This document shows, one piece after another, positions 1-64,000 of a DNA stretch of 64,000 nucleotides (within the stretch, counting starts at the first letter, position 1; every line of letters starts with the position of its first letter). Location: the sequence record SRR31156797_2835; one strand, given 5' to 3'. Under the pieces are notes generated by a model that was given only the letters and a program-made list of their open reading frames with translations, did no database searches and had not been told where the DNA came from. A program made the translations under genes and the position numbers.

Positions 1-954
1 ATCTGGTTCATGCGTGAATTCGGCCCCATGCATAAAGCTGAGGTCCGCGCCCGCACAGAAGGCAAAGTCATCGCTGACGACGCCACCCCCATGGCTGCTG
101 AAGAGTCTTCAAGCCTCGAACCCGTACCCGGTATAAAGCTTTCCATCTGGAATGCCATCATTCCCATCGGCACCCTGATTGTCACCGCCTTCCTCGGTTT
201 TTACTTCAACGGATATGGCGCCATCGACGATCCGGCTCTTCTGAAATCCATTCAGGCTTCTCCGCTGAGCTTCGCCTCCATGCGTGATTGCTTCGGTGCA
301 TCTGATGCCTCGGTGGTTCTGTTTCAAGCAGCACTCATCGCCAGTATGGTTGCCATCGGCATGGCTGTCGTAAAAAAGATTCTCCCCGTCAAGGAAGCCA
401 TTGAGACGTGGGTTACCGGCGTAAAATCCATGAACATCACCGCGGTCATCCTGCTCCTCGCATGGTCCCTGTCCGGCGTAATCAAGGAATTAGGCACCGC
501 AACCTATCTGGTCAACGTGCTTTCCGATACGCTGCCAGCCTTCCTGCTGCCGTCCATCATCTTCATACTCGGTTCTATCATCTCATTTGCAACCGGAACC
601 TCATACGGCACCATGGGTATCCTCATGCCGCTGGCCATCCCCTTGGCCTATGCGCTTCAGGCAGACCCGAATTACGTCATCCTGAACATCGGTTCAGTCC
701 TGACCGGCGCCATCTTCGGTGACCACTGCTCCCCCATCTCGGACACCACTATCCTGTCTTCCATGGGTTCCGCATGTGACCATATCGACCACGTCAAGAC
801 GCAGCTCGCCTACGCCTGTACCGTGGCCCTCATCGCCATTGTCGCCGGATACATTCCGGCAGGACTCGGCATGCCGGTCTACATCACCCTGCCTGTCGGT
901 ATCGCCCTCACCGGCCTCGCCGTCCGCTTCCTGGGCAAAAAGGTCGACGCATAG
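1..954 (+). CDS. Na+/H+ antiporter NhaC family membrane protein (5' truncated by window)
   Basis: Reading frame is open from position 1; multi-TM protein with NhaC-type motifs SFATGTSYGTMGI and GDHCSPISDTTILSS. Confidence 0.85.
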   Translation: MWFMREFGPMHKAEVRARTEGKVIADDATPMAAEESSSLEPVPGIKLSIWNAIIPIGTLIVTAFLGFYFNGYGAIDDPALLKSIQASPLSFASMRDCFGASDASVVLFQAALIASMVAIGMAVVKKILPVKEAIETWVTGVKSMNITAVILLLAWSLSGVIKELGTATYLVNVLSDTLPAFLLPSIIFILGSIISFATGTSYGTMGILMPLAIPLAYALQADPNYVILNIGSVLTGAIFGDHCSPISDTTILSSMGSACDHIDHVKTQLAYACTVALIAIVAGYIPAGLGMPVYITLPVGIALTGLAVRFLGKKVDA

Positions 955-971
955 TTTCGATCCATAATACT

Positions 972-1014
972 AAAAAAATCGCCCGACCAGTTTGACTGGT
1001 CGGGCGATTTTTTT
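972..1014. terminator. Bidirectional intrinsic terminator
   Basis: A7-TCGCCCGACCAGT-ttg-ACTGGTCGGGCGA-T7 perfect hairpin between convergent genes. Confidence 0.9.
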
Positions 1015-1034
1015 GAAACACTCAAAACAAAATA

Positions 1035-1514
1035 TCAAAAAGAATAACGGTAGTATTTCACATCCACACACATAACCGGAACTCTTTCCGGCAACTGTGC
1101 TTTGGTAATTTCCACAAATCCATTCTTCTCGTAAAAACGATGGGCAGCGTGATAGACGTCCACAGTGCCAAGGTAGATTTCTCGAACCCCCTTGTCTCTC
1201 GACCAATCAATCAAAGTCTGCATCAAAGCGGCCGCAACACCATATTCCTTGCCACGATATTCCTTTTTCACAAACATCTTGCGCAGGGCACACACGCCAT
1301 CACCGGTATCCAAAAGCGCAATGGTTCCCACCAGTTCATCACCTTCAAAAGCAAGCCAGAAGTTGCCCACTCCCTGCTGATAAAAATCCGGTATAGTTCG
1401 CAAATCCGGCTGTTGATCAGCAGATGTCTTCACGCCAAATTCGTTAATCTGAATAGTCGTGATGAGATTGACGATGGAATCTGTGTCGTGGTCAGAAAAA
1501 GGTATGATATGCAT
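1035..1514 (-). CDS. GNAT family N-acetyltransferase
   Basis: LRKMFVKKEYRGKEYG acetyl-CoA motif and AHRFYEKNGF; start moved to MHIIPF just after the holB stop. Confidence 0.85.
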   Translation of the reverse strand: MHIIPFSDHDTDSIVNLITTIQINEFGVKTSADQQPDLRTIPDFYQQGVGNFWLAFEGDELVGTIALLDTGDGVCALRKMFVKKEYRGKEYGVAAALMQTLIDWSRDKGVREIYLGTVDVYHAAHRFYEKNGFVEITKAQLPERVPVMCVDVKYYRYSF

Positions 1515-1519
1515 AATAA

Positions 1520-2365
1520 TTAAATCATTCGAGTTGCGACCCAATCCAGCACCATGGCCGGATTGACCGGCACCTGCGTATTCAAAGCTTCCTGAGCCTT
1601 ATCGAGCACTAGACCGATACGCCGAAGGGATATGAGATCATGAGAATTGGCAAGAGTTGAAGAAAGTGGCGACCCACACGAACCGGACATGGCCTCTCGC
1701 AACTCTCGCTGCATACCGAGCACCACCTGCATGGCAAGATGCTTGTCCACAGCTCCCTTGGTTGACGTCCGGGCAAACCAGCCGCGGCCTGTCTGCCAGA
1801 ATGCAACCAAAGCCTGCAACCATTCGGTAACTTCAGGCGTATTCTGTCGCACATCGGGCCAAGCCATGGTTACCACCCAAGACCGGGAAACCAATGTCTC
1901 CAAGAGCCGCTCACGTTGTGGAGCAGCAAGGACAAAGACATTGCCGGGACGAGGTTCTTCAAGAGATTTAAGCAATGCGTTGGCCGCCTCGGTCATGAAC
2001 ATCTGAGCCTCGGCAAAAATGGTCACACGATAGCCGTCACCATTGGGCGGTTGCCCCCAAGTGGAGCGCAGTTGACGCACAGGATCGACTTTAATCAGTC
2101 CTTCCCGGCCATCAAAGAAAAGAAGATCATTAAAGGCAAGATCCCCGATTTGTTTACACGCCGGGCATTGTCCACATGGGACAGAACCCGATGCACAATT
2201 AAGCCGCATGGCCCAATACAAAGCGAGGGCGACGCGGGAATCCGCGTCGCCACCTTCAATAACAATTGATTGAGGAGGATCGTGAGCAATGGCATTGAGG
2301 CGTTTCACCGCATGCTCGTACCCTGCGAGGGCAGCCAGCGGATCACCATTCAACATCATTGCCAT
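1520..2365 (-). CDS. holB: DNA polymerase III subunit delta'
   Basis: Zn motif C...PCGQCPAC, AANALLKSLEEP, LLETLVSRS; degenerate Walker A as expected for delta'. Confidence 0.85.
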   Translation of the reverse strand: MAMMLNGDPLAALAGYEHAVKRLNAIAHDPPQSIVIEGGDADSRVALALYWAMRLNCASGSVPCGQCPACKQIGDLAFNDLLFFDGREGLIKVDPVRQLRSTWGQPPNGDGYRVTIFAEAQMFMTEAANALLKSLEEPRPGNVFVLAAPQRERLLETLVSRSWVVTMAWPDVRQNTPEVTEWLQALVAFWQTGRGWFARTSTKGAVDKHLAMQVVLGMQRELREAMSGSCGSPLSSTLANSHDLISLRRIGLVLDKAQEALNTQVPVNPAMVLDWVATRMI

Positions 2366-2374
2366 CCACCCAAA

Positions 2375-3664
<1,290 letters not shown>

Positions 3665-3750
3665 TTAACGAACCGGCGTAAATTGCGCGCACAAACGGTT
3701 ATCTTCCGTAAGTATAAAGACGGGCGTCTGTCAACCGACAGAAATGGCAA

Positions 3751-4143
3751 TTACTTGGTATTTTTTGGGGTCAATGTCAGCAACTTGCCTCTTCGATCCT
3801 TCTTTTGTTCATCAGCAACAAGCTCTGGACCCATTTCATTTGCACCGGATTCAGGGTCAGCAATACGCTTTTCCGGCGAGGTCAAAGCAGCAAGATCTAT
3901 TTCGTGTGGAGCAGCATCCGGCATACGTGACTGCGCCCAATTATAATTAAAAAGTTGATTTTTCAAACGAGTAGACTGGATGAGGTTGAAGACCACCACG
4001 GACTCCTCCCATCGTTTGGTGGGTTCGAAATGGCGGACTTTTTCCGCATATTTCTCCCACAAGCTCATGAGTGAAGCCTCGTCAAAAGCATTGATTTGAC
4101 GCGCCAACTTCAAGAGCGCTTTTTCCATGTAACTTTCAGACAT
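3751..4143 (-). CDS. Hypothetical protein (helical N-domain, low-complexity C-tail)
   Basis: 130-aa ORF co-oriented with purA, natural composition, fills the intergenic space. Confidence 0.7.
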   Translation of the reverse strand: MSESYMEKALLKLARQINAFDEASLMSLWEKYAEKVRHFEPTKRWEESVVVFNLIQSTRLKNQLFNYNWAQSRMPDAAPHEIDLAALTSPEKRIADPESGANEMGPELVADEQKKDRRGKLLTLTPKNTK

Positions 4144-4239
4144 CGATTATCCTTGATTTATACAACAGCAATAGCTGGGATATACTCCATACCAAACATC
4201 CCGCCACCCCGCCAAGGCAAAATCTCGCTTGTTTTGCAC

Positions 4240-4279
4240 AAAAAAACAAGACCACCCGTACATCATACGAGTGATCTTG
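4240..4279 (-). terminator. Intrinsic terminator after the MCP gene
   Basis: Minus strand CAAGATCACTCGTA-tgatg-TACGGGTGGTCTTG followed by T7. Confidence 0.7.
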
Positions 4280-4354
4280 AACAATCGAATCTCAAACAGT
4301 CAGTTGCGGGCCGTCAAAAGACGACCCGCAAGGAGAGGCCTGACTCATTAAACA

Positions 4355-6022
4355 TTAGAACTTTTCAAAACCATCGTCATCCATATCCATGCTTATACCA
4401 CCCTCTTGAGAAGGTGTAGCCTGTGCGAGAGGCTTAGGCTGGGCTGCCTGAACCCGAGGAGCAGGACTCTGCGCGACGGATACTGTTGCAGCCTGGAAGG
4501 GCTCATGCCCACCGAGCTTGAAGAACTGCATTGAATTCTGCAACTGCACAGCCTGCGCAGACAATTCCTCTGCTGTCGATGCCAATTCTTCCGAAGCGGC
4601 CGCATTCTGCTGAATGACCTTATCCATTTCATGAATTGCAGAGGTCACCTGAGTGCCCCCTTCATTCTGTTCATTGGTGGCAGCAGAAATTTCCTGCACC
4701 AATTCCGCGGTCTTCTGGATATCCGGGACAATTTTCGACAACAATTCACCCGCCTCTTCAGCAACCTGCACACTAGACGATGACAGCTCGCTGATTTCCG
4801 AAGCAGAAGTGCCACTCCGTTCGGCCAACTTACGTACTTCAGCTGCAACCACAGCAAATCCCTTACCGTGTTCACCCGCTCGGGCGGCTTCAATGGCTGC
4901 GTTCAATGCCAACAGGTTCGTCTGTCGAGCAATATCTTCAATGATGGATATCTTTTCCGCAATCTGCTTCATGGCATCCACTGTCTTGGCGACAGCCTGT
5001 CCACCCTGTTCCGTGTCAGACGCAGCCTGATTGGTCATGGAATTGGTGGTCTGGGCGTTGTCGGCATTCTGACCGATGGACGATGTCATCTCTTCCATGG
5101 ATGCTGAAACTTCTTCAATGGAAGAAGCCTGTTCAGTCGCCCCTTGTGACAATTGCACTGAGGACGATGCCAACTCCTGACTCCCTGCAGTAACCTGCTC
5201 AGTCGCGGAACGGACATCAGTAACCACGCGACGCAATTCACGCAACATGTTCGCCATGGCTGAAGCCAACTGCCCAACCTCATCCTTACTACGGACAGAT
5301 ATATCAGCACTCAAATCACCATGAGCCATACGATTTGATGCTTCAACAGCTTCATTCAAGGGCACCGTCATGCTTCGAATGACAAACATGACGACAAGAA
5401 TAAGAATTCCCATTGATATCGCCGTTGGAATAAGAATCTGCCAACGCAAGGACGCAACCTGAGCTTCCACATCGTCAACATAGATTCCGCTTCCCACAAT
5501 CCATCCCCAAGGCTTGAACAATTTAACATAAGAAACCTTGGGTACAGGCTTAGTAGCTCCTTTCTTGGGCCAAGAATAATGCACAAAGCCTTCGCCGTCC
5601 TTACGGCTAACTTCAACCATTTCCCGGAAAAGATAAATACCGTCCTGATCTTTGACATCACCCACATTCTTACCGACAAGCGATGCATTGGATCCATGAG
5701 CCACGACAACTGGCTTCATATCATTAATCCAAAAATATTCATTTCCATGATATCTTGATTTTGTAATCTCTGCGATGGCGGCCTTCTGAGCCTCAGCCTT
5801 GGTCAAAGCACCGGAAGCGGCCTGCTCAGCCCAATATTGGACGGAACTATATGCCACATCCACAACACTTTTTGTTGCGACCTGCTTCTCTGCCATGAGG
5901 GAATCACTAACGACGGGAAGAAAATACCCCAAAAGCCCAAGAACAACCAAAGCAATAGCCCCCAAAAAGATACTGAGAATCTTGCTTCGCATGCTCCAAT
6001 CTCGGAATCGAAGTATAGTCAT
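4355..6022 (-). CDS. Methyl-accepting chemotaxis protein (Cache sensor, HAMP, signalling domain)
   Basis: TM-Cache(YFWIND...GWIVGSGIY)-[37 protein letters not shown]-terminal GFEKF pentapeptide; GGAGG SD before MTILRF. Confidence 0.95.
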
Positions 6023-6254
6023 AGCCCCTCCTAAGTTGAAAAGTTCCATAAAAATCAGAGAGTAAAGAAAAACATTCTCTTCAACCTGTCAATTTTCTCT
6101 AATTGAACAATACACTGTTTCAAACAAGATAAGTAGGAATATAATGCATTGGGGGATTATATATTTTAAATTGGCCCCTGTGAGGATTATTGCCGGTCGG
6201 AACAAGCTGTGATATGAACGCCACCTCACATGAGCACAACAGGGAGTTGATGAA

Positions 6255-7529
6255 ATGAGTGATTTGAAAAAAATGTACCATACCTTGCAGCAGGACCCAT
6301 TTCCGGCTGACATGAAACTGACTCTGGGCGATCAGGAATTGGTTTTCAAAAAACGCACTTGGGAAATCGAAGGCGAAACCAAGGGCTTGCGGTACGGCGA
6401 AAACCCGGATCAACCGGCAGCACTGTACGAACTGGCAAAAGGCCAACTTGAAGTTGGTGGCGTTAAATTTATCGGCCAAGGACAAGGACTTGTCTCCGCA
6501 TTGACCGAAGAACACATGCTTCAGGCAGGCAAGCACCCTGGCAAGACCAACTTGACCGACGTAGACAATGCCCTGAACATTTTGCAATATTTATCCGCCA
6601 AACCAGCCGCACTCATTCTCAAACACAACAACCCCTGTGGCGCAGCATGGACCGACGAAGGCGTATCCGTTGCCCTGAAACGTGCCTTTGAAGCAGATCG
6701 TATAGCAGCATTCGGTGGAGCTGTGGTCGTCAACCGCAAGCTTGATCTCGCCACTGCCGAGCTAATCAACTCCGTCTATTTTGAAGTGGTCGCTGCTCCT
6801 GAGTTCGACGAAGACGCCTTGGTCGAACTTAAAAAGAAAAAGAATCTTCGCATCCTCCAAATTCCCGGTATTACCGAGTTGGAAAGTCTGGTCCAGAGTC
6901 CGTTTTTGGATATCAAATCCCTGTCGGACGGTGGCATGGTTGTTCAATTTTCCTTCCGCAACGCTATCCTCAAGACCGAAGATTTCATTCCGGCCACTGC
7001 GGAAAAAGACGGCAATCAGTTCGTGGCTCGCGCTCCGAGCAAACAGGAAGCGGATGATCTGCTTTTTGCATGGGCAGTTGAAGCTGGCGTGACCTCCAAC
7101 TCCGTTCTGTTTGTTCGCGACGGCGTAACCACCGCCATCGGAACCGGAGAGCAGGACCGTGTCGGTTGTGTCCTTTTGGCCGTGACCAAGGCGTACATCA
7201 AATATTCCGACTTGTTGTCATCCAAAGAACTCGGCATGTCGCTGTTCGAATTGAAACTGGCGGCCATCAAGGACCCTGAAATGAAGGCAAAACTTGATGA
7301 TATCGAGAAACGCACCGAAGAAGCCCGGGGCGGACTGCCCGGATCTGTGGTGGTATCAGACGGATTCTTCCCATTCCGTGACGGCGTGGACCTGTGCATG
7401 GATCAAGGCGTGACCGCCATTGCTCAGCCCGGAGGCTCCATCCGCGACAACGAAGTGATTACAGCCGTAAACGAAGCCAGCCCACAAGTGGCCATGGTCT
7501 TCACAGGGCAGCGTTCCTTCAAGCACTAA
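6255..7529 (+). CDS. Stand-alone AICAR transformylase (C-terminal domain of PurH)
   Basis: LRYGENPDQ, LKHNNPCG, AFGGAVVVN, SDGFFPFRDG, QPGGSIRD, FTGQRSFKH; IMP cyclohydrolase domain absent. Confidence 0.9.
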   Translation: MSDLKKMYHTLQQDPFPADMKLTLGDQELVFKKRTWEIEGETKGLRYGENPDQPAALYELAKGQLEVGGVKFIGQGQGLVSALTEEHMLQAGKHPGKTNLTDVDNALNILQYLSAKPAALILKHNNPCGAAWTDEGVSVALKRAFEADRIAAFGGAVVVNRKLDLATAELINSVYFEVVAAPEFDEDALVELKKKKNLRILQIPGITELESLVQSPFLDIKSLSDGGMVVQFSFRNAILKTEDFIPATAEKDGNQFVARAPSKQEADDLLFAWAVEAGVTSNSVLFVRDGVTTAIGTGEQDRVGCVLLAVTKAYIKYSDLLSSKELGMSLFELKLAAIKDPEMKAKLDDIEKRTEEARGGLPGSVVVSDGFFPFRDGVDLCMDQGVTAIAQPGGSIRDNEVITAVNEASPQVAMVFTGQRSFKH

Positions 7530-7555
7530 TCAGTGTTATTACGTATTGAATAGAC

Positions 7556-7593
7556 AAGGCTTCGTCGAACAAGAAGTTCGGCGAAGCTTTTTT
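7556..7593 (+). terminator. Intrinsic terminator
   Basis: GCTTCGTCGAAC-aagaa-GTTCGGCGAAGC then T6. Confidence 0.75.
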
Positions 7594-7611
7594 CACGATA
7601 AACGGGGTGTC

Positions 7612-7887
7612 CTATTGTCGGCACCGATTACGATATAAGACTTTCATGACAAGAATTACGGACGTCAAAATCAGACTGACTCCATTGGTAAGAATCAACG
7701 CCACAGACTGCATGCTGATGCCGTAGTAAAGCCAAAGTACTATACCGAAACAAAGCAGCAGATACATACGCAAAGAGATATCTTCCACGGACTTGGTCCG
7801 CCATGTTCGAACCACCTGTGGCAAAAATGAAAACGTGGTACAAAAGCCAGCGATCAAACCGATTATTTCAATGGGTGTTATATGCAT
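7612..7887 (-). CDS. SemiSWEET / PQ-loop family transporter
   Basis: 91 aa, 3 TMs, TTFSFLPQV and DISLRMY...LWLYYG...N motifs. Confidence 0.9.
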   Translation of the reverse strand: MHITPIEIIGLIAGFCTTFSFLPQVVRTWRTKSVEDISLRMYLLLCFGIVLWLYYGISMQSVALILTNGVSLILTSVILVMKVLYRNRCRQ

Positions 7888-7977
7888 GTGTCACTATTAC
7901 GCGCACACTCTTACCCTGACAACCTTTTCATGATATCCAAGCCGTTACATTGATAAATAAACACAATAAATAATTAC

Positions 7978-10032
7978 ATGGTAAAAAAAACGACTTTCAA
8001 TCCAACAGTTCGCCCCGGTACAGTGGTGGAATTCATGCACGGCGACCAGCCGCAACTAGCTTGGGTGCTGGAAGAAGCATCCGGTAAACTTCGCCTACTG
8101 ACCATCAACAAACGGGAAATGAAACTCCCCGCCGCTCGTCTTTTGCCGTGGTGTGGACCGATGCTCTCCGCTGACGTTTCCCGTCAGGATATCCAAAACA
8201 CACTCAATGAACATCAGGCAGCGCGAGGAGAAATTCTGGCAGGCCTTGATGTTATGGAACTCTGGGACCTCGCACAGGGAGAAATGGAAGCCGCTCCATT
8301 GTCATGGTTTGCCGATCTGCTTTGGGAAGACGCCACCCCCGATCAGTTGGCCGCATTGGGTTGTGCCATGCTCCAAGCCAAAACTCATTTCAAATTCCGG
8401 CCCCCGAATTTCGAAATCTGGTCAGCTGAAAAGGTTGCATTAAAAATGCAACAAAAGGCCGAAGAAAAGGCTCGTGAAGCCGTCACTTCCGCAGGTCAAA
8501 CACTCCTTCAGACTCTCTGGGCGGCATACAGTCAGGGACGCACGCCCAAGCTTCCGGCCATGGACCCGGAATTGGCTGCCAGCCTTGAACAAATACTCAA
8601 GCATAAGGTCGGCGACTCTCTCGACGAGACAGAACGTAAGGTGTGGACTGCCATCAGCAAAGGATTGCCCGACCAACAGCACCTAGCCCTGCTTTTGGCT
8701 CAAACCTGGGGCGTCTTGCCTCGCCACCACAACTATCATCTGGACGAAGCTGATTTTGCATGGGGCGACGACTGGTCAGAATCATACAGCAATGAAATCA
8801 AAGAGATAGAAGAACGATTTTCCAATCAATCAGAGCCATCAGAAATTGATGATTTCATTTCCATCGACGGCATTACTACCCGCGACATTGACGATGCCTT
8901 CCGCATAGAAAAAACCGACACAGGATACATCCTCTCTATTGCATTGGCTCGCCCCGATGCGCACTGGGAATTCGGTTCTCCGCTAGACAGGGCAGTGTTA
9001 TACCGTGCGACCAGCCTATATCTTCCCGAAGGCACCAGTCACATGATGCCCGAACAATTCGGTACAGGTCTCTACAGTCTGATTCAAGGCGAAACACGTC
9101 CTGCCATGATCGCAGACTTTACCTTGAACAACGAAGGCAAACTCCTATCTGTTTCGCCACGCACCGCCTGGATTAAGGTCAAGGCCAACATCACGTATGA
9201 AAGTGCTGACGCAGCCATTGCAAACGGCACGGATGAATCACTTGTTCTGGCGCATCAATTAGCTGAAAAACTGATCGAACACCGAATAGCATCCGGTGCA
9301 TGCGTCATCCGCAAGCCAGAACCAATTGTTACTGTGTCGGGTAAAGGCGCACAATCGTCTGTGGAGATCACCCTCAAAGAACCAAGCCCGCGTTCAGAAT
9401 TGGTCATCAGCGAATTCATGGTTCTGGCAAATTCCGGTCTCGCCTCATGGGCCAAGGAAAACGGTGTCCCACTCCTGCACCGCACCCAGGACATAGCCCT
9501 GCCGCAGGAATCCGCAGGAATTTTCACCGAACCAGCCGCCATTTTGCGCGCCGTGAAACTGCTTTTGCCCCCGACACTTGAGACCAACCCCAAGCGGCAT
9601 GCCGCTCTCGGCGTTCCAGCCTATGCCCCGATCACTTCGCCCCTGCGCCGCTACACCGATTTCATCAACATGTCTCAGGTATGTACTTATCTGACTGATG
9701 GCACACCCCGATTAAATAAAGAAGAATTAAATAAACTCATCATTCACTTGCGGATGCGCATCCAAGCAGTAAGCGCTGTTCAACGCTTCAGACCCCGTTA
9801 TTGGAAACTCGTATACCTCGCCAAACAGCGAAAAAAATTCCATTCCGCCGTCCTCGTGGAAGAAGCCGGCCCCATGGCAACACTGGCCATGCCGCACTTG
9901 CAGGTCAATGTGCGCGCCCCGAAAAAAATGCTTGGAGACAAGCTCTATCCGGGTCAGCAGTTCCAGATCAATTTCTCACGAATCGACCCACTGACCAACG
10001 AAATCAGACTGGGAGAAGCACTTGAAGAGTAG
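7978..10032 (+). CDS. RNB-domain exoribonuclease (RNase II/R family)
   Basis: Catalytic IDGITTRDIDDA, SEFMVLAN, TSPLRRYTD. Confidence 0.9.
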   Translation: MVKKTTFNPTVRPGTVVEFMHGDQPQLAWVLEEASGKLRLLTINKREMKLPAARLLPWCGPMLSADVSRQDIQNTLNEHQAARGEILAGLDVMELWDLAQGEMEAAPLSWFADLLWEDATPDQLAALGCAMLQAKTHFKFRPPNFEIWSAEKVALKMQQKAEEKAREAVTSAGQTLLQTLWAAYSQGRTPKLPAMDPELAASLEQILKHKVGDSLDETERKVWTAISKGLPDQQHLALLLAQTWGVLPRHHNYHLDEADFAWGDDWSESYSNEIKEIEERFSNQSEPSEIDDFISIDGITTRDIDDAFRIEKTDTGYILSIALARPDAHWEFGSPLDRAVLYRATSLYLPEGTSHMMPEQFGTGLYSLIQGETRPAMIADFTLNNEGKLLSVSPRTAWIKVKANITYESADAAIANGTDESLVLAHQLAEKLIEHRIASGACVIRKPEPIVTVSGKGAQSSVEITLKEPSPRSELVISEFMVLANSGLASWAKENGVPLLHRTQDIALPQESAGIFTEPAAILRAVKLLLPPTLETNPKRHAALGVPAYAPITSPLRRYTDFINMSQVCTYLTDGTPRLNKEELNKLIIHLRMRIQAVSAVQRFRPRYWKLVYLAKQRKKFHSAVLVEEAGPMATLAMPHLQVNVRAPKKMLGDKLYPGQQFQINFSRIDPLTNEIRLGEALEE

Positions 10033-10103
10033 ACACTCTTTTCATCTGCCGACAAAATCGATACAGTACGACCGCACACAGTGAAATTTCAGGAGAACTT
10101 TAC

Positions 10104-10694
10104 ATGGCTTTAATCATAGGCTCTTTAATCGCATACATCCTCGGCTCCATTCCTTTCGGACTGGTCATTGCCAAAACCCTCTGCAACCTCGACCCGCGCG
10201 AAGACGGAAGCAAAAACACCGGCGCAACCAATGTGGCCCGCTTATGCGGTACTAAATACGGAATCATGACCTTGGTTCTGGACGTGCTCAAAGGGATGCT
10301 CCCAGTACTGTTCGCCGCCACATGGATCGAGTCTCCACTGGCCCTGAGCGTTGTAGCACTGGCAGCCATTCTCGGTCATGTTTACTCCTGCTTCATGAAT
10401 TTCAAAGGCGGAAAGGCTGTTGCCACCACCGTAGGTGCATTTTTCGCACTGGCTCCATGGGCAACCGTTTTTTCCGCAGCCATGTGTCTCGCCATGGTTG
10501 CACTGACCGGTCATGTTTCTATGGGATCCCTGACGTTTGCCTTAGCCCTGCCTGTATTCATGATTTTGACCGGCAATTTCGGATATCTTCCCGTTGCCCT
10601 GATCGTCATGGTCATCCTGTTCTGGAGACATAAGGAAAATATCCGCAGACTGGCCCGCGGTGAAGAAAACCCCTGGATTAAACCCAAGGAATAG
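10104..10694 (+). CDS. plsY: Glycerol-3-phosphate acyltransferase PlsY
   Basis: YILGSIPFG, GSKNTGATNVAR, FKGGKAVAT, RHKENIRRL. Confidence 0.95.
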   Translation: MALIIGSLIAYILGSIPFGLVIAKTLCNLDPREDGSKNTGATNVARLCGTKYGIMTLVLDVLKGMLPVLFAATWIESPLALSVVALAAILGHVYSCFMNFKGGKAVATTVGAFFALAPWATVFSAAMCLAMVALTGHVSMGSLTFALALPVFMILTGNFGYLPVALIVMVILFWRHKENIRRLARGEENPWIKPKE

Positions 10695-10696
10695 AC

Positions 10697-11632
10697 ATGT
10701 TCTCCGACTCCCCCAAGCGGTACGCCATTTATTCCATCGGGGCGTCAATCCTGACCTTGGCTCTCAAATTCGGAGCTTGGGCCATGACGGATTCCGTGGG
10801 GCTGCTTTCGGATGCAACAGAATCTCTCGTCAATCTCACTGCGGGCGTCCTCGCCCTCACAGCTATCACCATCGCCATGCGTCCGGCGGATGACGAACAC
10901 GCTTACGGGCATGGAAAAGCTGAATATTTCTCCAGTGGCATAGAAGGTGTTCTCATCATCATAGCCGCGTTCGGTATAGGATATGCGGCCATCAGTCGCT
11001 TCCTTTCTCCACAACCATTGACCAACCTCGGTCCCGGCCTGATTCTCGCCCTGCTCTCATCCGTGGTCAATTATGTAGTTGCCAAAGTCATGCTCAGAGC
11101 CGCTCACCGCTTCGATTCAATCACATTGGAAGCGGACGCACGGCATCTATTGACTGATGTCTGGACATCAATTGGCTTGGTGGCCGGACTGGCGATCATC
11201 ATCGTCATGCCGGAATGGAAACTTCTCGATCCGATCATTGCGACGATCATGGCGATCAACATCGTTTTCACAGGTGTCAGTCTGCTCAAACGGTCGGTCG
11301 GTGGGCTTATGGATGATGCTCTACCCAAAAAAGAATTACAGATCATAGCAAACGCCATTCGCAGTTACACGGACAGCGATACGAGCTTTCATGGATTACG
11401 TACCCGCAAATCTGGTTCAAGGCGCTTCATAGACTTTCACCTGCTTGTGCCGGGTGACATGTCAGTCAAAGCGTCCCACGACCTTTGCGGTCTCATTGAA
11501 GAATTGATCCAATCGCAACTGTCCCGCGCAGAGGTCACCATTCACGTGGAACCACTGGAATGCGAATCGTCATATGACGGTTGGAAAGTCGGCGGCACAT
11601 GCGCCAAAAAAGTAAAAAATATCGAAGACTAA
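10697..11632 (+). CDS. Cation diffusion facilitator (FieF-like) metal transporter
   Basis: SDATES, HAYGHGKAEY, ADARHLLTD, C-terminal TIHVEP. Confidence 0.9.
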   Translation: MFSDSPKRYAIYSIGASILTLALKFGAWAMTDSVGLLSDATESLVNLTAGVLALTAITIAMRPADDEHAYGHGKAEYFSSGIEGVLIIIAAFGIGYAAISRFLSPQPLTNLGPGLILALLSSVVNYVVAKVMLRAAHRFDSITLEADARHLLTDVWTSIGLVAGLAIIIVMPEWKLLDPIIATIMAINIVFTGVSLLKRSVGGLMDDALPKKELQIIANAIRSYTDSDTSFHGLRTRKSGSRRFIDFHLLVPGDMSVKASHDLCGLIEELIQSQLSRAEVTIHVEPLECESSYDGWKVGGTCAKKVKNIED

Positions 11633-13275
11633 AACCCCTGCTTATCCCACGGGATACCACGCAGAACAGCATCCACAACAGGTTCCAGACTCGCTCGCTT
11701 CACAGCTGTAGCGGGAATCCCATCCGGGTAGACATTGTGCATAGTCTCACGCCCTTCTTTGTCGAGCTTGTCCCACTTGTTGAGTACAAGAACAGACGGG
11801 ATGTCGTCCAATTCCATGTCCTGCAAAATTGAACGCACTGCCTCTACCTGCTCTTCCACTTCAGGATGTGATGCATCACACACCAACACCAACAGGTCCG
11901 CTGATTCCAATTCTTCCAATGTAGCCCGAAAAGCCTCTTTCAAATCCGGCGGCAACCGGCGAATAAATCCAACAGTATCCGTCAGCACAACCTCACGTTC
12001 CTGCGGGAATCGAATTCGACGACTGGTGGGGTCCAGTGTGGCAAAAAGCTTATCCTCGGCAATAACCTTGGATTGAGTCAGCGTATTGAGCAACGTGGAT
12101 TTTCCAGCATTGGTATAACCAACCAGCGAAACAATGGGCAACCCGGCCTTGGCACGACGTTCACGGGTCTGAGTCCGCCGTTTGCGAACACTTTTCAGTT
12201 CCTTTTTCAAACGGGTCAACCGATCATTGGCTCGACGACGGTCAATTTCCAATTTTGTTTCGCCGGGACCACGCCCACCAATACCACCCATAAGTCGAGA
12301 CATGGCCCGATTTTTACCAACCAAACGCGGCAAGGTGTACTTGAGCTGTGCCATCTCCACTTGCAACTTGCCGGAACGACTGGTGGCATGCTGCGCAAAA
12401 ATATCGAGAATGAGCTGTGTACGATCAAGAATCTTACGCTCAGTCACCTTGGCGAGGTTACGAATCTGAGTAGGAGATAACTCCTGATCAAAAATAATGA
12501 CAGATGCATTGGCCTGAAGCGCCCGCACTTCCAACTCGGCCAACTTGCCTTTTCCCATGATAAACTTGGGATTATGTTTACGCACTCGCTGAATCATGGT
12601 TCCGGCAGCAACCAAACCAGCTGTATCAGCCAATTCGGCCAGCTCTTCCAAAGAAAGTTCCTGTACAGGACGTGGCGTCTTATCCACGCTGACAAGCAGT
12701 ACCCGATTCTCATCGGATTCCGTCCCCTGCCCAGCAAGCTGACGACTAAATTCATCTTCCAAAGCCTCGACAGTTGCACCCAAATCAAGATCAAATCGAT
12801 CCCAACGTTGAGGCTCAAAAATCTCGTAACTCTTCTCATCAGGGTTGGGGGGCAACAAATGTGCAGCCTGAACGACTTCTGGGAAACCGTCACTGACATT
12901 CAGCGAGACCACGGAATCAAGACGCAAAAAGACCATATCCATAAGGTCTTCCTGTGACAGAGATTCACCCGAAAGATGTGTATGCAACAGACGCAAGCCT
13001 CGGAGCCGTCCAGAAGACAGGCGTCTGCGCGGCAACTCTGGGATGTAGATGGAACGATTATCGCCCACCAACACCATGCCAACCTTGCCTTGACGGTCAA
13101 TGAGTAAACCCAATTGACGACCCGTGTCTGCACTCAACTCCGCCAATTCGCGAGCCTGTTCATTCGTGTAACAATCATCAATGGGAAACTGACGTTGGTA
13201 CAGCCGCGATAGACGTTTTATCTGATTGGGCTTCAACCCTTGCAGGTTGCCCTTGGGTTTCTGAGCGATACCCAT
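11629..13275 (-). CDS. hflX: GTPase HflX (long form with N-terminal extension)
   Basis: GYTNAGKST, LFATLDPT, DTVGFI, NKWD, GPGETKLEIDRR; start is ATG 13275 or ATC 13269 (see findings). Confidence 0.95.
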   Translation of the reverse strand: MGIAQKPKGNLQGLKPNQIKRLSRLYQRQFPIDDCYTNEQARELAELSADTGRQLGLLIDRQGKVGMVLVGDNRSIYIPELPRRRLSSGRLRGLRLLHTHLSGESLSQEDLMDMVFLRLDSVVSLNVSDGFPEVVQAAHLLPPNPDEKSYEIFEPQRWDRFDLDLGATVEALEDEFSRQLAGQGTESDENRVLLVSVDKTPRPVQELSLEELAELADTAGLVAAGTMIQRVRKHNPKFIMGKGKLAELEVRALQANASVIIFDQELSPTQIRNLAKVTERKILDRTQLILDIFAQHATSRSGKLQVEMAQLKYTLPRLVGKNRAMSRLMGGIGGRGPGETKLEIDRRRANDRLTRLKKELKSVRKRRTQTRERRAKAGLPIVSLVGYTNAGKSTLLNTLTQSKVIAEDKLFATLDPTSRRIRFPQEREVVLTDTVGFIRRLPPDLKEAFRATLEELESADLLVLVCDASHPEVEEQVEAVRSILQDMELDDIPSVLVLNKWDKLDKEGRETMHNVYPDGIPATAVKRASLEPVVDAVLRGIPWDKQGF

Positions 13276-13367
13276 ACTCCTTACATAATAGATGGTTGCG
13301 ACGCCCCTATCGGATGTCGACTTTGCGGCGAGGAAAACAAAGAGCAAATCCCTTTGAAATCTTATAG

Positions 13368-13435
13368 CCGATCTGAACACGAAAATCGGCCCAAACCGCT
13401 ACGTTCTGTTGGGCCGATTTTCGTGTTCAGATCGG
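13368..13435. repeat. 27-bp perfect inverted repeat with 14-nt loop
   Basis: CCGATCTGAACACGAAAATCGGCCCAA (13368-13394) and its exact reverse complement (13409-13435). Confidence 0.95.
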
Positions 13436-13533
13436 TAGTTTATAATATTATCGATGGAAACTCGACAAGTTTCACTCTCGTCATATGACTTAAAATGACA
13501 TGCAGTTATCGCAAGCCGAATCAGGGACTGAAG

Positions 13534-14133
13534 CTATGCTTCGTTCTCACTCAGATATTTAGTAATCATGGAATCGTATTCACTGACAAGCTTGAAGGTC
13601 AATGCAGCCATTTCCTTACGGAATTCCAAAGAGATTCCACCGTTTTGCTCGATCTCCTTCTGGACAACCGGGTAATACTTGGGATCAGGAACTACGCAGA
13701 TGGAATGAAAATTCTTGGCGGTAGCACGCAGCATGGTCGGACCACCGATATCGATCTGTTCGATAGCAGCCTTGAGATCCAAGCCCTTGGCCACAGCATC
13801 AGCGAAATTGTAAAGATTGACACAAATAAGATCAAAAGGCTCAATGCCGAAATCTCGCAAAGTCTCCATATGCCCTTCGTCATCCTTGTCAGCCAGAATA
13901 CCGCCGTGGATGTTCGGATGCAACGTCTTGACACGCCCTCCGAGGATTTCCGGGAAATCAGTCACATCAGAAACAGATGTGACAGACAATCCGGCTTCTT
14001 GCAGCATCTTTTTGGTACCACCAGTGGATACCAACTCACAGCCATTGTCAGTCAGGAATTTCCCGAACTCGGCAAGACCAGATTTATCGGTTACGGACAA
14101 TATGGCTCGTTTTACGGGCAACAATTTCATCAC
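13534..14133 (-). CDS. Stand-alone IMP cyclohydrolase (MGS-like N-terminal domain of PurH)
   Basis: RAILSVTDKSGL, STGGT, GGRVKTLHP, IDIGGPTMLRATAKN; ends where the domain ends. Confidence 0.92.
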   Translation of the reverse strand: MMKLLPVKRAILSVTDKSGLAEFGKFLTDNGCELVSTGGTKKMLQEAGLSVTSVSDVTDFPEILGGRVKTLHPNIHGGILADKDDEGHMETLRDFGIEPFDLICVNLYNFADAVAKGLDLKAAIEQIDIGGPTMLRATAKNFHSICVVPDPKYYPVVQKEIEQNGGISLEFRKEMAALTFKLVSEYDSMITKYLSENEA

Positions 14134-14328
14134 AGACCTCTCTTCTTGTTTTGAGAGGCTGTGCCAGATTCACGCCACAAACGCAAGTAAATAGAGTCAA
14201 TGAAAAAGCTATAAAAAGGCTACAGAACGCCAAAAAACACGTCTCGCATACCATCAAAATTCTCGTGCACAGTAGTATAGGAAGCTATATCCCGACAAAA
14301 TAGTTGAACGTGTGTGACTAGCGGCTAT

Positions 14329-14579
14329 GAAGACGGGACGAAAAGTGCAAACACAAGGCGCAAAAAAAGGATGAGACCAACGAGTAGCCCACTACGCGAG
14401 GGTTCAGGCTTTTTGAAGTAAAGCAACAATCGTGCGCTTATGCACTAGGGACAAGAAGGCTGGGCAGAAGTGTGCGAGTGCAAGGCGCAAAAAAAGGGTG
14501 AGACCGACGCGTAGTCCACTACGCGAGGGTTCAGGCTTTTTGAGGCAACGCAGCAATCGTGCGCTTATGCACAGCCTTC
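14329..14579. repeat. Two tandem copies of a ~125-bp palindromic MITE/REP-like element
   Basis: CAAGGCGCAAAAAAAGG...CACTACGCGAGGGTTCAGGCTTTTTGA...CAATCGTGCGCTTATGCAC occurs twice with a 127-bp period; copy 2 (14455-14579) has imperfect terminal inverted repeats GAAGGCTG...CAGCCTTC. Confidence 0.85.
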
Positions 14580-14656
14580 CTCAGAGGCTGGTCCCCCGCT
14601 CCACCAACTATATGGAGGTGGCGGAACGGGAAACCAACGGGGAGGGGAGACCGTAG

Positions 14657-15220
14657 TTAGGACTGGAACTGTTCGAGCATTTCCTTGGCGGCTTCATGAT
14701 TCGGGTCTGCTTCAAGAATAATCTCAAGCTGAGCCCGGGCCGCATCTTTCTGATCGAGACAGACAAAACTTCCCGCTAGGGAATACCGCACTTCGTGCTT
14801 GCCCGGATCGATCTCAAGGTAGGCTTCGAGATGTGGAACTATCTCTTCCAAACGTTCCAGTTCATGGCCGAGCCTGATCAAACTGAACAGGGCCACCATG
14901 TTTTCGGGATTCAGGGTTATGGCCTCAGTGAATAAGGAATATGCGTCCTCGACTTCACCGTTTTCCAGCCGAATAAGCCCTATCCCGGAAAGACTTTTGT
15001 CAGAAGGCTCAATCGTGTGAGCTTTCTCATACATACGCATAGCGTCTTCCAGTTGACCGCGCTGAACAGCAACGGTTGCCAAGCCGAGATACGGGTCGGG
15101 ATGAATGCCATTGGAGCTTACAGCTTTCTTGTAATACTCTTCAGCTTTGTCGAGCTCACCCATAAACAGGTAGCATTCACCGAGTTCCTTGTTGATTTCG
15201 TAATCCAGATGACCACTCAT
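14657..15220 (-). CDS. Tetratricopeptide repeat protein divergent from the flg operon
   Basis: Repeated LG..Y...G....A...Y..A TPR pattern; GGAGG SD. Confidence 0.85.
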   Translation of the reverse strand: MSGHLDYEINKELGECYLFMGELDKAEEYYKKAVSSNGIHPDPYLGLATVAVQRGQLEDAMRMYEKAHTIEPSDKSLSGIGLIRLENGEVEDAYSLFTEAITLNPENMVALFSLIRLGHELERLEEIVPHLEAYLEIDPGKHEVRYSLAGSFVCLDQKDAARAQLEIILEADPNHEAAKEMLEQFQS

Positions 15221-15298
15221 AATGTCCCCTCCATTTCTCCTTTACCCGGAGGCCGGGTTGAAAGAATCTCCACGGTCACAGTTGACCGCACTGAATGT

Positions 15299-15314
15299 AG
15301 CAATGGCCGTGCCA
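15299..15314 (-). promoter_or_regulatory. sigma54 (-24/-12) promoter for the TPR gene
   Basis: Minus strand TGGCACG-GCCA-TTGCT, a consensus match. Confidence 0.85.
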
Positions 15315-15561
15315 AATCCATATGTTTCTCGATAAAGCCATAACGACATAAACAATCAACATATTGATAATATTGAAATTAAGTCAAATGCGATAACTCA
15401 AAGCAAGAAACATTCAATTCCCTCATCATACTGAAAAGGGAATATTCTGCCCTGTATTCATTATAAAAAATGACGCAGCACCTTCAGCGTATCTACTCCA
15501 TAAAAAAGTCGAGCAAAACGGAATAAACTTAATATTCTTTTATTTCAAGATGTTATTTATT

Positions 15562-15577
15562 TGGAACGGGAGTTGCT
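15562..15577 (+). promoter_or_regulatory. sigma54 (-24/-12) promoter for the flgB operon
   Basis: TGGAACG-GGAG-TTGCT about 80 nt upstream of flgB. Confidence 0.8.
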
Positions 15578-15654
15578 TAACCTCTTGCGGACCTGACGGA
15601 AAAACATGCCTGTCAGGAAACTGAACATCGCAGCGAATGCAGGAGGATCAAGGC

Positions 15655-16065
15655 ATGAGAGAGCTTTTCGGACGACACATTCAATTGACAGGCAAGGTCA
15701 TGGACCTGCAACTGCAACGTCAAAATCTCGTCACTGGCAACATCGCCAACTTGAACACACCGGGTTACAAAGCCCGTTCCATAGAATTTGAGGACAAACT
15801 GCAAAAAGCCCTCAATCAGGATGGAATAGGGAAAATGACTCGCACCTCCAAAAATCACCTTCCGGCCACATTCAGCCCTGACGGTTTTTCCGGCGATGGT
15901 TTGAAAGATTTCAAGGCTCGGGAAATATATGGTCAGGATTCGGTGGACCTGGACAAAGAAATGGCAACTAACGCCAAAAACACCATGATGTACAACGCTC
16001 TTGCCATGGTCATCAAAAAGAACTTCACAGGCATGGGCAAAGTCATAATGGATGGAGCAAAGTAA
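15655..16065 (+). CDS. flgB: Flagellar basal-body rod protein FlgB
   Basis: RQNLVTGNIANLNTPGYKA, VDLDKEM; AGGAGG SD before MRELFG. Confidence 0.95.
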   Translation: MRELFGRHIQLTGKVMDLQLQRQNLVTGNIANLNTPGYKARSIEFEDKLQKALNQDGIGKMTRTSKNHLPATFSPDGFSGDGLKDFKAREIYGQDSVDLDKEMATNAKNTMMYNALAMVIKKNFTGMGKVIMDGAK

Positions 16066-16066
16066 T

Positions 16067-16507
16067 ATGGATTTCATGACAGCAATGGACATCAGCGCAT
16101 CCGGCCTCAAGGCCCAGCGTGCCCAGCTGAATGTCATCTCAATGAATATGGCTAATATCAGGACCACCAAAACAGAAGATGGTGGACCATATCAACGCAA
16201 GTCCGTGTCTTTCGAATCCACGCCCGTGTACTCCCCCTTCGCTCAGGAAATGCACGACCAGCTGAACCGCGACCTGAAAGGTGTCAAGGTACTCGGCGTG
16301 ACAGCGGACGAACGTCCTTTCAAACAGGTCTTCGAGCCGCACCATCCAGATGCCAATGATCAGGGATACGTCACCTACCCAGACATCAACGTTGTCGAAG
16401 AAATGACCAACATGATGCAAGCAATGCGCGGTTACGAAGCAAACGTACAAACCATCCAAGGCGCCAAGCGCATGTTCCAGAAAGCCTTGCAAATAGGCAT
16501 GGGCTAA
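16067..16507 (+). CDS. flgC: Flagellar basal-body rod protein FlgC
   Basis: ISASGLKAQR..NMAN..TT, GPYQRK, HPDA, PDINVVEEM. Confidence 0.95.
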   Translation: MDFMTAMDISASGLKAQRAQLNVISMNMANIRTTKTEDGGPYQRKSVSFESTPVYSPFAQEMHDQLNRDLKGVKVLGVTADERPFKQVFEPHHPDANDQGYVTYPDINVVEEMTNMMQAMRGYEANVQTIQGAKRMFQKALQIGMG

Positions 16508-16526
16508 ACTCGAAGGGGTAAGAATC

Positions 16527-16856
16527 ATGGTCGTAAAAAGCGTCGCAATCAATGCATATCAGAATGCTATGGGCAACCGTAGCAAGGCTATCACCAACAA
16601 AGTTACAGACAGTCTCAAAAAACCTCAGGAGCCAGTACAGGGTTTCGACGAAACGCTGAAGACTTCCCTTAACAAGGTCAATGAGCTGCAGACGGTGAAA
16701 AAAACGATGATCGAAGAATTCGCAACGGGTAAAGCCCAAAACGTGCATGAATTGATGATCTCCATGCAAAAAGCCAGCATGGCCATGCAAATGACAGGTG
16801 CTGTCCGCAGCAAGATAATGCAGTCCTACAAAGAAATCATGCAGATGCCTTTCTAA
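16527..16856 (+). CDS. fliE: Flagellar hook-basal body protein FliE
   Basis: VHELMISMQKA...VRSKIMQSYKEIMQM. Confidence 0.93.
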   Translation: MVVKSVAINAYQNAMGNRSKAITNKVTDSLKKPQEPVQGFDETLKTSLNKVNELQTVKKTMIEEFATGKAQNVHELMISMQKASMAMQMTGAVRSKIMQSYKEIMQMPF

Positions 16857-16910
16857 GGCTCGCATCAACTTACGTAAAACGCGAAACGTTCAATCTGCGG
16901 GAGAAAGAAA

Positions 16911-18506
16911 ATGCCTCCGTTCGTCGCCGAATATTGGTCAAAAGTTTATGGGTTCTGGACCGACCGTTCCATGTCCCAACGTATTCTCATCAGTGGTCTG
17001 GCCGTGTCTGTGGTCATCGCCTTTGCGCTCATGATCTACTGGATGAACAAACCCGACTATCGGGTTTTGATGACCAATCTTTATCCTGAAGACGCTTCCA
17101 GAGTCGTGGGCATGTTGCAGGCTGCCAAGGAAGATTACGTCCTTGAAAACAACGGCAAAACCATCAAGGTCCCCGTAGATCGCGTGTATGAACTCAGACT
17201 CAAGGTTGCCGGTGAAGGTAACCTGCATGGTCAGGGTATCGGCTTTGAAATTTTCGATGAAGTACAAATTGGACAGACCGACTTTGTCCAACACATCAAC
17301 TACCAACGAGCCCTTCAGGGCGAACTGGCTCGCACCATCACAGAATTTCCCATGGTGCAAAAAGCTCGAGTTCACCTTGTCATCCCGCAAAAGTCCCTGT
17401 TTATCGAAGATCAGGTCGCACCGTCGGCATCCATCATCCTCCAATTGAAGGATGAAGGAAAACTTGGCTCCGAAGAAACTCAAGGCATTGTCAATCTCGT
17501 CTCCATGGCCGTCGAAGGTCTGGACGCCAAATATATTACAGTCACGGATATGAAGGGCCGTCCGCTCTATACACCGAGTGACGAATCCTCCGGTCTGTCC
17601 TTGTCCAGCGCGCAGATGCTGCACAAGGCGGATGTGGAAGCCCAGATGCAACGCCGCATTATCGAACTTCTCGGCCCCGCAGTCGGCCCCGACAAAGTTA
17701 TTGCCCGCGTCAACGCCGATCTCGACTTCAGCCAGCGCACTGTTCGCAAGGAAGTCTACGACCCGGACGGCGCAGTCGTTCGCTCTGAAACACGCAGCGA
17801 AGAATCCACCGCTGGTGCGGCATCACTGGCAGGCGGCGAACCCGATGCCAACTTCCGTGGCGATGGTTTCACCGGCACACGCACGACACAGGATTCCACC
17901 CGTGAGACTCGAACAACCAACTTTGAAATCAATAAACAGGAAGAAAATATTGTAACTCCTGTAGGAGATTTGAAACGATTGACTGTTGCGGTTATCGTGG
18001 ATGGTACATGGGAAACCAACCCGGACACTGGTGAATCAACCTACACTCCCCGCTCTGCCGAAGAGCTCGCACGCCTCCAGACATTGATTGCCAATGCCGT
18101 AGGGTTCGATTCTGTTCGCGGAGACACCATCGAAGTCAGCAACATCTCCTTCGGTGAACCGGAACTCTATGATGGTGATTCCCTCACACGGACCATGCTG
18201 GAATACGCACAGCGATTGGGCAAACCTTTCCTGAACGGCCTGCTGATCTTCCTCTTCCTCATTCTGGTCGTCCGACCGGTAATCATGGCCCTTATCCGGC
18301 CTCGTGTTGCTGAACAGGAGATTGAGGAGATGGCTGGTCTGCCCGGAGCCGAACGTCTGGCCCTCGAAGAAGAGGAAGTGGACGAAGAAGCCATGGATAC
18401 AACTCGACGCTTGGAAAATGCAAAGAATCACGCTATCCAGTTGTCCGACGACAATCTTGATCAGGCAGTGCATCTGCTCAAAACCTGGCTCACCCAGGAG
18501 GCATAG
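16911..18506 (+). CDS. fliF: Flagellar M-ring protein FliF
   Basis: GFEIFD, YQRALQGELARTI, ARVHLVIPQKSLF, two TMs. Confidence 0.95.
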   Translation: MPPFVAEYWSKVYGFWTDRSMSQRILISGLAVSVVIAFALMIYWMNKPDYRVLMTNLYPEDASRVVGMLQAAKEDYVLENNGKTIKVPVDRVYELRLKVAGEGNLHGQGIGFEIFDEVQIGQTDFVQHINYQRALQGELARTITEFPMVQKARVHLVIPQKSLFIEDQVAPSASIILQLKDEGKLGSEETQGIVNLVSMAVEGLDAKYITVTDMKGRPLYTPSDESSGLSLSSAQMLHKADVEAQMQRRIIELLGPAVGPDKVIARVNADLDFSQRTVRKEVYDPDGAVVRSETRSEESTAGAASLAGGEPDANFRGDGFTGTRTTQDSTRETRTTNFEINKQEENIVTPVGDLKRLTVAVIVDGTWETNPDTGESTYTPRSAEELARLQTLIANAVGFDSVRGDTIEVSNISFGEPELYDGDSLTRTMLEYAQRLGKPFLNGLLIFLFLILVVRPVIMALIRPRVAEQEIEEMAGLPGAERLALEEEEVDEEAMDTTRRLENAKNHAIQLSDDNLDQAVHLLKTWLTQEA

Positions 18507-18509
18507 ACC

Positions 18510-19508
18510 ATGGCAGACTTCTCCGGCCCCCAAAAAACAGCCATTGTGCTGCTCGCCCTCGGCGAAAAGTTCACGGCGGAAGTGTTTAAGAGAATGGAAC
18601 GCAACGAAATTGCGGCCGTATCCAAGGCCATGCTCGATACCGACTCCGTGCCCAAGGAAGAAGTGCTCGACGTACTCAAGGAGTACAATGAAGCGTTGGC
18701 CTACGGCGCAGAACTTCTGGTGGGTGGCCCGGAACAGGTCAAACGCCTCCTGACAAAATCTCTGGACGCAGAAACCGCAAAATACATTATGGATTCTCTG
18801 GACTTGGATACCGGCCCTACGCCTTTCCAGGAACTGGAAAACGTCAGCCCACGCATCCTGGCACAGATCCTGAGAAACGAGCATCCACAGACACTGGCAC
18901 TCATTCTCGGCCACCTGCACCCAGATCAAGCCGCCGAACTCATCCAGAATCTCCCGGCAGGAGTTCGTGCCGAAGTGCTGATGCGCCTGGCAAAACTCGA
19001 AGCCGTTGCCGAAGAAATGCTCATGGAAGTGGACAAGGTTCTGCAAAGTCAGCTTATCGCCATGGGCGGCAAGGAAGGCAAAAAGGTCGGTGGCGTCAAT
19101 TCCGTGGCAGAAATTCTCAATGCCGTGGACCGCAACACCGAAGAAGAAGTTCTTTCCGAGATCGAAGAAGAATCCACCCAGATGGCAGAAGACATCCGCA
19201 ACCTCATGTTCGTTTTCGAAGACGTCAAGGGTGTCGACGACATCGCCATCCGCGAACTGCTCAAAGAGGTTTCCAACGAAGATCTCACTGTTGCACTCAA
19301 GGGCGCATCCGAAGACCTCCGCGACAAGTTCTTCAAGAACCTGTCTGAACGTGCCTCTGCAATGATCAAGGAAGACTTGGAAATCATGCCGCCGAAGAAG
19401 CTGTCCGAGGTCGAAGCAGCACAACAGTCCATCGTCAAGACCGTCCGCCGTCTGGAAGACGAGGGCAAGATAGTTATCAGCCGAGGTGGAAGTGATGTCT
19501 TTATCTAA
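18510..19508 (+). CDS. fliG: Flagellar motor switch protein FliG
   Basis: EHPQTLALIL, MFVFED, FFKNLSERA, VEAAQQSIV. Confidence 0.96.
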   Translation: MADFSGPQKTAIVLLALGEKFTAEVFKRMERNEIAAVSKAMLDTDSVPKEEVLDVLKEYNEALAYGAELLVGGPEQVKRLLTKSLDAETAKYIMDSLDLDTGPTPFQELENVSPRILAQILRNEHPQTLALILGHLHPDQAAELIQNLPAGVRAEVLMRLAKLEAVAEEMLMEVDKVLQSQLIAMGGKEGKKVGGVNSVAEILNAVDRNTEEEVLSEIEEESTQMAEDIRNLMFVFEDVKGVDDIAIRELLKEVSNEDLTVALKGASEDLRDKFFKNLSERASAMIKEDLEIMPPKKLSEVEAAQQSIVKTVRRLEDEGKIVISRGGSDVFI

Positions 19509-20250
19509 TAACGCAAACACCAATGACCCGAACCTGACGGGCAAGGTGGTCATAGGCATGGACTCTCCGGGGCCGGACCAGATGACCATTCAGGAACTCG
19601 AAGGCAAGCGTCAACTCCTCTGGGATGACGCCACCAATGACGAGTACATGAACCGTGTCAAAAAAAAGGCCATGGAAGCAGCCAAGGAAATCAAGATGTT
19701 GGCTGAACTGGAAGCTGAAGCTCTCAGAGCCACGGCCCGTCATGACGGATATACCGAAGGCGTAGCTCAAGCACAGGAAGACATTAATGAGCACATCCAG
19801 GCCATCTCGACTCAAGGCGAGGCATTGCTTGCAAACCTCGGCGCATATGGCACTGCTATTTTCGAAGATCGTCGAGAGGACATACTCAAACTCATCAGGC
19901 TTGCCGTTGAAAAAACTCTCAAGGTGGAAATCGCGGAAAAGCGTATGGCATCCCTTGAATCTCTCATGAACGAAGCGCTCGACCGCATTGAATCCCAACG
20001 GCAGTTAACCATTAAATGCCATCCGGAAGACGTAACTGGCTTGGAAGAATATCTTCAGGTAATCCAGGACCGCAATCCATCCTTGCAATACTGGACCGTC
20101 AGAGGCGATGCCTCCATTGAATCCGGCGGCGTCGTTATCGAAGGCGCCGGAGGCAAAGTGGACAATACCATCGATACGCGGTGGGAAAGCGTTGAACCAA
20201 TTTTCGATCAATTGGCCGTACAAATCACTGCCGATGACAGCGAAGGATAA
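19495..20250 (+). CDS. fliH: Flagellar export assembly protein FliH
   Basis: Located between fliG and fliI; GYTEG motif, CHPED, GGVVIE. Confidence 0.8.
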   Translation: MSLSNNANTNDPNLTGKVVIGMDSPGPDQMTIQELEGKRQLLWDDATNDEYMNRVKKKAMEAAKEIKMLAELEAEALRATARHDGYTEGVAQAQEDINEHIQAISTQGEALLANLGAYGTAIFEDRREDILKLIRLAVEKTLKVEIAEKRMASLESLMNEALDRIESQRQLTIKCHPEDVTGLEEYLQVIQDRNPSLQYWTVRGDASIESGGVVIEGAGGKVDNTIDTRWESVEPIFDQLAVQITADDSEG

Positions 20251-20253
20251 TTC

Positions 20254-21573
20254 ATGACTCAGGAATCGAGACTCGGACTGCTTGAAGACCTCGATCCCTG
20301 CCAGACCTTCGGCAAGGTGACCAAAGTGGTCGGCCTCATCGCTGAAGGCCACGGTATCAAAGCCCCATTGGGGTCTGTCTGCTACCTTCTGCCGCCTGAC
20401 AGCAAGCCAATACCCGCAGAGGTGGTCGGTTTCCGTGATGGCGCATGCCTGTTCATGCCCTACTCGGACATGCGCGGCATCGGCCCCGGCTCGCTCATCC
20501 AAAACGCCGCAACTCCACCGCATATTCCTGTGGGTAACGCCATGCTTGGCCGTGCAGTGGATGCTTTTGGCGACCCCATGGACGGCAAGGGACTCATCAA
20601 TGCGGATACATTTGTCCCTTTGCACCGTGAGCCACCGAACCCACTAGAACGCCCCAGAATCAATGAACCGCTCGACGTCGGTATTCGCTCGGTCAACTCC
20701 CTGCTGACCCTCGGAAAAGGCCAGCGTGTAGGCATCATGGCCGGTTCCGGTGTCGGTAAATCCACGACACTCGGCATGATGGCGCGCTACACCAAAGCGG
20801 ACATCAATGTCATTGCTCTGGTTGGCGAACGTGGCAGGGAGGTCGTGGAGTTCATGGAACGCGACCTTGGTCCTGAGGGCATGGCCCGTAGTGTCCTTGT
20901 GGTTGCAACCTCAGATAAAAGTCCACTCATCCGTATGCGCGCGGCATACGCAGCAACGGCTGTGGCAGAATATTTTCGGGATCAAGGCAAAGACGTCCTG
21001 CTCATGATGGACTCGGTAACTCGTTTTGCCATGGCTGGCCGTGAAGTCGGGCTGGCCGCTGGTGAACCACCGACCCGTGGCGGATATACACCAAGCGTTT
21101 TTGCCCACCTCCCCCAACTTCTGGAGCGTGCAGGCAAGAGCCCGAAAGGTTCCATTACCGGTATTTATACAGTCCTTGTTGACGGTGATGATTTTACCGA
21201 ACCCATTGCCGACTCCACTCGTTCAATTCTGGACGGTCACATTGTCCTGACTCGTGAACTGGCTGATCTTGGACATTACCCGGCCATTGATGTTCTCAAG
21301 TCCATCAGTCGTCTCCGCAGCGACATCACCACAAAAGAAGCACAGGCAGATGGCCGCACGCTTCTGCGCCATATGGCAACATTCAAAAAAGTGGAAGATA
21401 TGGTCAATATCGGGGCGTATCAGAAAGGAGCCAACCCTGAAGTGGACAAAGCCATTTCCATGGTCGGTCCCATCAACCAGTTCCTGCGACAACTGGTAAC
21501 GGATCAGGAAACCCTTGATGGAGCGTTCACGGCCATGCACAAATTGGTCAATGGAAACGGGAAGCCTCAATAA
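20254..21573 (+). CDS. fliI: Flagellum-specific export ATPase FliI
   Basis: AGSGVGKST, GERGREV, MDSVTRFAMA, GHYPAID. Confidence 0.96.
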   Translation: MTQESRLGLLEDLDPCQTFGKVTKVVGLIAEGHGIKAPLGSVCYLLPPDSKPIPAEVVGFRDGACLFMPYSDMRGIGPGSLIQNAATPPHIPVGNAMLGRAVDAFGDPMDGKGLINADTFVPLHREPPNPLERPRINEPLDVGIRSVNSLLTLGKGQRVGIMAGSGVGKSTTLGMMARYTKADINVIALVGERGREVVEFMERDLGPEGMARSVLVVATSDKSPLIRMRAAYAATAVAEYFRDQGKDVLLMMDSVTRFAMAGREVGLAAGEPPTRGGYTPSVFAHLPQLLERAGKSPKGSITGIYTVLVDGDDFTEPIADSTRSILDGHIVLTRELADLGHYPAIDVLKSISRLRSDITTKEAQADGRTLLRHMATFKKVEDMVNIGAYQKGANPEVDKAISMVGPINQFLRQLVTDQETLDGAFTAMHKLVNGNGKPQ

Positions 21574-21577
21574 GAAA

Positions 21578-23728
21578 TTAAAAAACACCCAGGAACTTTT
21601 TCTTTTGTGATTTCTTTGTAGACGCAGGTTTCTCCTCGCAACAGCTCTCATCCAAAGCGGACCCAACGCCCTTAATGGCATTGGTTACACCACCGAGCAC
21701 CCCCCCGACGACGCCTACAACAGCACCGCCCAAGGCTTTAACGTACTCCGTCACTGACACCCAATATTGAGGATTGTCCAATGTCCCCGTGACATGAATC
21801 GGCACGAGAACTCCAAAAAGGTCATCAGAGGTTTTACCCCCCTGCCCACCGGCTTGGGGAACCAGCTTTGCTTTGACCATGTAGTCGATCTTGTTGTTCA
21901 CTAACGAAACAGCTCCATGCCCACGTGCTCGCAAGCCCGGCGCCATGACTTCCAAATCATCATTATTCAATATGCCGTCTTTAATGAAACCGGTCCCTTT
22001 GATCGAACCGAACCGCGTTGACTCGTCTTTCTCGCCTTCAACTTTACCACCCTTGGATTGACGTTCATGGGTTTCACGGGCCATTTTCACAACATTCACC
22101 CCAGGGAAAACGCCGTCAGCTAAACTAAAAGAAAGCTTACCGTTCAAGGTCCGACGCATGGTTTCTATTCGCTCACCTCGACTCATGAGCGTGGCATCAA
22201 AATCTGCAATTCCGGAATACTTGGAATTTTTGTCAAGATCTCGGCTGAAACCACCAATATCCAACGACTTGACCTGCACAGCCACATCCGTTTTAGGTGT
22301 CTTTTCAACAGCCGAGGCAATGGCATCCAACTTTAGTGAACCGCCATACGCACTTGCCATGACAGGCGACAATTTAACCAGGCCGTCTTTCGCTGTCAGA
22401 TGAGCAGTCACAGATTGAAAGTGAGCTTGAGCCAATTTCAACTCTGCCACTTTGGCCTCAATATCCACATCCAACTCACGAAGCATTTTCGCCGACAGCA
22501 CAACATCATCTGAACCACCAGATGCAACGGCTTCCTTTGAGACTTCGGTTTGTGCTTGATGTTCGGGTGGCAAATATCTGTCCAAATCAAGTTTACCTAC
22601 ATCCAAGCGAGCAAAGCATGAAGGAAGAGTTTGACCACGTTCTACACGCGCATTACCCACAATACGAGCGCCATCCACGTCCATTTTCAAGGTTTTCATA
22701 TCAATAAGGCCGTGAACAAATGAAAAATCGACCATACCACCAACACTGGTCAAAGCAGTCGGATCGACGACATTCAATGGTTTTTCGCCCATAGCTACCA
22801 TGGTTTTCTGCACATCAAACGGATCAACCGTAAGCACACCCGCGGCAGCTTTCAACCCTTGAGTTATCCCTTCCACAGTCCCATCGACATGAACCGTTGC
22901 ACCATAGGCTGACATGTCCAATCCTGTAATCTGGGCATGCTCCTTATTAAAATCAAGAGCCATAAAATTAAAGGAAGCAACAGCTTTGACACTACCACCA
23001 GGGACAGATTCCCCCTGAGCGTCAACATTCACCTGCATATCCATATGCCCGTATTCACGATTGGCAAAATCGATGGACGAGTTACCTTTGATCTTTAAAA
23101 CACCTCTCGCATCAGGCCGGGAACATTCAAAATTCAAAGACACATCAACAGGAAACAGTGAACCTTCCGCGATCTTCCCAGTCGTCAAGTTAATACCGCG
23201 CAATATGAATTTCGTTTCTGTTTTTCGATCATCCCACAGAAGACTGCCGTTGCTCACCGACACACCCGCTACTTCAAGGGAAAACGGTTCACTGGATTGT
23301 GCGTCCTCATCGGCTATTGCCTGACGCCCGACAATATCATCCCAATTCGTCGTGCCATCAACAGCTCGCCCCATATTCAGGACCAAATCATCCAATACGA
23401 GTTTACCAAATTTAACCCTGCCCAAAAGCAAAGGCAAAACCCGTACGGAAACACTGACAGAAGAAGCCCGAATCATGGGTTCTGGTCCGAAAGCAGCATT
23501 ATTACTCAAACTGACGGCACCCATTTCGATACCAACATTCGGAAACAACAATAGATCAAGATCACCGTCAAAAATCAGTGTCCGTCCTGTTTCCTCAAAT
23601 ACGATCCGCGAAATGCGGTCCTTATAGTCATTGGGGTCGACAACAGAAGAAAAGACCAAAAGCGCGACAACAAATAAAGCTGCGCAGGTTCCAATGAAAA
23701 AGACACTGTATTTCGCCACTTTGTTCAT
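21578..23728 (-). CDS. AsmA family protein
   Basis: N-terminal anchor then DPNDYKDRI...TGRTL; beta-rich body; AsmA-like C-terminus. Confidence 0.85.
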   Translation of the reverse strand: MNKVAKYSVFFIGTCAALFVVALLVFSSVVDPNDYKDRISRIVFEETGRTLIFDGDLDLLLFPNVGIEMGAVSLSNNAAFGPEPMIRASSVSVSVRVLPLLLGRVKFGKLVLDDLVLNMGRAVDGTTNWDDIVGRQAIADEDAQSSEPFSLEVAGVSVSNGSLLWDDRKTETKFILRGINLTTGKIAEGSLFPVDVSLNFECSRPDARGVLKIKGNSSIDFANREYGHMDMQVNVDAQGESVPGGSVKAVASFNFMALDFNKEHAQITGLDMSAYGATVHVDGTVEGITQGLKAAAGVLTVDPFDVQKTMVAMGEKPLNVVDPTALTSVGGMVDFSFVHGLIDMKTLKMDVDGARIVGNARVERGQTLPSCFARLDVGKLDLDRYLPPEHQAQTEVSKEAVASGGSDDVVLSAKMLRELDVDIEAKVAELKLAQAHFQSVTAHLTAKDGLVKLSPVMASAYGGSLKLDAIASAVEKTPKTDVAVQVKSLDIGGFSRDLDKNSKYSGIADFDATLMSRGERIETMRRTLNGKLSFSLADGVFPGVNVVKMARETHERQSKGGKVEGEKDESTRFGSIKGTGFIKDGILNNDDLEVMAPGLRARGHGAVSLVNNKIDYMVKAKLVPQAGGQGGKTSDDLFGVLVPIHVTGTLDNPQYWVSVTEYVKALGGAVVGVVGGVLGGVTNAIKGVGSALDESCCEEKPASTKKSQKKKFLGVF

Positions 23729-23755
23729 CAGAAACCCCGGTCAGGCCGTTGCCAG

Positions 23756-24064
23756 TTATGTGTTCAGGAGTTGTTTGATTGCAAGGAGTTCGTCTCGAAC
23801 TTCCAAAAGAATATCACTATGCTCTCTACTATGCAGTTTTCGCTTCGCACCATCAATGGTCAGTCCTTCATCGTAGAGCAACCGTTTGATTTCACGGATA
23901 AGAACCAAGTTATCCTCTGTGTAGAGTCGCTGGCCGCTCTCGGTCCTGATGGGGGTGATTTCATCAAACTCATTTTCCCAGAACCGGAGCACATACGTTT
24001 TCACGCCAAGTTCACGAGCCGCTTCGCCGATTCTGTATCGTTTGAAATCCTGCAAATCTTCCAT
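23756..24064 (-). CDS. MerR family HTH regulator (type usually found after pheT/ihfA)
   Basis: YRIGEAARELGVKTYVLRFWENEF, GQRLY, LLYDEGLTIDGAK. Confidence 0.9.
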   Translation of the reverse strand: MEDLQDFKRYRIGEAARELGVKTYVLRFWENEFDEITPIRTESGQRLYTEDNLVLIREIKRLLYDEGLTIDGAKRKLHSREHSDILLEVRDELLAIKQLLNT

Positions 24065-24101
24065 TTGTTTTATCTAGCAAATAGGGACGGTTCCTTCAAA
24101 T

Positions 24102-24141
24102 AAAAAAGCCTCCGACTCATTTGGAGCACGGAGGCTCTTTT
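24102..24141 (-). terminator. Intrinsic terminator after the papain-like gene
   Basis: AGCCTCCG/CGGAGGCT stem, T6 tail on the minus strand. Confidence 0.7.
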
Positions 24142-24154
24142 ACACCTCTCAAAA

Positions 24155-24817
24155 TCATACATCCCATTGTGCCGGATCAAGCGTGTTATACCGTTTAATG
24201 GACTTCAAATCCTTATCGACTTTTATCTGATGATATTCACCCTTGAAGATACTCCACCGGCAAAGATCAATCGGCGTTACTTCAGAAGCATTGACAGTGC
24301 CGACAACACCTGCTTTTTCCAGACCTGCCGCAACCAGTTCCGAGCAGAAGAACTTACTGAAATCCTCCCGGTTGTATCCAGGGCCATGGAGTCCAAAGGG
24401 AAGCTGGTCCAACGCATCTACTGCAGATTTCACGGCCTGAGGCATATCGTAACAAATACGTTTTTGAGCTTGATCAAAGAGAAAATTATAAAATTTTTCT
24501 CCAGCTTCAGCGCTCATCTCACTTTCAAGGGGAAGCCACCAGATATCACCTTCATACGAATTAACCCTGTCGCTCAAACGAGACACGTTAACTCCGTTAA
24601 AACCATTGAGCGATGTTGATTCAATAATCTGATTGAAATACCGTCCGGTCGAATCCGCCATGACTTTTGTCTGCAAAACGACTCCCACATGCGACACCGG
24701 GGACCACGTTGCCCATTTAATAATTTCGGAGAAATGCCCCTTCCCACTGAAAGCTACAACATCTCCCGGCTTCATCAATTCACGCACTTCCGCATAAGTC
24801 GACTGAATAAGCCCCAT
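24155..24817 (-). CDS. Permuted papain-like NlpC/P60 (YiiX/YaeF-like) cysteine hydrolase
   Basis: PGDVV, SHVGV (His), IES, YD and FCSELV (Cys after His, the permuted order). Confidence 0.8.
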   Translation of the reverse strand: MGLIQSTYAEVRELMKPGDVVAFSGKGHFSEIIKWATWSPVSHVGVVLQTKVMADSTGRYFNQIIESTSLNGFNGVNVSRLSDRVNSYEGDIWWLPLESEMSAEAGEKFYNFLFDQAQKRICYDMPQAVKSAVDALDQLPFGLHGPGYNREDFSKFFCSELVAAGLEKAGVVGTVNASEVTPIDLCRWSIFKGEYHQIKVDKDLKSIKRYNTLDPAQWDV

Positions 24818-24893
24818 AGCTACCTCCTCTAAAAAAAGTTGAGTGGATAGCCGTTCAATACACTATATTTATGTTTTATCCTATATTCTGAAC

Positions 24894-24926
24894 AAAAAAG
24901 AGAGGAAGGTTTCCCTTCCTCTCTTT
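24894..24926 (-). terminator. Intrinsic terminator after pheT
   Basis: Minus strand AAAGAGAGGAAGG-gaaa-CCTTCCTCTC followed by T6. Confidence 0.85.
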
Positions 24927-24946
24927 AACGTATTTTTTACAGGAAC

Positions 24947-27346
24947 CTAGAAGTGTATCGGCAGATTCTTCTCAAGAGCAGCCAGCACTTTTTTATGTTC
25001 CTTATCAACCTGTTTGTCCTTCAACGTCTTGGTCGGTGACCGATAAGTCAAACGGAAAGACAAATTGCGTTCCTCTTCCTGGCCTTCCGGCACATACTCG
25101 GCCACAAGCTCCACGGACTCCATGAGACTGACTTTGGACTCCTTGATAACCTTGCGAATAGCATCGGCACCAAGGGTAATCGGTCCAATAACGGTCACGT
25201 CACGACGACTGGGCGGAAACACCGGCAGCGGCGCAAATTCGATTTTGTGTTCTTCTGTCATGGTCCGCAACACGTCCAGATCGAGATCAACAAGCCATGC
25301 TTCTTTACGAGCATGGTAGTAATCCGCAATATTCTCCTTGACGCAACCAATAAGCCCAACCGGCATCTCGTTGACTGTCACCTGCACGCACGGCTCCAAA
25401 TAGGCATGGTCTTCGACCAGACTGAATTCAGGGGCTTCCAGCTTGAGATGATTCTCAATGAGATGTTCAATATGTCCTTTGGCATCAAGATAGTCTGCAC
25501 TTTCCACGCCCCACGGCCATTCATTGGCATGACGCGGACCGTACAGTAGAACACCCAAACGAGTATGTTCAGACGTCTCGGTTTCAGATTCGGCATCGGC
25601 CAGAAATTTCTTGGCCACTTCGAAAATGCGAACGTGATTATTACCCTGCGCCAAGTTATTCTTAAGCGTATTCAACAAGCCAGGCGCGAGGTCGGTGCGC
25701 ATGACATTCTGATCTTCACTCAAAGGATTGGCGATGAAGACTCGTCCTTCCTCAGGAAGATTGAGGCGATCCAAATCATCGGAACCGACAAAGCTATAGT
25801 TCACAGCTTCATTCAGACCGATACCGGCCCCCCACAATTTGATATTCCTGATAAAGGCATATTCTGTACCGCCTGAGACTGTATCCAATGACTTCGAAAC
25901 ACGAGGCAGAACAGCCGGAATCTGATCCAAACCGAAAACACGACCAACTTCCTCATACAAGTCCACTTCACGCTCAAGGTCGAGGCGGTGGGACGGAGAA
26001 GAAACAGTCCAATTATCAGCATTGGAATCATCCACGGAACACCCTTCGCCTTCAAAAACCTTTTTGGCGAATTCCTGTTCCAAATCAAGGCCGAGCAGAG
26101 ACATGCACCGTGCATGGCGATAGCCATGTGTGCGATCCTGCCACGGAGTCGGCTCATTAGAAACAACACCGGAAACAACAGAGCCGCCGGAAGCTTCGGC
26201 CATGAGCTGAGCTGCACGGTCCTGACAGAAACGAGTCAACTGCTGATCCACACCACGTTCGAAACGATAAGACGCATCAGACGGCAGCGCTAAACGGCGA
26301 GCAGTCTTGCGAACAGTACCCGGACGAAAAACAGCAGCTTCCAATAAAACATTGGTGGATTCGGCGTGCATCTCGGAATTAGCACCACCCATAACGCCCG
26401 CAAGGGCAACGGGTTTCTTGCCATCCCAAATAAGCAGATCCTTGGCTGTCAGCGTCCGCTCTATATCGTCCAATGTAGTAAATTTCATACCGTCTGTTGC
26501 CGGAGCCACACGAATGGTCGCATCTTCAATCAAATCAAGATCAAAGGCATGAAGAGGCTGTCCCAATTCGAACATGATGTAGTTGGTCACATCAACAATA
26601 TTGGATATGGGACGTTGACCCAATGCGAGCAATTTGAAACGCATCCAGTCAGGAGACTTGCGAGTTTCAACGCCACGTATAATACGGCCATGATATGCCG
26701 GACACAGTGCCGGATCATCGATCAAAATTTTCAAATCTTCAGCAGCGTTGCCGCCTGCCTCTACCAGATTCAACTCCGGCATGGTCAAGGGCAGGTCAAA
26801 TGCCAACGCAGTCTCACGAGCAAAGCCAAGAATAGACAAGCAATCTGCACGGTTGGGTGTGATGTCAAAATCAAAAACCACACGCTCCAGATTCATTGCG
26901 TCCACAAGTTTCGCACCGACCGTAAAGGAATCATCCAGAACCCAGATACCATCATGATCGTCGGAAAATCCAAGTTCACGCTCAGAACAAATCATGCCAA
27001 ACGACTTGATTCCGCGCAGCTTGGCTTTCTTGATCTTCATGCCCTCTGGCATAACTGTACCAACAGTGGCTACCGGGACTTTCTGCCCCTTACCAACGTT
27101 GGGAGCACCGCACACGATGGTCAGGGTCTCAGGACCGCCAACATCAACGGTACAGACCGAAAGCTTCTCGGCCTCAGGGTGCTTTTCGCACTCCACGACG
27201 TGGCCGACCACAATGTCCTTGATATTCTCGAAAGGATCGTCGATCCCTTCAAGTTCAAGACCCAACATGGTGAGCTTGTCACCCAGAACCTGAATATCGC
27301 CCTCGTAGGGAACGAACTCACGCAACCAATTAAGACTGACTAACAT
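24947..27346 (-). CDS. pheT: Phenylalanine-tRNA ligase beta subunit
   Basis: IVCGAPNV, SFGMICSERELG, ITPNRADCLS, ASYRFERGVD, FDX-ACB C-terminus. Confidence 0.97.
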   Translation of the reverse strand: MLVSLNWLREFVPYEGDIQVLGDKLTMLGLELEGIDDPFENIKDIVVGHVVECEKHPEAEKLSVCTVDVGGPETLTIVCGAPNVGKGQKVPVATVGTVMPEGMKIKKAKLRGIKSFGMICSERELGFSDDHDGIWVLDDSFTVGAKLVDAMNLERVVFDFDITPNRADCLSILGFARETALAFDLPLTMPELNLVEAGGNAAEDLKILIDDPALCPAYHGRIIRGVETRKSPDWMRFKLLALGQRPISNIVDVTNYIMFELGQPLHAFDLDLIEDATIRVAPATDGMKFTTLDDIERTLTAKDLLIWDGKKPVALAGVMGGANSEMHAESTNVLLEAAVFRPGTVRKTARRLALPSDASYRFERGVDQQLTRFCQDRAAQLMAEASGGSVVSGVVSNEPTPWQDRTHGYRHARCMSLLGLDLEQEFAKKVFEGEGCSVDDSNADNWTVSSPSHRLDLEREVDLYEEVGRVFGLDQIPAVLPRVSKSLDTVSGGTEYAFIRNIKLWGAGIGLNEAVNYSFVGSDDLDRLNLPEEGRVFIANPLSEDQNVMRTDLAPGLLNTLKNNLAQGNNHVRIFEVAKKFLADAESETETSEHTRLGVLLYGPRHANEWPWGVESADYLDAKGHIEHLIENHLKLEAPEFSLVEDHAYLEPCVQVTVNEMPVGLIGCVKENIADYYHARKEAWLVDLDLDVLRTMTEEHKIEFAPLPVFPPSRRDVTVIGPITLGADAIRKVIKESKVSLMESVELVAEYVPEGQEEERNLSFRLTYRSPTKTLKDKQVDKEHKKVLAALEKNLPIHF

Positions 27347-27425
27347 TGCACTACCGTAATCGGTGAAAAGTTATGAAAAACGACCCGAATGATCCACGCG
27401 GAATCATTCGGGCCGCACTGAATCT

Positions 27426-28478
27426 CTAAGCGAATTGTTCCAGGAACCGGACGTCGTTTTCAAAGAACATACGCAGATCACCAATGCCGTATTTCAGCAT
27501 GGCAATACGCTCTATGCCCATTCCAAATGCAAAGCCGGTAAAGACTTCCGGGTCGTAACCCACGGATTTGAAAACATTGGGATCAACCATGCCGCAACCC
27601 AGAATCTCAACCCAGCCAGTACCTTTACAGACACGACAGGTTGAGCCGTCCTTTTCACCTTTTCCACCGCACATAACGCAGGAGATATCAACTTCTGCAG
27701 ACGGTTCAGTAAAGGGGAAAAAGCTCGGGCGAAAACGGACATCAGTCTGAGAGCCGAATATCTGACGTACAAAAACGGTCAAGGTACCACGCAGGTCAGC
27801 CATGGACACATTCTTGTCAACCAGAAGCCCTTCGATCTGATGAAACATGGGGGTGTGGGTCAAATCGGAATCACGACGGTATACTTTGCCAGGACAAATA
27901 ACGGCTACAGGTGGCTCCTGCTTGAGCATAGAGCGAATCTGCATACCAGATGTATGTGTCCGCAGCACGATATTGTCCGACACATAAAGCGTATCCTGCA
28001 TGTCGCGAGCCGGATGCTCTGGCGGCATGTTCAGCGCTTCGAAGTTGTGCCAGTCGTTCTCGACTTCAGGCCCGGCTGCTTGCTCGAAACCAAGACCGGT
28101 CAGCACGTTGCACACTTCATCCATAACAAGTGTCACAGGATGAAGGGAACCTGCCCATGGCTTACGCCCCGGCATGGAAGGATCGAATTTGGACAGCGCT
28201 TCGGAGGCCTCGGCCTTATGCAGATCGGCTTCCCAAGAATCAAGCAACGCCGTAATGGCCTGCTTGACCGTGTTGGCCTTCTGCCCAGCTTCAGGCTTTT
28301 CCGAATTGTCGAGCTTACCAAGCTGGCCCATCATTCCGGCGAGCTTGCCTTTGCGGCCCAGGAACTCGATGCGGAGTTCCTCCAGTTCCTTTAAAGAACA
28401 AGCCTGGCCCTTGCGAGATTCGCAATCCTGGGCCAGGCTGTCGAGTCCTTCCAGGAAGGACTTCAATTCATTACTCAC
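27426..28478 (-). CDS. pheS: Phenylalanine-tRNA ligase alpha subunit
   Basis: [40 protein letters not shown]. Confidence 0.98.
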
Positions 28479-28481
28479 AAT

Positions 28482-28835
28482 TTAGCTCACTTTGGCTTTT
28501 GCTGCCTCTGCGATTTTGGCGAACACTTCAGGATCGCGCACTGCCATATCAGCCAGAACCTTACGGTTCAGCTCGATGCCGGCCAGCTTGAGACCATTCA
28601 TCAAACGGCTGTAGGACAGTCCGTTGAGACGGGCGGCGGCATTGATGCGAATGATCCACAATTTGCGGAATTCGCGTTTCTTACGTTTACGGTCGCGGTA
28701 TGCGTTACACAGAGCTTTCTCTACACGCTCGCGAGCTGTGCGGTACAGGCGGCTGCCTGCGCCACGATAGCCTTTGGCCATCTTCAGATACTTTTTGTGA
28801 CGCCTCTTGGCGGGCACTCCACGCTTTACTCTCAT
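28482..28835 (-). CDS. rplT: 50S ribosomal protein L20
   Basis: MRVKRG...AKGYRG...[14 protein letters not shown]. Confidence 0.98.
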
Positions 28836-29017
28836 GGTAAAACCTCCATCGCTTATTTACCTCCCGGGCCGGACGGACTCCCCCGACGAGGCGGATTGCT
28901 TTAAATGTTAATGTAAATCAACGGGCATCTCGACTGAACCGAACTGACGCTACGTGCGAACCGGGGCCATTCCCCGGCTCTCTTTAAACGCGGCCAGCAG
29001 GTTTATCAGGCGGATTG

Positions 29018-29215
29018 CTAGCCGTTGGGCAACTGACGACGAACAGCTTTCATGTTGGCGGAGTCCACTGTGGTGGACTGGCCCAGGCGACGCTTTCTCT
29101 TGGCATTCTTCTTGGTCAGAATGTGCCTGAGGTTTTTGCGGCGACGCTTGAACTTGCCAGTAGCGGTTTTGGAAAACCGCTTCGCTGCTGCGCGGCGAGT
29201 TTTGATCTTAGGCAT
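29018..29215 (-). CDS. rpmI: 50S ribosomal protein L35
   Basis: [14 protein letters not shown]...HILTKK. Confidence 0.97.
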
Positions 29216-29256
29216 AGTAGTATCCTCCTAAAAGGGAACAAGTCCCCTATGAGTCT

Positions 29257-29802
29257 CTATTTTTTCACGGGAGCAAGCATCATTGTCATGGTCCGTCCTT
29301 CTGACATTGGCTTGCTCTCGACTTTAGCGATATCCAGCGTATCCTCCACGACCCTGTCGAGCATCATCAGCCCGCGGTCCTTATGGACGATTTCGCGTCC
29401 TCGAAAGAAGATGGTCACTTTACAGCGATCTCCTGCATCGAGGAATTTAACAATTTTCTTGAGCTTGGTCTGGTAATCGTGCTCATCGGTTTTGGGCCGG
29501 AACTTGACTTCCTTGATCTTAATTACGGTCTGTTTCTTCTTAGCTTCCTGCAACTTCTTCTGCTGCTGGTACTTAAACTTACCATAATCCATGATCTTAC
29601 AGACAGGCGGATCGGCGTTCGGCGCGACCTCCACAAGATCAAGCCCTTTTTCGCGAGCGCGTTCTAAAGCGTCGCGGGTTGCCAGTACGCCCAACTGCTC
29701 ACCGTCATCATCCACGACTCGCACCTTAGGGATGCGAATTCTGTCGTTGCGCCGGACCTCGTCTTTCCGCTGGTCGCGGCGGTAGTTACCCCGAAAAGCT
29801 AT
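29257..29802 (-). CDS. infC: Translation initiation factor IF-3 (non-canonical ATA start)
   Basis: [26 protein letters not shown]; frame extends 26 codons upstream of the GTG to ATA at 29802, preceded by GGAGG inside the thrS 3' end. Confidence 0.95.
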
Positions 29803-31723
29803 AGCTCATTCCTCCTGCTTCGAAAGGCGACTTTGCAGCATCAAGTATCAACTGCACAGCCTCCTCCAATGAAACCAATCCGGGGTCTTCTCCGTCTCGT
29901 GAACGAATATTGACACACCCGGCCTCAACCTCTTTATCACCGATTACCAACATATACGGGATTTTCTCAACTTGAGCTTCCCGAATCTTATAGCCAAGCT
30001 TCTCGTTGCGGGTGTCCGCTTCGACACGGATTCCCTTGCTTGCCAACAAGGCTTTGGCTTTATTCACAAAATCAAGCTGTGCATCCGTAACGTTCATAAG
30101 ACGCGCTTGAACCGGAGCCAGCCAAACAGGATACGCACCTGCACAGTGTTCCGTCAAGACGCCAATGAAACGTTCAATGGAACCAAGCATGGCCCGATGG
30201 ATCATTACAGGGCGATGCCGTTCACCATCCTCGCCGACATATACTATGTCAAAGCGATCTGGCAAGGTGAAATCGACCTGAATAGTGCCGCACTGCCAGG
30301 AACGTCCGATGGAATCACGCAAATGAAAGTCGATCTTGGGTCCGTAAAAGGCACCGTCACCCTCATTAATGGCATATTCCAAACCGGATTCGTTCAAAGC
30401 CTCGCGCAAGGCTTCGGTGGCGACATTCCAATCCTCATCTGAACCAATGGACTTTTCAGGACGAGTAGAAAGCTCCACATCGAACTCGTAGTCAAACAGG
30501 GAATAAATGTCCTGATAAAATTTGATGAGATCAATGATTTCCTCAGAAATCTGGTCCGGGCGGCAAATAAGATGAGCATCATCCTGAGTAAAGGTACGCA
30601 CGCGCATGAGGCCATGCAACACGCCGGATTTCTCATGACGGTGAACGACACCCAGTTCAAAATACCGCTGGGGAAGCTCTCGGTAGCTCATGATCTTACG
30701 CTTGTAAATGATCATATGAGCCAAGCAGTTCATGGGCTTGATGCCGTAAGCCTGCTCGTCAATTTCCGTGAAATACATATTTTCACGATAATTCTCGTAG
30801 TGACCGGACTTTTCCCACATCTCACGCTTAAGAATGAGCGGCCCCTGAACGAGGTCATACCCACGCTTCAGGTGTTCCTTGCGCTCGAAATCCTCAAGGA
30901 TTGCACGAAGCAACATGCCTTTGGGATGCCACAAAGGCATACCGGGACCGACTTCGTCATTGAAGGAAAAGAGGTCAAGCTGCTTGCCGAGCTTACGATG
31001 ATCACGCTTTTTGGCTTCTTCCAAACGGAACAGGTGCTTCTTGAGCGCCTTGGGGTCCTGCCATGCAGTACCGTAGATACGCTGAAGCTGTTTGTTCTTT
31101 TCGTCGCCACGCCAGTACGCACCAGCCACGGACAAAAGCTTGAAGGCTTTTATCATGCCGGTACGCGCAACGTGCGGGCCGCGGCACAAGTCCGCGAAGT
31201 CGCCATGCGTGTAAATGGAAAATTCTTCTTCGCCAAGGTCGTCCATGATTTCGGGCTTATACTCTTCACCCATGTCAGAAAAAAACTTCTTGGCCTCTTC
31301 CTTGGACATGGTTGAACGAACAAATTCCTTATTGGCCCCCACAGAACTGAGCATCTCTTTCTCGATGGCTTCCAGATCTTCAGGAGTAAACGGACGTTCG
31401 TAATCAAAATCATAGTAGAATCCGTCCTGAATGGCCGGACCAATAGTCACCTTGGCGGTGGGGAACAATTTTTTGACAGCTTCGGCCATGAGATGAGCCG
31501 CGGAGTGGCGGATAACGCCCAGCCCCTCTTCGCTGTCAGCGAAGACGGGCTCGATGGTAGTACAAGGAGTCGGCACGGCAGTGGACATGTCCAAAATGGT
31601 GTCTTCGCACTTGGCGGCGACGACCTTCTTAAACTGTTTCTTTGACAGGCCCTCTTGCAGGGCATCGGCACAGGATGCACCGTCGGCCAATTCAACTGGA
31701 TTGCCAGCGACTTCGATCTGCAC
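29786..31723 (-). CDS. thrS: Threonine-tRNA ligase
   Basis: [48 protein letters not shown] start with AAGGAG SD. Confidence 0.98.
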
Positions 31724-31806
31724 TTCTTATACTCCTTGGTCCGACAAAACGCCGGAAGCTGTTAACGAAGAAAGGGAGGCCTGAGGCCTCCCTTCCGGGG
31801 ATGTTC

Positions 31807-31881
31807 TGGTAGGCGCGGAGGGATTTGAACCCACGACCCTTTGCACGTCAAGCAAATGCTCTCCCCCTGAGCTACGCGCCT
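31807..31881 (-). tRNA. tRNA-Val(GAC)
   Basis: Minus strand AGGCGCGTAGCTCAGGGGGAGAGCATTTGCTTGACGTGCAAAGGGTCGTGGGTTCAAATCCCTCCGCGCCTACCA; cloverleaf, anticodon GAC, encoded CCA. Confidence 0.97.
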
Positions 31882-31900
31882 TCTCGTTGAAGCGAGACGG

Positions 31901-31929
31901 AAAGTATCCGCGAGGCCGGTTGTTGTCAA
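31901..31929 (-). promoter_or_regulatory. sigma70 promoter for tRNA-Val (and probably the thrS operon)
   Basis: TTGACA-17 nt-TACTTT with an AT-rich UP-like tract upstream. Confidence 0.7.
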
Positions 31930-32148
31930 GCGGGATTTTAATCTTTTTTCATTTTTTTTACTATTGCACAACACGACTTACCAACCAGAATGATTTCAAC
32001 CCTGCTTTCATCCTCTCAAACTAATTCTAATTGCCGGCACACTGTAGTCATGTATGATCTGACTAATAGTACGCCTTCCCCCTTGATATGAACAGTACTT
32101 TTGCCCTCAATATCTGATTATTCAATAGGTTAAAGGAGGTATCAATCC

Positions 32149-33843
32149 ATGATTGACATCACAACAAGTACTGTGACGGCATGGATAGAGCTTGCTGGAC
32201 ACCCCTTTAGCGTTGCAATTCTGACGACGATCATTTGTTACGGGATACACCTGTTATGGAAAAAGACACGCCACCTCAACTCCAGTACAAAAGCCGACGC
32301 ACACTACAAAGACGCACAACGTCTGGCTCACATAGGACACTGGGAATACTTTTTCGACACGAATCATCTTATCTGGTCGGATGAAGTTTACCGAATATTT
32401 GGTCTGAGCAAAAAGGATTTCGATAACACATTGGAAGGATTTTATAGCCTTATCCACCCCGACGACCGTGAAGAGGTTCGTGTTCAATACAATCAAGCGA
32501 TAAAAAATAATGAAAATTATGAAGCTGTTCACCGAATCATCCGCAAAGACGGCCAAACAGCGTACGTTCAAGAGCATTGTCATACATACTTTGACAACAA
32601 AGGCCGCGCCCGACGATCATTAGGAACTATTCAGGACGTGACGGTGCAAGAGGTCGCAGAAAATGAATTACGACGAGCGAAACATGAAGCTGAATCTGCA
32701 ACCCGAGCCAAAAGCGCTTTTCTCGCCACTATGAGTCATGAAATTCGTACCCCACTCAACGGCATACTTGGTATGCTTCAATTACTCGCAACAACGTCCC
32801 TTGATAAAGAACAAAAAGAATACGTAAATTGGGCAACAACCTCATCGGAACGTTTGTCAGATCTTCTTTTTGACATTCTTGAACTTACTGAACTCGCAAC
32901 CAACAGAATTGAAATTGGTCGAGAACTCTTCAATATCCATAAAACCGTTTCTGACGTCGTTGAAATTTTTTCTAACAAAGCAAAACAAAAAGGATTACTT
33001 CTTCAGTTAAACATAAATGACAACCTCCCAACCATGATTCTGGGAGACGAAGCCCGGTTAAGGCATGTCCTCTTCAATCTTATCGGCAATGCCGTCAAAT
33101 TTACCGAGCATGGTAATGTCTCGGTCGACGTAACAGCTCTCTCCGACCACTCAAATGCCACCCTCCCTGTTTTATTCATAATCACCGATACAGGGCCGGG
33201 TATTCCTGATGAAATCATGCACATGATGGTTGAACCTTTCACTCAAGCCGAAGACGCGATGGTCCGAAAGCATGGCGGTGCAGGGCTGGGACTTTCCATA
33301 GTCCAAGGGTTATCCAAACTCATGGCCGGTACTTTGGCAATATCTACGAAGGAAGGAATGGGCACCGAGATATACTTATGCCTCCCTCTAGAGGCTCCTG
33401 GCGACTCTCATGCGGCCTCACTCGTTGTCCACCCACCCCCTGTTGGCCAACATGGTGAACACAAAGTCCTGTTGGTTGAAGATGACGCTGTCAATCAAAC
33501 GGCTCTCAGCACACTTTTGCGCAAACAGGGACTGCATGTCGACATAGCCCAAAACGGGCAAGAAGCTCTGGAAAAAATACGCAGCGAGAACCACCGCCTC
33601 ATTTTCATGGATATCCAGATGCCAATCATGGATGGCATGGAAGCCACCCATGCAATACGTGAAGGTCAAGCAGGAACCGGAAAATCCGACATCCCTATTA
33701 TCGCCCTGACAGCCTATGCCATGGCTGGTGACAGAAAACGCTTCCTTCAAGCGGGCATGAATGACTATCTGCCCAAACCGGTAAGCATTGAAGGACTGCA
33801 GAAAGTGCTCGACAGAGAAATCGGCCAAAGGGTGAACAGATAA
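32149..33843 (+). CDS. Hybrid sensor histidine kinase (TM, PAS, HisKA, HATPase, receiver)
   Basis: IGHWEY..WSDEVYRIFG PAS; FLATMSHEIRTPLNG; NLIGNAVKFT; DTGPGI; GAGLGL; FMDIQMP. Confidence 0.95.
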   Translation: MIDITTSTVTAWIELAGHPFSVAILTTIICYGIHLLWKKTRHLNSSTKADAHYKDAQRLAHIGHWEYFFDTNHLIWSDEVYRIFGLSKKDFDNTLEGFYSLIHPDDREEVRVQYNQAIKNNENYEAVHRIIRKDGQTAYVQEHCHTYFDNKGRARRSLGTIQDVTVQEVAENELRRAKHEAESATRAKSAFLATMSHEIRTPLNGILGMLQLLATTSLDKEQKEYVNWATTSSERLSDLLFDILELTELATNRIEIGRELFNIHKTVSDVVEIFSNKAKQKGLLLQLNINDNLPTMILGDEARLRHVLFNLIGNAVKFTEHGNVSVDVTALSDHSNATLPVLFIITDTGPGIPDEIMHMMVEPFTQAEDAMVRKHGGAGLGLSIVQGLSKLMAGTLAISTKEGMGTEIYLCLPLEAPGDSHAASLVVHPPPVGQHGEHKVLLVEDDAVNQTALSTLLRKQGLHVDIAQNGQEALEKIRSENHRLIFMDIQMPIMDGMEATHAIREGQAGTGKSDIPIIALTAYAMAGDRKRFLQAGMNDYLPKPVSIEGLQKVLDREIGQRVNR

Positions 33844-33892
33844 CCTTATTCATGATGAAATGAAGCATTTGAAGAACCGAGACTTCTTAAAT

Positions 33893-33928
33893 GAAAGGCC
33901 CGTCCTGCATTTGCAGGACGGGCCTTTC
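33893..33928. terminator. Hairpin terminator between convergent genes
   Basis: GAAAGGCCCGTCCTGCA-tt-TGCAGGACGGGCCTTTC. Confidence 0.8.
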
Positions 33929-33948
33929 CATTTCAATTTCATCAAAAT

Positions 33949-34638
33949 CTACCCAATGGAGGCCAGAGCTTCACTTGCCATATCTCCGACAGTCAAATAT
34001 CTGATCACACCATCCTTGAACGTCCGAATCTCGGAATCATCATCCTTCATTGCCTCAAGCTTGCCCTTCGCTCCTTCAGCCTTGATCAAACCAAGGACCC
34101 AGGCAGCATACGCCCGATTATAGGCATCAGGGTCATCAAGCCCCACGATCAGAAAACGTTCGCCGTGAGCAACTAATTCAGGCCGCACGCTGGCCAGTCG
34201 AGCCAAGCCCCAATAAACATCACGCCTCAATTCGGGATGATCGAGAAAATTACCATCGCATTCGGCATCACAAAAGATGTAAGACACCAGAATCTTATGA
34301 AACTCCTTGGCGACCTTTTCATTTTGGACCATGGCCTCGGCCATGAAGTGCGGGATACTCCAACCAAGATTGCCGGATTCCTCGTTCATGTGCCACATAA
34401 GTGTACGCATAAGGGTGCGAGTCTTCTCCATGGACGCTTCCGCTAAACGAGAAACAGCCCGACCAAATGCGGGGACCGTGTGCCAACGAACAGCCTCTTC
34501 TCGATCAAGCCGCAAATTCAACAATGGCGGCATCAAGTCTCCGGGGGGAAACGCATCCAACTCCACCAATCGTTCCTGCCAATTATCATCTATGAGTATT
34601 TCACGAACTGCCTTCTTCGTGCTGCGAAACTTTGACAT
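33949..34638 (-). CDS. HEAT-repeat protein (DVU0298-like family)
   Basis: LMWHMNEESGNLGW motif, HEAT-like LDDPD..RAYAAWVLG; AGGAG SD before MSKFRS. Confidence 0.7.
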   Translation of the reverse strand: MSKFRSTKKAVREILIDDNWQERLVELDAFPPGDLMPPLLNLRLDREEAVRWHTVPAFGRAVSRLAEASMEKTRTLMRTLMWHMNEESGNLGWSIPHFMAEAMVQNEKVAKEFHKILVSYIFCDAECDGNFLDHPELRRDVYWGLARLASVRPELVAHGERFLIVGLDDPDAYNRAYAAWVLGLIKAEGAKGKLEAMKDDDSEIRTFKDGVIRYLTVGDMASEALASIG

Positions 34639-34726
34639 ATCAACTCCTACAAAGAATAAGGGGACCGCCAAACTGACGGTCCCCCTAGTATAATCATCTT
34701 TTCGATGCAGGCAATAGGAATAATTC

Positions 34727-35350
34727 CTATTTATTATTTTCTTCCACTTCCTTCTTGAAATCTTCGGGCACTTCAAAGCCGGATTCTTCAGCCTTGGCTA
34801 TACACTTGGCAGCATCTGCCCAGTGGCCAAAGTGAGCGTCTACAATAGCTTTGTTGTTCCAAGCCGGACCAAAGTGAGACTGCTTTTCAAGGATTTTCTT
34901 CAGCAGCTTGTCAGCCTCCTCATAATCACTCATGGCGATAAACAAAGAAGACATTGTGGCTTGAGCCTGAGCAAATTCAGGGTCATACTTGAGAGCCTTT
35001 TTCAAAGCTTTGTGGGCCTTGTCATAGTCTCCCTGCTGCATGAGAATAAAACCGATGTTCCCCCAAGGCACGGCAAAGAACGGACGTTGCTGAGTCGCCT
35101 GAATATTGTAGTTCAAGCAGGACTCCATATCGTCACGCTGCAAGGCGATACCGCCGAGCTGCACATACCCTTCTGCCATACGCGGAGAATGAGCGACGGC
35201 ATCGAGAAATTCACGTTCAGCCTCCATAAAATCCCGGCGAGACAGATATGCCACGCCCAAATTGTAATGGGTATTACCGCAGGAGGGGTTTGCTTCCAAC
35301 TTGGCTTTGAGATCCGCAATGTACTCGTCAAGATTGTCGAATTTTTCCAT
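34727..35350 (-). CDS. Tetratricopeptide repeat protein
   Basis: HYNLGVAY, PWGNIG, AWNNKA TPR units. Confidence 0.88.
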   Translation of the reverse strand: MEKFDNLDEYIADLKAKLEANPSCGNTHYNLGVAYLSRRDFMEAEREFLDAVAHSPRMAEGYVQLGGIALQRDDMESCLNYNIQATQQRPFFAVPWGNIGFILMQQGDYDKAHKALKKALKYDPEFAQAQATMSSLFIAMSDYEEADKLLKKILEKQSHFGPAWNNKAIVDAHFGHWADAAKCIAKAEESGFEVPEDFKKEVEENNK

Positions 35351-35365
35351 GGCGTTGTATCCTTC

Positions 35366-35731
35366 TTATGGCTCGATGCCGTGTTTTTTACAATGCTCTG
35401 CATACCAGAGACAAAAATCATAAATAGGACGAACTTTTTCAAAGTTCATGACCATCATGACATTAAATTCATTGACCTGATCAATGTACTCCTGATTGCT
35501 GTGCTTCCCTGATTCACGAATAAAAAGCTGGGAAAGTTGAGCCGAAGTATATCCGGTCTTATCCTGCCGGATATCAATGGGATCAAATGGAGCTGCAAAC
35601 GGGTCCCAATTCTCATAGCCCATGCGATCAACGAATTTGCGACGCCTTTTCGACATCTTTTCGTACATGAACTTCTTGCGAGCCTCGATATCCTGATCGG
35701 ACATCTCCTCGTAGTTGACTGTCTTGGTCAT
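35366..35731 (-). CDS. Hypothetical protein (GYENWDPF..P.DP motif)
   Basis: 121-aa ORF translationally coupled (TAATG overlap) to the upstream YkgJ gene. Confidence 0.75.
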   Translation of the reverse strand: MTKTVNYEEMSDQDIEARKKFMYEKMSKRRRKFVDRMGYENWDPFAAPFDPIDIRQDKTGYTSAQLSQLFIRESGKHSNQEYIDQVNEFNVMMVMNFEKVRPIYDFCLWYAEHCKKHGIEP

Positions 35732-36564
35732 TATTTTTTCCCACCGCCGAGAACAATGGACTCGCCACAGGTCTCACACGCAGATTTGGACTGAGTGCAT
35801 GTTGAACACGCTTCAGATTTGGGCGCATCGGGGGCGACAATTTCTTCGGGAGCAGCCTTGGGTGCCTTCTGCTCCAGTTCGTCAACCCGCTCTTTGGGGA
35901 TGGTCAAATTCACACGTTCACCCACACCCAAATAGTGTTCATCGTACTCTGTCACCAAAGCCATGGACAACGGCAACAGCATTTCGCTCAATTCCTTGAA
36001 CCGGCTCCCTATGCCTTCCTGCAAGTCCTTGCCAATAGCGAGCAATTTATCGAGGAGGATATCCATATTGACTGTTGGGTATTTTTCGCCCCCCTTGAAA
36101 CCGGTCTTGTTACAGGTATGAGCTACACCGCCAATGGAAGTGGGCACACCATACAACCGACAGGTTATAGGACGATTCTCGTAGATGGAACACAAATCGT
36201 TGTCATCCAGCATGGGGCAACGCACACGGGCCTTGGCAACTTCCAACAAAATATCATTGGTGGGCTGCCCAGCCTGGCTTGCCTTATAGACTTTACGCTT
36301 GAGCTTATGAATCTGGCGGTCGGCCTGATCGGCACGGGTCATGATGACAGACCGTTCCAAGCCGGAAAATTTTTCATTGAATTTGGCATTGATGTACATG
36401 GCTTCAACCAAAGTGACATCAAACAGGGCGTAACAACAGTCACTACACCCCTTACCACATTTAACCAGATCACCCATTTCATTTTCAAACTTCTTGAAAA
36501 CGGCATCGACCTCGGCCACAACGGCTTCGTACTTTTCAAAATACTCGGTAAAATCAAGCGCCAT
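35731..36564 (-). CDS. YkgJ-family (CxxCxxCC) Fe-S/Zn cluster protein with Cys-rich C-tail
   Basis: CGKGCSDCC, CPML...CSIYENRPITCRLYG; GAGGAG SD before MALDF. Confidence 0.88.
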   Translation of the reverse strand: MALDFTEYFEKYEAVVAEVDAVFKKFENEMGDLVKCGKGCSDCCYALFDVTLVEAMYINAKFNEKFSGLERSVIMTRADQADRQIHKLKRKVYKASQAGQPTNDILLEVAKARVRCPMLDDNDLCSIYENRPITCRLYGVPTSIGGVAHTCNKTGFKGGEKYPTVNMDILLDKLLAIGKDLQEGIGSRFKELSEMLLPLSMALVTEYDEHYLGVGERVNLTIPKERVDELEQKAPKAAPEEIVAPDAPKSEACSTCTQSKSACETCGESIVLGGGKK

Positions 36565-36745
36565 TACTAAATGCTCCTCGTCAAATCTGCACAAATCGTT
36601 ACAGGACCGTGGTGGTGTTGTGTCCAGTTAATTAAGTCGTGAATTGAAGCCGTCAACCGTACCGAGGGAAGAAAAATGGAACGGTGAGCCCCGAAGATAA
36701 AAAAAGACGCCCGGAGGCGGTAGGACGGCATGGTTTGCCAATGTT

Positions 36746-36792
36746 AAAAAAATGGAAGGGAGCAGCAGCATAAACTGCCACTCCCTAAACCA
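36746..36792 (-). terminator. Intrinsic terminator after ferredoxin
   Basis: AGGGAGTGGCAG...CTGCTGCTCCCT stem followed by T7 on the minus strand. Confidence 0.65.
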
Positions 36793-36810
36793 TATTCAGA
36801 ACAATAAAGA

Positions 36811-36999
36811 CTAGTTCTCTTCGATAGTGATAGCGTCGGATTCGCAAACCTCAACGCAGGACTCACAACCGAGACATTCGTCTTCGTTAACTGCAACGGC
36901 TTTGCCGTCCTGAAGTTCGTAAACTTCAACGGGGCAAACGTCTACGCATTCGCCGTCGCCGGTGCACTTGTCAGTGTCGATAGTAATAGTGTAGCCCAT
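36811..36999 (-). CDS. Dicluster ferredoxin, 62 aa, CxxDxxC first motif
   Basis: MGYTITIDTDKCTGDGECVDVCP...CLGCESCVEVC; GGAGG SD. Confidence 0.95.
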   Translation of the reverse strand: MGYTITIDTDKCTGDGECVDVCPVEVYELQDGKAVAVNEDECLGCESCVEVCESDAITIEEN

Positions 37000-37281
37000 T
37001 TTTTCCTCCAGAAAATAATTTGGGACGCCCGCATTGCGGGCCTGTTCTTGTGTGTCGGCAGCCATACAAGACGGATATCGGCACACTCATTCGTATTTAA
37101 TCCGGTCAAAAAAGCCGGACACGAATTGCTGATATAACCAAGGCCGTCCTGTGTCAAGACATGAAACAGCTTTTCAAAGTATGGGACAAATCCTCGGGGC
37201 AGTTCAATTAGGTTGTTATACACATCATACTTGTTTATCCTCCGAGTCCGAAAACGCATCTTTAAACTCATAAGGATATAT

Positions 37282-38484
37282 ATGTTTACCCAAAAAGAAC
37301 TCAGAAAATATGCTGAAACCCTGTGGTGGGGGCTCTCCACCGCTCGCACCAAACCTTACCAGCCCGGCGATTTCGTCCTGCTCCGCTTCGACAAGGATGC
37401 ACTGCCTCTCGCTGAAACCATGTTCGAACTGCTCATGGAAAAAGGCATCAATCCTGTGCCTCGTCAAAACATGACCTCCAATATGGAATTGTCATTCTAT
37501 GGCAAAGGCACTGAAGCTCAGCTCACAGATATTCCGGCTGGCGACAAGGAATTCGTTGGCAACCTCAACGGTTTGATTTCACTCATCGCACCTTCTTCTC
37601 TGACCCACCTTCAAAACGTGGACCCCAAAAGAATTGGGCAGGCCGCCGTTGCCCGCAAGTTCATGCGGGACATCATGGAAAAACGCGAACAGACTGGCGA
37701 TTTCGGCTGGACGCTCTGCATATATCCGACCAAGGCTCTCGCTGAAGCAGCCGGATTGTCCATGGACGAATTCAAGGCCCAGGTTGTTAAAGCCTGCTTC
37801 CTCGACGCAGAAAACCCGCCAGCCAAATGGGCTGAAATTTTCGAGCAAGCTGAAAAAGTCAAAGGATGGCTCAACAATCTCGACATTGAACACATCAACG
37901 TCAAAACCGACAACACAGACCTCATCGTAGTTCCGGGCAAGGATCGACGTTGGCTTGGAGTATCCGGTCATAACATTCCTTCCTTTGAAATCTTCCTTTC
38001 TCCTGACTGGCGCGGCACTGAAGGTGTCTACTACGCCGACCAACCTTCATTCCGATCCGGTAACTTCGTGGAAGGCGTCAAATTAACCTTTGAAAAAGGT
38101 ATTGCCGTCAAGACCGAAGCCAAAACCGGCGGCGAATTCGTTGCCAAGCAATTGACGTTGGACGAAGGCGCCAACCGACTCGGTGAATTCTCCCTGACAG
38201 ACCGCAGATTCTCCAAAATCAACGCATTCATGGCAAACACATTATTCGACGAAAACTTTGGTGGCGATCAGGGCAACTGCCACGTCGCGGTTGGCGCATC
38301 CTACGCCGACACCTATGCAGGGGATCAGTCCACGTTGGATGATGCCAAGAAAAAAGAACTTGGATTCAATGATTCCGCCCTGCATTGGGATTTGGTCAAC
38401 ACAGAACAAAAGACCGTCACAGCCACCCTCAAGGGCGGCGAAGAACTGGTCATCTACAAAGACGGACAGTTCCAACACGACTAG
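37282..38484 (+). CDS. Aminopeptidase, M29 (AmpS/AmpT) family
   Basis: NIPSFEIF, LGEFSL, TLFDEN, HVAVGASY, GFNDSALHWD. Confidence 0.9.
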   Translation: MFTQKELRKYAETLWWGLSTARTKPYQPGDFVLLRFDKDALPLAETMFELLMEKGINPVPRQNMTSNMELSFYGKGTEAQLTDIPAGDKEFVGNLNGLISLIAPSSLTHLQNVDPKRIGQAAVARKFMRDIMEKREQTGDFGWTLCIYPTKALAEAAGLSMDEFKAQVVKACFLDAENPPAKWAEIFEQAEKVKGWLNNLDIEHINVKTDNTDLIVVPGKDRRWLGVSGHNIPSFEIFLSPDWRGTEGVYYADQPSFRSGNFVEGVKLTFEKGIAVKTEAKTGGEFVAKQLTLDEGANRLGEFSLTDRRFSKINAFMANTLFDENFGGDQGNCHVAVGASYADTYAGDQSTLDDAKKKELGFNDSALHWDLVNTEQKTVTATLKGGEELVIYKDGQFQHD

Positions 38485-38666
38485 AAAATGGAGGAGCCTC
38501 CGGTGGCTGGGTGAAGGGAGGGGAAAAACCTTAAAGAGGGCTCTTCTCCTCCCTTTTCCCAACTTTTTATTGCCGCTTTGCGGATTTTCTTTGCTATGTT
38601 TGGCGGATTTTTGTTGTCGGAATGTTTGAGGGAAGTGTTCCGAATTGATGTAAGGAGTTAGCAAGA

Positions 38667-40622
38667 ATGACGAAACGAAATATTTATTTGGAAACCATCG
38701 CGCCCGAAGAAGCTATCAAGGTTACAAAAGGCACACTGGATCGCAAAGCACTCATGAGAACCGAGGTGATCCCCACACATGAAGCTGCCGGACGGGTAAC
38801 TGCCGGGCCTATCTTTGCCAAATGTTCCTCCCCGACTTTTCACGCGGCGGCCATGGACGGCATTGCCATTCAGGCCGAATCCACATTCGCTGCTCGTGAA
38901 GATGAACCTGTGGTCCTGAACCACCCGAACCAATTCGAGTTCGTGAACACCGGCAACCCGATGCCTGACGGGACCAATGCGGTCGTGATGATCGAAAATG
39001 TTGTACAAAAGGATGAAGTGACGGTTCTTGTGGATACCCCAGCCTTTCCATGGCAACATGTACGACGCATCGGTGAAGACATCGTTGCTACCGAACTACT
39101 CATCCCACAGAATCGAGAACTCACGCCTTCAGACATCGGTGCTCTGCTTTCAGCTGGCATTTATGAAATTGAGGTCAGGGAAAAAGTCAAAGCCGTATTC
39201 CTGCCCACAGGCGATGAAGTGCTTAACTTTCTGGACAAGCCCGAACCACAGGCCGGACAGGTTATCGAATCAAATTCTCAGGTATTCAAGGCGTATGCGG
39301 ACTCATGGGGCATTGACGCATCATGGTCGTCCCCTGTCCCGGATAACGAAGACACACTCCGCACCGCAGTAATGAGTGGACTCGAAAGCGGTTGTCACGT
39401 TGTCATCGTCGGAGCAGGCTCAAGTGCTGGTAGCAAAGATTATTCAAAACGGGTCTTCGAATCCATAGGCTCGGTCTTGGTCCACGGTATTTCCGTCATG
39501 CCCGGGAAACCCACCTTGCTCGCCGTGACAGATGAACGAAGTGGATATCCGGGACGATTGCTTGTCGGCGCACCGGGATACCCGGTCTCCGCCATTGTCT
39601 GCCATGAGAAAATTCTCGGCCCCATCATCCACTGGCTTATGGGCAAAGCGCTTCCTGATCGACATATGGCAGATATCACTCTGGCGCGTAAAACACCGTC
39701 GAAACCCGGCATGCGCGAAGCCATCCGACTGGCAGCGGGCCGTATCGGTGACAAGATCGTAGCCGCACCACTTGCTCGTGGAGCAGGCATGATCACCACC
39801 ATGACCAAAGCGCAGGCCGTGGCCTATATCCCCGAAGATGTGGAAGGTGTGGAACAAGGTGACTCCCTCAATGCGGAGCTTTTGGTCCCAAGGGACGACC
39901 TCAATCGAGTGCTAGTACACGTGGGTAGCCACGACAACACGATCGACCTGCTTGCCAATGAACTCATGGGATTATCGATTCCCATGCGTCTGGTTTCCAG
40001 CCATGCTGGTTCCATGGGGGGCCTGACCGCACTCAAGGCAGGGTCAGCACTGTTTGCCGGGGCGCATCTGTTTGACCCGGAAACGGGAGATTTCAACTTT
40101 CCATTCCTTGATCGCTACCTGCCTGATCTTGACGTGACCGTGGTCAACCTCGCCATTCGGCATCAAGGTCTCATTGTCGGCAAGGGCAACCCGCTCGGGA
40201 TTCAAGGCGTGGCAGACTTAACCCGCGAAGACGTGATCTTCATCAACCGTCAACGAGGGGCCGGGACCAGAATTCTTCTGGACCACCACCTCAAAGAAGC
40301 GGACATCAACCCACATGACGTACAAGGATATGACAACGAAGAATTCACGCACATGGCCGTGGCCGTCAACGTCCTGACTGGCGCAGCCTCCTGCGGTTTG
40401 GGCATATTTGCTGCGGCAAAGGCACTGGACCTCGACTTCGTACCTCTGGCCCATGAGCGATATGATCTGGTCATTCCTACGGCATACATCAACGATGAGC
40501 GTATACAAACGCTCATCGCCACAATCCGCAAGGATGAAGTCAAAGCAAAGATTCAGAATCTCGGCGGATATGAAACTGATTTGACCGGCCTTGAAATGAC
40601 GCCGGGCATTGGACTGGGATAA
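38667..40622 (+). CDS. moeA: Molybdopterin molybdotransferase MoeA fused to a C-terminal PBP-like domain
   Basis: AAMDGIA, NTGNPMP...AVVMIE, PTGDE, PGKP, PGYPVS; C-domain GSHD, GSMGG, FINRQRGAGTR. Confidence 0.9.
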   Translation: MTKRNIYLETIAPEEAIKVTKGTLDRKALMRTEVIPTHEAAGRVTAGPIFAKCSSPTFHAAAMDGIAIQAESTFAAREDEPVVLNHPNQFEFVNTGNPMPDGTNAVVMIENVVQKDEVTVLVDTPAFPWQHVRRIGEDIVATELLIPQNRELTPSDIGALLSAGIYEIEVREKVKAVFLPTGDEVLNFLDKPEPQAGQVIESNSQVFKAYADSWGIDASWSSPVPDNEDTLRTAVMSGLESGCHVVIVGAGSSAGSKDYSKRVFESIGSVLVHGISVMPGKPTLLAVTDERSGYPGRLLVGAPGYPVSAIVCHEKILGPIIHWLMGKALPDRHMADITLARKTPSKPGMREAIRLAAGRIGDKIVAAPLARGAGMITTMTKAQAVAYIPEDVEGVEQGDSLNAELLVPRDDLNRVLVHVGSHDNTIDLLANELMGLSIPMRLVSSHAGSMGGLTALKAGSALFAGAHLFDPETGDFNFPFLDRYLPDLDVTVVNLAIRHQGLIVGKGNPLGIQGVADLTREDVIFINRQRGAGTRILLDHHLKEADINPHDVQGYDNEEFTHMAVAVNVLTGAASCGLGIFAAAKALDLDFVPLAHERYDLVIPTAYINDERIQTLIATIRKDEVKAKIQNLGGYETDLTGLEMTPGIGLG

Positions 40623-40623
40623 T

Positions 40624-40854
40624 CTAGAGCAATGTCGACGGGGAGCCGTCGTTCTTGAGGCGGACGTCAACCGCCTTGGGGCCGGTTTCCTCGTCGATCA
40701 AACCAAAGGTCACCTGTTCGCCGGGTTCCAAAGTCTGAAACCCATCTCGAACTATTTCGGTATAGTGAACAAAAACATCATGTCCGTCTTCATCGACAAT
40801 GAATCCAAACCCTTTTTGTTCGTTAAACCAAGTCACTTCGCCTTCACACCGCAC
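40624..40854 (-). CDS. Cold-shock domain protein
   Basis: WFNEQKGFGFI, DVFVHY; GTG start with GGGAGG SD. Confidence 0.92.
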   Translation of the reverse strand: MRCEGEVTWFNEQKGFGFIVDEDGHDVFVHYTEIVRDGFQTLEPGEQVTFGLIDEETGPKAVDVRLKNDGSPSTLL

Positions 40855-40946
40855 GGCAGCCTCCCATGAGTTGATGAATGATCATTACTCGTTGATCAGC
40901 ATATTTGCAATGTGAATGGCGTATTGTCCCGGAAGTTCCGAAACAA

Positions 40947-41168
40947 TTAGGAAGATGTTTCCTTGTTCTCTTCAGCAGTACCATCAACGACAGCTTGAGA
41001 ATTCTCTTCGATGGCTCCATCAACGACTTCGCTGTTTTCCACGCCATCTTCTGTCAGATCAAATGATTCTTGCGCCTTTGCCAACTTGCGCTGTTTCTTC
41101 TCTTCTTTCTTCTTTTTCTTAGCCAATTCCTTTTGACGCTTTGCGAACTTGTAATTGGGTTTTGCCAA
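40947..41168 (-). CDS. Small Lys-rich/acidic hypothetical protein
   Basis: TTG start with AAGGAG SD; MAKPNYKFAKRQKELAKKKKKEEK followed by an acidic tail. Confidence 0.7.
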   Translation of the reverse strand: MAKPNYKFAKRQKELAKKKKKEEKKQRKLAKAQESFDLTEDGVENSEVVDGAIEENSQAVVDGTAEENKETSS

Positions 41169-41280
41169 GGCGATCTCCTTGTAAAAATGTGTCCGATCCC
41201 AAAAGAATCAGAAAAAAGAACCCGTCCCTCCCGAAAGAGAGACGGGCTTTCATAGCCAGCTTACGCTTGATAGTCAGAAA

Positions 41281-41547
41281 CTACCAGCGGGGACGCTCAA
41301 CGCGGGGCTTGGCTTCGTTGACCTTGATGTTACGGCCGCCGAAGTCCTTGCCGTCCAGAGCTTCGATAGCTTCCAGAGCGCCGGAATCGTCATCCATTTC
41401 GACAAAACCAAAGCCGCGGGGGCGACCGGTTTCACGGTCTTCGATCAGTTTGACGGAAGAGACCTGGCCGTAAGCTTCGAAAGCTGCACGGACTTCGTCT
41501 TCGGTTGCGGACCAGGGCAGATTGCCGACGTAGATGTTCTTGGACAT
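41281..41547 (-). CDS. RRM (RNP-1) RNA-binding protein
   Basis: RNP2 IYVGNL, RNP1 RGFGFVEM, VNEAKPR; AGGAG SD. Confidence 0.95.
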   Translation of the reverse strand: MSKNIYVGNLPWSATEDEVRAAFEAYGQVSSVKLIEDRETGRPRGFGFVEMDDDSGALEAIEALDGKDFGGRNIKVNEAKPRVERPRW

Positions 41548-41790
41548 AATAAACTCCTGAAAAAGTGATATGATGCATTTGCACCGATAAATAAAGAAAG
41601 AAGCAGTGTACACGATGCGCACACTGCTTCTCGATATACCTGTTCTATTTCCAACCAGCACCGGCCAACATTTAGACCTCGCCCCCATGGGCTTCACTGG
41701 TACATTCATGAGGACAGTTTGTTAAAATTAAGATTATGTCAAGGCTTTTTTTATTTTTTTCATTTCAAACAATAAAAAGCATTTGTCCAA

Positions 41791-43284
41791 TTATCTCATG
41801 ACATACTCATCAAGCCGCCCACAGTACCGTAGCCGACCTTGTTCCAGCACCAAAATTTTATTCAGAGCAGATACCCTGTCGTCTTCGTGGTGTGAGACAA
41901 AAACAAGAGGGACTCCTGACTCCGCGAGTCGTTGAATCATTTCCATGATAAACGCGCGCGACCCACTATCCAGCCCGGACAAAGGTTCATCCAACAAAAG
42001 CAACTTCGGTCCCGGCGCCATCGCACGCGCCAAAAAAACCCTTCGCTGCTGTCCGTAGGACATATGACGCAATCGTCGAGATTCCAACCCGGCCAATCCA
42101 ACCATTTCGAGCCATTGTGCCGCCCCGAGCTTTTCTTCGCTCGTAGGCTCATCCAACATGCCCACGCTTCCACGATAACCGGATATGACAGTCTCTTCCG
42201 CCGTCACTTCCCATCCCAACTCACGCGCATAGCTCGTTTGAAGGTCTGGCGAAACAACTCCGATTAAGGGACGAGCTTCATCCATGGTGATACCGCCCAA
42301 TCGCCTAATTACCCCCACGCCCTCTTCGTCGTCTGCATACGGCGCAATTTCACTCATAATAAGTTTAAGCAATGTGGATTTTCCGGCACCATTCGCGCCA
42401 ACCACCATCCAATTTTCACCGGGCAAGATTTCCCAGTCGATTGAATACAAAATGCGCTTCCCGCCCTGAACTACCGAGACATGTTCCATACGCAAAAGGT
42501 ATTCCATGCTTGGATCGGAAACCGCAACAGGCAGATCACAGGCCACAAGATCTGGCGCATTGGTCTGCAATGCCAACAAAATCTCGTCCCTATTCCCTTC
42601 CGACACGATCAGGCCTTGATCAAGAACCACAGCGTGCGTAATACATTCCGGCAGATCTCCTGCCCGATGTGCGGCGCACACCAAGGTGGTCCACTCCCCG
42701 GCTCTATTGAGCAGTTGAAGTACTTCATCACGAGATTGTGCATCCAAGCCGTCCAAGCATTCGTCCAAAAGCAAGACCCCGGGCTTAGAGACCAACCCTC
42801 TGGCCACAAGCAGTTTACGCAATTGCCCTGTGGAAAGTGTTCCTAACGAACTTTCCGCCAAATCATGAATATTCAAAAGATCAATAATTTCATCTGCCGA
42901 AACTTCCTGTTCGGAAGTTGGCGTATCATAAAGGATAGGCGTATCGAAGAACCCGGCCAATATTATATTGCGGCCTGTAACATGCGATGTGTGCAGGCTA
43001 TAAAAATCCTGCATATCTGCCGAGACCATACCGATTTGCTGACGCAAACCAATCACGGAATGTTGTTCTCCATTCCCGAAGTCATAAACTCGTTCGCCAC
43101 CTGAATCCGGCATCAATTCACCACGCACAAGACGAAGAAACGTGGTTTTTCCCGCTCCGTTGGAACCAGTCACAGCCACATGACGGCCACGCTCAAGGCG
43201 CCACGACAACGGACCAAGCAGGGCTTTGCCTCCACGGGTCACAGTCGCATTGGTCAATGAAATTAAAGTATGCATCGGCGACAT
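41791..43284 (-). CDS. ABC ATPase with two nucleotide-binding domains (ModF-like)
   Basis: Two Walker A motifs (GSNGAGKT, GANGAGKS), signatures LSTGQ and MSYGQ, LLDE; no TM domain. Confidence 0.85.
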   Translation of the reverse strand: MSPMHTLISLTNATVTRGGKALLGPLSWRLERGRHVAVTGSNGAGKTTFLRLVRGELMPDSGGERVYDFGNGEQHSVIGLRQQIGMVSADMQDFYSLHTSHVTGRNIILAGFFDTPILYDTPTSEQEVSADEIIDLLNIHDLAESSLGTLSTGQLRKLLVARGLVSKPGVLLLDECLDGLDAQSRDEVLQLLNRAGEWTTLVCAAHRAGDLPECITHAVVLDQGLIVSEGNRDEILLALQTNAPDLVACDLPVAVSDPSMEYLLRMEHVSVVQGGKRILYSIDWEILPGENWMVVGANGAGKSTLLKLIMSEIAPYADDEEGVGVIRRLGGITMDEARPLIGVVSPDLQTSYARELGWEVTAEETVISGYRGSVGMLDEPTSEEKLGAAQWLEMVGLAGLESRRLRHMSYGQQRRVFLARAMAPGPKLLLLDEPLSGLDSGSRAFIMEMIQRLAESGVPLVFVSHHEDDRVSALNKILVLEQGRLRYCGRLDEYVMR

Positions 43285-43357
43285 TCTTCCTTTTCTTTCG
43301 ATCAGAAGCAACCGCTTTATCTTGTATACGGACTCACTCCCGCCTATGCTGATCGCC

Positions 43358-44281
43358 ATGCGTTCAACAGTTGCCATCGACCACGTCCATAATTATGACC
43401 CTACCCTGCTATCATCAGCCGTGGACAAAGTCTTGACGTCATCAGGGCTAATCATCTCTTCCGGCCAGCGGGTGTTGGTCAAACCCAATCTGGTCAATGG
43501 CAAAAACGCTCGGCAATGCACCACCCACCCTACAATGGTCAAAGCAGCCTGTGCATGGCTGCTCAATCACGGAGCCCTTGTAACCGTGGCAGACTCCCCG
43601 GCACTCGGCCCTGCCGCATATGTAGCTCACAACTCAGGATTGGCGCAGGCAGTCGGTCAACTCGGCCTCAAGGTCACAAGCTTGAAAAAGGCCGTTCCTC
43701 TTGCATTGTCACATGGCGGCACCATCGGTTTATCGCAGGATGCGCTTGACGCGGACCTCATTCTCAATATGCCCAAGCTCAAGGTACATTGTCAGATGGT
43801 CATGACTGGTGCGGTCAAAAACTTGTTCGGCTGCGTGGTGGGATTTCGCAAGGCCATGGCCCACAATCGGCTTGGACACAGCCGTGAGATATTCCGCGCC
43901 ATGCTCATGGATGTATATGCTGCCCTACCGCATTGCCATCATCTCATGGATGGAATCCACGCAATGCACAAAGATGGTCCTATTAACGGTGAACCGTTTC
44001 CACTCGGCCTACTGAGCGCATCTGCAAATGGCATTGCCTTGGACACAGCGGCCTATACCACATTGGGTTTGACGCCAGATCGCATTCCCCTCTGGGACGA
44101 GGCTTTAGCCCGCGATATTCCCGGCGCAAACTTACAGGACCTCGACTTTCCAATTGCCCCGCCCACCGGATTCGACACCACCGGATTCACCATGTCGCCG
44201 GAGCGCGAACTCTCCTTCGCCCCTTCGCGAGTCATCAAAGGCAGAATCCGCAGTTTGTTGAAGTATTTCAAAAAACAGTGA
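43358..44281 (+). CDS. DUF362 domain protein
   Basis: VLVKPNL, TTHP, DSP, NMPKLKVH, TGAVKNLFG, DGI..M...GP. Confidence 0.85.
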   Translation: MRSTVAIDHVHNYDPTLLSSAVDKVLTSSGLIISSGQRVLVKPNLVNGKNARQCTTHPTMVKAACAWLLNHGALVTVADSPALGPAAYVAHNSGLAQAVGQLGLKVTSLKKAVPLALSHGGTIGLSQDALDADLILNMPKLKVHCQMVMTGAVKNLFGCVVGFRKAMAHNRLGHSREIFRAMLMDVYAALPHCHHLMDGIHAMHKDGPINGEPFPLGLLSASANGIALDTAAYTTLGLTPDRIPLWDEALARDIPGANLQDLDFPIAPPTGFDTTGFTMSPERELSFAPSRVIKGRIRSLLKYFKKQ

Positions 44282-44321
44282 TTTTCTTGCACTTTATAGT
44301 CTGGAGTTGTATGGACTCTTC

Positions 44322-46646
44322 ATGACTCTCATGCGCCAGAAGTTTACCATCACCGGGCAAGTACAAGGCGTCGGATTTCGACCCTTCGTCTATCGGACCG
44401 CTTTGAACAATAACGTCTCAGGCACGGTCAACAATTCCTCCGCAGGCGTTCTCATCGAAATTCAGGGAACTCCGGAACAAGTCTCCGGCTTTTCCGAAGA
44501 ACTGGCCGAAAAGCTGCCGCCCTTAGCCAAAATCATCAGTCTGGATTGTGAAGACCTGCCAATCGTGGATAACGAAAAGAATTTCACGATTCTCAAATCC
44601 ACTGGCGGGAAAGGCCACTCCGTCCTTATCAGCGCAGACGTCGCCACCTGTCAGGATTGCCTGAACGACATGGCAGACCCGACCAACCGTCGATATAGAT
44701 ATCCGTTCACCAACTGCACCAACTGCGGGCCCCGTTACACAATCACTCGATCAATACCATATGATCGCCCCCAAACGTCTATGGCCTGCTTCCCGTTATG
44801 CGATGATTGTCTGAAAGAATATGAAGATCCACTCGACCGCCGGTTTCATGCGCAACCAAATGCCTGCCCAGATTGCGGCCCTACAGTCTGGCTCACAAAT
44901 AAAGAATGTTCAACCATTGCTGAAGGTGACGAAGCGCTCAAACTCCTTGCGACAGAAATTGCCAAAGGAAAGATTGCAGCTGTCAAAGGACTTGGCGGTT
45001 TCCATCTTGTCTGCGACGCCATGGCAAATGAAGCTGTAACAACTTTACGCCAACGCAAACATCGCCCGGACAAGCCACTGGCCGTCATGGTCCCAACCAT
45101 GGACCATGCTCGCCAATTGGCCGACATCATCCCGGCAGAAGAAAAATGGCTGACCGGATTGCACCGCCCCATCGTACTCGCTGCCAAACACACGCCGTTT
45201 CCATTGGCAAAACAAGTCGCACCAGATACAAATTTCGTAGGGATAATGCTTCCCTACACCCCGCTGCACCACATCCTACTGGGTGATTTCGCAACTGCCA
45301 CACCACACGATATTCCAGCTTTGGTCATGACTTCCGGCAACATGAGTTCCGAACCGATCAGTCTGGGCAATAAAGAAGCCTTTGAACGACTCAACGACAT
45401 TGCTGATATTTTCCTCTTTCACAACCGGGACATTCTCATCCGCACAGACGACTCCGTGGTCCGCGTAAACCCAGCCACCGACAACCCAATTTTTATGCGC
45501 CGTGCACGAGGATTTGTTCCCGCGCCCGTTTTCATCCCGGAAAAAGGTCCTACAGTTTTGGGCATGGGGCCCGAATTGAAATGCACCATGACCCTGACCA
45601 AGGGCGATCAGGCTTTCACCAGTCAACACATTGGCAACATGTCCAATCTGGAGACGCTGGAATTCCACAAGGAAATTCTGACCCATTTACAAGATATCCT
45701 TCAGGTGAAACCGGAGCTGATTGTCCGTGATTTACACCCGGATTACATGACATCCACTCTGGCCGAGGACATTGGCAAGGAACTGGGTATTCCCGTAGCA
45801 ACATTGCAACATCACTACGCCCATATTTATGCCAACCTTGCCGAGAATAAACACACTGGCCCCGCCATCGGGCTGGCCCTCGACGGCACAGGCTACGGCG
45901 AAGACGGCACCATCTGGGGCGGCGAATGTCTCATGGTCATGCCCGAAGAACTGGAACACCAACGATTGGCCCATTTTTCCCGCATCCGACTGCCCGGCGG
46001 AGAGGCTGCGGTCAAGGAACCATGGCGTATAGCTCAGGCCGCACTCTGGGAACTCGGCATCAAGGAGCCGGGGAAATACCAATGGCCATGGCTCAAAGAT
46101 TTTGAAGCCCAAAGCCGTTTCCTGCCGCAAATTCTGTCAAAGGGCATCAATGCACCCGAGACATCCAGTTGCGGTCGGTTGTTTGATGGCGTAGCCGCAC
46201 TTTGTGGACTGGTCGACACCATCAGCTATGAAGGCCAGGCCGCCATCCTACTGGAAAAAGCACAGGATATGTCTGAAACTGGAGCTTATCCTTGTCCACT
46301 CCAATCCGACGACCCCGTTTCCTTGAACACACTTTCTCTGGTACACGCTGTACTGGAAGATCTGGAAAACACGGTGCCTGTTTCCATTATCGCCCGTCGA
46401 TTCCACCGAGGGCTAATTAACGGCCTGACAGAAATGGCTTATTCATTTTCCATGGTGTTGGATATCCATCACGTGGCCCTGTCCGGCGGCGTAATGCAAA
46501 ACCTGACGCTTGCCACGGAATTACCGCAGGCCCTTGAAAATGTAGGATTGATTCCATTGGTACACCGCCAGCTTCCCCCCAATGATGGTTGTATTTCCCT
46601 CGGTCAGGCAGTCTGGGGCCAAAGGAAGCTCCTCCTCAAATCATAA
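44322..46646 (+). CDS. hypF: [NiFe]-hydrogenase maturation carbamoyltransferase HypF
   Basis: GQVQGVGFRPFVY, CTNCGPRY zinc fingers, KGLGGFHL, QHHYAH, DGTGYG, PPNDGCISLGQ; exact start uncertain (44307/44322/44331). Confidence 0.96.
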   Translation: MTLMRQKFTITGQVQGVGFRPFVYRTALNNNVSGTVNNSSAGVLIEIQGTPEQVSGFSEELAEKLPPLAKIISLDCEDLPIVDNEKNFTILKSTGGKGHSVLISADVATCQDCLNDMADPTNRRYRYPFTNCTNCGPRYTITRSIPYDRPQTSMACFPLCDDCLKEYEDPLDRRFHAQPNACPDCGPTVWLTNKECSTIAEGDEALKLLATEIAKGKIAAVKGLGGFHLVCDAMANEAVTTLRQRKHRPDKPLAVMVPTMDHARQLADIIPAEEKWLTGLHRPIVLAAKHTPFPLAKQVAPDTNFVGIMLPYTPLHHILLGDFATATPHDIPALVMTSGNMSSEPISLGNKEAFERLNDIADIFLFHNRDILIRTDDSVVRVNPATDNPIFMRRARGFVPAPVFIPEKGPTVLGMGPELKCTMTLTKGDQAFTSQHIGNMSNLETLEFHKEILTHLQDILQVKPELIVRDLHPDYMTSTLAEDIGKELGIPVATLQHHYAHIYANLAENKHTGPAIGLALDGTGYGEDGTIWGGECLMVMPEELEHQRLAHFSRIRLPGGEAAVKEPWRIAQAALWELGIKEPGKYQWPWLKDFEAQSRFLPQILSKGINAPETSSCGRLFDGVAALCGLVDTISYEGQAAILLEKAQDMSETGAYPCPLQSDDPVSLNTLSLVHAVLEDLENTVPVSIIARRFHRGLINGLTEMAYSFSMVLDIHHVALSGGVMQNLTLATELPQALENVGLIPLVHRQLPPNDGCISLGQAVWGQRKLLLKS

Positions 46647-46656
46647 AGGAAAAACC

Positions 46657-47436
46657 ATGCATGCCATCCGCACTTTTTCGATCGCGATCATGCTCATCCT
46701 GTCCACCCCGACACTCATTATGGCTGGGACAAAATGCACCCCGCTTGTCCTGTCTGAAATCCATGTAGAGGAAGAGACCGCCGGTTTCATCGTGGACACC
46801 CGCTATCCTGTTCTCTGTGCAAAGACGGCCAATCGCACCCTCCGCGATTGGGTAGGGCATCGCCTATTCGATTTCAAAAAATTCGATCCTGACCATGATT
46901 TATCAGAATTCCCGCACAAATATGAAATGACCATGAACTATAGTGTCTGGCCTGCCGCGTCTGAACGATTCGCATCAGTCAAACTCGATGTCGATGTCTA
47001 CTCAGGCGGAGCCCACCCCAACCATTGGCCCATGACATGGGTCTTCGACATGACAAACGGCACAACCATCACACTGGAAGAACTTTTCACGGACATGGAT
47101 ACGGCACTTCCCGCTGTTTCTTCCATGTGCCGCGCCGTTCTATTGCGCACCCTTGGCCCGGAACTCAAAGACATGATATTTTCTGGTACCAAACCGCTGG
47201 AAGAAAACTTTTCCCGATATATCCTTAATGACCAAGGCATTATCTTTATTTTCCCACATTATCAGGTGGCTCCCTATTCATCAGGCGAACAGGTAGTGAC
47301 CATTCCGTATGCACATGTCACGGAATATTTCACTTCTACGACCAACCAAAAGCTGGGACTCGCCCTTCCACCAACCACCAACCACCAAAAAGATTGTTCC
47401 CGAGATATAATTGATACAAACCGCGAAAGTAGGTAA
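46657..47436 (+). CDS. Exported DUF3298/DUF4163 (RsiV/PdaC-like) protein
   Basis: Signal peptide, YSGGAHP, F..YQVAPYSSG motifs. Confidence 0.8.
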   Translation: MHAIRTFSIAIMLILSTPTLIMAGTKCTPLVLSEIHVEEETAGFIVDTRYPVLCAKTANRTLRDWVGHRLFDFKKFDPDHDLSEFPHKYEMTMNYSVWPAASERFASVKLDVDVYSGGAHPNHWPMTWVFDMTNGTTITLEELFTDMDTALPAVSSMCRAVLLRTLGPELKDMIFSGTKPLEENFSRYILNDQGIIFIFPHYQVAPYSSGEQVVTIPYAHVTEYFTSTTNQKLGLALPPTTNHQKDCSRDIIDTNRESR

Positions 47437-47475
47437 TAGGAGAGCATAGTACTCACTTTTTTCAAAGGAGCCCTC

Positions 47476-47634
47476 GTGGAACTGCTTCGTATCATCATTT
47501 CCGTACTTATCCCGCCCATCGGTGCTTTTCTGAAAGTCGGCCTTGGCCTACAATTCTGGGTCAACCTGTTACTGACTCTTCTCGGCTACTTCCCCGGTCT
47601 GGTGCATGTCATCTGGTTGTTGTCCAGAAAATAA
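47476..47634 (+). CDS. YqaE/Pmp3 family small membrane protein (52 aa, not in ORF track)
   Basis: AAGGAG SD then GTG; MELLRIIISVLIPPIGAFLKVGLGLQFWVNLLLTLLGYFPGLVHVIWLLSRK. Confidence 0.9.
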   Translation: MELLRIIISVLIPPIGAFLKVGLGLQFWVNLLLTLLGYFPGLVHVIWLLSRK

Positions 47635-47636
47635 CA

Positions 47637-47674
47637 AGAAAAAGGCCCGGCGTTATAACACTCCGGGCCTTTTT
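47637..47674. terminator. Bidirectional terminator
   Basis: AAAAAGGCCCGG...CCGGGCCTTTTT between convergent genes. Confidence 0.8.
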
Positions 47675-47709
47675 AATGACGACATACACCCTCTTGGGGT
47701 ATTCAAAAA

Positions 47710-48849
47710 TTACAATTTTTTCAATTCAACTTCAAGCGCAGCCAGATACTCGGTAAGCATATCAGGGGTAATATCTCCCATGTGACCGATTCGGATAATC
47801 TGACGCTTACCCTCTTTTTCCAACTGGACATTCAGCTTTCCGTAACCGGGATCCATCAGATACCCTTCTTCCCGCAAGGCTTCCTTCACACCGCCCTTGA
47901 GTTGGGCCTGTGTCACGCCTTCAGGACAAATGACAGTGGACATGGTCACGGACCGATACCCTTCCGGCACGAACATCTCGAAACCATCCAGACCGGCCAC
48001 CCATTCTTCAACCATACCCCGCATCTGAATATGACGGGCAAAGCGATTATCCACGCCTTCCTCATTAACGATTCGATCGAGCTGTACAGCCATCTGATTG
48101 GCGAGTGTGCCATTGGGTGTGGTTAAAGTCTGATTTTTCCGAGCACAGACAAGCTGACGGGTGATGTCGTGCGCATGGCCCTTGTTGGTCACACAAGCAG
48201 CCTTTTCCTCGGCCTCTCTGGACACGAATCCGATACCGAACCCGGCAGGTAAAGCCAAAGACTTCTGTGTGGCGGTCACATATATGGCCGCTCCAGAATT
48301 CGACAAATCCAGATCAGCTCCGCCAAAAATGGACACTCCATCAACCAAGGGCATGGCGTCATATTGACGAATAAGCGCACACACAGCCTTCATGTCGTTC
48401 GTAACACCGGTAGAAGTCTCGTTATGCGTAAAAGAAACCACATCCGGCCGCAGATCTTTGAGCTTCTGTTCCAGCACATTCAAATTGATGGGCTGACCAT
48501 ACTCAAATTTGAGATTCGTGGACTGCTTTCCGTTGGCAACGGCGATCGTATGATAATGATCACCAAATGCTCCGACAGACACGTTAAGCAAAGTTTCATC
48601 ATCAGCTACCAGTGAACGAATGGACGCTTCCATGGCAGAAGATCCAGACCCCAAAACAAGAATCGGTTCGTAGTCGTCACCACATCCGGCCAGTGTTCGC
48701 AGATGCTGACGAATAGGACCGAAACGCAATTCATTCTCACTGTCGCGATGACCAAATTCCGGCAACATTGCCGCAGCCTTGACGTCGTCACGAATATAGG
48801 TGGGACCGGTAATAAAAAGCTTGAGTGGGGCGAATTTAGACAGGCTCAT
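47710..48849 (-). CDS. Class V PLP aminotransferase (serine-glyoxylate/alanine-glyoxylate/SerC-like)
   Basis: FITGPT, GHR, HNETSTGV, VDGVS, TQKSL (PLP Lys), RIGHMG. Confidence 0.88.
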   Translation of the reverse strand: MSLSKFAPLKLFITGPTYIRDDVKAAAMLPEFGHRDSENELRFGPIRQHLRTLAGCGDDYEPILVLGSGSSAMEASIRSLVADDETLLNVSVGAFGDHYHTIAVANGKQSTNLKFEYGQPINLNVLEQKLKDLRPDVVSFTHNETSTGVTNDMKAVCALIRQYDAMPLVDGVSIFGGADLDLSNSGAAIYVTATQKSLALPAGFGIGFVSREAEEKAACVTNKGHAHDITRQLVCARKNQTLTTPNGTLANQMAVQLDRIVNEEGVDNRFARHIQMRGMVEEWVAGLDGFEMFVPEGYRSVTMSTVICPEGVTQAQLKGGVKEALREEGYLMDPGYGKLNVQLEKEGKRQIIRIGHMGDITPDMLTEYLAALEVELKKL

Positions 48850-49052
48850 GGCGTATCCTCTCACTATGGATGTAGAACAAAAAAGATAAAAAAAGGTCGT
48901 CGTTCAGTATACCGGAGAGTGTGCAATGTCCAGAAACGACACCAATGAATGACACCAATTTTTCATATTTTCCTTGTGCCCCAACGCTTGCCATTCGAGA
49001 GAAAAGCACTTATTTACTCTCTCTTCACCAATTTCCCATGGAGTAATAAGAC

Positions 49053-52000
49053 ATGGCTCAGCTCGGACCCCACATTTCAATATCAGACGAACAGCTCATC
49101 ACCCGCGCCCTGGGCGTGGTAGAGATGGAGCAATATGCACACTGGCCCGAGGATGTAAAAAAACTCGCCGCCAATCTCGCCGCCGAACTTTTTCTGGTGC
49201 GCTATAATCCGTTCATCGACGCCTCACTGGTAAAAAAATCAGTTGCTCGTCGGCTGAACATGTCCAGGCCTTCTCTCGACAAGGAATTCGGTACCATCCT
49301 GACCAAAGGGATCGAACTTTTCTGGGAACGCTATGACCGGGAAATCGCCTTTCGAGAACGAATCATTGAACAGCTCAAACACTTCATGCCCGAAAACGGC
49401 ATTGGTGACGCACCGCACTCCCGTGTTGAATCAGCCACCGACGCTACCGACCTGCGCATGGAACTGCCCATGCTCGTCCTCTTTCCCGAAACCGAAGCGC
49501 AGATTCAGGGCATCGTCAAACTCGCCAATGAAATGCACTTCGGCATTATCCCGCGCGGTGGCGGCACCGGAGCAACTGGCGGGGCTATTCCGGCAGAAGC
49601 TCGCTCCGTCATTCTGTCCCTGACTCGATTCAAGGATATTCTGGATGTTGATCAAGAGAATCATATCCTGACATTGGAATCCGGGGTCATTACGCTAAAC
49701 GCCATTCAAGCGGCTGCCAAAAAGGATGTCCTTTTCACTGTTGATCCGGCTTCCAAGGCTGGTTCTTCCATTGGTGGTAACATTTCCGAAAACGCCGGTG
49801 GCCCATTCGCCTTTGAATATGGCACCACCATCGACAACATCCTGAGCTACCGGATGGTCAAACCAGACGGTTCGCTCATCGAAGTCCGCCGCAAGGACCA
49901 TCCGCGTCACAAAATTTATGAAGGTGAAACTGCGACCTTTGAAATCTTCGATGCAAACGGACACAAAATCGACACTGTTGAACTCGACAGCAGCGAAATC
50001 CGTGGCAAAGGCCTCGGCAAAGACGTGTCCAACAAATACCTGGGAGGGCTGCCCGGCGTACAGAAGGAAGGGACAGACGGCATCATCACCGTGGCCAGAT
50101 TCATCTGTTATCCGGCGCTGAAAAATTCTCGTGTGCTCTGCCTTGAATTCTTTGGACGTTCCATGCGCAATGCCATGCTCGTCATCAAGGACGTTGTTGC
50201 CCTGCGCGATACCATCCGAAAGGAAGGCGATCTGGTAAAGATTTCCGCTCTTGAAGAATTCGGCCCCAAGTACGTACAGGCCATCGACTACCAAACCAAG
50301 TCTACCCAGTACGAAGGCAATCCGATTTCCGTCCTCATTCTGCAACTGGACTCCGACGACAAAGAGGCACTTGACGCAGCATGTCAGAATGTGCTGGCCA
50401 TTGCCCAGCCCTTTGACGGCGTGGACATCTTTGCAGCCCGTGACGACAAGGAAGGTGAACTATTCTGGGAGGACCGGCACAAGCTGTCGGCCATTGCCAA
50501 GCGCACGTCAGGTTTCAAAATCAACGAAGACGTTGTCATTCCCATGGATGTCATCCCGGAATTCTCCGACTTCCTCGAAGACCTGAACCTCATTTACTTG
50601 GCAAAGATATACCGTACGACCCTTGAAAAAGTCCGCGCCATGACCGGCGTGAACGACGACGATGCTGACATCAGGGAAGCGTTTGGTCGCATCGACGATA
50701 TTCTGAGCGGCAAAGTAACGTCCCATGACTTTTCCGACACCGAACAGGAGGCTCAATGCCGTTACCTGTTCCTGAAATTGCGCGATTCCTACCCTCGTCT
50801 GGACCGCGAAATCAAAGCCATGTGGCAGGACATGCAGCTTCGGCGCATCGTCATTGCCAACCACATGCACGCAGGCGATGGTAACTGCCACGTCAACCTG
50901 CCGGTCAACTCCAACGACCCGGAGATGCTCGCCTCAGCCCACGAAGCCGCTGAAGTAGTCATGACCAAAGTTTTGGAAATGGGCGGTGAAGTCTCTGGCG
51001 AACATGGCATCGGCATCACCAAGATAGCCTTCCTGAGCGACAAGAAAATCAAGGACTTGTCCGAATACAAGAAGAATGTCGACCCGAACAATATCCTCAA
51101 TCCGGGAAAGCTCACCGCACGAAAGCTGCCGAGCGTACCATTCACGTTCTCGTTCAACCGGCTCATCAAGGACCTCGACGCCACTGCACTCAAGGACAAG
51201 GAAGCCCTCATGGGGCTTTTGAAAAACATTCAGACCTGTACCCGTTGCGGCAAGTGCAAACAGGTCTGCCCCATGTACCTCCCGGCCAAAGGACTTTTAT
51301 TCCACCCGCGCAACAAGAACATCAGTCTCGGCGCGCTCATTGAAGGCATTTACTACTCGCAGGTGCAAACCGGCGAACCGGCTCCTTCGCTCATGGCTGA
51401 GCTGCGCAATCTGATGGATCACTGCACAGCCTGCGGCAAATGCCAAGCCGCCTGTCCGGTCAAAATTGACTCTGCCGGAGCAGCCCTGTCCATGCGGTCA
51501 TTCCTCGACTCCAAAAACAAATCAGGCCATCAGCTTAAACAAATCGTGTTGCGCAATGTCGCCAAGAATCCGGCGTCCAACCTGCCGGTTGTTGCCAAGT
51601 TCCTGTCTGTCGGACAATCCCTTCAGGATAAGACCTTGGGCATGATACCGGCCCGCTGGCTTTCACGCATCGAATCCCCGATCGTCAAAAGTCGCAGTCC
51701 TCACATCGATTTCCGAAATCTGTTTGAAACTCTGGAGTTGGAAGGTGGCTCAGTCTTCAAAAATCCCAGAGCCGCAAGCGATAACACCGTGCTCTACTTT
51801 CCGGGTTGTGGAGGATCACTTTTCTCCCATTCCATCGGTATGGCCTCGGTCTACCTGCTTCTCAAATCCGGTGTAAACGTGGTCATGCCCGACCACCACA
51901 TGTGCTGCGGATACCCGTTGCTCGCCTCTGGTTGTGAAGAAGCATACAAGACCAACCGTCATCGCAACATTCAAGAGTTCCTCGACCTGTTCGTCAAGAC

Positions 52001-52580
52001 CGGCAAGGCTGGCCTCAAGGCCACAACCCTGCTCACGGCCTGCGGAACCTGTCGTGAATCGCTGGAAAGCTACGACTTCACCGGTGAAATGGAAGAACCA
52101 CTCAAGCAGATGGACGTGGTCCAATTCCTTATTGAACGCCTGCCTTCCATCCGCCAGTCCGAGTCGATCGTGTACCACGCTGCCTGTCATGCGGAATGGG
52201 TGGACGCGCCCAAAATCAAGGCCCCAGAACTGTATCGCACGGCACTGGCCGAACTGACCGGTGCCGATGTAAGTCTCTCACCCGGCTGCTGCGGAGAATC
52301 CGGCCTCGGCGCCTTGACTTCTCCCGGCATTTACAACCGGCTGCGCGAATGCAAACAGGACCAACTCAGTGATGATCTCGGCCACAACCGGGAAAAACCC
52401 ATTGTCGTTGGTTGCCCGTCCTGCAAGGTCGGCATAAAACGATCCATGCTCCAAATGAAACGCCCCAACCGAGTTCTTCATGCCGTGGAGTACTTGGCCG
52501 AAGCCGTGGGTGGGAAAAAATGGAAAAAGGAACTCAAGGACTTGCTCGAAAAAGTTGAACGTAAAGGCGCTGACAACTAA
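49053..52580 (+). CDS. FAD-linked 2-hydroxyacid oxidoreductase with fused 4Fe-4S and CCG domains (GlcD+GlcF type)
   Basis: PRGGGTG, GGNISENAGG, HAGDGNCH, GEHGIG, CTRCGKCKQVCP, CTACGKCQAACP, two CCG domains. Confidence 0.9.
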   Translation: MAQLGPHISISDEQLITRALGVVEMEQYAHWPEDVKKLAANLAAELFLVRYNPFIDASLVKKSVARRLNMSRPSLDKEFGTILTKGIELFWERYDREIAFRERIIEQLKHFMPENGIGDAPHSRVESATDATDLRMELPMLVLFPETEAQIQGIVKLANEMHFGIIPRGGGTGATGGAIPAEARSVILSLTRFKDILDVDQENHILTLESGVITLNAIQAAAKKDVLFTVDPASKAGSSIGGNISENAGGPFAFEYGTTIDNILSYRMVKPDGSLIEVRRKDHPRHKIYEGETATFEIFDANGHKIDTVELDSSEIRGKGLGKDVSNKYLGGLPGVQKEGTDGIITVARFICYPALKNSRVLCLEFFGRSMRNAMLVIKDVVALRDTIRKEGDLVKISALEEFGPKYVQAIDYQTKSTQYEGNPISVLILQLDSDDKEALDAACQNVLAIAQPFDGVDIFAARDDKEGELFWEDRHKLSAIAKRTSGFKINEDVVIPMDVIPEFSDFLEDLNLIYLAKIYRTTLEKVRAMTGVNDDDADIREAFGRIDDILSGKVTSHDFSDTEQEAQCRYLFLKLRDSYPRLDREIKAMWQDMQLRRIVIANHMHAGDGNCHVNLPVNSNDPEMLASAHEAAEVVMTKVLEMGGEVSGEHGIGITKIAFLSDKKIKDLSEYKKNVDPNNILNPGKLTARKLPSVPFTFSFNRLIKDLDATALKDKEALMGLLKNIQTCTRCGKCKQVCPMYLPAKGLLFHPRNKNISLGALIEGIYYSQVQTGEPAPSLMAELRNLMDHCTACGKCQAACPVKIDSAGAALSMRSFLDSKNKSGHQLKQIVLRNVAKNPASNLPVVAKFLSVGQSLQDKTLGMIPARWLSRIESPIVKSRSPHIDFRNLFETLELEGGSVFKNPRAASDNTVLYFPGCGGSLFSHSIGMASVYLLLKSGVNVVMPDHHMCCGYPLLASGCEEAYKTNRHRNIQEFLDLFVKTGKAGLKATTLLTACGTCRESLESYDFTGEMEEPLKQMDVVQFLIERLPSIRQSESIVYHAACHAEWVDAPKIKAPELYRTALAELTGADVSLSPGCCGESGLGALTSPGIYNRLRECKQDQLSDDLGHNREKPIVVGCPSCKVGIKRSMLQMKRPNRVLHAVEYLAEAVGGKKWKKELKDLLEKVERKGADN

Positions 52581-52643
52581 CTCCGACCCAAGTTTGACCC
52601 AAAATGTCTGACAAGGTAGGCTCCTGTCCCAAAGGAGCCTACC

Positions 52644-53594
52644 ATGACAATTTACGCTCGCCTCATTGCATCCATTGCGATTCTACTCGGCCTGATCTGC
52701 TTTGCGGCCTTCCTGCGTCACAAAGGTTTTGTCCGCGAAGAGCACGGCGGTGTCTTCGCCAAACTGGTCACGCACGCCACTCTGCCTGCCCTCATTTTTG
52801 TTTCACTGGCCCGCACGTCCATCATGTGGAATGAGGCATGGCTCGCGCTCATCATGTTGATGGCTGAACTGCTTGCGCTTGGTCTCGGTTGGATTGCGGC
52901 AAAGGCGCTTCGATTGGATCGTCCTTCTACCGGGGCCATAATCCTCGTTTCCGGCTTTGGCAGCTCTTCCCTGCTTGGTTACGCACTCATCAGTCAGGTT
53001 TTCCCGGGGAACACCGGCGCTATGACTGAAGCAGTCATGGTTTCCGAAATCGGCGTCGGTCCGGCACTCTTCACCATCGGCACAATGATCGCCATCTACT
53101 ATGGCAGTGAGGGCGCATCCCCAAAGGCCCGCATCAAGGCGGCTTTAGGTTTTTTCCGTTCCCCAATTTTCATCTCCGTGGTAGCCGGACTCATCTGGTC
53201 CGCTTTTAAGCTCCCGACAGACGGCCCTGTGATGGGCACCATCATGCAGGCTCTCGATGTTACAGGCGCAGCCAACACATTAATGGTCACACTCCTTGTA
53301 GGCGTCCTGCTTCATTTCCAAGACCTCGGTTCCGTGGCATTGGCAGGTATCGCCGTAGCCGCAAACAAACTTATCCTGAAACCAATCATGATATGGATGC
53401 CAACCGTGTTTATGGCTCTTGAGACATGGGAAGTGCATGTGCTGGTACTGGAAGCGGCCATGCCTTCAGCCTTACTTACTGTGGCTCTATCCCGTACTTA
53501 TGGATGCAATGCCGGATTGGCATCCCGAATGGTCTTCCTGACTACCCTAGCCAGCGGCATTACCATTCCGATCATGTTCAAAATATTGAGTTGA
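52644..53594 (+). CDS. AEC (auxin efflux carrier/malate permease) family transporter
   Basis: About 10 TMs, TLPALIF, KLILKP, EAAMPSA. Confidence 0.85.
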   Translation: MTIYARLIASIAILLGLICFAAFLRHKGFVREEHGGVFAKLVTHATLPALIFVSLARTSIMWNEAWLALIMLMAELLALGLGWIAAKALRLDRPSTGAIILVSGFGSSSLLGYALISQVFPGNTGAMTEAVMVSEIGVGPALFTIGTMIAIYYGSEGASPKARIKAALGFFRSPIFISVVAGLIWSAFKLPTDGPVMGTIMQALDVTGAANTLMVTLLVGVLLHFQDLGSVALAGIAVAANKLILKPIMIWMPTVFMALETWEVHVLVLEAAMPSALLTVALSRTYGCNAGLASRMVFLTTLASGITIPIMFKILS

Positions 53595-53733
53595 CCCTGT
53601 TTTACATTGACCAGAGTCCGCTCAAATGCTTTGTTTGGGCGGACTTTTTCGTTGGAGACACCCATGGACAATAAAAAAAGTATGAAACACGACACGAACT
53701 GCACCCCCGCTCACATCCGGGAAGGGGAATAGT

Positions 53734-54147
53734 ATGCGTGCACTCGGCATTGATTTCGGCCTAAAACGCGTGGGGCTTGCCGTATCCGACCGTACCGGCA
53801 CGCTGGTCTCTCCGTTCAAGACCATTGTCAGGACTTCACGAAACGCCCTCTTTGACGAACTACAAGAAATCATACAAAATGAATCAATTAAAATCGTTGT
53901 GGTCGGTCTCCCCCTCTCTTTGGACGGAGAAGATACCCTGACCACTCGTCAGGCCCGCAATTTTGCCGAAAGCCTGGGACGACGCATCGAACAGCCTATC
54001 CACCTGATGGACGAACGGCTGACCTCAGCTGAAGCCGAAGAAGAACTCAACGCCGCCGGTCTCTACGGCAAAAAACGAAAGATGGCCCTGGACAGTCAGG
54101 CCGCCGTCATCATATTGCGCTCATGGATCGAAAGCGGACAATCATAA
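53734..54147 (+). CDS. ruvX: RuvX/YqgF pre-16S rRNA nuclease
   Basis: LGIDFGLKRVGLAVSD, VVGLP, DERLTS, DSQAA. Confidence 0.95.
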   Translation: MRALGIDFGLKRVGLAVSDRTGTLVSPFKTIVRTSRNALFDELQEIIQNESIKIVVVGLPLSLDGEDTLTTRQARNFAESLGRRIEQPIHLMDERLTSAEAEEELNAAGLYGKKRKMALDSQAAVIILRSWIESGQS

Positions 54148-55187
54148 TATCATTTCTCGGCCTGCTTCTTCTGGCAGGCATCGGTACGGGCGGCTATGTC
54201 TGGCATAAGGCATGGCTTGAAAACCAATTTCTGACCGTACCACCGGAATCCCCGGGACAAGACATCATGTTTCGCGTGGAACCCGGTCAAATTTTCACCA
54301 CCATCTCAACCAATCTAAAAAAAAGCGGCCTGATCACGGATACCCGTCGTTTTCTTAAGCTGGCGCAACGAACCGGCAAGACGTCATCACTCCGCGCAGG
54401 ACAATTCAAACTTTCGACGGGGTGGACCCCCGATCAAATTCTTCATGAGCTGAGCACGTCAGCCGGAATCATGAAAAAGGCCTCAATCCGCGAGGGCCTG
54501 ACATGGTGGCAAACCGCTGACAAAATTCAGGCAGCACAGTTGGGCAGCTATGAGAAATTTGCCGAAGCCATAACCGACCAAAAGCTCTTGAAAAAATATG
54601 GCATTGAAGCGAATAATGCCGAAGGATATCTCTTCCCGGAGACCTATCTGCTCACCCCGCCAAGGGGCGACCAGTCACGATACATGGCCGAAATAATGCT
54701 TAAAGAATTTTTCAGAAACGCGGCCAAAGTCTGGCCTGACGGCCTGCCGGAATTCGATGAGATGAACAAGATAGTCACGCTCGCCTCACTTATTGAAAAA
54801 GAAACCGGCAACACTTCAGAACGAAAACGCATATCCGGGGTCTTTCATAACCGCCTCAAGAAACGGATGCTCATTCAGGCAGACCCGACCATTATTTATG
54901 GCCTTGGACCTGCTTTTGACGGAAATATTCGCCGCAGTCACATTCTGGACAAAAACAATCCGTACAACACGTACGTCATTCGCGGCCTCCCTCCGGGACC
55001 AATCTGCTCACCGGGACTTGATGCACTGCTGGCCGCCGTCCACCCTGAAGATCACTCATTTTTATATTTTGTAGCAAAAGGCAACGGGTCCCATTATTTC
55101 AGCAAATCGCTGTCGGAACACAACAACGCAGTCAGACAGTACCAGCTTAGAAGAAACCGCAAGACATATCGATCCACCCAAGAATAA
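54123..55187 (+). CDS. mltG: Endolytic transglycosylase MltG
   Basis: N-terminal TM, EGYLFPETY, LASLIEKET, NPYNTY..GLPPGPI. Confidence 0.95.
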   Translation: MDRKRTIIISFLGLLLLAGIGTGGYVWHKAWLENQFLTVPPESPGQDIMFRVEPGQIFTTISTNLKKSGLITDTRRFLKLAQRTGKTSSLRAGQFKLSTGWTPDQILHELSTSAGIMKKASIREGLTWWQTADKIQAAQLGSYEKFAEAITDQKLLKKYGIEANNAEGYLFPETYLLTPPRGDQSRYMAEIMLKEFFRNAAKVWPDGLPEFDEMNKIVTLASLIEKETGNTSERKRISGVFHNRLKKRMLIQADPTIIYGLGPAFDGNIRRSHILDKNNPYNTYVIRGLPPGPICSPGLDALLAAVHPEDHSFLYFVAKGNGSHYFSKSLSEHNNAVRQYQLRRNRKTYRSTQE

Positions 55188-55271
55188 CCGGAATCCCTGC
55201 ATTTCGATTATTGCGAATTGATACCTTTTCCGATAGCATATCGTGTGGAAGAACATTCCAGCGGGAGAAAC

Positions 55272-56300
55272 ATGCGTTTATCAATTCGACTCGCCCAAGT
55301 CATGGGCCTCATTCTCTGTCTGGGCTGCGCCACAAACGGCTTTGCCCAATCAGAATTAACGGTACGTCGTGCCGCATTCGACATCGGCTCAGCTGTCATC
55401 AAATGTACCATTGCTGATGTGGATACCTCCACTGGCCAGATCATCAAGACCATTGAGACCTTGTCGGAAAAAGTCGACTTCGCAGAAGACCTCGCCCGAT
55501 CCTACGACTCGAATCTCAGCCGAGATATCATGAACGCGGGTATTAAGGCCCTCGAAGCAATGAAACAGGTTGCGGTCGAAAAAAATGTTAAAGAATATTC
55601 TGCAGCAGGTGGAGCTGTTTTCCGCTCTGCCAGAAATGGACGAGCCTACTTTGTCCATATCGAAGAAGAAACCGGCATCCCCAGCCGTATTGTTTCCGAA
55701 CAACAGGCGGCAATGCTCAGCTACCACGCAGTCCGACAGGCATTGGACTTCTCGTCTCGCGATCTCCTTGTCTGGGACATCGGCGGCGGTAGTATGCAGA
55801 TGACCGCCCGACACATGGACGGAGGACTCCTCTTTTATATTGACCCCATGGCTTCAGTCTCTTTCAAAAACGTGGTTATCGGCACCATTCAAGGGAAAAA
55901 CATCGCTACTGTTTCTTCCCCAAACCCCGTCAGCGCCAACGAAGTCGCCTCTGCTCTCACTAATATCAAGACCCACGCGGCTACATCCATTCCCCCACTC
56001 ATCACGTCCCGCCTGCGTCATTCCAACATGATTGTGGCCGGAATCGGGGGTGTTCATTATTACGGAATTCCCGAACAAATAGGCAAACGAGACAAAGTCT
56101 TCACTCGCGACGATGTCGCCAAGGCTCTGGAAAAGTGGACTGGCAAAAATGACGAAGACTTTGAAAGTGAATTCGCTGCCACCCGCCTGACCAATCTCAT
56201 TCTGGTACTTGGTTACATGGATACTCTCGGCATCAAAGAAGTCCATCCGTTGGTCATCAACCAATCTGACGGACTGCTGGCCGCTCCTGAATTCTGGTAG
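55272..56300 (+). CDS. Ppx/GppA-fold (ASKHA) protein with predicted signal peptide
   Basis: AAFDIGS, FRSARN, WDIGGGSMQ; N-terminus MRLSIRLAQVMGLILCLGCATNGFA. Confidence 0.75.
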   Translation: MRLSIRLAQVMGLILCLGCATNGFAQSELTVRRAAFDIGSAVIKCTIADVDTSTGQIIKTIETLSEKVDFAEDLARSYDSNLSRDIMNAGIKALEAMKQVAVEKNVKEYSAAGGAVFRSARNGRAYFVHIEEETGIPSRIVSEQQAAMLSYHAVRQALDFSSRDLLVWDIGGGSMQMTARHMDGGLLFYIDPMASVSFKNVVIGTIQGKNIATVSSPNPVSANEVASALTNIKTHAATSIPPLITSRLRHSNMIVAGIGGVHYYGIPEQIGKRDKVFTRDDVAKALEKWTGKNDEDFESEFAATRLTNLILVLGYMDTLGIKEVHPLVINQSDGLLAAPEFW

Positions 56301-56301
56301 C

Positions 56302-57150
56302 CTACCGAATTTCAACGCCGAAACGATCTACCCACGACTCTGATTCAAATTCTCCGGGGAAATAAATATACTTGGCTTTGGCCTTGATCTTTACTCGTTG
56401 GACCGGCCCCCACCATCTGGAATCGTAACTAGCTTCACGATTATCACCGAGAACGAAATACTCCTCCGCCCCCAATGTCAAAGGCCCAAAGTCGTCACGT
56501 ACTGGTACTATGCTCGTCTTGGTGTGTTGCACATACGATTCTTCAAGCGGATTATCGTTAACAAACACTTGTCGTTGACGAATCTCAACGGTCTCGCCGG
56601 GAAGTCCGACGACTCGTTTGATAAAATCTACATGCTCATTTTCCGGGAATGGGAAAATCACGATATCCCCTCGCTTCACGGCATAATCTAAGGCCAAAGT
56701 CTCCACAATAAAATGATCCCCAATCTTCAAAGTGGGCAGCATTGAACCGGACGGGGCCTTATATGCCTCATAAGATTGAGACATCAAATGATCAAAGACA
56801 AAACCGGATGCCAAACTCACGCACAGACAGAGAGCGTACACCCACCAACGATTCCATGGTCCGGGACTCAATTCGCGAAGCCCTTTGGCAGAAGCAAAAG
56901 CCTCCCATGCCACGAACACATTAAAACCCAACAATATGGCGAGACAAAGTAACGTCGAGACAAAATCCGACCAGAACGGAATCATGGCCAAAGAGTACAC
57001 CCACTCAGCGACAAAGAAGCCAACGCCCTTTTTCCACTGACCGTTATATACTTGACCGAAACCGGTAAACAAAAGGGAAAGCAGTCCTGCCAGCCACGGC
57101 TTTCTCGGCTTGAAATCAGACACACTCTGGATGGTATTTTGATCAGTCAT
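56302..57150 (-). CDS. lepB: Signal peptidase I with extra N-terminal TM region
   Basis: SGSMLPTL (Ser), FIKRVVGLPG (Lys), GDNREASYDSR. Confidence 0.9.
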   Translation of the reverse strand: MTDQNTIQSVSDFKPRKPWLAGLLSLLFTGFGQVYNGQWKKGVGFFVAEWVYSLAMIPFWSDFVSTLLCLAILLGFNVFVAWEAFASAKGLRELSPGPWNRWWVYALCLCVSLASGFVFDHLMSQSYEAYKAPSGSMLPTLKIGDHFIVETLALDYAVKRGDIVIFPFPENEHVDFIKRVVGLPGETVEIRQRQVFVNDNPLEESYVQHTKTSIVPVRDDFGPLTLGAEEYFVLGDNREASYDSRWWGPVQRVKIKAKAKYIYFPGEFESESWVDRFGVEIR

Positions 57151-57187
57151 GACTCGACCATGCCAGATTGATCGAGAGAAGAAAACA

Positions 57188-58207
57188 TCAGGCTACCGGT
57201 ATGAAATCGCGCCCCAATTCATACCCGCGTCCATTCAGGAACTCGGCGATATCTTCGCGCGCTCCCCGACTAGCCACATACGGCAAACAAAACGCCTCAC
57301 CGGCATTGGGAATATCATTGCGGTCGACCACTGGCACCCCGTTGACGATATGGCCTATCTTACGCGGGTCGATATCATAATAAGCGGCAAACTCAACACC
57401 ATGAGCGAGCAAAAGATCTGCCCGCTTGCGAGTGGTCCGTCCTGAGCCAAGAATATGAACCACAGGGTGCAACGGATTGTTCCGGGCCAGCCACCGAGCA
57501 AGGTATTCAGTCTTGATACGATAGAAAGCATCCACATCATATCTGGGGTGATTACGCGACAACCGTGTGGGAGGATCGTTCCAAATAAGCAACTCCTCGT
57601 CCACCTTCATCATGCGCACGCCCGCTTCCAACCAGCGCAGCAGCAGTTCATAATCTTCGGGAAAATCTCCATCACGGTACATGCCGTATTCGTCAATGCA
57701 CTCCCTCCGATACATGATGGACGGATTCGGCACAGGAAATTCAACGAAACGATTCAAGGTAATGGCGTCATGCGACAGAACCGTATTAGTCCAGTCCACA
57801 TAATGAGCATATCCAGCACAAGCATCACGACACCCGCCGAATTGGATACGACAGCCAACCAACCCGACATCTGGGTTCTCATCCAACAGTCTGGACTGAG
57901 CCGCCAACCGCTCCGGCAACGACTCATCATCCGCATCCATGCGGGCTATATACCTGCCACGAGCCACCTCAATAGCCGCATTAGCCGCCGCAATCACACC
58001 GCCATGCTCGATAGACACAACACGAATACGAGAATCCCGGCGCGCATATTCGGCCAGGATTCCCGATGTATTGTCCGTACTGCCGTCATCCACGGCCACC
58101 ACTTCGAAATCCGTACAAGTCTGCCCAAGCAGGCTATCAAGCGCTTTGCTCACGGTCTCCCCACAATTAAAGCAGGGCATAGTCACGGAAATCTTCGGTA
58201 TAGACAT
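57188..58207 (-). CDS. GT2 glycosyltransferase with C-terminal Rossmann-like domain (QTGAL/B3GNTL1-like)
   Basis: VDDGSTD, RMDADD (DxD), PEDY; C-domain ILGSG...YDIDPRKIG...GRDF. Confidence 0.85.
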   Translation of the reverse strand: MSIPKISVTMPCFNCGETVSKALDSLLGQTCTDFEVVAVDDGSTDNTSGILAEYARRDSRIRVVSIEHGGVIAAANAAIEVARGRYIARMDADDESLPERLAAQSRLLDENPDVGLVGCRIQFGGCRDACAGYAHYVDWTNTVLSHDAITLNRFVEFPVPNPSIMYRRECIDEYGMYRDGDFPEDYELLLRWLEAGVRMMKVDEELLIWNDPPTRLSRNHPRYDVDAFYRIKTEYLARWLARNNPLHPVVHILGSGRTTRKRADLLLAHGVEFAAYYDIDPRKIGHIVNGVPVVDRNDIPNAGEAFCLPYVASRGAREDIAEFLNGRGYELGRDFIPVA

Positions 58208-58210
58208 GAG

Positions 58211-59128
58211 TTACTCAGCCTCGGCCTTGCTTACCTTCACAGCCGCCTTAATGCGACAGACCGAACATGTGCCGGCACTGGTTGGTGATCCACATTCAAT
58301 GCACGGCTTGAGTTCATCCCCAATCTCTTTTTCCAAACCGGCGAAGGCTGGCTTCCCTTTTTTGAGAAAAGATTGGTAGAATTGCAACTTCTGGCCGGGG
58401 CTACGATATTCAAGTTCCCCCCACAATTCCTTATGATGAGTAAAACTTGCGCCTGAAGCATACGGACACGGGTCCGAATGAATTTCAATCCCTTTAAGAA
58501 ATGCGTAGTTGGCAGTCTCGAATTCACTCAATCGGAAAAGTGGCTTTACCTTACGCACAAAGCCATCGCTGGCAGGTAAGGTTGGCCCTTGATCGGACAG
58601 ATACGCTGTATCCCAGCGCAAAGTATTTGCGAAAAGTCGAGCCACTTCATCATCCAAATTATGACCGGTAGCAAGTACATCAAAACCTTCTTCCCGAGCA
58701 ATTCGGTTAAAGTGATGCCGTTTCATCTTGCCACACACGGAACACACCGGCCGTTTGACGTATTGCTTGATATCCGGGATGGGCAACCCCCATGTCTCCA
58801 TTTCAAACACACGCAGATCGAGGTCGTGCAGATTGCAGAAATCCTCGACTTTCTTGCGCGCCTTTTCCGAAGAGTTGGGAATACCAAGGTCGATATGCAG
58901 GCCGGTGACATCATACCCTTGCAATTTCAATTCAAGCATCAGGGCCAAAGAATCCTTGCCACCGGACAACGCCACAAGAATACGCTCGTCATGGGTAAAC
59001 ATCTTTTCCCGGCGGATAGCGGTTTCCACCTGTTTGGTGAAGAAAAGCGGAAAACAATCCTTACAGAACCCGGAATGATGGCTGGGTAATGCGACGCAGG
59101 CAGTCTTTTTACAACGAATACATTTCAT
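58211..59128 (-). CDS. ttuA: TtuA/Ncs6-type tRNA 2-thiolation enzyme (PP-loop ATPase, Fe-S)
   Basis: N- and C-terminal Zn fingers, SGGKDS, CSVC plus PCP cluster ligands, TGHNLDD. Confidence 0.75.
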   Translation of the reverse strand: MKCIRCKKTACVALPSHHSGFCKDCFPLFFTKQVETAIRREKMFTHDERILVALSGGKDSLALMLELKLQGYDVTGLHIDLGIPNSSEKARKKVEDFCNLHDLDLRVFEMETWGLPIPDIKQYVKRPVCSVCGKMKRHHFNRIAREEGFDVLATGHNLDDEVARLFANTLRWDTAYLSDQGPTLPASDGFVRKVKPLFRLSEFETANYAFLKGIEIHSDPCPYASGASFTHHKELWGELEYRSPGQKLQFYQSFLKKGKPAFAGLEKEIGDELKPCIECGSPTSAGTCSVCRIKAAVKVSKAEAE

Positions 59129-59137
59129 AAATATCCC

Positions 59138-59335
59138 TTAACCTGCGGAGGTAACTTTGCGAACCATGAGCGTATCACCGTTTTTCAACATACGGTCCGC
59201 AGTGAGTAGCTCACCGTCGCGCACGACGATAGCCATAGTGGAACGGAGCTTCAATTTATTCAGCACAGCAATGACCGAGCGAGTGTTGCTCATCTCGATC
59301 TGCTCTCCGTCCGGTTCAAGATTAACCGTAATCAT
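59138..59335 (-). CDS. ThiS/MoaD/TtuB-like ubiquitin-fold sulfur carrier
   Basis: 65 aa, VVRDGELL..D..LKNGDTL..RKVTSAG; AAGGAG SD; directly upstream of ttuA. Confidence 0.8.
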   Translation of the reverse strand: MITVNLEPDGEQIEMSNTRSVIAVLNKLKLRSTMAIVVRDGELLTADRMLKNGDTLMVRKVTSAG

Positions 59336-59570
59336 ATATGTCTCCTTTTCCGCCAGTCGCTTTGATGGCCAGCGGGTTGGGTGGACACTACAGAGGAAGC
59401 GGTTCCTGTTCAAGCCCCCTGTCTCGGAGGGGAATTACACAGAAAACATAGTCACTCCGGGGCACCACGACGTTATGTTAGAATCTGAATGAAAACATCA
59501 AACCGTTGTTGACCCAAAAGAGGGGAATCGCGTATGTTGCCAATAAGGGAATAATCCTAAGGAGGATTTC

Positions 59571-59942
59571 ATGAGTCAATCGAAGATTCTCGTTGTCGAT
59601 GATGAAAAACATATTCGCATGCTCTACAGGGAAGAACTGGAAGCTGACGGATACACTGTCGCCACCTCAGACGGAGAAGAAGACATTCTCGATGTTATGG
59701 AACGAGAAAAACCGACCATCGTCATTCTGGACATTAAACTTGGTGTCAGCCGCTCCGGCCTTGACCTCTTGCAGGAAATCAGAACCAAAGACCTGCAAAT
59801 TCCGGTCATTCTTTCTACGGCCTACGACTCCTTCCAGCACGACCTCAAATCCATTGCCGCAGATTACTATGTGGTCAAATCAGTGGACCTTTCAGAGCTG
59901 AAAGACAAGGTTCGTATGGCCCTCAACAAAGCTGGCATCTAA
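59571..59942 (+). CDS. Single-domain response regulator
   Basis: ILVVDD, ILDIKL, LSTAY, VVKS. Confidence 0.92.
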   Translation: MSQSKILVVDDEKHIRMLYREELEADGYTVATSDGEEDILDVMEREKPTIVILDIKLGVSRSGLDLLQEIRTKDLQIPVILSTAYDSFQHDLKSIAADYYVVKSVDLSELKDKVRMALNKAGI

Positions 59943-60090
59943 CTAAAAACACGATGCTTTTCATCTTTTTAGCAGACACCCTCTGACTCCACTCATGAGG
60001 GTGTCTGCGGCTGATATGCATATCAGCACTCCAGTTTATCCTGAGACATTCCTCTTGCCGGGCTGCCCTCCGGCATGGTAGCCGCATCGC

Positions 60091-60732
60091 ATGTTCGATA
60101 TTACAGCACAGGACCTCCAACTGTATCTCATCATGGCTCCGGGTCTGCTCATCGCATTAGTTTGTCACGAAGTAGCCCATGGTTACGTGGCCTATCTGCT
60201 CGGTGATCCCACAGCCAAGTCCCAAGGACGTTTGACACTCAATCCACTCAAACACCTGGACCCCATTGGCACGTTGGCCTTTTTCTTTGTCCAGTTCGGC
60301 TGGGCTAGACCTGTTCCGGTTAACGCACGATATTTTAGGAACCCTCGTCAGGGCATGATGCTAACGGCTATGGCAGGACCTGGAATCAACTTCCTGTTGG
60401 CCGCAATTTTTGCGCTTGCCTTCCACGCCATGATCGCTTTTGACATCAACGGACAAAGTGCATTTTATGCTGTGGCCTATTATGGCGTGTTCGTGAACCT
60501 TATTCTCGGCGTATTCAATCTTTTGCCTATTCCACCTCTGGACGGCAGCAACGTTGTCGCGTACTTTCTACCGCCGCAGGCAGCCTACAAGTTCATGTCC
60601 ATGAGCCGATACGGTTTTATTCTCCTTATCGGCATCATCCTGCTGGGACGCTTCACCGGCTTTTCACTGGTTGGCGAGATTATCCTGCCTATGGTTCGCG
60701 CCATGGCCAGTCTGCTCGGCATCCCCATGTAA
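60091..60732 (+). CDS. Site-2 protease (M50) family membrane metalloprotease
   Basis: HEVAH, AGPGIN, FNLLPIPPLDG. Confidence 0.92.
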   Translation: MFDITAQDLQLYLIMAPGLLIALVCHEVAHGYVAYLLGDPTAKSQGRLTLNPLKHLDPIGTLAFFFVQFGWARPVPVNARYFRNPRQGMMLTAMAGPGINFLLAAIFALAFHAMIAFDINGQSAFYAVAYYGVFVNLILGVFNLLPIPPLDGSNVVAYFLPPQAAYKFMSMSRYGFILLIGIILLGRFTGFSLVGEIILPMVRAMASLLGIPM

Positions 60733-60756
60733 CCCTTTAGACAACACTAATTCATC

Positions 60757-61746
60757 ATGAGCGAAAGACAACGCATCGTTTCCGGCATGAGGGCTACCGG
60801 CCCTCTTCACCTTGGTCACTATTTCGGCGTCATTGCCAACTGGGTCAAACTCCAAGAGAATTACGACTGTTTCTTTTTCGTGGCCGACTGGCACTCACTG
60901 ACCACTGAATATGCCAATCCCACCAGAACCAAAGGGTTCGTGCCCGGCTTGGTCAAGGATTGGATCGCCGCAGGACTGGACCCGGAAAAATGCAGCATCT
61001 TCCAGCAATCCATGGTCAAAGAACACGCGGAACTCAACCTGCTCCTGTCCATGATCACCCCGCTGGGTTGGCTGGAGCGGTGTCCCACATACAAAGAGCA
61101 AAAAACCGAACTGGCCCAGAAGGAACTCAATACTTATGGCTTCCTCGGTTATCCCGTACTCATGACTGCAGATATCCTGATGTACAAGCCGTGTGCCGTG
61201 CCTGTAGGCAAGGACCAGCTTCCGCATCTGGAACTGACCCGAGAGATCGCCCGCCGCTTCAATCACCTGAACAAGACGGAACTCTTCCCGGAACCGGCAG
61301 ATATGCTCACCGAAGAATGTAAACTGCCCGGCCTGGACGGACGAAAGATGTCCAAGAGCTACGGCAACTCAATCATGCTTTCAGAACCTATCGACGAAAT
61401 CATGCCCAAATTGCGCGGTATGAAGACCGACGAAAACCGTCTGCGCAAATCCGATCCGGGCGATCCCAATATTTGCAACCTGTACCCTTACCACAAACTC
61501 ATGACCGATCCGGCCAAACTCCCTGAGATTCAGGAAGGCTGCCGCAATGCGTCCTGGGGTTGTGTTGATTGCAAGAAAGCCCTCATGGAGTCCATGGAAA
61601 CCTTCCTGACGCCTTTGCACGAACGCCGCGCCGCCTGCACCGATGAAATGGTTCAGGAAATCCTGCATGCAGGAAATGAAAAGGCCCGTGCCTACGCCCA
61701 AAAGACCATGGACGAAATCCGTCAGGTCATGAACTTCGACTTCTAG
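60757..61746 (+). CDS. trpS: Tryptophan-tRNA ligase
   Basis: HLGH, YPVLMTADIL, VPVGKDQ, KMSKS. Confidence 0.97.
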   Translation: MSERQRIVSGMRATGPLHLGHYFGVIANWVKLQENYDCFFFVADWHSLTTEYANPTRTKGFVPGLVKDWIAAGLDPEKCSIFQQSMVKEHAELNLLLSMITPLGWLERCPTYKEQKTELAQKELNTYGFLGYPVLMTADILMYKPCAVPVGKDQLPHLELTREIARRFNHLNKTELFPEPADMLTEECKLPGLDGRKMSKSYGNSIMLSEPIDEIMPKLRGMKTDENRLRKSDPGDPNICNLYPYHKLMTDPAKLPEIQEGCRNASWGCVDCKKALMESMETFLTPLHERRAACTDEMVQEILHAGNEKARAYAQKTMDEIRQVMNFDF

Positions 61747-61814
61747 GCAAAAAAAATATATATAGTGGCATTTCCCGAGCTCTTTCCGGGACCACACAAC
61801 ATTCAGGAGATTCT

Positions 61815-62243
61815 ATGGCAGCCCAGAAAGGCAGCACTGTCAAAGTCCATTACACCGGTACCCTCAAGGCTGACGGCAGCCAGTTCGATTCCAGTGAGGG
61901 CCGCGAGCCTCTCGAGTTCAAGCTGGGTGAAGGCATGGTTATCGCTGGTTTTGAAAAAGCCGTCATCGGCAAGAACGTCGGCGACTCCATGACCGTGGAA
62001 ATTCCGCCTGATGAAGGTTACGGCACTCCCAATGAGGAACTGGTCTTCCAGGTCCGCAAGGAACAACTTCCCCCGAACGTCGAATTGGAAGAAGGCATCA
62101 TGCTGGAAATCCGCACCGAGGATGATCACCCCGCATACGTGCGCGTCACCGCGTTCGACGAAGAAATGGTTACGCTTGACGGCAATCACCCCTTGGCGGG
62201 AGAGACCCTGATTTTTGACATTGAACTCGTGGAAGTTGCGTAA
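61815..62243 (+). CDS. FKBP-type peptidyl-prolyl isomerase (SlyD/FkpB-like, no His tail)
   Basis: VHYTGTL, FDSS, IPPDEGYG, DGNHPLAGETLIF. Confidence 0.92.
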   Translation: MAAQKGSTVKVHYTGTLKADGSQFDSSEGREPLEFKLGEGMVIAGFEKAVIGKNVGDSMTVEIPPDEGYGTPNEELVFQVRKEQLPPNVELEEGIMLEIRTEDDHPAYVRVTAFDEEMVTLDGNHPLAGETLIFDIELVEVA

Positions 62244-62260
62244 ATAACTTTACATTGATT

Positions 62261-62312
62261 AAAACACCCCGCCTCTTGCTGAATTCGGCGAGGGCGGGGT
62301 TTTCTTTTTTTT
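62261..62312 (+). terminator. Intrinsic terminator
   Basis: ACCCCGCC...GGCGGGGT stem followed by a T-rich tract. Confidence 0.75.
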
Positions 62313-62330
62313 AACAGGCGGACACATTAC

Positions 62331-63506
62331 ATGAGTATTTCAAAACGCTGTAGCGACCTGACCCCGTTTCTAGTCATGGAAATCCTTGAGGCTGCTCAGG
62401 CCATGGAGCGTAACGGTGAATCCATCATCCACATGGAAGTCGGCGAGCCAGACTTCGATACACCGGACTGCGTCAAGCGCGCATCCTGCGAAGCTCTGGA
62501 AAAAGGGCACACCCACTACACCCATTCATTAGGGCTCATCGAACTGCGCGAAGCGATCTGCGATGACTATCTCGACCGATACGATGTTGCGATTTCCTCG
62601 GCGAACATCGCAATTACACAAGGCACCAGCCCTGCCATGCTCGCCCTGTTCTCAGCGATTCTCGAAGATGGCGATCAGGTCATCACCAGTGATCCGTGCT
62701 ACGCCTGCTACGACAATTTCATCAGCTTTGCCGGAGCTGAATCTGTCAAAATCCCTGTGTGCGAAGACGACGCCTTCCAATACCGCGTATCCGCCATTCG
62801 CGAAGCACTCAAGGCCAACAAAAAGATCAAGGCCATTCTTATTAATTCTCCGGCCAATCCAACTGGCACCCTGCTCTCCAAGGAACGTATGCAGGCGATT
62901 GCCGAACTGGCTGAAGAATATAATCTCTGGATCATATCCGACGAAATTTACCACGGTCTGGTTTACGAAGGGAACGAACATTCCATTCTTGAATTCACTG
63001 ACCGAGCCTTTGTCCTGAACGGATTCTCCAAGCTCTACGCCATGACTGGCTGGCGGCTTGGCTATCTCATTTCCCCGCCCGAATTCATGCGCACCTTACA
63101 GACCGCGTGCCAGAATTTCTTTATCTCCGCCAACAGCATGGCGCAATGGGGCGGCGTGGCCGCACTCACGGAAGGTGCACTTGATGTGGAACGCATGAAA
63201 ACGACCTACAACAAACGCCGCCTGTACATTCTCGAACGCCTGACCGGCATGGGCTTTGACATCAAGCACCCACCGACCGGTGCATTTTACGTACTCGTGA
63301 ACATGCGGCACCTGGCCGCAAAATTCGACGGCAGTTCACTCAAACTGGCCTACGATATCCTGGAAAAAGCAAAGATAGGCGTCACGCCCGGAATCGATTT
63401 CGGTGAAGGTGCAGAAGGGTTCATTCGCTTCTCCTACGCAACCTCCATGGACAATATCAAAGAAGGTATGGACCGACTCGAACAGTACCTCAAAAACAAC
63501 AACTAA
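62331..63506 (+). CDS. Class I/II PLP aminotransferase (aspartate aminotransferase-like)
   Basis: GEPDFDTP, NSPANPTG, SDEIY, FSKLYAMTGWRLGY, IRFSY. Confidence 0.93.
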   Translation: MSISKRCSDLTPFLVMEILEAAQAMERNGESIIHMEVGEPDFDTPDCVKRASCEALEKGHTHYTHSLGLIELREAICDDYLDRYDVAISSANIAITQGTSPAMLALFSAILEDGDQVITSDPCYACYDNFISFAGAESVKIPVCEDDAFQYRVSAIREALKANKKIKAILINSPANPTGTLLSKERMQAIAELAEEYNLWIISDEIYHGLVYEGNEHSILEFTDRAFVLNGFSKLYAMTGWRLGYLISPPEFMRTLQTACQNFFISANSMAQWGGVAALTEGALDVERMKTTYNKRRLYILERLTGMGFDIKHPPTGAFYVLVNMRHLAAKFDGSSLKLAYDILEKAKIGVTPGIDFGEGAEGFIRFSYATSMDNIKEGMDRLEQYLKNNN

Positions 63507-63516
63507 AATTCTCCCT

Positions 63517-63558
63517 CAAAAAAAAGACCGAGGCCTGAACATCTGGCCTCGGTCTTTC
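63517..63558. terminator. Bidirectional terminator
   Basis: A8-GACCGAGGCC...GGCCTCGGTC-TTT between convergent genes. Confidence 0.8.
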
Positions 63559-63589
63559 TCGATACTCATAAAAAAGGAAAACACACGTT

Positions 63590-64000
63590 CTAAACGTGGA
63601 TATCCAGCCCCTTGTATGCCACACCGCCCGCGCCAAACATCATTCCACCGCCCGTAAAAAGTGACGTCGTGTTCATATTGGATGCATACCACCACGCCAT
63701 AGCCTCAGTCTGAAGCGTCTGATCCATGTCCTGTGGCGACAATCTGCTTTCTGCAACGCCTGCCAGTTTCCCGAACTGAAGAATCTCACCCAGCTCAGTC
63801 ACCCGTGCAGGGTTCGTACTGAAATACGCATTGATCATTTCCCGATCCGGATGATCTCCGGCCACAGTCACGCCACCCGCCGGATCATATGACAAACGAA
63901 ACGGTGCCGACACGTTCACACCAAGATCAGCCAGATCGTCACTCACGTCTCGGTTCCATCCACTTTGCAATGCATCATGATAATCCGACACGGCCTTGAA
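63590..64000 (-). CDS. Hypothetical protein (5' end outside window)
   Basis: Frame is open to the window edge; natural composition; stop lies next to a terminator. Confidence 0.65.
   Translation of the reverse strand, partial: FKAVSDYHDALQSGWNRDVSDDLADLGVNVSAPFRLSYDPAGGVTVAGDHPDREMINAYFSTNPARVTELGEILQFGKLAGVAESRLSPQDMDQTLQTEAMAWWYASNMNTTSLFTGGGMMFGAGGVAYKGLDIHV

Follow-up and report, generated by a model that had tools for sequence, protein, structure and literature searches.

The GT2 glycosyltransferase encoded behind a candidate thiolation pair in sequence record SRR31156797_2835 is a member of a sharply defined, usually single-copy bacterial family, which seems to correspond, on the bacterial side, to eukaryotic B3GNTL1/QTGAL, with a homology that would extend beyond the GT-A core. 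We tentatively propose, with somewhat less than even confidence, that the enzyme is a QTGAL-type tRNA (queuosine) glycosyltransferase and that it works independently of the TtuA-type thiolase next to it. The enzymes for sugar-modified queuosines were named only in 2023, and we know of no report of glycosylated queuosine from bacteria. QTGAL/B3GNTL1 itself is placed in CAZy GT2. B3GNTL1 has been described as QTGAL, the maker of galQ in tRNA-Tyr (PMC11755703), and sugar-modified queuosines are presented in PMC10690763 as known only from vertebrates and other animals.

The window, meaning the whole stretch of 64,000 nucleotides that was analyzed, carries three minus-strand genes whose open reading frames and translations correspond to a candidate carrier, a TtuA-family thiolase, and the GT2 enzyme (Table 1). 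The gaps are 9 nt between carrier and thiolase and 3 nt between thiolase and GT2, and the coordinates and strand of all three genes agree with the original prediction. That prediction also placed a sigma70-like promoter in front of them. The string is indeed present, but just 7 of its 12 bases (4 + 3) agree with the promoter consensus, and it was not among the four promoter-like sites that a scan of the region reported, against 4.1 expected by chance from shuffled sequences. The LepB gene begins 37 nt downstream of GT2 on the same strand. This order recurs in 4 own-genus loci among 30 and again in L031 and L032, which are the nearest relatives, and LepB probably does not belong to the GT2 function. 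Together with LepB, the genes for RuvX, YceG, and Ppx-GppA make up one flank of the locus, and the other flank encodes a response regulator, an M50 peptidase, TrpRS, and an aminotransferase. In agreement with the original prediction, no polysaccharide genes were found within ~8 kb of GT2 in the window. The host of the three-gene locus is a sulfate-reducing bacterium.

Table 1. Features of the GT2 locus, with positions in the window and the evidence for each assignment
Feature	Position	Strand	Length	Evidence
ThiS/TtuB-like sulfur-carrier candidate	59138..59335	-	65 aa	ORF, translation, weak ThiS match
TtuA-family PP-loop tRNA 2-thiolase	58211..59128	-	305 aa	PF01171, PF22082, NF049949
GT2 glycosyltransferase, whole gene	58207-57188	-	339 aa	PF00535
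GT-A (GT2) catalytic domain, residues 1 to ~243	57479..58207	-		PF00535, AF2, fold match
C-terminal Rossmann-like domain, residues ~244-339	57191..57478	-		Family alignment, Rex profile match, domain model
Signal peptidase I (LepB)	56302..57150	-		PF10502 E 5e-39; TIGR02227 130.8 bits
Promoter-like string TTGAAC-17-TAGTGT	59385..59413	-		Weak consensus match

To place the GT2 enzyme, we delimited its family by sequence. Full-length matches were found in 74 of 121 Desulfovibrionaceae genomes, one in each (E ≤ 7.7e-94, with the alignment reaching at least residue 331). The remaining GT2 matches in these 121 genomes had E values of at least 5.5e-35 and ended by approximately residue 260, with a single exception to this clean split (E = 2.6e-21 over residues 6 to 307, in genome G116, where the gene has an internal TGA). 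Residues 200 to 339 are common to 740 representatives obtained by clustering at 50% identity, and the best 150 of these 740 are mostly proteins of 320 to 350 aa, the remainder being fragments. The family is spread over Desulfobacterota, Verrucomicrobiota, Bacteroidota, Acidobacteriota, Methylomirabilota, and other groups; E. coli is not known to carry it. Identity between members from different phyla is about 34 to 48%, which, together with the single copy per genome, suggests one conserved, universal substrate. That this protein is no generic envelope glycosyltransferase is borne out by a family-specific C-terminal domain and by family-specific motifs lying where the original prediction had placed them. 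Every motif string that had been quoted from the window is present in the GT2 protein, in the same order, and falls on a motif that the family conserves.

The catalytic half of the protein is a conventional GT2 domain. PF00535 matches residues 7 to 173 (E = 1.5e-32), and the domain carries the motifs DDGS and RMDADD (the DXD) as well as an E184-D185 pair. Across 77 family sequences, D94, E184, D185, W209, and R215 are invariant; within RMDADD, D91, D93, and D94 are near-invariant or invariant. The AF2 model predicts one rigid two-domain unit (pLDDT of 97.5, pTM of 0.93). Comparison of the GT-A fold with solved structures gave VIA Z scores of 24.7 for K4CP (2z86), 24.2 for SpsA (1h7l), and 23.5 for a TarS-type enzyme (5tze). 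These enzymes share the GT-A fold with its DXD over residues 1 to ~240, but they are only 19 to 27% identical to GT2 and none aligns through the C-terminal Rossmann-like module. They also use glycans or teichoic acid and come from envelope loci, whereas GT2 lies outside such loci. The best NCBIfam scores were 97.5 bits for EpsE (cutoff of 450), 85.8 for TuaG (cutoff of 400), and 44.9 for WcaA (cutoff of 382), and the matches to these types span the N-terminal core only. Assignment as an envelope or exopolysaccharide GT2 of the EpsE, TuaG, or WcaA type is not supported: the equivalog scores were not reached, and no polysaccharide cluster was found within ~8 kb of the gene.

These relationships bear on a broader alternative, namely, that GT2 acts on an acceptor other than RNA. 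This could be a protein, a glycan (soluble or linked to a lipid), a nucleotide-sugar, or some small metabolite that contains a nucleotide. Its place after ttuA would then be a historical accident, and any resemblance to B3GNTL1 would reflect a shared fold and not a shared substrate. We regard this as a serious possibility, though on balance a somewhat improbable one. It accords with the fact that all solved GT-A relatives use glycans, teichoic acids, or lipid-linked acceptors and with the EpsE, TuaG, and WcaA types being the best NCBIfam matches; however, every equivalog cutoff was missed by a wide margin, and the single conserved substrate suggested by copy number and cross-phylum identity argues against it.

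The C-terminal domain speaks to both readings of the acceptor. It contains a glycine-rich loop, G-x-G-R-x-x-R-x-R, whose three arginines are near-invariant in the family, and a near-invariant aspartate after strand 2. Its profile matches the NAD-binding domain of Rex (E = 5.6e-4). Modeled alone (pLDDT of 92.9), the domain aligned over 87 to 92 residues with the WbpM/PglF-type structure 3nkl (VIA Z of 11.5), WbaP (8t53; 10.4), Rex (9.7), and NeuD/PglD/VioB (8.2). All of these share its small Rossmann-like fold; unlike them, the domain here follows a GT-A domain in one fused protein, and its loop has the three near-invariant arginines in place of GxGxxG. The median pI across 77 family members is 9.6 for the C-terminal domain versus 5.8 for the remainder, while the domain of the GT2 in the window is only neutral (pI of 7.1). 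With its Rossmann-like fold, arginine loop, aspartate, and basic family pI, the domain has the look of a nucleotide- or RNA-binding module. Its nearest folds come from sugar-nucleotide and polysaccharide enzymes, so a small nucleotide-sugar ligand fits equally well as RNA. The alternative of a non-RNA acceptor draws on these same matches to nucleotide-sugar-binding domains (3nkl, WbaP, VioB/PglD) and on the combination of a glycine-rich loop with an aspartate after strand 2, a classic signature for binding the ribose of mono- or dinucleotides.

Gene neighborhoods in other organisms look like those of a housekeeping gene. Counting only neighbor clusters outside the GT2 gene itself, we found no neighbor that is conserved across phyla. 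The 97 flanking open reading frames from 55 loci of other phyla matched 72 families, and the 25 commonest of these include none for glycosyltransferases or polysaccharides; no polysaccharide, lipopolysaccharide (LPS), or teichoic acid genes were found among 20 hand-picked GT2 neighbors. The original prediction would have been contradicted by homologues residing mostly in LPS or exopolysaccharide loci; instead, the 55 loci of other phyla lie outside polysaccharide clusters. The lack of adjoining polysaccharide, sugar-nucleotide, or export genes, both here and in those 55 loci, argues against a non-RNA acceptor, as does the lack of a conserved partner gene, which is unusual in small-molecule or glycan pathways. 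Pointing the other way, Opitutaceae-type loci repeatedly have pnuC and an AAA_28 gene downstream of GT2. In favor of the tRNA reading, genes for tRNA modification adjoin GT2 in separate lineages, namely, TtuA in Desulfovibrionales, Sua5/TsaC in 3 loci, and a MiaB-type enzyme in one (L052), and a single protein of the family has a fused TudS-type domain (see below). Such tRNA-gene neighbors are few and are kin within each lineage.

The upstream pair was characterized on its own terms. From its sequence features, the thiolase is assigned to TtuA at the family level only: it matches the PP-loop family PF01171 (E = 5e-12) and TtuA_LIM_N PF22082 (29.1 bits, above the cutoff of 27), and its score with the NF049949 TtuA model (254.1 bits) is under the equivalog cutoff of 450. 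It has an SGGKDS motif, CxxC pairs at its N- and C-terminal ends, and three more cysteines, and we take these cysteines to be Fe-S and zinc ligands. The carrier is a weak match to ThiS PF02597 (18.1 bits, E = 0.0039, below the cutoff of 22.5) and ends in S-A-G, not G-G, with only the final glycine retained. In 25 loci, the TtuA gene is immediately preceded by a carrier homologue, and all 25 homologues end in S-x-G. The pair resembles the TtuA-TtuB s2T54 system of Thermus and Pyrococcus in its PP-loop enzyme, which carries one zinc finger of the TtuA LIM type and another at the C terminus, in the Fe-S cysteines, and in an adjoining small carrier with a beta-grasp-like match. It differs in the subequivalog score of the thiolase, in the S-x-G ends of the carriers, and in hosts such as Pseudodesulfovibrio and Maridesulfovibrio, which judging by their names are not thermophiles. 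To our knowledge, the known TtuA-TtuB system includes no glycosyltransferase. MnmA is also present alongside the TtuA-type thiolase.

The original prediction had joined TtuB, TtuA, and GT2 in a single system and had named ttuA linkage across genomes as a check. Linkage is confined to Desulfovibrionales and is broken even there. Among the 74 GT2-bearing Desulfovibrionaceae genomes, a TtuA gene lies within 2 kb of GT2 in 39 and within 5 kb in 44, and the two genes are distant or on separate contigs in 29. A TtuA orthologue is present in 115 of the 121 Desulfovibrionaceae genomes, with or without GT2, and 42 genomes have TtuA without GT2. Of the 48 genomes from other phyla that carry GT2, 42 are without a TtuA-type gene. 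Thus, the argument from a TtuB/TtuA operon fails outside one order, and the grouping of the three genes as one system is not supported. The absence of TtuA linkage beyond Desulfovibrionales is also a point in favor of a non-RNA acceptor.

A narrower alternative is that GT2 does glycosylate RNA, whether tRNA or not, but leaves queuosine aside for some different nucleoside. In Desulfovibrionales the target could be a uridine that TtuA/TtuB had 2-thiolated, modified by O- or S-glycosylation, and the three genes would then be a true local pathway. The short intergenic gaps in the window and the proximity of TtuA in 39 to 44 of the 74 genomes are in keeping with it. S-glycosylating GT2 enzymes exist, and one of them, SunS, matches the GT2 fold with a Z score of 12.9. 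In addition, in one singleton protein on one contig, a TudS-type thiouracil desulfidase domain is fused to a GT2 of this family. TudS/RudS enzymes are described with two kinds of substrate, thiouracil nucleotides and the s4U of tRNA (PMC10611767, PMC11417400). However, the fusion is a single sequence, and neither the window nor any of 110 loci was found to have a TudS-like gene next to GT2. With such strong conservation, the family should share one acceptor everywhere, so that the acceptor cannot depend on TtuA, a gene that most GT2-bearing genomes of other phyla do without and that many Desulfovibrionaceae carry without GT2 or far from it. We consider a nucleoside other than queuosine, including a TtuA-dependent one, unlikely.

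Queuosine as the acceptor, the reading that we prefer, was examined through co-occurrence with tgt, a check named in the original prediction. TGT does accompany GT2: none of the 74 Desulfovibrionaceae genomes with GT2 lacks it, the nearest genome (G001; 562.9 bits) included, and among the GT2 carriers of other phyla it occurs in 44 of 48 genomes. It was also found in 118 of 121 Desulfovibrionaceae genomes overall and in 14 of 14 controls. TGT is thus nearly universal, and for that reason its co-occurrence with GT2 discriminates little.

The resemblance to B3GNTL1 came from a protein-language-model look-up. Once bacterial Pfam sets were left out, the closest cluster with a name was eukaryotic (0.98, 198 of 256 features, a lead that comes without an alignment or E value). 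This cluster carries the automatic name [quoted passage not shown] (B3GNTL1-like) and consists largely of diatom proteins 511 aa long. The next clusters were generic GT2s with PF00535 only (0.94 with 162 features and 0.93 with 152). That a B3GNTL1-like cluster is the nearest named one outside the family argues against a non-RNA acceptor. A full-length GT2 search gave only close Desulfovibrionaceae relatives among the matches listed. A 200-aa C-terminal fragment searched against proteins longer than 350 aa gave 84 matches from 903 candidates, each of them bacterial or without a name; a 49-sequence profile of this fragment gave 228 matches, of which the best 120 were likewise all bacterial or unnamed. 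A cluster look-up of 15 atypical family members returned no eukaryotic name, and no QTGAL/B3GNTL1 chain was found in the PDB by sequence or by fold. The six human-side segments quoted in the original prediction shared at most one 5-mer with any protein compared, which is uninformative. In the literature, we found nothing linking B3GNTL1 with horizontal gene transfer and nothing joining TtuA, a glycosyltransferase, and Desulfovibrio; judging by titles among the matches listed, bacterial homologues are not the subject of the QTGAL literature.

Several features are shared between the bacterial family and QTGAL/B3GNTL1. Both are soluble GT2 enzymes of about 340 to 360 aa with no membrane segment, the GT-A domain with its DXD is present in the bacterial GT2, and its hosts have the substrate pathway gene tgt. 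They differ in that the host here is bacterial, and the likeness comes from the feature-based look-up and from the human-side motifs quoted in the original prediction.

In the mechanism that we propose, the 339-aa protein is a soluble, inverting GT2 enzyme whose GT-A domain forms a rigid unit with the small, basic Rossmann-like domain. It would most likely move a sugar from a UDP-sugar onto a nucleotide-containing acceptor, for which our best guess is the cyclopentenediol of queuosine-34 in tRNA, and the arginine-rich C-terminal domain would hold the RNA. The ttuB-ttuA genes would form a separate tRNA 2-thiolation pair that the glycosyltransferase does not need. Their adjacency to GT2 is an arrangement specific to Desulfovibrionales, with cotranscription possible at this locus.

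Since the bacterial family looks like the animal queuosine galactosyltransferase, bacteria may also glycosylate tRNA. It is conceivable, if rather doubtful, that several bacterial phyla glycosylate queuosine or another tRNA nucleoside and that their GT2 was the ancestor or donor of the animal enzyme. If so, tRNA glycosylation would be no animal invention, bacteria would gain a new class of tRNA modification, and the family would point to the evolutionary origin of QTGAL. Should the acceptor not be RNA, this glycosyltransferase family would still be large, uncharacterized, and housekeeping-like, and its arginine-rich Rossmann module unusual. Species of Pseudodesulfovibrio, Maridesulfovibrio, Halodesulfovibrio, and Nitratidesulfovibrio carry the family, and its presence in culturable sulfate reducers makes the question open to test there.

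Three minus-strand open reading frames (ORFs) lie exactly where the original prediction placed them, with gaps of 9 nt between carrier and thiolase and 3 nt between thiolase and glycosyltransferase. The glycosyltransferase, GT2, matches PF00535 in Pfam over residues 7 to 173 (E = 1.5e-32). The thiolase matches PF01171 and the TtuA LIM finger PF22082 (29.1 bits versus a cut-off of 27) in Pfam and scores 254 bits against NF049949 in NCBIfam, under the equivalog cut-off of 450; the carrier scores 18.1 bits against the ThiS model (cut-off, 22.5). Close homologues bear Pseudodesulfovibrio names, which assigns the window to that genus. As had been claimed, no polysaccharide genes were found within about 8 kb of GT2 in the window. 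The sigma-70-like promoter held up only in part: its string is present, but it is weak, matching 7 of 12 consensus positions, and was missed by a promoter scan of the region, which returned 4 sites versus 4.1 in shuffled sequences, that is, no excess. With this exception, the observation is real. Elsewhere in the window, a 1175-aa ORF encodes a large fused oxidoreductase.

Features of the window and the evidence for their assignment
Feature	Position	Strand	Evidence or remark
Carrier, 65 aa	59335-59138	-	ORF and weak ThiS-like match
Thiolase, 305 aa	59128-58211	-	TtuA-family PP-loop enzyme
Glycosyltransferase, 339 aa	58207-57188	-	GT2, PF00535
Signal peptidase I gene	57150-56302	-	37 nt downstream of GT2
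Fused oxidoreductase, 1175 aa	49053-52580	+	FAD-binding oxidase (PF01565, PF02913), 4Fe-4S dicluster motifs, two CCG cysteine-rich domains

The proposal that these genes form a three-gene TtuB/TtuA/GT2 system is unsupported, because the linkage to TtuA breaks within the Desulfovibrionaceae and is absent from loci of other phyla. With 1.5-kb flanks, TtuA adjoins GT2 in 23 of 30 Desulfovibrionaceae loci. Measured start to start in the 74 GT2-bearing Desulfovibrionaceae genomes, the two genes lie up to 2 kb apart in 39, 2 to 5 kb apart in 5, and over 5 kb apart on the same contig in 8 (57 kb to 2 Mb); they are on different contigs in 21, and TtuA was not found in 1. TtuA-type thiolases are encoded by 115 of the 121 Desulfovibrionaceae genomes, and 42 of these carry TtuA but no GT2. 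Among 80 species-level loci, TtuA falls within 13, all Desulfovibrio-type or unclassified records, and within none from other phyla. The 48 GT2-bearing genomes of other phyla comprise 6 with a TtuA-type gene (E ≤ 2.1e-72), 2 with weak PP-loop matches, and 40 with neither. Given this limited linkage, the adjacency is a lineage-specific arrangement; the family is too well conserved for GT2 to depend on TtuA. The same counts bear on the idea that GT2 acts on a tRNA nucleoside other than queuosine, the TtuA product included; the locus in the window invites this idea, which we consider unlikely. A Gly-Gly C terminus is typical of TtuB, ThiS, and MoaD. The carrier adjoining TtuA ends in S-x-G (x = A, V, R, T, S, or L) in 25/25 Desulfovibrionales loci examined, and a Gly-Gly end was found in 0/25 (S-x-G set: loci L001-L010, L014, L017-L019, L028, L031, L033, L036, L037, L039, L045, L053, L063, L107, and L110; the window carrier has the same ending). 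The nearest genome encodes MnmA alongside the TtuA-type thiolase, and the hosts, judging by their names, are non-thermophiles.

GT2 itself belongs to a widespread family. An exhaustive representative search with residues 200 to 339 as the query returned 740 representatives with E ≤ 1e-3, of which 312 reach E ≤ 1e-10; the best 150 of the 740 are mostly proteins of 320 to 350 aa with a C-terminal match, and the remainder are fragments. Scanning one genome per species yielded at least 587 relatives, the best 80 of which come from Desulfovibrionales, Verrucomicrobiota, Kiritimatiellota, Acidobacteriota, Rokubacteria/Methylomirabilota, Bacteroidota (Balneolaceae and Ignavibacteria included), a few Proteobacteria, and one "Cyanobacteria bacterium" record. 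Family members are sharply separated from other GT2s in the 121 Desulfovibrionaceae genomes: 74 have exactly one full-length match (E ≤ 7.7e-94), and all other GT2-type matches have E ≥ 5.5e-35 and end by about residue 260, with one exception. That exception, a second and weak match (G116:C1:5967778-5968677; residues 6 to 307, E = 2.6e-21, 34% identity), contains an internal TGA and may be a decayed family paralogue.

The animal enzyme B3GNTL1 is QTGAL, which makes galactosyl-queuosine in tRNA-Tyr (PMC11755703, citing Zhao et al. 2023). The original prediction had paired motifs of GT2 with B3GNTL1; the window-side strings of these putative pairs coincide with conserved motifs of the family. 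Sequence searches for B3GNTL1-type relatives gave only bacterial or unnamed proteins among the matches listed, and no B3GNTL1 chain was found in the PDB. In an ESM Atlas look-up that left out clusters with the extra Pfam models of the bacterial family, the nearest named cluster was eukaryotic ([quoted passage not shown]; 0.98, 198/256 shared features), followed by clusters at 0.94 (162 features) and 0.93 (152 features); the family's own clusters reach 0.99 with 223 to 238 features. This is an independent lead: the likeness to the B3GNTL1-like cluster, as judged by an alignment-free, feature-based look-up, exceeds that of a generic GT2. The queuosine-pathway enzyme TGT occurs in 118/121 Desulfovibrionaceae genomes, including 74/74 with GT2, and the three that lack TGT also lack GT2; in other phyla, it occurs in 44/48 GT2-bearing genomes. 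This co-occurrence is compatible with a queuosine acceptor but discriminates little.

The whole of GT2 is modeled by AlphaFold2 as a single rigid unit (pLDDT 97.5, pTM 0.93; 77-sequence alignment). Residues 1 to ~243 adopt a GT-A fold (VIA Z scores of 24.7 to chondroitin polymerase and 24.2 to SpsA), and D94 (DXD motif), E184, D185, W209, and R215 are invariant in 77 diverse sequences. Residues ~244 to 339 form a small Rossmann-like domain (pLDDT 92.9 when modeled by itself) whose closest structural neighbor is a WbpM/PglF-type dehydrogenase N-domain (3nkl; Z 11.5, RMSD 2.3, 90 residues aligned), followed by WbaP (Z 10.4), Rex (Z 9.7), and VioB/PglD (Z 8.2); a profile search with the family likewise hits the Rex NAD-binding domain (E = 5.6e-4). 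Its Gly-rich loop reads G-x-G-R-x-x-R-x-R rather than GxGxxG, with three near-invariant Arg residues, and a near-invariant Asp follows strand 2. The median pI across 77 family members is 9.6 for the last 100 residues versus 5.8 for the remainder; the C-domain of the window GT2 is neutral (pI 7.1). That the nearest folds of the C-domain belong to sugar-nucleotide enzymes is a main weakness of a QTGAL reading. We rate the alternative that the acceptor is not RNA as only slightly less probable than that reading.

The gene contexts of the family are scattered, and no neighbor is conserved across phyla. In 55 non-Desulfovibrionales loci, 97 flanking ORFs (seven ORFs of >880 aa having been dropped) matched 72 Pfam families, the commonest being 3-keto-disaccharide hydrolase, PALP, MsrA, and Sua5/TsaC, with three members each; no glycosyltransferase or polysaccharide family is among the 25 commonest of the 72. 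Neighbors checked by hand include a MiaB-type methylthiotransferase (L052) and Sua5/TsaC (L066), the others being unrelated housekeeping genes. In Opitutaceae-type loci (L064, L067, L071, L075, L090, L095, L099, L102, L109, and related loci, all kin), GT2 follows msrA (PF01625) in 10 and precedes a PnuC-type NMN transporter gene (PF04973) in 9 and an AAA_28 gene (PF13521) in 7. In one relative, P0264 (489 aa, from a single 74-kb contig), a TudS-type 2-thiouracil desulfidase domain (PF04463, E = 1.8e-32) is fused to a complete family member; this fusion is a singleton, and a TudS-like gene lies beside GT2 in 0/110 loci. Substrates given for TudS/RudS enzymes in the cited accounts are thiouracil nucleotides and tRNA s4U (PMC10611767, PMC11417400). 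Another relative, P0163 (399 aa), has a Prim-Pol domain (PF09250, E = 3.1e-14) followed by the family C-terminal part (family match, residues 120 to 399) and could reflect a chimera or a gene-calling error.

The family is usually single-copy and highly conserved between phyla, its gene contexts are scattered and unrelated to glycans, and tRNA-modification genes occasionally lie beside it; its second domain is basic, Arg-rich, and of nucleotide-binding type, and its nearest outside cluster is B3GNTL1-like. Taken together, these traits are more in keeping with a housekeeping enzyme that acts on a single universal substrate, probably one containing a nucleotide, than with a glycosyltransferase of the cell envelope. 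From these sequence-derived features, we tentatively suggest that GT2 could be a QTGAL-type tRNA (queuosine) glycosyltransferase, a possibility that we hold short of expectation. Further main weaknesses are that the likeness to QTGAL comes from an alignment-free comparison and that sugar-modified queuosines are, in the account cited, described from animals only (PMC10690763). The original tRNA-glycosylation interpretation has partial support: its part on a QTGAL-like bacterial family is plausible, independently of the three-gene system. If this function is correct, a bacterial enzyme of the QTGAL type would be new, although the kind of enzyme is itself already known.
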